A stretch of 6,553 nucleotides of DNA from a virus (taxonomy: Duplodnaviria; Heunggongvirae; Uroviricota; Caudoviricetes). How positions within the stretch are numbered: position 1 is the stretch's first letter; the number at the start of each line of letters is the position of its first letter. Both the position numbers and the translations under genes were made by a program. The notes under the pieces are model-generated. The model saw nothing but the letters and a program-made list of their open reading frames with translations, had not been told where the DNA came from and ran no database searches. Of the stretch, positions 1-6,553 are shown one piece after another. The stretch lies in IMG/VR virus record IMGVR_UViG_2695420808_000003, one strand, 5' to 3'.

Positions 1-59
1 CCGGAAACAAGTGAGCGTTTCCGGATTCTTACACAGCCACTGGATCGGTCAACTGATCC

Positions 60-1216
60 TTAACTGATCGGCATTACACCACCGGGACGCGGATTCATAT
101 CTTCCAGGTCGCGGCAGTCATTGGAAGAGTAAATTCCCCAGTTGATCCCGGTGGCGTAGGCTTCAAAACGGGACTTCATATCCCCGCGCAGTAACGCCCC
201 GGCGTTAAATTTGGCGTAATAAACGCCCTGCTTACTTTTTCGTACCAGTCCGGTGTTGATCCGCTGTTCGATGCGGGTCAGATACGGCACCAGTGAATAG
301 TTGATAAATCCCAGCCCCAGCTCTTCGATATTGTTGAAGGTGGCGCGATCGGTGTTCTGCACCATGTGCAACGGCACCCGGAACAGACGACAGATTTCTT
401 CCAGCTGAAACTTGCGGGTTTCCAGGAACTGACTGTCCTCGGCGTTCAGCGCCATCGACTTCCAGTCCAGCCCCATTTCCAGAATCATCGGGCGGTGAGC
501 ATTGCCAAGCCCCGTGTGACACTCCTCAAAATCTTTCTTCAGACGCTCGTAAGCATCCGGCGTGAGCTTTTGTTCCGTACGCAACACACCGGATGTCACC
601 GCACCATTACTAAACAACCTGGCACCGTGCTCCTCGGTTGCCGCTGCCAGTGAAATGGCCTCACGCGCATACGCAATGGGATTCAGCCCGACAAGTCCAT
701 CCAGCGTCAGGGTGCGCACATGCCAGATTTCATTCTGGGTCAACACATCCACGGAACCATCCGGAAACGTCACCTGATAAACCGGCTGCCACTGGCTGTT
801 CAGCTTCGGTTCCACACAGCCCGGATCTATCGGAAGAAGCTCCACCACTTCTCCCAGTGCCTTTACCTTGTAGGCGTAAAAATTCCCCCGTAGACACAGG
901 CAGACAATAACCAGCTCCCAGAATTCCTGCGGTGTCATGTAGCCATTAGGTTTTGCCGAAACCAACTTATGCAGTCGTTCATCCACCGCCCGTGTTTTCA
1001 GGGTACCGCTGATTTTGTAGAGACTGCAGGGCAGCATACCAACAGACTCTGCCAGCACCCTGACGCAAGAATAGACCGCCGTCAGGCGCATGGCCCGCTG
1101 GCTACTGATCCGCTTTCCGGTATAGGTGTCGTATGACAGCCCGATAGCATCAGCAGTTCTGCTGGCGTGGTCACCGGCACATCGCTTTTTCGTTGAAATA
1201 ATCCCGAAAAGAACAC
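60..1216 (-). CDS. Phage portal protein, HK97 family; 5' end uncertain or frameshifted
   Basis: Long minus-strand ORF (track 60..1307, 415 aa) carries the portal-core motif I recall from HK97-type portals (…ISSQRAMRLTAVYSCVRVLAESVGMLPCSLYK…) and a C-terminal region ending …RDLEDMNPRPGGVMPIS. It lies directly downstream of the large terminase, as in HK97-like head modules. The track start is a TTG at 1307 that overlaps the better-coding small ORF 1216..1398; the first in-frame ATG is at 1091. A GTG at 1216-1214 with a strong SD (GGAGGT, 5-nt spacer) overlaps the upstream stop (TAGTG) but is in another frame. Confidence 0.85.
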
Positions 1217-1398
1217 TATTTACCTCCGCCGACAGACTGCCGTGTACGGTCGAGATATCGCGCCACCAGCCACGACCAGAACAGGCACAGCGCCCCGGCA
1301 ACAACAAAACCCGCCGGGGGATAAATCAGCCAGGCACCATACGCCAGCAAAAGCGCACCCAGCACGCCCACCAGAGGCGCGAGAATCAGCATGATCAT
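1216..1398 (-). CDS. Small hypothetical membrane protein (60 aa, two predicted transmembrane helices)
   Basis: ATG at 1398 lies 11 nt after the terL stop and is preceded by a GAGGT Shine-Dalgarno (…CTGAGGTAATTATG). Product [60 protein letters not shown] has two hydrophobic helices and a basic C-terminal tail. Codons are E. coli-like (CTG, GCG, GGC rich), unlike the overlapping portal-frame codons. Confidence 0.5.
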
Positions 1399-1409
1399 AA
1401 TTACCTCAG

Positions 1410-3143
1410 TTAAAGCGAGCGGATCCCGTAGGACTCAATGTGGTCAGACAGCGTGTCTTCTTTCTCGTACAGCATGGCTCTGCCAACCGCCATAATCAGC
1501 GCAACTGCACCATCGATTTTGTTTTCCGCCTGCTCTTTGACGGGTTTCACCACATCATCGTTACCCGGCATGTTTTTGCCGACCACGTTGCCGATACACC
1601 AGGTCATGATGGGATTGCCGTCATGATGAAAACGTCCCGATTCAATCGCTGCTTCCAGCTCTTTCATCGGATCGGACATATTGGTGAAGTTCTGGACGAT
1701 AGTGACGGGATTCAGGTCTTCATCAGCAAGGTCATGTGACAACCCGGTCGCCCCGAAGGGGTCGATGGGTGACTCACTGACCGGGCTGATTTTGTTCGCC
1801 GCTTTGGCCTCCTCGAGGATGTAGCGATAATCCACCTCCGCACCATCGGTAACGGTCAGAACGCCCATTTCCACCCATTTCTGAAAGCGTTCGGCTGTCC
1901 GTCGATCTTCATTTTTCTCGACGCTGTACACCGTGTCATACGGTACCCAGAAACGCGGGGCCACACTGTAGTAATGCGTTTTACCGTCAATCTCGCGGGT
2001 ATAAAGTCGCGCCATGCTGTTCATATCCAGCTTACGCGCCAGGTCAAAGGCCAGAATGCACGGCTGCCCCTCGAACTGCTCAAGGGTCAGTGATTTATCC
2101 TCGCAGCTCTGCCAGCTCACCAAGTTGAAATACGCCGAACGCGCCGACACCCAGATATTGAGGTGTTTTGTTTTAAAGACGTTTGCCAGACGGGCGTTAT
2201 TTTTCGCACGCTGCTGCTGACTTAACAAAAATTCGCGATAAACCGACACGCCAATATTTGGATTGGCTTTTTCCAGCACCTGCGGGCCGGTCCAGTCGTC
2301 ACCTTCATCAACGGTATAGATGATCCCGAACAGTTCATCGTTAGGCACCGAGCCGTTGAGCATCTCGATGACTTCCCGCCGCTTGTCGTAGCACGGCCCC
2401 TCAATGTTGTACCCGGCGGTGGTGATGGCCCACATCAGTGGCTGACGTCGCGCCCCCATCCCGGTAAGCATTGTGGTATAAAGCGCATCGGTGGCATGCT
2501 CGTGATATTCATCAACCACGGCACAGTGGGGTGATGAACCATCACCTGGGTTGCCGATCAGCGGTTCAAACCGCGCGCCATCCTCCGGACGGTTCATGTT
2601 TGAGGCGTTAACCTCAATCCCGAACGCTTCCGTCAGCATGGGTGTGCGTTTACACATCAGTCGCGCCGGGCGAAAGACTTCCCACGCCTGTTTCTCTGTC
2701 GTGGCACCGGAATACACTTCCGCGCCAAACTCGTTATCACAGGCAAAACAATACAGGGCAACACCGGCAGAGATTGCTGATTTGCCGTTCTTACGGGGGA
2801 TTTCGGTGTACACCTCCCGGAAGCGGCGCAACCGGGTGCCTTTATTGACCCAGCCAAACGCACAGCAGATCACAAATAGCTGCCACGGCTCCAGCGTGAT
2901 GGGCATCCGTTTGAATGCCCACTCCCCCTTGGTGTGCGGCAACAGCTGAATAAATTTCGCGGCCCGTTCAGCCAGGTCCTTGTCGAAGCGGTAACGAAAC
3001 GACTTACTTTTTTCCGCCATCAGGTCATCAAGATGGCGCTGGCAGGCCTGAATCACAAACTGGCAGGCAACAATCTTTCCGCGCACGACATCCCGGGCAT
3101 ACTGATTTGCAGCATTTACGTTGGGGTAAGATTTCCGGCTCAT
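1410..3143 (-). CDS. Terminase large subunit (HK97 / Terminase_1-like ATPase-nuclease)
   Basis: 577-aa ORF with a Walker A-like motif (…[10 protein letters not shown]…) and a Walker B-like motif (…[10 protein letters not shown]…), followed by a C-terminal nuclease-like region. Its ATG overlaps the terS stop as ATGA (3143-3140), suggesting translational coupling. Sits between the small terminase and the portal. Confidence 0.93.
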
Positions 3144-3634
3144 GATTCGATAATTTTCAGAAACGGGTTAGTGGCTTTCTTCTGCCCCGCCAGGCCAATC
3201 AGACGCTGGCGGCTGCTGGGGTCGAGTCCGAGCATTGCCCCCGTGCTGCTCATCTCGGACTCCTGTTCTTTTTTGGCGGTCAGCTCCGGATTTTTGACCC
3301 TGCCGCCCATTGCACCGGTGATGGTGTTGCCCTGTATGGCAATATTTTTCACGGCACGTCGCCAGAACTCATAGGCCACGCACCACCGCTCAAGTACCGC
3401 CAGGTCAGTCACGCACAGCAGGCCCTGACCGCAGAGTTCTTTGGTTGTCAGTTGCCACATGATCGTGGCGAGAGGGAGATCTTCTTCAGCGAACCACTCT
3501 GGTGGCTCAACACCTTTGATGGGCGTAAAAACAGGTTCATCTTTGTTCAGGGCTCGCTTGCCGGGGTTTCCGGCCAGCGCCTTGCGCGCCGTTGGCTTGG
3601 GGCGACGCCCGGAACGCCCCGCCGTTCCAGCCAT
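3140..3634 (-). CDS. Terminase small subunit (P27-family-like)
   Basis: The N-terminus [27 protein letters not shown]… is the glycine/arginine-rich signature I recall for P27-family small terminases. The track ORF begins at GTG 3643, but the ATG at 3634 has an AGGAG Shine-Dalgarno 8 nt upstream and is the likelier start (164 aa). It lies immediately upstream of, and overlaps, terL. Confidence 0.82.
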
Positions 3635-3673
3635 ATGCGGCACTCCTGGTTAAATTTCATTTTTCGCGGGTAT

Positions 3674-3733
3674 AAAAAAACGATGGGGCGGGCAGTCCGG
3701 AAGACGTCAGGTCACAGGGATTTGCCCCGCCCC
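3674..3733 (-). other. GC-rich imperfect inverted repeat followed by a T7 tract (minus strand); candidate terminator and/or cos-site region between HNH and terS
   Basis: Arms GGGGCGGGCAG (3685-3695) and TGCCCCGCCCC (3723-3733) flank a 27-nt spacer that contains the palindrome GACGTC. On the minus strand the hairpin is followed by ATCG and TTTTTTT (3680-3674). In HK97-like phages cos lies between the HNH gene and terS, so the packaging site is expected in this 120-bp intergenic gap. Confidence 0.35.
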
Positions 3734-3755
3734 TCCCTACAAGTGAGAATAATTA

Positions 3756-4106
3756 TCACCGGATTCGTTCGCGCGCTGTTTTCGCTTTATGGCAGGGCCA
3801 GCACAGACTCTGCAGGTTGCTGTCTGCGTCTGTTCCGCCATGCGCTTTCGGGATGATGTGGTCGACGGTTTTCGCCTCGCTCACCACACCGACACGCAGA
3901 CACAACTGACACAGACCTTTATCGCGCTTCAGAATACGGGCACGAATCACCGTCCATTTTGAGCCATAGCCACGCTGGTGGCGGCTCAGTCCGCGCTGGT
4001 GCTGCACCCAGCCTTCACCGCGATGTTTATCGCAGTAACCCGAACTGTCTGTGGTTGTACCTGCACATCCACGCTTACGGCAGGCACGTGGGATTAGTGA
4101 TGGCAT
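3756..4106 (-). CDS. HNH endonuclease (terminase-associated)
   Basis: 116-aa ORF with paired cysteines (CRKRGCAGTTTDSSGYCDKH…) and the HNH core …DHIIPKAHGGTDADSNLQSLCWPCHKAK…. ATG at 4106 is preceded by GAGGT at 5-nt spacing. Its position directly upstream of terS matches the HK97 gp74-type HNH/terminase arrangement. Confidence 0.9.
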   Translation of the reverse strand: MPSLIPRACRKRGCAGTTTDSSGYCDKHRGEGWVQHQRGLSRHQRGYGSKWTVIRARILKRDKGLCQLCLRVGVVSEAKTVDHIIPKAHGGTDADSNLQSLCWPCHKAKTARERIR

Positions 4107-4148
4107 AAATACCTCATACCCTGCGAAATGTTTACCACGATAAAAAGG

Positions 4149-4613
4149 CTACTTAATGCACTGAGTGCGGATATACTCCTGTGCCCCTTCCAGTTGCATC
4201 TGCATCGTCATCAGCCGCTCTCTGAGGGTGAAATAATCCCGTTCAGCGGTGTCTGCCAGTCGGGGGCTGGTTGCATTATCCACGCCGGAGGCGGTGGTGG
4301 CTTCACGCACTGACTGACAGACTGCTTTGATGTGCAACCGACGACGACCAGCGGCAACATCAGCGCGCAGAGTTTCATTTTCAGCTTTCGCATCAGCTAA
4401 CTCCTTCGTGTATTTAGCATCGAGTGCATTAACATCACGCTGTCTCTGCTGCATGTCAGTAATGGTTGCGTTCGCCAGCTTCAGTTCTCTTGCGTTTTTG
4501 TCGCGCTGCTCTTTGTAGGTAATGGCGTTATCACGGTAATGATTAACAGCCCATGACAGGCAGACGATGATGCAGATAACCAGAGCGGAGATAATCGCGG
4601 TGACTCTGCTCAT
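4149..4613 (-). CDS. Rz: Rz-like i-spanin
   Basis: Product has an N-terminal transmembrane segment ([23 protein letters not shown]) followed by a long charged, coiled-coil-like periplasmic domain. The ATG at 4613 overlaps the endolysin stop as ATGA; the track's GTG at 4625 would add only four residues. Rz1 is nested in the +1 frame. Closely resembles the Rz proteins of lambdoid/DLP12-type prophages as I recall them. Confidence 0.9.
4211..4393 (-). CDS. Rz1: Rz1-like o-spanin (outer-membrane lipoprotein), fully embedded in Rz
   Basis: 60-aa ORF entirely inside Rz in another frame. Signal peptide with lipobox LVVVGC, then a proline-rich stretch (…[21 protein letters not shown]…). This is the classic embedded Rz/Rz1 architecture. 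Confidence 0.85.
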
Positions 4614-5107
4614 TGCTGCCCCCACAAACAGACTTCACGCTCAATCTCACGACGGGTCATCAGCCCTTTCCATTGCTTACCGCCAGCATATGTCCAGCGA
4701 CGTAGCTGGTCACATGCGCCTTTGATATCGCCCTGGTTTATTTTGCGAAGAAGCGTCGATGTTCTGAAATTGCCAGCGCCCACGTTGTAAACGAACGAGT
4801 AAAGAGCGCCGCGCGTTGTTTCCGGTATATCGACTTTGATGTACGGGTTAATTTGTCTGGCGACAGTGGCAAGGTCTTTATTCAGGAGGGCTTTGCATTC
4901 TGCTTCGGTATACGTTTTACCGAGCATGATGTCTTTTCCGGTGTGTCCGTGACATACAGTCCATACACCAATGATATCTTTGTATAGTATGTAGCTGACA
5001 CCTTCCAGACCATCGTTACCACCTGGGCCAGTGATTAACACAGATGCTATAGCAACAGCCCCACCACCAATAGCAGCTGCAACAGCCTTGCGTAATGATG
5101 GCGACAT
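4610..5107 (-). CDS. R: SAR endolysin (T4-lysozyme-like muramidase, phage 21 R-type)
   Basis: 165 aa. N-terminal weakly hydrophobic Gly/Ala-rich SAR domain ([24 protein letters not shown]) followed by the lysozyme catalytic region (…[27 protein letters not shown]…, Glu-Asp-Thr triad pattern). Start ATG overlaps the holin stop (TAATG). Near-identical to phage 21 R as I recall it. Confidence 0.93.
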
Positions 5108-5322
5108 TATTCACCTCTCGCAGCCTTACGCTTGTCTTCTCTTATTTTGAAATACAGATTTGTCAGATAAGTCAGAAGCCCCAGAAGCAGACTTCCCAGC
5201 ACACCAATCGCAGCCCACTGTGATGGACTGACCTGATCCAACCACTGCAAAAACCAGTAGCCGGCACTGCCGGCGGAGGTGCCGTAGGCAATGCCTGTTG
5301 ATATTTTTTCCATCTGATACAT
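5107..5322 (-). CDS. S: Pinholin (phage 21 S-type class II holin) with dual-start motif
   Basis: 71 aa, [71 protein letters not shown]. Two transmembrane segments and a charged C-terminus. Met1 and Met4 could give the antiholin/holin pair. Sits immediately upstream of the SAR endolysin, as in phage 21 (S21-R21-Rz/Rz1). Confidence 0.92.
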
Positions 5323-5351
5323 ATCCCGCCCCCCGACAGACCTGTGCTATC

Positions 5352-5388
5352 GGAAAGAAAAAAGGCCATCAGCAAAACTCTGATGGCC
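5352..5388 (-). terminator. Rho-independent terminator (minus strand) about 30 nt upstream of the holin gene
   Basis: Perfect 9-bp stem GGCCATCAG / CTGATGGCC (5364-5372 and 5380-5388) with a 7-nt loop. On the minus strand it is followed by TTTTTTCTTTCC (5363-5352). Confidence 0.6.
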
Positions 5389-5498
5389 TGAATCACCTTT
5401 ACCAATATTGTATGAAAAAACACGCACGACTAATTGACAATAATTTTCATTTCCATTAAAAAAGATCGCGTAGCATTCTTAATTCATGAGGAACTTTA

Positions 5499-5566
5499 CC
5501 CGCCAGCAATCTGAGTAGCGAAAGCTGTTCATCCCCAATGTTTTTGCTGGCGGGTCCTTTTTTCTA
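5499..5566 (+). terminator. Hairpin plus T-tract on the plus strand (terminator-like, long loop)
   Basis: 11-bp stem CCCGCCAGCAA (5499-5509) / TTGCTGGCGGG (5544-5554) enclosing a 34-nt loop that itself contains a small AGC-GAAA-GCT hairpin. Followed on the plus strand by TCCTTTTTTCT. Confidence 0.35.
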
Positions 5567-5570
5567 CGGT

Positions 5571-5606
5571 CCTCCTCCCCGGAGGGGGGCATTTCATTAT
5601 TTTTCT
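5571..5606 (+). terminator. Second GC-rich hairpin plus T-rich tail on the plus strand (tandem with the previous element)
   Basis: CCTCC…GGAGG / C4-G6 stem within CCTCCTCCCCGGAGGGGGGC (5571-5590), followed by ATTTCATTATTTTTCT. Confidence 0.35.
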
Positions 5607-6001
5607 AATCGTTACTGGTGAGAAGGCGGAAGAAAAAGCCAGTTCTTCGCCCCTAAATAACAGCATGATTCCAGTCCATGCAAAATCTGATTTCCAGCTC
5701 ACACATACCGAGCGCTGTACAAAAACCGCCAGCCAAGGCAGTTAAGAGTGTGTTCCCGGGGTTTGCTTAGAATATTTTGTAAGTTGTCCGAAGAGATATT
5801 TACAACACCAGAATGATGAATCATCAGTCCCCTGCCAGAGGTTCACTACGTAACCTGACCGACAATGCACCATTCTGGTGCTGAAAAAAGAGCACTGGAA
5901 CTGCAACAAAACAACATCACAGAACAGGAGATGGTAAGGAGTCAGACATTCCCACACAATATTGTGTCAGTGCAAATAACAACCTTCGTCTCAAATCTCG
6001 C

Positions 6002-6076
<75 letters not shown>

Positions 6077-6079
6077 ATA

Positions 6080-6155
<76 letters not shown>

Positions 6156-6157
6156 GC

Positions 6158-6234
6158 TGGCCCACCACCGAGGACTCGAACCTCGCACCGTCAACTTAGA
6201 AGGTTGATGCTCTATCCGGATGAGCTAGTGGTGG
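6158..6234 (-). tRNA. tRNA-Arg (anticodon UCU)
   Basis: Reverse complement is 77 nt, CCACCACTAGCTCATCCGGATAGAGCATCAACCTTCTAAGTTGACGGTGCGAGGTTCGAGTCCTCGGTGGTGGGCCA. Perfect 7-bp acceptor stem, D-stem GCTC/GAGC, anticodon stem TCAAC/GTTGA with loop CTTCTAA, T-stem CGAGG/CCTCG, CCA end. Confidence 0.85.
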
Positions 6235-6235
6235 T

Positions 6236-6312
6236 TGGTGGCCCTTGCTGGACTTGAACCAGCGACCTGGCGATTATGAGTCGCTCGCTCTGACCAACTG
6301 AGCTAAAGGGCC
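6236..6312 (-). tRNA. tRNA with anticodon CAU, most likely tRNA-Ile2 (lysidine type; elongator Met not excluded)
   Basis: Reverse complement is 77 nt, GGCCCTTTAGCTCAGTTGGTCAGAGCGAGCGACTCATAATCGCCAGGTCGCTGGTTCAAGTCCAGCAAGGGCCACCA. Anticodon loop CTCATAA, T-loop TTCAAGT, discriminator A, CCA. Backbone resembles ileX/ileZ-type tRNAs as I recall them. Confidence 0.85.
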
Positions 6313-6321
6313 GGAGGCAGA

Positions 6322-6350
6322 ATAATAACCATATGTCATCACATCTGCAA
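6322..6350 (-). promoter_or_regulatory. Candidate sigma70 promoter for the tRNA array
   Basis: On the minus strand: TTGCAG (-35, 6350-6345), a 17-nt spacer, then TATTAT (-10, 6327-6322). This places the transcription start a few nt upstream of the first tRNA 5' end (6312). Confidence 0.35.
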
Positions 6351-6395
6351 ACTCATCTGACCACCAGCACGTTTAACGTCCTGTGCCGTTTTTCA

Positions 6396-6412
6396 GGTAT
6401 AAAAAAACCCGC
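6396..6412 (-). terminator. 3' tail of a probable intrinsic terminator (minus strand), truncated by the gap
   Basis: Minus strand reads …GCGGG-TTTTTTT-ATACC immediately after the N run. The stem partner would lie within or beyond the gap. Confidence 0.25.
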
Positions 6413-6483
6413 NNNNNNNNNNNNNNNNNNNNNNNNNNNNNNNNNNNNNNNNNNNNNNNNNNNNNNNNNNNNNNNNNNNNNNN
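6413..6483. other. Assembly gap (71 N)
   Basis: Uninterrupted run of n characters in the sequence. Confidence 0.99.
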
Positions 6484-6553
6484 TGGCCACCTGAACAGAG
6501 GTGATATGCTCACCTCAGAACAACACAGGTGCTCCAATGAAAAAAAGAAATTT

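Follow-up and report, generated by a model that had tools for sequence, protein, structure and literature searches.

The window analysed here is the whole 6,553-nt stretch of DNA taken from a Caudoviricetes virus (IMG/VR record IMGVR_UViG_2695420808_000003), and every recognisable gene in it lies on the minus strand. As listed in Table 1, a small ORF of the ymfR family is found between the large terminase gene (terL) and the portal gene. The lysis cassette, consisting of the P21 holin S, lysozyme R, Rz and Rz1, is complete at 4149-5322 and is separate from the small ORF.

Table 1 Genes and signals of the window, with the evidence on which the assignments rest.
Feature	Position	Strand	Evidence
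tRNA cluster	6312-6002	-	
P21-type holin, 71 aa	5322-5107	-	
Lysozyme	5107-4610	-	
Rz	4625-4149	-	
Rz1	4393-4211	-	
HNH endonuclease	4106-3756	-	
terS	3643-3140	-	
terL, immediately upstream of the small ORF	3143-1410	-	Pfam TerL_ATPase and TerL_nuclease
Small-ORF Shine-Dalgarno GAGGT, in the terL/ymfR spacer (1399-1409)	1407-1403	-	Sequence
ymfR-family small ORF, 60 aa, predicted inner-membrane helical hairpin	1398-1216	-	ORF, PHROG 502, hydropathy, AF2
Portal Shine-Dalgarno GGAGGT, within the last small-ORF codons (G-G-G-K)	1227-1222	-	Sequence
TAGTG overlap of the small-ORF TAG (1218-1216) and the portal GTG (1216-1214)	1214-1218	-	Sequence
Portal gene 5' fragment, 44 codons from the homologous GTG	1216-1082	-	Alignment with e14, ST64B and SfII
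Portal remainder (HK97-type, PF04860), in a frame different from that of its own start codon	60-1155	-	Pfam Phage_portal, E=3.3e-107

The small ORF starts with ATG, runs for 60 codons and ends with TAG. The terL stop codon TAA occupies 1412-1410, which leaves a gap of 11 nt before the ATG, and the GAGGT Shine-Dalgarno sequence is placed 4 nt 5' of this start. The first-pass annotation had described a 60-codon ORF with these start and Shine-Dalgarno signals 11 nt after terL, and all of them were found, on the minus strand, which it had left unstated. It had also described a TAGTG overlap between the end of the small ORF and a probable portal start. The overlap was borne out, and the equivalent of the GTG is the annotated portal start in both K-12 e14 and SfII. 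The portal start itself held in one respect only, for the GTG is indeed the homologous one, but in the window its frame stops after 44 codons owing to the apparent deletion of one base after position 1155, and the rest of the portal shares the frame of the ORF at 60-1307. Among 59 distinct relatives, the window alone shows this 1-nt gap, and the 58 others have the base. In e14, terL and the portal gene are both truncated and ymfR is still intact.

The product of the small ORF was hydrophobic over residues 1-47 in the hydropathy analysis, with a GRAVY of +1.16. A YPPAG turn is located at residues 26-30, and lysine or arginine occurs solely at positions 47, 51, 53 and 60. The AF2 model, built from an alignment of 26 sequences, consisted of two helices (residues 2-25 and 27-57) with a pLDDT of 72, so that hydropathy and model both agreed with the two hydrophobic helices claimed for this ORF at first reading. 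No clear signal of topology emerged when charges were counted by the positive-inside rule over 165 family members, as the segment boundaries were crude and the turn is often charged. The small protein probably inserts in the inner membrane, with a predicted N-in/C-in topology.

By family assignment, the small ORF is the YmfR / PHROG 502 gene, which has already been catalogued, and the window adds no new entity. Residues 1-55 matched PHROG 502 ("membrane protein") with E=2.8e-28, and the protein is 96.7% identical to K-12 YmfR (e14), SfII_03 and ST64B Sb3. The DNA of the small ORF was matched in 1604 of 5426 complete E. coli genomes (~30%), where the RefSeq label is 'ymfR: protein YmfR', and in 23 phage records including ST64B (Sb3), phiP27, SfI, SfII and 118970_sal3. 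In the phage records the homologue is labelled either as a (putative integral) membrane protein or as 'head-tail joining protein W', and PHROGs files PHROG 502 in the category 'moron, auxiliary metabolic gene and host takeover'. Searches of Pfam, NCBIfam and PADLOC returned no credible match to the small protein (none in Pfam at E<=0.1), and a sequence-profile search of the PDB gave 0 matches, with no homologue among the chains of solved structures. Foldseek against PDB and BFVD found generic helical hairpins only (E>1), to which no function could be assigned. In the literature, no paper addresses the function of YmfR, and those that mention ymfR just list it within e14.

The family is large. 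When 1.84 billion cluster representatives were searched with a family profile, at least 407 clusters at 50% identity matched with E<=1e-3, almost all of 45-80 aa. Distant members have in common the core D-x2-G-x2-GA-x-L-x-SYGAWLIY-x-PAG[FY]IV-x-G, and all of them belong to PHROG 502 and to no Pfam family. The few of these distant members that carry an organism name came from Burkholderiales, Alphaproteobacteria, Salinicola and Hafnia. At closer range, a database search gave 167 homologues with 58-97% identity, nearly all of them 60 aa long, from Escherichia, Salmonella, Citrobacter, Yersinia, Hafnia, Klebsiella, Enterobacter and Buttiauxella. Thirteen residues are invariant in the alignment of these homologues (P8, G11, G14, L18, G21, W23, Y26, G30, G35, C38, L39, W41 and S42), and the Y-x-P-A-G turn was kept in both the close-homologue and the distant-family alignments. 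Also invariant is the GG at the C-terminus, whose codons coincide with the portal Shine-Dalgarno sequence, which fits a constraint at the nucleotide level.

The conservation of the ORF as a coding frame was then examined by the Nei-Gojobori method on 40 distinct coding sequences, and dN/dS was 0.07-0.26 in each divergence class. More than 200 homologous loci keep the frame open at a length of about 60 aa and show purifying selection on it, far beyond what chance would give, so the small ORF is a genuine gene that encodes a protein. Synonymous diversity around the small ORF was very low. RNA structure was considered as the reason for this low diversity and rejected, as folding of 1155-1472 on the minus strand gave z=+0.56 relative to shuffled sequences.

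Gene order was compared in a scan that took one genome per species. The order HNH-terS-terL-small ORF-portal was found in all 30 genome loci, which ranged from Enterobacterales to Halomonadaceae, and at all of the genome-locus junctions printed the stop codon of the small ORF overlapped the portal start as TAGTG, TAATG or TGATG. The spacer between terL and the small ORF was 11-13 nt in most Enterobacterales loci, and in Halomonadaceae terL overlapped the small ORF. Compared with the window, the Halomonadaceae prophages showed ~54% identity in terL, ~38% in the portal and 46-58% in the small protein. Viral contigs were collected with a degenerate DNA pattern for YxPAGFIV, which retrieved 120 IMG/VR contigs spanning a GC range of 0.36-0.69. 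A family ORF was present in 102 of these contigs. An HK97-type portal ORF followed directly and on the same strand in 97 of the 99 analysable viral loci, and the other two end at a contig edge. In 50 of these 97 the nearest in-frame portal start overlapped the stop codon of the small ORF by 1 nt, and in another 20 by 4 nt. Upstream, terL overlapped the small ORF in 38 viral loci and was 2-14 nt away in 42. Larger spacings or insertions (53-2062 nt) were seen seven times, always on the terL side of the small ORF; on the portal side the gap was 73 nt at most. The synteny in related phages and prophages that the first-pass annotation had proposed as a check was thus present, with the order of small ORF and portal kept in 30/30 genome loci and 97/99 viral loci. 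The close spacing and the stop/start overlap imply a putative translational coupling that would run from terL through the small ORF to the portal.

The evolution of the three genes was compared over 93 distinct terL/small ORF/portal triples. Pairwise identities of the small protein and the portal were correlated with a Spearman coefficient of 0.93 and a partial correlation of 0.77 given terL, values that are descriptive since the pairs are non-independent. For the small protein and terL, the partial correlation given the portal was 0.38, again over non-independent pairs. Individual phages showed the same. SfV and the window have terL proteins that are 98% identical and portals that are 28% identical, and SfV carries a different hairpin subtype. 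The phi467-type phages have an unrelated terL, yet the same small ORF and portal. In Pseudomonas PAJU2, an ORF with two TM helices precedes the portal, though its upstream neighbour is not terL. Judged from these identities and neighbourhoods, the small ORF is inherited with the portal and not with terL.

Related hairpins were found beside other portals. The 99-nt 'gap' between terL and portal annotated in SfV holds an unannotated two-helix ORF of 53 aa, which overlaps terL by ATGA, and two-helix ORFs stand right before the portal in Vibrio K311, Burkholderia vB_E173, Klebsiella MC05 and Vibrio Va_p41 as well. The small hairpin ORF has been left unannotated in the SfV, SfIV and Burkholderia vB_E173 records. 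The SfV-type ORF belongs to PHROG 7105 (hypothetical in Klebsiella phage vB_VIPKPNMC05). Like YmfR, it has two hydrophobic helices and a basic tail, and it is placed after terL and ends at the portal start; unlike YmfR, it is without the W-S-W and YPPAG signatures, and its portal is 28% identical. The two families matched each other weakly and reciprocally (SfV ORF to PHROG 502, E=5.7e-6; YmfR to PHROG 7105, E=0.022), and they are likely homologous on this evidence, with a low hhalign probability. No such ORF was found beside the related portals of HK97, Pantoea AH07, Vibrio 1255 and Moraxella Mcat17, nor in the three Gram-positive phages examined. In HK97, AH07 and Vibrio 1255, terL and portal are adjacent, and in HK97 and AH07 they overlap directly. 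The earlier statement that HK97-type packaging modules normally lack a membrane protein is accordingly correct for HK97 itself but does not describe the large group of phages that bear YmfR. A hydrophobic portal N-terminus (MFFxGLF, MGLFxxL) was considered as a signature of the hairpin and rejected, as it also occurs in hairpin-less Oscillospiraceae and Streptococcus phages and is missing in the hairpin-bearing Va_p41 and PAJU2. The region of Lactococcus phage r1t, examined for a Gram-positive analogue, has a different gene order. Overall, many phages and prophages of Proteobacteria have an HK97-type portal gene that the small ORF has long accompanied, fixed in position and inherited along with it.

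Morons are transcribed as units of their own, occur sporadically and often deviate in composition. The first-pass annotation had read the small ORF as such an inserted gene, with a function in superinfection exclusion, abortive infection, toxicity to the membrane or modulation of lysis. A consensus scan of the minus strand at 900-1900 found no sigma-70-like promoter, and a scan around the small ORF found no terminator on the minus strand, whereas the same scan did detect the terminator after the true HK97 moron gp15, which served as positive control. The SfII record carries a 'putative rho-independent terminator' inside the start of the small ORF; the scan did not flag this site, which falls in conserved codons and through which the portal must be transcribed, and we regarded it as non-functional. 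The GC content of the small ORF was not deviant from that of neighbouring genes (0.56-0.59 against 0.52-0.59 in the flanks), and its position is invariant. The small ORF is missing between the neighbouring terL and portal genes of HK97, AH07 and Vibrio 1255, but within its own lineage it is kept over very deep divergence and co-varies with the portal. PADLOC gave 0 matches for four family members, and hhalign against HK97 gp15 and T4 Imm gave probabilities below 1%, so a role in superinfection exclusion or defence could not be assigned by homology. The reading of YmfR as an inserted moron is not supported, and a better description is that of a widespread part of the head module that is linked to the portal.

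We tentatively propose, with somewhat less than even confidence, that YmfR belongs to the head-assembly module as an inner-membrane factor expressed late and coupled to the portal, and infer a mechanism as follows. The hairpin would be produced late and in proportion to the portal, and once inserted in the membrane it would act with the portal in head morphogenesis. Most plausibly, it would position the portal ring or the prohead initiator at the membrane or nucleate it there, possibly with the participation of a conserved host membrane machine, which would resemble the T4 gp40/YidC system in logic and not in sequence. YmfR is an accessory and not a universal head component, because HK97 and other phages with related portals do without the hairpin. 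The distribution of conservation speaks against the head-assembly role to some degree: the conserved part appears to be intramembrane, and the tails presumed to face the cytoplasm are variable and short, which would leave a cytoplasmic portal with no obvious interface. A broader version, possible but doubtful, is that YmfR/PHROG 502 and its sister families such as PHROG 7105 form a dedicated membrane partner of HK97-type portals, used for prohead initiation at the inner membrane. In this broader version the hairpin would engage a conserved host membrane machine or form an oligomeric ring, and the partnership would span a large fraction of the temperate phages of Proteobacteria. Such an initiation step at the membrane would have escaped notice owing to the absence of the gene from the model phage HK97 and to the frequent omission of the ORF in annotation.

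Other functions were weighed against the head-assembly role. The protein could be a host-directed membrane effector (superinfection exclusion, abortive infection or toxin-like) that is independent of head assembly, which we consider unlikely. Its architecture of small size, two TM helices and a basic tail resembles that of T4 Imm, PHROGs places the family under moron and host takeover, and ymfR is still intact although the e14 element around it has decayed, with terL and portal both truncated. The intramembrane part is also the most conserved one and exceeds the portal in conservation across distant hosts, which would fit a conserved host membrane target. However, the gene has neither a promoter nor a terminator of its own in a scan that recognised the gp15 terminator, its composition does not deviate, and its position is invariant across very divergent phages. 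PADLOC gave no match and there is no similarity to gp15 or Imm. Expression in a lysogen is not expected of a late-operon gene coupled to terL and portal, and in K-12 the ymfR transcript rises alongside other e14 genes under SOS-inducing treatment and is thus induced with e14, not constitutive (PMC10012262). A lysis-related membrane protein (holin, antiholin or timing modulator) that ties completion of packaging to lysis is improbable. The layout of about 60 aa with two TM helices, predicted N-in/C-in topology and a charged C-terminal tail is that of a class II holin, and the window's own P21-type holin of 71 aa is built similarly, but no holin family was matched in Pfam or PHROGs, the window already has a complete S/R/Rz/Rz1 cassette, and at all loci examined the gene is tied to the portal and not to an endolysin.

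The small ORF might also serve as a translational bridge from terL to the portal start that sets a low portal level, the peptide itself being of little importance. Stop/start overlaps or very short spacers are conserved on both of its sides, the portal Shine-Dalgarno sequence lies within its last codons where the GG is invariant, and in HK97 and AH07 terL and portal overlap directly. We give this explanation a slim chance, since purifying selection acts on the amino-acid sequence and 407 clusters share a specific conserved motif, and a mere spacer would not keep a two-helix hydrophobic hairpin of constant length. Finally, a few copies of the protein could be packaged near the portal and enter the inner membrane of the recipient cell during DNA entry. 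Adjacency and coupling to the portal gene fit such a low-copy, portal-associated component of the virion, and the hydrophobicity suits membrane insertion. Against this, a hydrophobic stretch of 47 residues would be hard to keep soluble in the capsid, no homologue occurs among the chains of solved structures, and evidence from virion proteomics was not found, which makes an ejected protein very improbable.

The contribution of this analysis is to describe YmfR as a large, portal-locked family that evolves with the portal, has a conserved intramembrane motif and is often unannotated. If YmfR is an assembly factor, membrane-associated head initiation, documented so far for T4, would extend to HK97-type phages, and a gene present in ~30% of complete E. 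coli genomes would be explained. If it is a late membrane effector instead, one would have to explain why it is so strictly coupled to the portal.

Compared with known systems, the proposed head-assembly role has its nearest counterpart in T4, where the portal initiator forms on the inner membrane and needs gp40 and host YidC (PMC9958956, PMC4493910). The T4 head vertex assembly chaperone gp40 differs from YmfR in being an acidic protein of 114 aa with no TM helix, and its gene does not adjoin gene 20; the two have no sequence similarity, with an hhalign probability of 0.07%, and the likeness is one of logic only. HK97 gp15, an inner-membrane superinfection exclusion protein, has 62 aa and one TM helix, and its gene has an upstream gap of 57 nt and its own terminator. 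Unlike gp15, YmfR has no transcription signals of its own and is position-locked to the portal. The T4 superinfection immunity protein Imm (83 aa) has two TM helices like YmfR but is unrelated in sequence, and it is the product of an early gene. Class II holins, such as P21 S and the holin at 5107-5322 of the window, share with YmfR the two TM helices, the charged C-terminus and the length of 60-71 aa, but YmfR differs from them in matching no holin family in Pfam or PHROGs and in having no adjoining endolysin.

In lambda, terL (A), the gpW gene and the portal gene (B) follow each other in this order, and gpW has about 60-70 codons and is soluble. The gpW label that some records give to YmfR was examined and regarded as a positional mis-annotation, as YmfR has no match to gpW in Pfam (E<=0.1) and is hydrophobic over residues 1-47. 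The genes for K-12 YmfR and ST64B Sb3 and their counterparts in phiP27, SfI and SfII have the same length, 11-nt spacer and TAGTG overlap as the small ORF of the window. The window and e14 carry the same gene, next to a frameshifted portal in the window and to a truncated terL and portal in e14.

We compared terL, ymfR and portal among 59 distinct close relatives, the window included. Third-codon-position diversity fell from 0.17-0.18 in terL to 0.02-0.04 over about 320 nt, and climbed again to 0.06-0.11 further into portal. This diversity valley falls at the joints of module exchange, where either terL or the small ORF plus portal is exchanged, as seen in Shigella phage SfV and in phi467. Because the valley coincides with these joints, it may plausibly have arisen by homogenisation of the junction through recombination. 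No unusual RNA stability was found over 1155-1472 (-) (z=+0.56). The extent of this stretch, together with other elements of the window, is listed in the table. As for these other elements, the run of N may be either a gap or masked sequence, and the hydrophobic N-terminus of the lysozyme suggests a putative signal-anchor-release (SAR) endolysin.

Features of the window, with positions and strand
Feature	Position	Strand	Description
Low-diversity stretch	about 1155-1472	-	final 20 codons of terL, whole ymfR, initial 20 codons of portal
P21-type lysis cassette	4149-5322	-	complete; holin S (PF04971), lysozyme, Rz, embedded Rz1
Four consecutive tRNA genes	6002-6312	-	Met-cat, Arg-tct, Thr-tgt, Gly-tcc; upstream of lysis cassette
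Run of N (about 70)	6414-6483		close to the window's right end

The portal gene of the window (60-1216, -) carries a 1-nt deletion with two substitutions close by at 1154-1155 (-), where relatives read GAGCTGGCGGAT and the window reads GAACTG-CTGAT. As a result, the frame opened by the homologous GTG start ends after 44 codons at TGA 1084-1082 (-), and the remaining portal lies in another frame; an in-frame ATG (MRLTAVY...) was observed 8 nt ahead of this TGA. Among the 59 distinct relatives the gap was present in only one, the window itself. The frameshift may indicate a defective prophage, or alternatively it may be a sequencing error.

Both broken and intact copies of ymfR were observed in other genomes. 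In the second copy of Shigella flexneri SFBU0723 (L014), the small ORF was disrupted and had no in-frame start codon, and its alignment was limited to residues 27-60, although terL and portal on either side matched over their full length. The decayed element e14 of E. coli K-12 retains an intact ymfR (3303-3485) next to a terL lacking its N-terminus and a portal lacking its C-terminus, which could reflect either chance, the gene being a small target, or selective retention.

Enterobacterial terL-ymfR-portal DNA was also found in three records with unrelated host assignment. The small protein was 97% identical both in a 'Bacillota bacterium' MAG (JAEWTL010000102) and in Edwardsiella hoshinae NBRC 105699, and the 1764-bp 'Enterococcus phage Efm 3-10' (OR844959) showed 95% DNA identity. 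Contamination or mis-binning is the likely explanation for two of these, the MAG and the 'Enterococcus' phage.

Small ORFs at this position have also been left without annotation in known phages. The SfIV records KC814930 and NC_022749 list no feature over the YmfR homologue. In Burkholderia phage vB_E173 (PV072767), an unannotated 61-codon two-TM ORF (2299-2484) lies in the 186-nt gap between terL and portal and matches the family HMM (E=1.6e-10). In SfV (NC_003444), the annotated terL/portal gap is occupied by an unannotated 53-aa two-TM ORF of PHROG 7105 (2289-2450). The annotated portal start of SfV, GTG 2392, falls within this ORF in a different frame, and GTG 2440, with AGGGGGA ahead of it, is the more likely start.

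Follow-up and report, generated by a model that had tools for sequence, protein, structure and literature searches.

The portal genes of the Stx2e phage phiP27 (L38, NP_543090.1) and of Escherichia coli A36 (WP_240745495.1) lie in the gene order HNH-TerS(P27)-TerL-ymfR/L37-portal, which is also the order in the DNA analysed here (the window, 6,553 nt in full). In portals of the phiP27/A36 type, as in the window, a GTG start overlaps the stop codon of ymfR, and identity reaches 96% over the first 100 aa once the reading frame of the window's portal is repaired. The phiP27 portal is one unbroken frame of 413 aa, followed by protease and major capsid genes; compared with it, the window is without one G after codon 21 and without codons 381-413.

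The same order of HNH, TerS, TerL, ymfR and portal genes recurs in E. coli prophages, in phiP27, in ST64B and in SfI, SfII and SfIV. The head module and the ymfR-portal junction of ST64B, whose portal is Sb4, and of the Shigella serotype-converting phages SfI/SfII/SfIV resemble those of the window at 92-95% DNA identity, and the ST64B junction residues ELADAIGL are identical to those of the repaired portal. Unlike the portal of the window, the portals of ST64B and SfI/SfII/SfIV are intact. Annotation places the portal start at the GTG at the end of ymfR in A36, phiP27 and beeE of the K-12 prophage e14; in ST64B the GTG and its flanks are conserved, but the record annotates the start 3 nt upstream. 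In A36, phiP27 and K-12 BeeE, the N-terminus is read in a single frame as 22 residues, then E or D, then AIGLSYDTYTGK. The more distant portal gp3 of HK97 (PDB 8cez / 8fql) is functional and intact, with approximately 35-40% identity to the repaired portal.

Two reading frames at the portal 5' end

The portal gene of the window lies on the minus strand, and its 5' end is distributed over two frames. The long portal-frame ORF comprises 415 codons (60-1307) if read from a TTG start. Canonical starts in this frame, from 1307 down to 1091, are the TTG codons at 1307, 1304 and 1301 and the ATG at 1091; the window sequence holds no GTG or ATG in the long frame between TTG 1301 and ATG 1091. Another start, the GTG at 1216-1214, shares one base with the TAG stop of a 60-codon membrane protein ORF (ATAGTG). 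This small ORF is ymfR (1216-1398, minus strand), as annotated in A36, phiP27, ST64B and K-12, where it occupies an equal position relative to the portal start; the exact 60-codon product is named YmfR in Shigella. The sequence has a GGAGG ribosome-binding site (1223-1227, minus strand) 6 nt before the portal GTG, and alignment with intact relatives shows no variation in this stretch. The GTG opens a frame of 44 codons that terminates at TGA 1084-1082. A first-pass annotation had reported TTG 1307, ATG 1091, GTG 1216-1214 and TGA 1084-1082, and all four are confirmed in the sequence.

Comparison with relatives resolves the 44-codon frame into two parts. Its first 21 codons (1154-1216, minus strand; MFFSGLFQRKSDVPVTTPAEL) are portal codons 1-21 in the original, pre-deletion frame, and 20 of the 21 are identical to intact portal N-termini (E. 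coli A36, phiP27, K-12 BeeE). In the DNA alignment, one G of CTG-GCx is gone at 1153-1154 (minus strand): relatives read GAGCTGGCGGA at this locus and the window reads GAACTGCTGA, a change of CTGGCG to CTGCTG on the minus strand that amounts to loss of a single G between 1154 and 1153. The alignment with the three intact relatives A36, phiP27 and ST64B is 96% identical and has one gap column, at CTG-GCG. Because one G is missing, the GTG frame holds only codons 1-21, and everything from codon 22 on stands in the other frame; the switch to the second frame falls exactly at portal codon 22. Portal codons 22-380 continue in the shifted frame (77-1153, minus strand; ADAIGLSYDTYTGK ... NPRPGG) and include the complete Pfam Phage_portal core. 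The remainder of the 44-codon ORF, an out-of-frame tail (LMLSGCHTTPIPESGSVASGPCA; 1082-1153, minus strand) that ends at the TGA, results from the deletion: in the other frame, these nucleotides specify the conserved portal residues 22-45.

The two-frame pattern is not a chance arrangement. The portal 5' end is split by a single-G deletion after codon 21, and the 44-codon ORF, composed of 21 true portal codons and 23 out-of-frame ones, is not a gene. At 1089-1091 (minus strand) lies the ATG from which gene callers begin a 343-aa product; it encodes Met43, an internal and conserved residue of the portal, and relatives carry AMRLTAVY internally at this position. No Shine-Dalgarno sequence of its own can be read before ATG 1091, and the TGA of the 44-codon ORF lies 4 nt beyond it, a distance at which some translation of the portal core by reinitiation is conceivable. 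Exact look-up returned no record of the 44-aa product, the 415-aa TTG product is absent from the protein collection, and neither ORF is picked by any gene caller.

Searches of wider sequence sets agree with this placement of the missing base. Among the BLAST matches listed, from 1384 E. coli genomes and 20 phage records, every one spans the query plus exactly one base, and DNA identity to E. coli genomes and phages is 92-96% over 1000-1420. In tblastn, the N-terminal 100 aa of the repaired portal (the 380-aa protein with its frame restored) align as a single colinear piece, at no less than 80% query coverage, with 188 phage records, and distant phages of Vibrio, Burkholderia and Firmicutes align from residue 1-3. 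Within these comparisons, the equivalent of ATG 1091 serves as the start in no close homologue, and the TTG-1307 frame has no colinear counterpart among them; the peptide of the GTG frame shows homology to portal N-termini. The suggestion of the first-pass annotation that a one-base indel had split the portal N-terminus thus holds, and the indel can be specified as the loss of 1 nt that every intact relative retains.

The repaired 380-aa portal matches PF04860 Phage_portal with an E value of 2.5e-107 and a score of 359 bits (cut-off 39.1); the match takes in positions 2-321 of the 321 in the profile and opens at residue 47 of the protein. Homology to the HK97 portal begins farther upstream than Met43, at residue 27: repaired residues 27-380 align with residues 41-398 of the 8cez_A chain (E 4.6e-51). 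Further matches are 9lbn_H ('portal protein gp1'; E 2.9e-50) and the Rhodobacter Rcc01684 portal (6tba/6te8, 'HK97 family'; E 2.2e-19). Both the profile match and the homology to solved HK97-type portals place the sequence in the HK97 portal family (PF04860), and the synteny HNH - P27-family TerS - TerL - YmfR - portal, at high DNA identity, places it in a known prophage module. Its native frame is interrupted by the 1-nt deletion after codon 21 and by an IS4 element that replaces codons 381-413, and of the context TerL-portal-prohead protease-major capsid only the upstream half (TerS, TerL, ymfR) is present, in contrast to A36, phiP27 and ST64B. The gene belongs to the HK97-type portal family as a pseudogene and not as a functional member.

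IS4 truncation and the surrounding prophage remnant

A second lesion, missed by the first-pass annotation, cuts the portal 3' end. Portal homology ends at window position 77, and the junction falls at 76/77, after codon 380. By BLAST, positions 1-76 (minus strand) are the left end of IS4, which takes the place of the final 33 codons of the portal and contributes VMPIS and the stop codon TAA 62-60. Window 76-1 is identical to IS4 ends beside mlc (ME8067) and beside a terminase gene (14EC029), and the flanks of the IS4 copies diverge upstream of TAATGCCGATCAG. The known terminus with its diverging flank is joined by an IS4-type DDE transposase that follows outside the window: in L007, L010 and L014, three of the assemblies that match the region, a product of 374-442 aa with PF13006 Nterm_IS4 and PF01609 DDE_Tnp_1 starts 68 nt past the stop of the portal ORF. 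IS1 had been considered as the identity of the window end and was ruled out by the BLAST match to IS4. The edge of the window falls within IS4, as would be expected of a contig broken at a repeat. Approximately 25 nt flanking the IS end are alike at three independent sites (window 77-100; 1575-1625 in L004 and L005; 92-95% by BLAST), consistent with a target-site preference of IS4.

In complete S. sonnei genomes, the portal::IS4 junction is not followed by any protease, capsid or tail genes; past the IS elements, the sequence is chromosomal, either bamE-recN-nadK-grpE or raiA-pheA-tyrA-aroF. Most of the ten assemblies L006-L015 carry a shortened IS4 transposase (374 aa), then an IS3-family element and bamE-recN-nadK-grpE. 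In L010 and L014, a full IS4 (442 aa) is followed by raiA-pheL-pheA-tyrA-aroF. That two downstream contexts exist points to rearrangement or deletion mediated by IS elements within S. sonnei.

Upstream of the portal, the late genes are better preserved. TerL (1410-3143, minus strand; Pfam TerL_ATPase and TerL_nuclease) is full length at 577 aa, equals ST64B sb2 in length and lies directly upstream in the late operon of the portal. It is preceded on the same strand by a P27-family small terminase (3140-3643), an HNH endonuclease (3756-4106), Rz with embedded Rz1 (4149-4625), a lysozyme (4610-5107) and a holin (5107-5322). All of these genes, from TerL to the holin (1410-5322, minus strand), are full length, though complete genomes have none of the head and tail genes they serve at the locus. 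Four phage-borne tRNA genes (Gly-TCC, Thr-TGT, Arg-TCT and Met-CAT; 6002-6312, minus strand) are clustered upstream of the lysis cassette.

Several features of the window reflect its draft state or strain of origin. Positions 6413-6553 consist of 71 N and then 70 nt that match, at 100% identity, the beginning of an IS3-family transposase element that thousands of E. coli records contain. In closed S. sonnei genomes, the place of 6413-6553 is taken by native phage sequence, downstream of an ORF6N-domain gene. The window is either a draft contig of approximately 6.4 kb scaffolded between IS copies or derived from a strain with an extra IS insertion. Compared with five S. sonnei assemblies, of which three are complete chromosomes, it differs at only two places: position 4986 (A versus G), inside the lysozyme gene, and an intergenic run at approximately 5721-5725 that reads A5 in the window versus A6 in 10 of 10 genomes. 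The shorter run may be a draft homopolymer error or a strain variant. One assembly, L010 (CP044191.1), has approximately 78 differences confined to Rz/Rz1 in the equivalent of window 4182-4340 and is near-identical elsewhere, which suggests a recombination tract.

Origin of the missing base and competing readings

The first-pass annotation had proposed that the missing base might be a draft-assembly error, and the source of the window gives this idea some footing. The window is a draft with a run of 71 N (6413-6483), both of its ends lie within IS copies, and its A run at approximately 5725 is A5 where closed genomes have A6; a sequencing or assembly error in such a scaffold could conceal a gene that is truly intact at its 5' end. 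Against this, the 201 nt around the deletion are the same as in the window in 10 of 10 independent assemblies (L006-L015), closed chromosomes among them, and BLAST gives 99.97% identity over window 1-6412 to five of the ten. L008, L012 and L015 carry extra indels elsewhere in the region, yet they match the window at the deletion site. The site itself is a run of two Gs, with no long homopolymer. The exact 343-aa product from ATG 1091 occurs in 1695 blocks of a public assembly collection, 46 of which have contigs over 1 Mb, and no fewer than 1000 contigs carry it under the name "portal protein [Shigella sonnei]"; every member of its 90% cluster that has a name is from S. sonnei. Since S. sonnei is clonal, these many copies count as one mutational event and not as independent confirmations of its cause. 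For the error to stand, a systematic error would have to recur at one non-homopolymer site in every assembly, which is formally possible and very unlikely. The same deletion in ten assemblies, at a site that is not a homopolymer, therefore marks a real mutation, fixed in the clonal S. sonnei lineage, and a draft error has next to no chance of being the explanation. A degenerate pattern across the deletion, which allowed the extra base to be present or missing, had no match in a collection of species-representative genomes; Shigella is likely folded into E. coli there, under a representative without the prophage. Among published strains, GCA_002442535.1 is S. sonnei CFSAN030807 (PMC11594029), CP022457.1 is S. 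sonnei strain 2015C-3566 (PMC6456863), and CP037997 is FC1653, a clinical Shigella isolate (PMC6836418).

Other readings assign a product to the two frames. The first-pass annotation had raised a coupled upstream ORF; on this view, the 44-codon GTG ORF is a real small gene translated together with a short portal from ATG 1091. The strong Shine-Dalgarno sequence ahead of the GTG and a TGA only 4 nt past the ATG would permit termination-reinitiation, and the Pfam core starts only at residue 47. This proposal falls on the composition of the ORF, a conserved portal N-terminus of 21 codons continued by 23 codons that cover portal codons 22-45 out of frame. All close relatives and the 188 phage records run colinearly across the junction in one frame, HK97 homology reaches upstream of Met43 and the 44-aa product is without a record; coupling of this kind is exceedingly improbable. 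Equally hard to credit is a programmed -1 ribosomal frameshift or transcriptional slippage that joins the frames into a full-length portal. A -1 shift near CTG-CTG would restore the conserved sequence, the open frames overlap over 135 nt, and the junction peptide of such a full-length portal would be PAEL-ADAIGL, ...TTPAELADAIGLSYDTYTGK. No X_XXY_YYZ slippery heptamer exists in any frame in 1082-1216, however, and the longest homopolymer there is A5. The two-frame layout is not conserved, all relatives examined being in one frame, which argues that recoding is not ancestral, and the partners of the portal (protease and capsid) are missing from the locus. A further reading holds that the truncated 343-aa portal from ATG 1091 is expressed and kept for a benefit to the host, such as blocking the assembly of incoming HK97-like phages. 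The product retains the complete Pfam portal core, its sequence is invariant on at least 1000 contigs, and the neighbouring TerL, TerS, HNH and lysis genes are still full length. The clonality of S. sonnei explains that invariance, however, ATG 1091 has no Shine-Dalgarno sequence of its own, and the combination of IS4 truncation and frameshift is typical of neutral decay; retention for the host is a slim prospect. A speculative version, to be regarded with similar doubt, has the 343-aa core made by termination-reinitiation after the 44-codon ORF and retained in S. sonnei as a domesticated fragment, alongside the intact genes for terminase, HNH and lysis. If this were true, the core might act as a dominant-negative portal subunit that poisons the assembly of superinfecting HK97-like phages.

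Portal decay compared with known prophages

The portal is almost certainly a lineage-fixed pseudogene, frameshifted and truncated by IS4, in a decayed phiP27/ST64B-like prophage of S. sonnei. A gene disrupted twice, in a locus that has lost its morphogenesis module, is best understood as an inherited pseudogene. The possibility of genuine inactivation in a cryptic prophage, which the first-pass annotation had also named, is borne out by a deletion that is fixed in S. sonnei genomes and by the absence of head and tail genes.

The window represents the late-gene end of a prophage remnant of the phiP27/ST64B type, with an HK97-like head module, in S. sonnei. The ancestral portal began at the GTG that overlaps the ymfR stop (1216-1214), and one G was lost at 1154/1153. 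A ribosome that initiates at the true start would read 21 genuine codons and 23 nonsense codons before TGA 1084-1082 ends translation; the other 359 codons of the portal lie in the second frame, where the ATG of the internal Met43 at 1091 is their sole start. IS4 also inserted after codon 380, and complete genomes have lost the rest of the morphogenesis module. On the evidence of the sequence, a functional portal is probably not made, and the prophage fragment, which lacks head, tail and probably integration functions, is predicted to be non-inducible. The lesions presumably accumulated under relaxed selection.

The locus is a matter of ordinary prophage decay, and public S. sonnei records already contain the portal under that label. 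The benefit of the present analysis lies mainly in annotation hygiene, with little beyond it. The correct call is one portal pseudogene at 77-1216, frameshifted and truncated by IS4; a 343-aa "portal protein", a 415-aa TTG ORF and a separate 44-codon gene are wrong calls. To our knowledge, frameshifted and IS-disrupted prophage genes are the rule in Shigella, and the locus adds another case of the IS- and indel-driven prophage decay that is typical of the genus. By itself, the prophage fragment cannot make particles.

The K-12 cryptic prophage e14 is the closest precedent, and a direct one, for decay of this portal gene in a cryptic prophage. Its segment ymfN-ymfR-beeE is the module of the window, likewise in a decayed prophage. 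Like the ancestral portal of the window, beeE starts at the ymfR-overlapping GTG, and it encodes an N-terminal portal fragment of 157 aa in frame (L016, 2550-3205). The two genes differ in the site and kind of damage: the e14 portal keeps its N-terminus in frame and is truncated after approximately 140 codons by fusion or deletion, whereas the portal of the window is frameshifted at its N-terminus and cut at its 3' end by IS4.

Follow-up and report, generated by a model that had tools for sequence, protein, structure and literature searches.

The gap between the tRNA genes and the lysis genes in the window studied here (the whole 6,553-nt stretch of viral DNA, to which all coordinates refer) is a mosaic of two non-coding modules, a distal one (~6001-5716) that follows the tRNA genes and a proximal one (5703-5323) that precedes the holin gene. 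Such a layout is already known in E. coli prophages, and the sequences are newly catalogued here. Our preferred reading, which we consider probable and which builds on the observed structures (with their strand, conservation and linkage) and on the lack of coding potential, is that the gap consists of functional non-coding DNA, in the form of two independently recombining modules that carry convergent small RNAs and insulating terminators.

The true bounds of the gap are 5323-6001 (680 bp). All late genes are on the minus strand, including the tRNA genes (6312-6002) and the class II (S21-like) holin gene (5322-5107; an ORF that RefSeq names 'class II holin family protein'), which is the downstream anchor of the proximal module. 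ORFs in the gap are 30-83 aa only; none has a match in Pfam, and none is kept in frame or position among relatives. Within the distal block, the ORFs of 21 variants differ in strand, frame and position, and frameshifts and stops interrupt the 63-aa ORF annotated by RefSeq in three of four further aligned sequences. An earlier note, made from the letters of the DNA without database searches, had described the interval as ORF-free and as lower in GC than its flanks, and both descriptions hold: GC content is 0.38-0.48 in the gap, whereas the genes on either side have 0.47-0.60 and the tRNAs 0.56. The searches proposed in that note, BLASTN and Rfam, gave ~1,500 matches annotated only as 'none' or 'hypothetical protein', and no Rfam family beyond tRNAs. 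With the Rfam 15 covariance models, four tRNAs pass and nothing else is found at E<=1 over the window; at E<=10 over 5700-6001 there are only weak, generic long-hairpin (miRNA-precursor) matches of 10-20 bits. RNAs of the STnc100, IsrK and IpeX types were rejected as an identity, because they have no Rfam match at E<=1 in the window or at E<=10 over 5700-6001, and the nmpC/ipeX arrangement of DLP12 was rejected as a source of the plus-strand terminators, because K-12 DLP12 has no similarity to the gap. The phage GenBank collection contains no full-length match to the gap; its partial matches are holin-proximal segments of ~50 nt in three phages and, for the distal block, segments of SerU-LTIIb and vB_EcoS-683R6 at ~71-74%.

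What the gap does contain is a concentration of terminator-like structures. A terminator scan found six such sites in 5050-6553, compared with 1.4 +/- 1.0 in shuffled sequences. By the rule for intrinsic terminators (a GC-rich hairpin followed by a U-tract), T3 and t2 qualify by the scan and t1 and T2 by their sequence, while T1 fits only by way of the helix that closes its multibranch fold.

The distal module is the constant 3′ trailer, in late sense, of a phage tRNA array that is itself variable; in 95 of 99 loci the module lies at a fixed distance after tRNA-Gly(UCC). Its first element, the T1 trailer (5973-5884, minus strand), folds into a four-way junction abutting a U-run. The closing helix, P1, pairs GCACUG (5973-5968) with CAGUGC (5897-5892) and encloses arms A (5967-5954), B (5953-5927) and C (5922-5901), with a U6 run at 5889-5884. 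In minimum free energy folds, a three-branch junction closed by P1 is formed by 19 of 21 variants and by 13% of interior shuffles (mean z -2.43). Arms B and C show compensatory changes within sequence types, while arm A covaries between sequence types, with ACACA/UGUGU in one and GCGUA/UACGU in the other. As a terminator, T1 is unusual in that the helix before its U-run closes a multibranch loop.

Downstream of the junction is hairpin C (5888-5799, minus strand), an imperfect 33-bp hairpin identified through RNAalifold, pair counts and G.U strand bias. Its arms are 5882-5857 and 5829-5804, its base is lengthened by UUUUAC/GUAAA, and it ends in an invariant GUGUUGUAAA. Taken together with seven P1 pairs, 98.1% of the cells in the alignment are paired, versus 32-54% when the pairing is slid; five pairs are changed on both sides, and none of 500 shuffles equals the observed values. 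The pairing is also strand-specific, with 98.3% canonical pairs on the minus strand versus 78.2% on the plus strand and 140 G.U cells. For single sequences of the minus strand, the fold z-scores are -1.14 and -1.28, below significance. The earlier note had singled out two short palindromes, at 5814-5826 and 5954-5967. Both are present but neither is free-standing, the first being part of the 3′ arm of hairpin C and the second being arm A of the T1 junction. The conserved blocks and covarying stems that were to be looked for in related prophages are found on the late-sense strand, in hairpin C and T1.

The module ends with a linker and terminator T2 (5798-5721, minus strand), defined from an alignment of 14 variants. 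The linker (5798-5742) has a conserved portion, CAAACCCCGGGAACACACUCUUAAC, at 5765-5741, and its indels have lengths that are not multiples of three. T2 consists of a hairpin (5741-5726) and U5 (5725-5721); across the 14 variants its stem, C(C/U)GCC/GGCGG, is invariant, its loop varies freely, and a tail of U5-U8 is always present. Two late-sense terminator-like elements are added to those noted previously, P1 with its U-run (5897-5884) and the 5741-5726 hairpin with U5.

Upstream of the trailer lies the tRNA array itself (6312-6002, minus strand), which encodes Met/Ile2(CAT), Arg(UCU), Thr(UGU) and Gly(UCC) by ARAGORN, with Rfam tRNA scores of 56-70 bits. The first of these is named tRNA-Ile by RefSeq. 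A promoter-like site precedes the array at 6351-6322 (minus strand), with TTTGCA (6351-6346), an 18-nt spacer and TATTAT (6327-6322); it has 9 of 12 matches in the scan and ends ~10 nt before the first tRNA. In the relative L001, a different yet promoter-like sequence was read by eye at the same position. From its sequence, the site would act as the promoter of the tRNA array.

The proximal module has a different organization, with elements on both strands. On the plus strand is a promoter-like box (5434-5462), with TTGACA at 5434-5439, a 17-nt spacer and TAAAAA at 5457-5462. The box is kept at fixed spacing in all four divergence classes, and its ATTGACAATAAT is common to the counterpart in EPEC prophage PP4. 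It was not listed by the promoter scan because the final T, a highly conserved position, is absent from its -10 element, TAAAAA. The box would serve an opposite-strand RNA of ~97 nt (5469-5565, plus strand), a candidate sRNA on the grounds of folds and conservation. The predicted RNA has an AU-rich 5′ tail, a GC stem of 11-12 bp (5499-5509 with 5544-5554), an inner hairpin (5513-5530), a C-rich apical strand and, in its 3′ part, U6 at 5558-5563; its fold has an energy of -31.6 kcal/mol. For the segment 5440-5612 (plus strand), the fold z is -3.8 and none of 200 shuffles is as stable. Conservation in the block peaks over the candidate sRNA, where 0.8-0.95 of positions are invariant and 34 apical nucleotides are nearly so. 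Covariation is uninformative for this hairpin because its stems never vary among relatives; a GTDB scan for cross-species copies returned none outside E. coli and Shigella, where the stems are identical. The plus-strand unit is probably an sRNA gene and presumably is transcribed, and we infer Hfq binding, targets and the termination efficiency of the gap elements.

Immediately downstream is a second plus-strand terminator-like hairpin, t2 (5569-5605), found by the scan, with GUCCUCCUCCCCGGAGGGGGGC and a U-rich tail. Its hairpin occupies 5569-5590 and its T-rich tail extends to 5605. It is specific to the window type, is disrupted in three relatives (L002, L186 and L187), and has a poly-G stretch that varies from G4 to G6 among near-identical copies. 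The tandem plus-strand terminators of the earlier description were therefore half right: the first hairpin (t1), with its T6 at 5558-5563, is conserved, but the second is not.

The minus-strand terminator reported in that description was recovered as T3 (5389-5352), a late-sense intrinsic terminator found by the scan, with a 10-bp stem (5389-5363) and a U-run (5362-5352). It lies ~30 nt upstream of the holin Shine-Dalgarno sequence and ATG (5334-5320). T3 is identical in the relative L002, nearly identical in an Stx1d phage, and decayed in copies without the holin. Hairpins analogous to T3 stand ahead of the PP2 and PP4 holins, and the holin-upstream block of PP4 is 84% identical to that of Sakai Sp5. 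A role for the region in lysis timing had been suggested, and it is possible only in the form of insulating terminators. Pairing of the plus-strand RNA with the holin translation start was rejected, since shuffling the target gives duplex energies that are equally good (in 271/500, 397/500 and 145/500 shuffles).

The two modules differ in distribution. Of 5,426 E. coli genomes, 1,428 contain a counterpart of 5323/5356-5703 that is 85-87% identical, and 639 of the matching places are on plasmids. A further 209 genomes have 5720-5985 at ~70% identity; in three relatives checked against their annotation, this ~70% block directly follows tRNA-Gly. The junction between modules is at 5703-5720, where the similarity of the 85-87% class stops (5703) and that of the ~70% trailer class begins (near 5720). 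The plus-strand unit persists where the holin has been lost: on ColV/ColBM plasmids the proximal module is beside iss, and the candidate sRNA survives in phage remnants both beside iss on pAPEC-O1-ColBM and in ST131. A literature search on expression of the iss-linked copy yielded nothing relevant. Cargo is also found at or near the junction. In the relatives L004 and L005, cargo follows T2, and relatives with the tRNA-Gly trailer carry TerB, DUF3927 and other genes beyond it. In an Stx1d prophage that shares the holin-proximal terminator (T3) block, which there lies downstream of stxB, a distance of ~355 bp separates stxAB from the same class II holin further downstream. Cargo in the relatives (stx1d in one phage, TerB/DUF3927 in others) thus enters at or near the module junction, and the interval is indeed a moron or cargo slot, as had been proposed.

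How might these elements work together? In our preferred reading, the tRNA array would be a self-contained moron: four tRNAs, a promoter-like site of their own, and a conserved trailer. The RNA of this trailer would comprise the four-way junction with its closing helix abutting the U-run (T1), then the 33-bp hairpin, a short conserved single-stranded stretch, and T2. The holin-linked module would encode, on the opposite strand, a ~97-nt, terminator-ended RNA of Hfq-type appearance that converges on the trailer RNA, and would set the late-sense T3 immediately ahead of the holin. T1, T2 and T3 would, in a lysogen, halt transcription from the tRNA or cargo promoters short of the lysis genes, while Q-modified polymerase from pR′ would pass all three. 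Both of the convergent small RNAs would be expressed constitutively and could act in trans on host mRNAs or sRNAs. Such trans action has been shown for AgvB, AsxR and the Pas RNAs.

Other scenarios account for parts of these observations. That the interval is a functionless leftover of a lost moron gene, for a toxin or another product, was one of the three options in the earlier note, and it draws on the cargo (stx1d; TerB/DUF3927) that the slot holds in relatives, on a GC content below that of the flanks, and on t2, which could be a remnant of a reverse-oriented moron. However, there is no protein remnant, given the lack of a Pfam match, BLAST annotations of 'none' or 'hypothetical protein' only, and a sole annotated ORF that is frameshifted elsewhere. 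Moreover, the distal half is a conserved, structured RNA with covariation at the RNA level and strict linkage to tRNA-Gly, and the proximal half is almost unchanged in ~1,400 genomes with its conservation peak over the hairpin rather than an ORF. We regard decayed cargo as largely refuted, and its probability as very low. The best supported of the three options is an unannotated small-RNA locus, for which the gap now provides candidates. A scenario confined to the distal module is that the trailer cloverleaf is a degenerate fifth tRNA that is decaying neutrally, with hairpin C and T2 serving as the terminator region of the array. A closing helix of 6-7 bp and three arms, in 82-95 nt at the position of a next tRNA, would fit a pseudo-tRNA, but neither ARAGORN in relaxed mode (-ps85, 21 variants) nor Rfam RF00005 at E<=10 (trailer 5973-5892) gives a match, the junction linkers are 0-1 nt, the arm lengths are unlike those of a tRNA, no motifs resembling a T-loop or D-loop are seen by eye, and the 3′ strand leads straight to the U-run. 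Compensatory changes keep the junction shape in both of the diverged sequence types, a sign of selection rather than decay, and we consider a pseudo-tRNA improbable.

For the plus strand, it can be argued that the hairpins are simply insulators against antisense transcription from the lysis or structural side (e.g., from reverse morons of the bor/iss type), that no functional RNA is made, and that the TTGACA is fortuitous. L002 and L186 do carry the plus-strand moron iss downstream, and on ColBM plasmids the hairpin is ~600 nt downstream of iss on the same strand; its retention on plasmids may reflect hitch-hiking with iss. The weak -10 element and the lack of covariation in the stems are also compatible with this scenario. 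However, the window has no gene on the plus strand ahead of the hairpin, conservation of the 34-nt apical loop and of the 5′ tail goes well past the needs of a terminator, and the promoter box is at fixed spacing in four classes and is common to the PP4 counterpart, which is an abundant, Hfq-dependent RNA. We consider simple insulation unlikely, albeit with some chance of being correct.

A more far-reaching proposal, to which we give only tentative credence and which we think doubtful on balance, is that the gap encodes two new RNA families, a tRNA-Gly(UCC)-linked trailer RNA and an Hfq-type sRNA with a PasA-like GCCAGC seed. The four-way junction and 33-bp hairpin might then constitute a tRNA-shaped decoy, a processing signal, or a sponge of the 3′ETS type derived from phage tRNA operons. 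As for the sRNA, about a quarter of sequenced E. coli would carry the candidate, including beside the serum-survival gene iss (on ColV/ColBM virulence plasmids) and in ST131 islands, where it would act on host genes apart from any role in phage lysis.

Prophage moron slots are a source of toxins and host-rewiring sRNAs (AgvB, AsxR, Pas RNAs) in E. coli, and conserved RNA modules in a seemingly empty slot widen this picture to tRNA-carrying, non-Stx prophages. The candidate sRNA accompanies iss on ColV-type plasmids and occurs in ST131, lineages of clinical and veterinary importance, and the coordinates of two candidate sRNAs and three insulating terminators are now directly testable.

Finally, we compare the gap with known sRNA systems. 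Convergent sRNA pairs have been described in the moron site of EHEC prophages (Tree et al. 2014, PMC4104026), PasA and PasC are sRNAs of EPEC prophages (Pearl Mizrahi et al. 2021, PMC8550237; bioRxiv 10.64898/2026.05.13.724894), and Pas sRNAs adjoin the holin/lysozyme operon (Zhu, Shabalina & Storz 2026, bioRxiv 10.64898/2026.05.13.724894). By analogy, the layout of the gap matches these published convergent pairs of lambdoid moron sites (AgvB/AsxR, PasA/C/D), and the same gap architecture is found in prophages PP2, PP4 and PP5 of E2348/69 and in Sakai Sp5. Since T2 ends in late sense at 5721 and the plus-strand RNA ends at 5563, the two would converge across ~155 nt. In the EHEC pairs that include AgvB or AsxR, as in the predicted pair of the window, two small-RNA genes face each other on the 3′ side of pR′, in the interval that separates the cargo position from the phage genes downstream (for the window, the context of a Q-like gene and tR′ is taken from the relative L193), and the antisense member ends in an intrinsic terminator. 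AgvB and AsxR, however, are 51-60 nt and share a 42-nt 3′ region, whereas the window RNA is predicted to be ~97 nt and so falls outside that description, and the Sp5 AsxR locus (...GCCCGAACCCACUCGGGC-U6) has no similarity to the gap or the window RNA.

PasA and PasC resemble the plus-strand unit more closely in position, being directly upstream of a class II holin/lysozyme operon and opposite to the late genes. The window unit (5434-5565, plus strand) is ~110-240 nt upstream of the holin, and PP2 and PP5 are comparable. Both systems have a TTGACA-type box and a GC-rich 3′ stem with poly-U, and in both the 5′ arm of the terminator begins with GCCAGC, within GCCAGCACCU, the proposed seed of PasA, and CGCCAGCAAUCU in the window. 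At the place of the PasA seed GCCAGCACCU, the window has GCCAGCAAUC, with 7 of 10 positions identical, and GCCAGC is common to all six antisense-slot RNAs examined. Membership in PasA/PasC was judged by detectable nucleotide similarity to the E2348/69 RNAs, for which the original authors used a blastn qcov >75%; blastn gave no alignment at word size 7. Global alignment against shuffled sequences gave z-scores of 2.2 with PasA and 3.1 with PasC, and a covariance model of the window RNA gave E-values of 1.6 (PasA locus) and 2.8 (PasC locus), within a range of 0.036-9 for the experimentally supported RNAs. Membership by sequence in PasA, PasC, the PP4 RNA or AsxR was rejected, the scores being borderline at best and the model mostly catching GC-rich terminators; the resemblance to these RNAs is one of architecture. 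The window RNA, at ~97 nt and with a large structured apical domain, is also longer than PasA and PasC (79-84 nt), and it has hundreds of plasmid copies versus the 12 plasmid hits reported for Pas.

On the late-sense strand, the segment from T1 to T2 (5889-5721, ~170 nt) is similar to PasD1 (173 nt) in having a long 5′ hairpin, a weakly structured linker, and a terminator with a U-run, and RNAs of the PasD/EcOnc13 type have the same orientation and position in the convergent pair. There is no sequence similarity between PasD and the segment, which is fused to the trailer of the tRNA array, whereas PasD follows a DUF3927 gene. A different parallel is 3′ETS-leuZ, a ~53-nt sRNA sponge that is cut from the trailer of the glyW-cysT-leuZ tRNA operon. 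Each of the two trailers lies between the last tRNA of its operon and an intrinsic terminator, so that tRNA 3′ processing would release an RNA that ends in a terminator and U-tail; the window trailer is larger, at ~118 nt, and contains a four-way junction.

A positional counterpart of the plus-strand RNA is the E2348C_1013 RNA of EPEC prophage PP4, which is located inside an annotated 'CDS' and has the same slot and orientation. According to the supplements of PMC8550237, this RNA (1060613-1060654, minus strand) has a baseMean of 2064, is reduced in delta-hfq (log2FC -2.9, padj 1e-23) and takes only the second position in RIL-seq chimeras. The PP4 and window loci are collinear, with a late-sense terminator by the holin, the ATTGACAATAAT box and a ~95-nt RNA whose 3′ end has a CGCCAGC...GCUGGC stem and U6, and the PP4 RNA is convergent with a late-sense PasD1. 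Identity is ~47% over the compared block, flanks included; the alignment z of the RNAs is 3.7, largely from the promoter box, and the covariance-model E is 0.36. On this sequence evidence, homology between the window RNA and the PP4 E2348C_1013 RNA is possible. The 'hypothetical protein' calls in the two loci, WP_000502162.1 here and E2348C_1013 in EPEC, probably correspond to RNA genes, which is a warning for annotators.

A genuine, structured stretch of non-coding DNA separates the tRNA array from the holin, and it is not a decayed gene. Every gene of the window has minus-strand orientation: the remnant of a tR'-like terminator (6412-6396) precedes four tRNAs (CAT, UCU, UGU and UCC; 6312-6002), followed by a 679-bp gap without genes (5323-6001), a class II holin of 71 aa (5322-5107) and, beyond it, lysozyme, Rz/Rz1, HNH, terminase and portal genes in this order. 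A promoter-like site stands directly ahead of the first tRNA. Because of this layout, 5390-6001, the region of interest in the earlier note, is the tRNA array-holin interval read counter to late transcription. The note's description of it holds. ORFs of at least 30 aa are present in the gap, none with a match in a Pfam search and none conserved; GC is 0.38-0.48, the flanks having 0.47-0.60; there are more terminator-like sites than expected (6 observed versus 1.4 +/- 1.0 in shuffles); and the plus-strand fold of 5440-5612 beats 200 of 200 shuffles (z = -3.8). Its suggestion of a decayed gene fails on the same lack of Pfam matches and conserved ORFs in a structured region.

At the upstream edge, an N-masked stretch (6413-6483) starts within the tR'-like terminator, and past it, at 6484-6553, follows one end of a multicopy insertion sequence of the IS3 family, with the plus-strand ORF start ATGAAAAAAAGAAATTT. 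The relative L193, which is unmasked, has a Q-like (DUF1133) gene, then a tR'-like terminator, then the tRNA array. Since this Q-like gene occupies the position of the insertion sequence in unmasked relatives, the insertion probably cuts Q and pR' off from the tRNA/lysis block in this prophage. At the other edge, the holin begins MYQMEK, a dual-start motif, and the lysozyme (4610-5107, minus strand) has a hydrophobic N-terminal stretch of 18 residues. We take the holin to have a dual start like the S21 pinholin and the lysozyme to be like a SAR endolysin, the cassette presumably being of the phage-21 lysis type.

In a megablast search of 5,426 complete E. coli genomes, the gap was found whole at 99% identity or more in only nine, unannotated in each. 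Copies of 5323/5356-5703 at 85-87% identity occur in 1,428 of the genomes, 639 plasmid places included, and relatives of 5720-5985 at ~70% identity in 209 further genomes, which places a module junction at ~5703-5720. Among GTDB species representatives, the proximal, holin-linked element was found in E. coli and Shigella only. The distal, tRNA-linked block directly follows tRNA-Gly in all three relatives with annotation read, and does so irrespective of the downstream genes, which are holins in the LT-IIb phage fragment and TerB/DUF3927 cargo in pig STEC and others. That the interval is a cargo slot, as previously proposed, is borne out by this cargo and by an Stx1d prophage carrying stxAB 355 bp upstream of the holin. 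The window and its relative L001 share 99% identity solely over 5106-6313, a stretch that runs from the stop codon of the holin as far as the first tRNA, so that tRNAs, gap and holin shift between different prophages as a single mosaic unit. In the LT-IIb enterotoxin phage fragment (phage SerU-LTIIb, L003) the tRNA-trailer-holin unit is duplicated upstream of the toxin genes, with two tRNA-Gly trailer copies (5001-5183 and 6903-6998) and a holin1 gene after each.

From IMG/VR and E. coli, 64 distinct copies of the distal block were gathered. In 95 of 99 occurrences the block stands behind tRNA-Gly(UCC) at a fixed distance, although the arrays that precede it vary (Thr-Gly, Met-Arg-Thr-Gly, Met-Lys-Thr-Gly and others). 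A closing helix on the minus strand, P1 (GCACUG 5973-5968 with CAGUGC 5897-5892), encloses three hairpins, arms A, B and C, and is directly followed by a U-run (5889-5884), giving the terminator-like T1. This three-branch junction closed by P1 was the MFE fold of 19 of 21 variants versus 13% of interior shuffles (mean z -2.43). Both trailer sequence types yield it as the consensus, and arms B and C show compensatory changes; arm A differs by type (ACACA/UGUGU or GCGUA/UACGU). Relaxed ARAGORN and Rfam rejected the trailer as a tRNA. The arm B loop (5945-5933, minus strand; ~20 nt) carries CUGACUCCUUACC, which resembles the 3' end of 16S rRNA (the anti-Shine-Dalgarno), is kept in most type I trailers and is missing in type II; as a seed, it could bind to ribosome-binding sites.

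Beyond the junction lies hairpin C (5888-5799, minus strand; 33 pairs). Together with seven P1 pairs, it has 98.1% of cells paired versus 32-54% with partners slid, and five pairs with changes on both sides; none of 500 shuffles reaches these values. Its canonical pairs amount to 98.3% on the minus strand versus 78.2% on the plus strand, owing to 140 G.U cells, which identifies hairpin C as an RNA structure belonging to the late-sense transcript. The two short palindromes noticed earlier sit exactly where described, not as free-standing elements but as parts of these larger late-sense structures. The following linker, in which indel lengths are not multiples of three and the 3' part is conserved, leads to T2 (hairpin 5741-5726 plus U5, minus strand), whose stem is invariant and whose loop varies freely. 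No ORF is conserved across variants of the module.

The proximal module was compared across four divergence classes: the window, the relative L002, pAPEC-O1-ColBM (L186) and ST131 (L187). Conserved on the plus strand are a promoter-like box (TTGACA 5434-5439, a 17-nt spacer, TAAAAA 5457-5462) and the candidate sRNA body after it (~5469-5565), over which conservation of the module is maximal (0.8-0.95 of positions invariant). The body comprises an 11-12 bp stem (5499-5509/5544-5554), an inner hairpin, a near-invariant 34-nt apical region and U6. Both tandem plus-strand terminators of the earlier note were located, the second (5569-5590) not being kept in relatives; its poly-G run (5581-5589) varies between G4 and G6 in copies that otherwise hardly differ, a homopolymer polymorphism that alters the strength of the hairpin. 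Masking of the holin start site by the plus-strand RNA was tested and rejected. In L189-L192 (Shigella flexneri SFBU1023, E. coli ECMA0423), each genome has two stretches matching the RNA motif. RefSeq annotates a 63-aa hypothetical protein, WP_000502162.1 (L002 4023-4214, minus strand; window ~5345-5537), overlapping the candidate sRNA and its promoter; the plasmid, ST131 and window copies of this ORF are broken by frameshifts and stops, so the gene call is probably spurious.

The late-sense terminator T3 (5389-5352, minus strand) is identical in holin-keeping phages, and its block is common to the window and the Stx1d prophage. It has degenerated in the plasmid and ST131 remnants, from which holin and lysozyme have been deleted and which keep the plus-strand unit beside iss and Rz/Rz1 fragments. 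The surviving holin-linked blocks (L186 3501-3844; L187 3501-3848) reside on ColBM/ColV-type plasmids (the 639 plasmid places) and, in ST131, in an island beside pap genes.

Structures, strand, linkage and absence of coding potential are observed directly; for the gap RNAs we infer transcription, termination, Hfq binding and targets. The tRNA array would be a constitutive moron whose transcripts end at T1 or T2, with T3 as a final barrier keeping moron or cargo transcription from the lysis genes; Q-modified polymerase would pass all three. Trailer-derived RNA(s) and the plus-strand RNA would be the local convergent sRNA pair.

Such arrangements have precedents. EHEC prophages carry convergent sRNA pairs at the moron site 3' of pR', with AgvB or AsxR antisense and the partner sense (Tree et al. 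2014, PMC4104026); PasA and PasC are antisense and adjoin the holin/lysozyme operon, and PasD is sense (Pearl Mizrahi et al. 2021, PMC8550237; Zhu et al. 2026, bioRxiv 10.64898/2026.05.13.724894). We compared E2348/69 PP2, PP4 and PP5 and Sakai Sp5, reading through to the holin in PP2 and PP4. Both of these repeat the order of the window: an sRNA-like unit in late sense, then, converging on it, an opposite-strand unit that carries both a TTGACA box and a GCCAGC...GCUGGC-U-run terminator, and a late-sense terminator just before the holin. In PP5, which is interrupted by IS elements, the opposite-strand unit (PasC) is present along with a T3-like hairpin; Sp5 has a convergent pair after stx2B and shares its holin-upstream block with PP4. 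In PP4, the plus-strand RNA has its counterpart concealed within the 'CDS' E2348C_1013 (L009 3613-3693, minus strand; NC_011601 ~1060612-1060705), which is convergent with PasD1 and absent from the named Pas RNAs. In published RNA-seq and RIL-seq tables it behaves as an Hfq-dependent sRNA: it is abundant, drops 7.5-fold in delta-hfq, and is invariably the second chimera partner, exactly at the predicted terminator hairpin (supplements of PMC8550237).

The likeness is one of organization. The T1-T2 segment and PasD1 are alike in build and length and unlike in sequence, and AsxR is unrelated in sequence to the plus-strand RNA. Membership of this RNA in the Pas or AsxR groups was rejected: blastn against PasA, PasC and the PP4 RNA gave no match, global alignments reached z of 2.2-3.7 against shuffles, and covariance-model scores (E = 0.036 for the Sp5 antisense unit, 0.36 for the PP4 RNA, 1.6-2.8 for PasA/PasC) are largely explained by GC-rich terminators. 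The Sp5 unit (L194 7583-7656, minus strand), the top non-self match, lies upstream of the Sp5 holin and ends CCGCCAGCG...CGCUGGCGG-U7. A GCCAGC opening the terminator arm is common to the Sp5 unit, PasA, PasC, the PP4 RNA and the window RNA; as GCCAGC is the proposed PasA seed, this link to PasA is suggestive but unproven. Neither the trailer junction plus hairpin C nor the iss-linked plus-strand RNA matches an Rfam family, the Rfam search being a check the earlier note had proposed, and by sequence comparison both appear to lie outside the Pas/Agv/Asx sets. The predicted window RNAs are new in sequence, and the cargo slot is filled by RNA modules of a type previously reported from EHEC and EPEC prophages.

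Follow-up and report, generated by a model that had tools for sequence, protein, structure and literature searches.

We propose that positions 5434-5563 on the plus strand of the window (the whole stretch of viral DNA analysed here, 6,553 nucleotides long) form a self-contained small-RNA gene of a lambdoid prophage, and assign this reading, together with the mechanism set out below, a rough probability of 0.55. Judged from the DNA sequence, the element is probably an unnamed sRNA gene with a predicted product of ~95 nt, in the known class of prophage sRNAs that are encoded antisense or convergent to the late operon. By detectable sequence similarity, it is outside both the PasA/PasC and the PapR families. 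This reading is based on sequence features that are strand-specific and selectively conserved, on a surrounding module that is non-coding, and on the match to PasA and PapR in position and architecture; RNA production, the 5' end, Hfq binding and targets are what we infer from this evidence. A plus-strand sRNA antisense to the late operon had been proposed in an earlier note made from the sequence alone. Conservation, the non-coding module and the placement shared with PasA and PapR fit that proposal, and the second of the two terminators that it included is less well supported.

Genomic context, candidate promoter and hairpins

The window represents the late region of a lambdoid prophage. All genes identified in it, using Pfam and ARAGORN, are on the minus strand, in agreement with the earlier note, whose described features were all found again, within 1-3 nt of the coordinates given. 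The features referred to in the text are as follows:

Minus strand: genes in the order portal, TerL, TerS, HNH endonuclease, Rz, lysozyme, P21-type holin (Pfam)
5107-5322, minus strand: P21-type (class II) holin, gene 1 of the lysis cassette (Pfam PF04971, E 1.5e-35)
5352-5389, minus strand: late-sense intrinsic terminator, stem 5389-5363 then TTTTTTCTTTC (terminator scan)
5354-5703, no strand assigned: conserved non-coding module, 350 bp (BLAST against loci L002-L005: 5354/5359-5703, 84-88% identity)
5434-5462, plus strand: candidate sigma-70 promoter, -35 TTGACA at 5434-5439, 17-nt spacer, -10 TAAAAA at 5457-5462
5469-5563, plus strand: predicted primary sRNA, ~95 nt from a predicted +1, with an AU-rich, mostly unpaired 5' part, hairpin 1 and a U-tract
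5498-5555, plus strand: hairpin 1 (candidate terminator 1), 12-bp GC-rich stem with arms 5498-5509 and 5544-5555
5556-5564, plus strand: candidate termination signal, CC spacer and T6 tract (T6 at 5558-5563)
5569-5604, plus strand: hairpin 2 and T-rich tail, stem 5569-5590 of 9 bp including 2 G.U pairs, tail ATTTCATTATTTTT (terminator scan)
6002-6312, minus strand: cluster of four tRNAs, CAU, Arg-UCU, Thr-UGU and Gly-UCC (ARAGORN; Rfam tRNA matches of 56-70 bits)

The candidate sRNA gene points away from the holin, and is convergent with the tRNA cluster, which is upstream in the late direction. In a near-identical locus of E. coli CFSAN029787, the Q antiterminator is followed in order by two hypothetical genes, the gene for a DNA methyltransferase and the tRNAs; an unannotated gap of 679 bp then separates the tRNAs from the holin, and the flagged element sits within this tRNA-holin gap. 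The tRNA at 6236-6312 (minus strand) was called as tRNA-Met (anticodon CAT) by ARAGORN, and its near-identical copy in CFSAN029787 is tRNA-Ile in RefSeq; it is probably an ileZ-like tRNA-Ile2 with a lysidine-modified CAU anticodon, comparable to those that Stx phages carry in their tRNA clusters. Positions 6414-6483, to the right of the tRNA cluster, are a run of 70 N (masked or unknown bases), so that any feature in this segment, such as a tRNA promoter, would be unreadable.

The late-sense terminator at 5352-5389 (minus strand) has a dG of -16.7 (z -5.0 versus shuffles), and its T-tract ends 41 nt upstream of the holin start codon. A comparable sense-strand terminator is also present upstream of the holin at the PasA locus, as well as at other loci with a holin. 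This terminator probably blocks transcripts from the tRNAs, and other read-through transcripts, from the lysis genes unless Q antitermination is active. The right flank of the module (5607-5703) is also conserved, and contains a weak late-sense terminator-like hairpin at 5663-5681 on the minus strand (GCATGGACTGGAATCATGC then TGTTATTTAG). A promoter-like site, TTCTCA-17-AATAAT, is present at 5624-5596 on the minus strand.

The plus-strand TTGACA at 5434-5439, with a 17-nt spacer before TAAAAA, was read from the sequence just as it had been claimed. The candidate promoter matches 10 of 12 consensus positions (6/6 in the -35 and 4/6 in the -10), with the A at -11 present and the T at -7 absent. 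Lacking this final T in its -10, the site at 5434-5462 was not returned by the promoter scan. TTGACA occurs once in the window when both strands are counted, compared with a chance expectation of 4.2 ± 2.0, and because this count is within chance, the lone hexamer proves nothing by itself.

From the predicted +1 near 5469, a transcript ending at the first T-tract would be ~95 nt long, and one ending at the second ~136 nt. The former is close to the ~100-nt transcript with an internal GAAA hairpin that had been suggested, the GAAA loop being at 5520-5523. The predicted RNA 5469-5563 folds with -30.9 kcal/mol (z -3.8). A 10-codon ORF (MRNFTRQQSE, 5486-5518, plus strand) is contained within it, with its ATG and TAG kept in 6/6 variants. 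This ORF has no Shine-Dalgarno sequence, all changes in it but one are non-synonymous, and it is probably not translated.

Hairpin 1 encloses, within its 12-bp stem, an 8-bp inner stem (5512-5531) capped by the GAAA loop, and a 12-nt internal bulge. Its dG is -28.3 kcal/mol (z -4.9 against shuffles), and its 5' arm holds GCCAGCA, which is also present in the PasA seed. The stem is directly followed by a stretch in which T occupies six of eight positions, as expected for a terminator, and this holds on the plus strand only. Two features are unusual for an efficient intrinsic terminator, namely the CC that separates the U-tract from the stem and the 34-nt 'loop'. The terminator scan did not list hairpin 1 because this 34-nt interior exceeds the loop limit of the scan. 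The T-tract at 5556-5564 is likely the Hfq-binding 3' end of the predicted RNA.

Hairpin 2 passes the terminator scan with an energy no better than that of shuffles (z -1.1). It is the most variable part of the module, with 64% of columns variable; its stem is lost in L002 and L003 and broken in several relatives. Copies that are otherwise identical differ in the length of the G-run at 5584-5589 (plus strand), which has 4 to 6 G, a pattern that fits slippage and a weak constraint. Of the tandem plus-strand terminators described in the earlier note, the first stands firmly, being stable relative to shuffles and conserved, and the second is weak, given its shuffle-like energy, varying G-run and disruption in relatives. 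A role for hairpin 2 as a back-up terminator giving the ~136-nt product is possible.

The orientation of these elements is asymmetric. The T-tracts adjoin the stems on the plus strand only, hairpin 1 lacking one in the minus-strand orientation; G.U pairs, which are A.C on the minus strand, are needed for hairpin 2 and for the inner hairpin; and the 177-nt region folds with a z of -3.1 on the plus strand versus -1.8 on the minus strand.

Spread and conservation of the module

At 80-100% identity, the module is present in 1,508 records that come from ~1,427 of 5,426 complete E. coli genomes (~26%), and it also occurs in Shigella flexneri, for example in SFBU1023. It matches 1,555 places, of which 643 are on plasmids. 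A scan of one genome per bacterial species gave, outside E. coli and Shigella, nothing except one chance match, and a phage collection gave no matches. Exact copies of the window variant were found in nine complete E. coli genomes and in many IMG/VR prophage contigs. No prophage occupies the argU/DLP12 site of UTI89, where the module was also sought, and a full-text search of a library of papers found neither a publication containing the element's sequence nor direct evidence that this family is expressed.

In an ExPEC prophage variant (L002), carried for example by strain IHE3034, the module lies directly upstream of the same holin type. A third variant lies beside iss and an Rz remnant on one examined plasmid, and beside pap operons in chromosomal islands. 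The fragment consisting of iss, the Rz remnant and the module (3573-4265 in L003, 3694-4268 in L004 and L005) lacks the holin and lysozyme. It is flanked by IS elements, adjoins iro genes on the plasmid, and is ~2 kb from papI in the islands. Because the plasmid and island copies have an identical deletion junction, they represent one ancestral fragment and not independent evidence of selection. As a unit, the module moves between prophages, pap pathogenicity islands and at least one plasmid that carries iss.

The module appears to be non-coding. No conserved ORF was found on either strand, the frame and extent of ORFs differing in every variant, and no Pfam match was obtained within it. Coding potential was rejected on the grounds that the ORFs differ between variants and that the 'hypothetical protein' annotated by RefSeq in L002 is not intact in the window. 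A search with the Rfam 15 covariance models gave nothing in 5323-6001 at E ≤1; the PasA and PapR loci themselves have no Rfam model, and this silence is therefore uninformative about a relation to either of them.

Conservation was quantified over 18 unique family modules, by comparing alignment columns with those of the module flanks using the Fisher test. The promoter, hairpin 1 and T-tract together vary in 15/98 columns versus 87/201 in the flanks (p 1.1e-6). The promoter block alone varies in 5/29 columns (p 0.008 versus the same flanks), and TTGACA is invariant in 18/18 modules. Only 1/24 columns is variable in the stem arms of hairpin 1, and 2/33 in the arms plus T-tract, compared with 42-45% in the flanks. 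The T6 run is invariant, the only change in the T-tract segment being a C to T beside the stem that lengthens the U-rich stretch. The same fold is predicted in 6/6 sequence variants.

The earlier note had proposed to look for conservation and covariation of the stems in relatives. Conservation was found for hairpin 1, with its nearly invariant arms, and not for the variable hairpin 2. No covariation was seen, the single stem change (G to A in L003) being uncompensated; in a family limited to E. coli and Shigella, with near-invariant stems, there is too little variation for it. The pattern of conservation could partly reflect recent common descent, as the diversity amounts to approximately four lineages with 85-100% identity.

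Proposed mechanism and rival explanations

In the proposed mechanism, a sigma-70-type promoter with a perfect -35 and a weak -10 would initiate transcription near 5469 in the lysogen, convergent to the Q-dependent late operon. The majority of transcripts would end at hairpin 1 and its U6, giving the ~95-nt RNA. Some transcripts, a minority, may continue to hairpin 2, which would be no more than a leaky back-up, and reach ~136 nt. The predicted product is built like an Hfq-class base-pairing sRNA, with an AU-rich single-stranded 5' part, a strong 3' stem-loop and terminal U's.

By analogy with PasA and PapR, this RNA would most likely act in trans, on host or prophage mRNAs. Predicted duplexes with the holin and lysozyme starts, papI, papB and iss were all within the range of shuffles (z -2.2 to +1.8). 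Being antisense, the candidate sRNA has perfect complementarity to the tRNA-holin segment of the late pre-mRNA; cis pairing with this transcript would be unavoidable and could matter, and nothing found favours a cis role. The possible regulation of holin or tRNA expression is a weaker part of the proposal in the earlier note, the known analogues working through Hfq on host mRNAs in trans. A narrower version of the trans reading is that the element encodes an unnamed, Hfq-dependent sRNA of a third, sequence-distinct, holin-adjacent antisense type, carrying a PasA-like GCCAGCA seed in its terminator stem and exported together with iss to plasmids and pap islands. We put this forward tentatively, with the odds rather against it. 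A PasA-like seed would be expected to favour targets containing UUGCUGGC.

Pure insulation is the main rival to an sRNA gene, and accounts for the terminator and not for the conserved promoter. It supposes that hairpin 1, perhaps with hairpin 2, is a one-way terminator that halts plus-strand transcription arriving from the lysis and structural region before the tRNAs and Q region while late sense transcription passes; there would be no dedicated sRNA promoter, and a short RNA would be a by-product. The terminator is indeed strictly unidirectional, and no part of the module is better conserved than its stem arms and T-tract. The -10 is weak, and a lone TTGACA is no more than chance would give. 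In related prophages, genes such as iss/bor and a hypothetical ORF of 90 aa between lysozyme and ydfR lie on the plus strand left of the holin, and transcripts from them would run in this direction. However, the -35 to -10 block, with its invariant -35, is conserved relative to the flanks (5/29 vs 87/201 variable columns, p 0.008), the window contains no identifiable plus-strand gene to the left, and the analogous terminator of PasA ends a discrete, abundant, Hfq-dependent RNA. We regard insulation alone as unlikely, at roughly the level of one chance in a handful.

Retaining the RNA and changing its function, one may suppose a cis-antisense regulator that pairs with the overlapping late transcript between the tRNA cluster and the holin, leading to RNase III or RNase E cleavage or to transcriptional interference, and so damping leaky holin and lysis expression in lysogens or timing lysis, on the model of OOP RNA acting on cII in lambda. 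Complementarity is perfect by construction, the holin start lies 112-241 nt downstream of the element in the late direction, with the late-sense terminator close after the element, and a holin-adjacent position is common to three unrelated-looking sRNA types. We nevertheless consider this quite improbable, given the documented trans targets of PasA and PapR and the lack of special complementarity to the holin and lysozyme start regions in local checks. The whole module also persists without holin and lysozyme beside iss on the plasmid and in the pap islands, a weak argument in that these copies share one ancestral junction. A functionless remnant is the explanation to which we give least credence: the element would be what is left of a plus-strand 'moron' gene, or of an older PasA- or PapR-like sRNA, linked to the lysis cassette. 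The region is a mosaic, with the L002 module followed by a 5'-truncated PapR-like 3' end; hairpin 2 is decaying; the plasmid and island copies derive from a single fragment; and the family is young and narrow, being limited to E. coli and Shigella. Against decay, the promoter, stem arms and T-tract are conserved above adjacent sequence of the same module, and the fold is kept in all variants.

Comparison with known prophage small RNAs

A close architectural parallel to the proposed sRNA gene is PasA of EPEC E2348/69, for which Pearl Mizrahi et al. 2021 (PMC8550237) provided validation by Northern blotting, dependence on Hfq and RIL-seq. PasA starts at 743499 on the minus strand; its major species of 85 nt ends at 743415 and its minor one of 236 nt at 743264, and its flanking genes are arranged '> < >' (PMC8550237 Table S6). 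The neighbours in RefSeq are a sialate esterase and a class II holin, both on the plus strand, and PasA is antisense to both. Its major and minor 3' ends (PMC8550237), together with our reading of the locus, indicate that PasA ends at two tandem terminators. The first has the 5' arm GCCAGCAC with CGAAAG in its loop, and the second is ~150 nt downstream. Upstream, the locus contains TTGACA, 17 nt, TCAGAA and 6 nt before the mapped 5' end (7 nt after the hexamer), and the holin is separated from the sRNA promoter by a late-sense terminator. According to Zhu, Shabalina and Storz (2026, bioRxiv 10.64898/2026.05.13.724894), a longer transcript may be processed to give the 5' end of PasA, which makes the promoter parallel suggestive and not proven. 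The EHEC homologues of PasA and PasC are EcOnc51/52. PasB is not relevant here, as it is located between tail genes I and J.

The window element resembles PasA in most of these respects. Both run antisense to the late operon, with a P21-type (class II) holin immediately downstream in the late direction; the element at 5434-5563 (plus strand) lies between the tRNA cluster and the holin at 5107-5322 (minus strand), as PasA lies between the esterase gene and its holin. Both have TTGACA, a 17-nt spacer and an A-rich hexamer, with TTGACA ~30 nt before the RNA start; an RNA of ~85-95 nt, predicted in the window, ending in a stem-loop and U-tract; a terminator stem that encloses a CGAAAG loop and has GCCAGCA, a stretch of the PasA seed, in its 5' arm; a second terminator downstream, a weak candidate in the window, which in PasA gives the minor longer species; and a late-sense terminator between promoter and holin. 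In contrast, the stem is 12 bp with a 34-nt interior in the window, and 8 bp with a 17-nt loop in PasA; the upstream neighbour is a tRNA cluster in the window, and a sialate esterase gene in PasA. In addition, 643 of the 1,555 places of the window module are on plasmids, whereas Pas matches are almost all chromosomal (Zhu et al. 2026, bioRxiv 10.64898/2026.05.13.724894).

Zhu et al. define the PasA/PasC family by blastn-detectable nucleotide similarity. Over the sRNA, blastn with a word size of 7 detected no similarity between the window element and PasA or PasC, which places it outside the family by that definition. An nhmmer profile built from ten window-type genes found PasA loci only at E ≥5. 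Shuffle-calibrated global alignments that excluded the -35 and T-run gave z values of 1.0-1.7 versus PasA/PasC and 2.1-5.2 versus a PasA-2-like variant; including these anchors, alignments to PasA types gave 3.2 and 7.7. The PasA seed GCCAGCACCU and the window 5' arm GCCAGCAAUC match at 7/10 seed bases in the same structural position. The matches from a scan of viral contigs for the pattern GCCAGCA...CGAAAG...TGCTGGC fell cleanly into a PasA type of 33 nt and a window type of 50-52 nt, with no intermediates among the scanned contigs. Since neither BLAST nor nhmmer shows similarity, homology searches seeded with Pas sequences would probably miss the element.

PapR of UPEC UTI89 (Khandige et al. 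2015, PMC4546395), which is the E2348C_1409-1408 IGR sRNA and EcOnc08/21/42, provides a second positional parallel. Its published primers (PMC4546395) map to 3848-4027 of locus L006, on the strand opposite the late genes, between a tRNA cluster and a class II holin. PapR, like the window element, therefore lies in a lambdoid prophage between the late-region tRNA cluster and the class II holin, on the antisense strand. Both PasA and PapR act in trans on host mRNAs with the assistance of Hfq (PMC8550237, PMC4546395). The intrinsic terminator of PapR is soon followed by a CCCCTCCGGAG(A)GGGG-type hairpin comparable to hairpin 2 of the window; this CCCCTCCGGAGAGGGG hairpin beside PapR is part of a convergent STnc100 copy, and an Rfam scan did not detect STnc100 in the window. 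PapR is ~180 nt and divergent from a DUF1737 gene, whereas the RNA predicted in the window is ~95 nt. Alignment of the two gave a z of 1.8, BLAST and nhmmer showed no homology between them, and by sequence the element is not a member of the PapR family. PapR contains a 22-nt region complementary to papI, whereas duplexes of the window RNA with papI mRNA were no better than shuffles (z -0.02 to 0.45).

In the ExPEC prophage L002, positions 4380-4520 (plus strand) hold the seed and terminator of a PapR-like sRNA truncated at its 5' side, and then a CCCCTCCGGAGAGGGG hairpin, on the same strand as the element and ~230 nt downstream of it. This arrangement suggests that the tRNA-holin gap is a mosaic of antisense sRNA modules. 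L006 carries two full STnc100 copies (RF02076, 161 and 136 bits) at 4027-4236 and 4514-4704 on the minus, late-sense strand. The first is back-to-back with the PapR terminator, forming a convergent sRNA pair as in Tree et al.

Among 76 loci with a holin 87-100% identical to that of the window, nine carry a window-type element and three a PapR-like one, and an antisense terminator upstream of the holin is absent in the remaining loci. The idea that an antisense sRNA-like element is a general feature upstream of this holin was rejected by this survey. The idea of a remnant of IpeX or the nmpC/lc 3'UTR was also dropped, as no homologous locus contains porin-related sequence or annotation.

A more distant parallel is the OOP RNA of lambda, a short, constitutive, terminator-ended antisense RNA in a lambdoid phage operon that can direct cleavage of the sense mRNA. 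It has another locus and another target (cII), and no sequence relation to the window element. In EHEC lambdoid prophages, Hfq-bound sRNA genes convergent to late transcription occupy the 'moron' region (Tree et al. 2014, PMC4104026). These include AsxR and AgvB, which, with the convergent EcOnc sRNAs, are short, Hfq-bound and convergent to Q-dependent late transcription downstream of pR' (PMC4104026). AsxR and AgvB differ from the window element in being 51-60 nt, in adjoining stx or moron genes and not the holin, and in sequence. Their Rfam families (RF02702 and RF02703) had no match in the window region.

In pathogenic E. coli, prophage sRNAs such as PasA-D, PapR, AsxR and AgvB link core regulation and virulence to DNA gained by horizontal transfer. 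If the window element is a terminator only, it is an ordinary insulating feature. If it is expressed, the catalogue would gain a widespread sRNA gene, carried by ~26% of complete E. coli genomes, Shigella, at least one iss-bearing plasmid and pap islands. Were the narrower trans-acting reading true, about a quarter of sequenced E. coli, with ExPEC lineages and Shigella among them, would carry an unannotated, possibly virulence-linked regulator. Expression of the element would also support the stretch just upstream of the holin as a recurrent landing site for interchangeable antisense sRNA genes. As a candidate alongside PasA and PapR, the element adds to a known class and is not a new kind of element.
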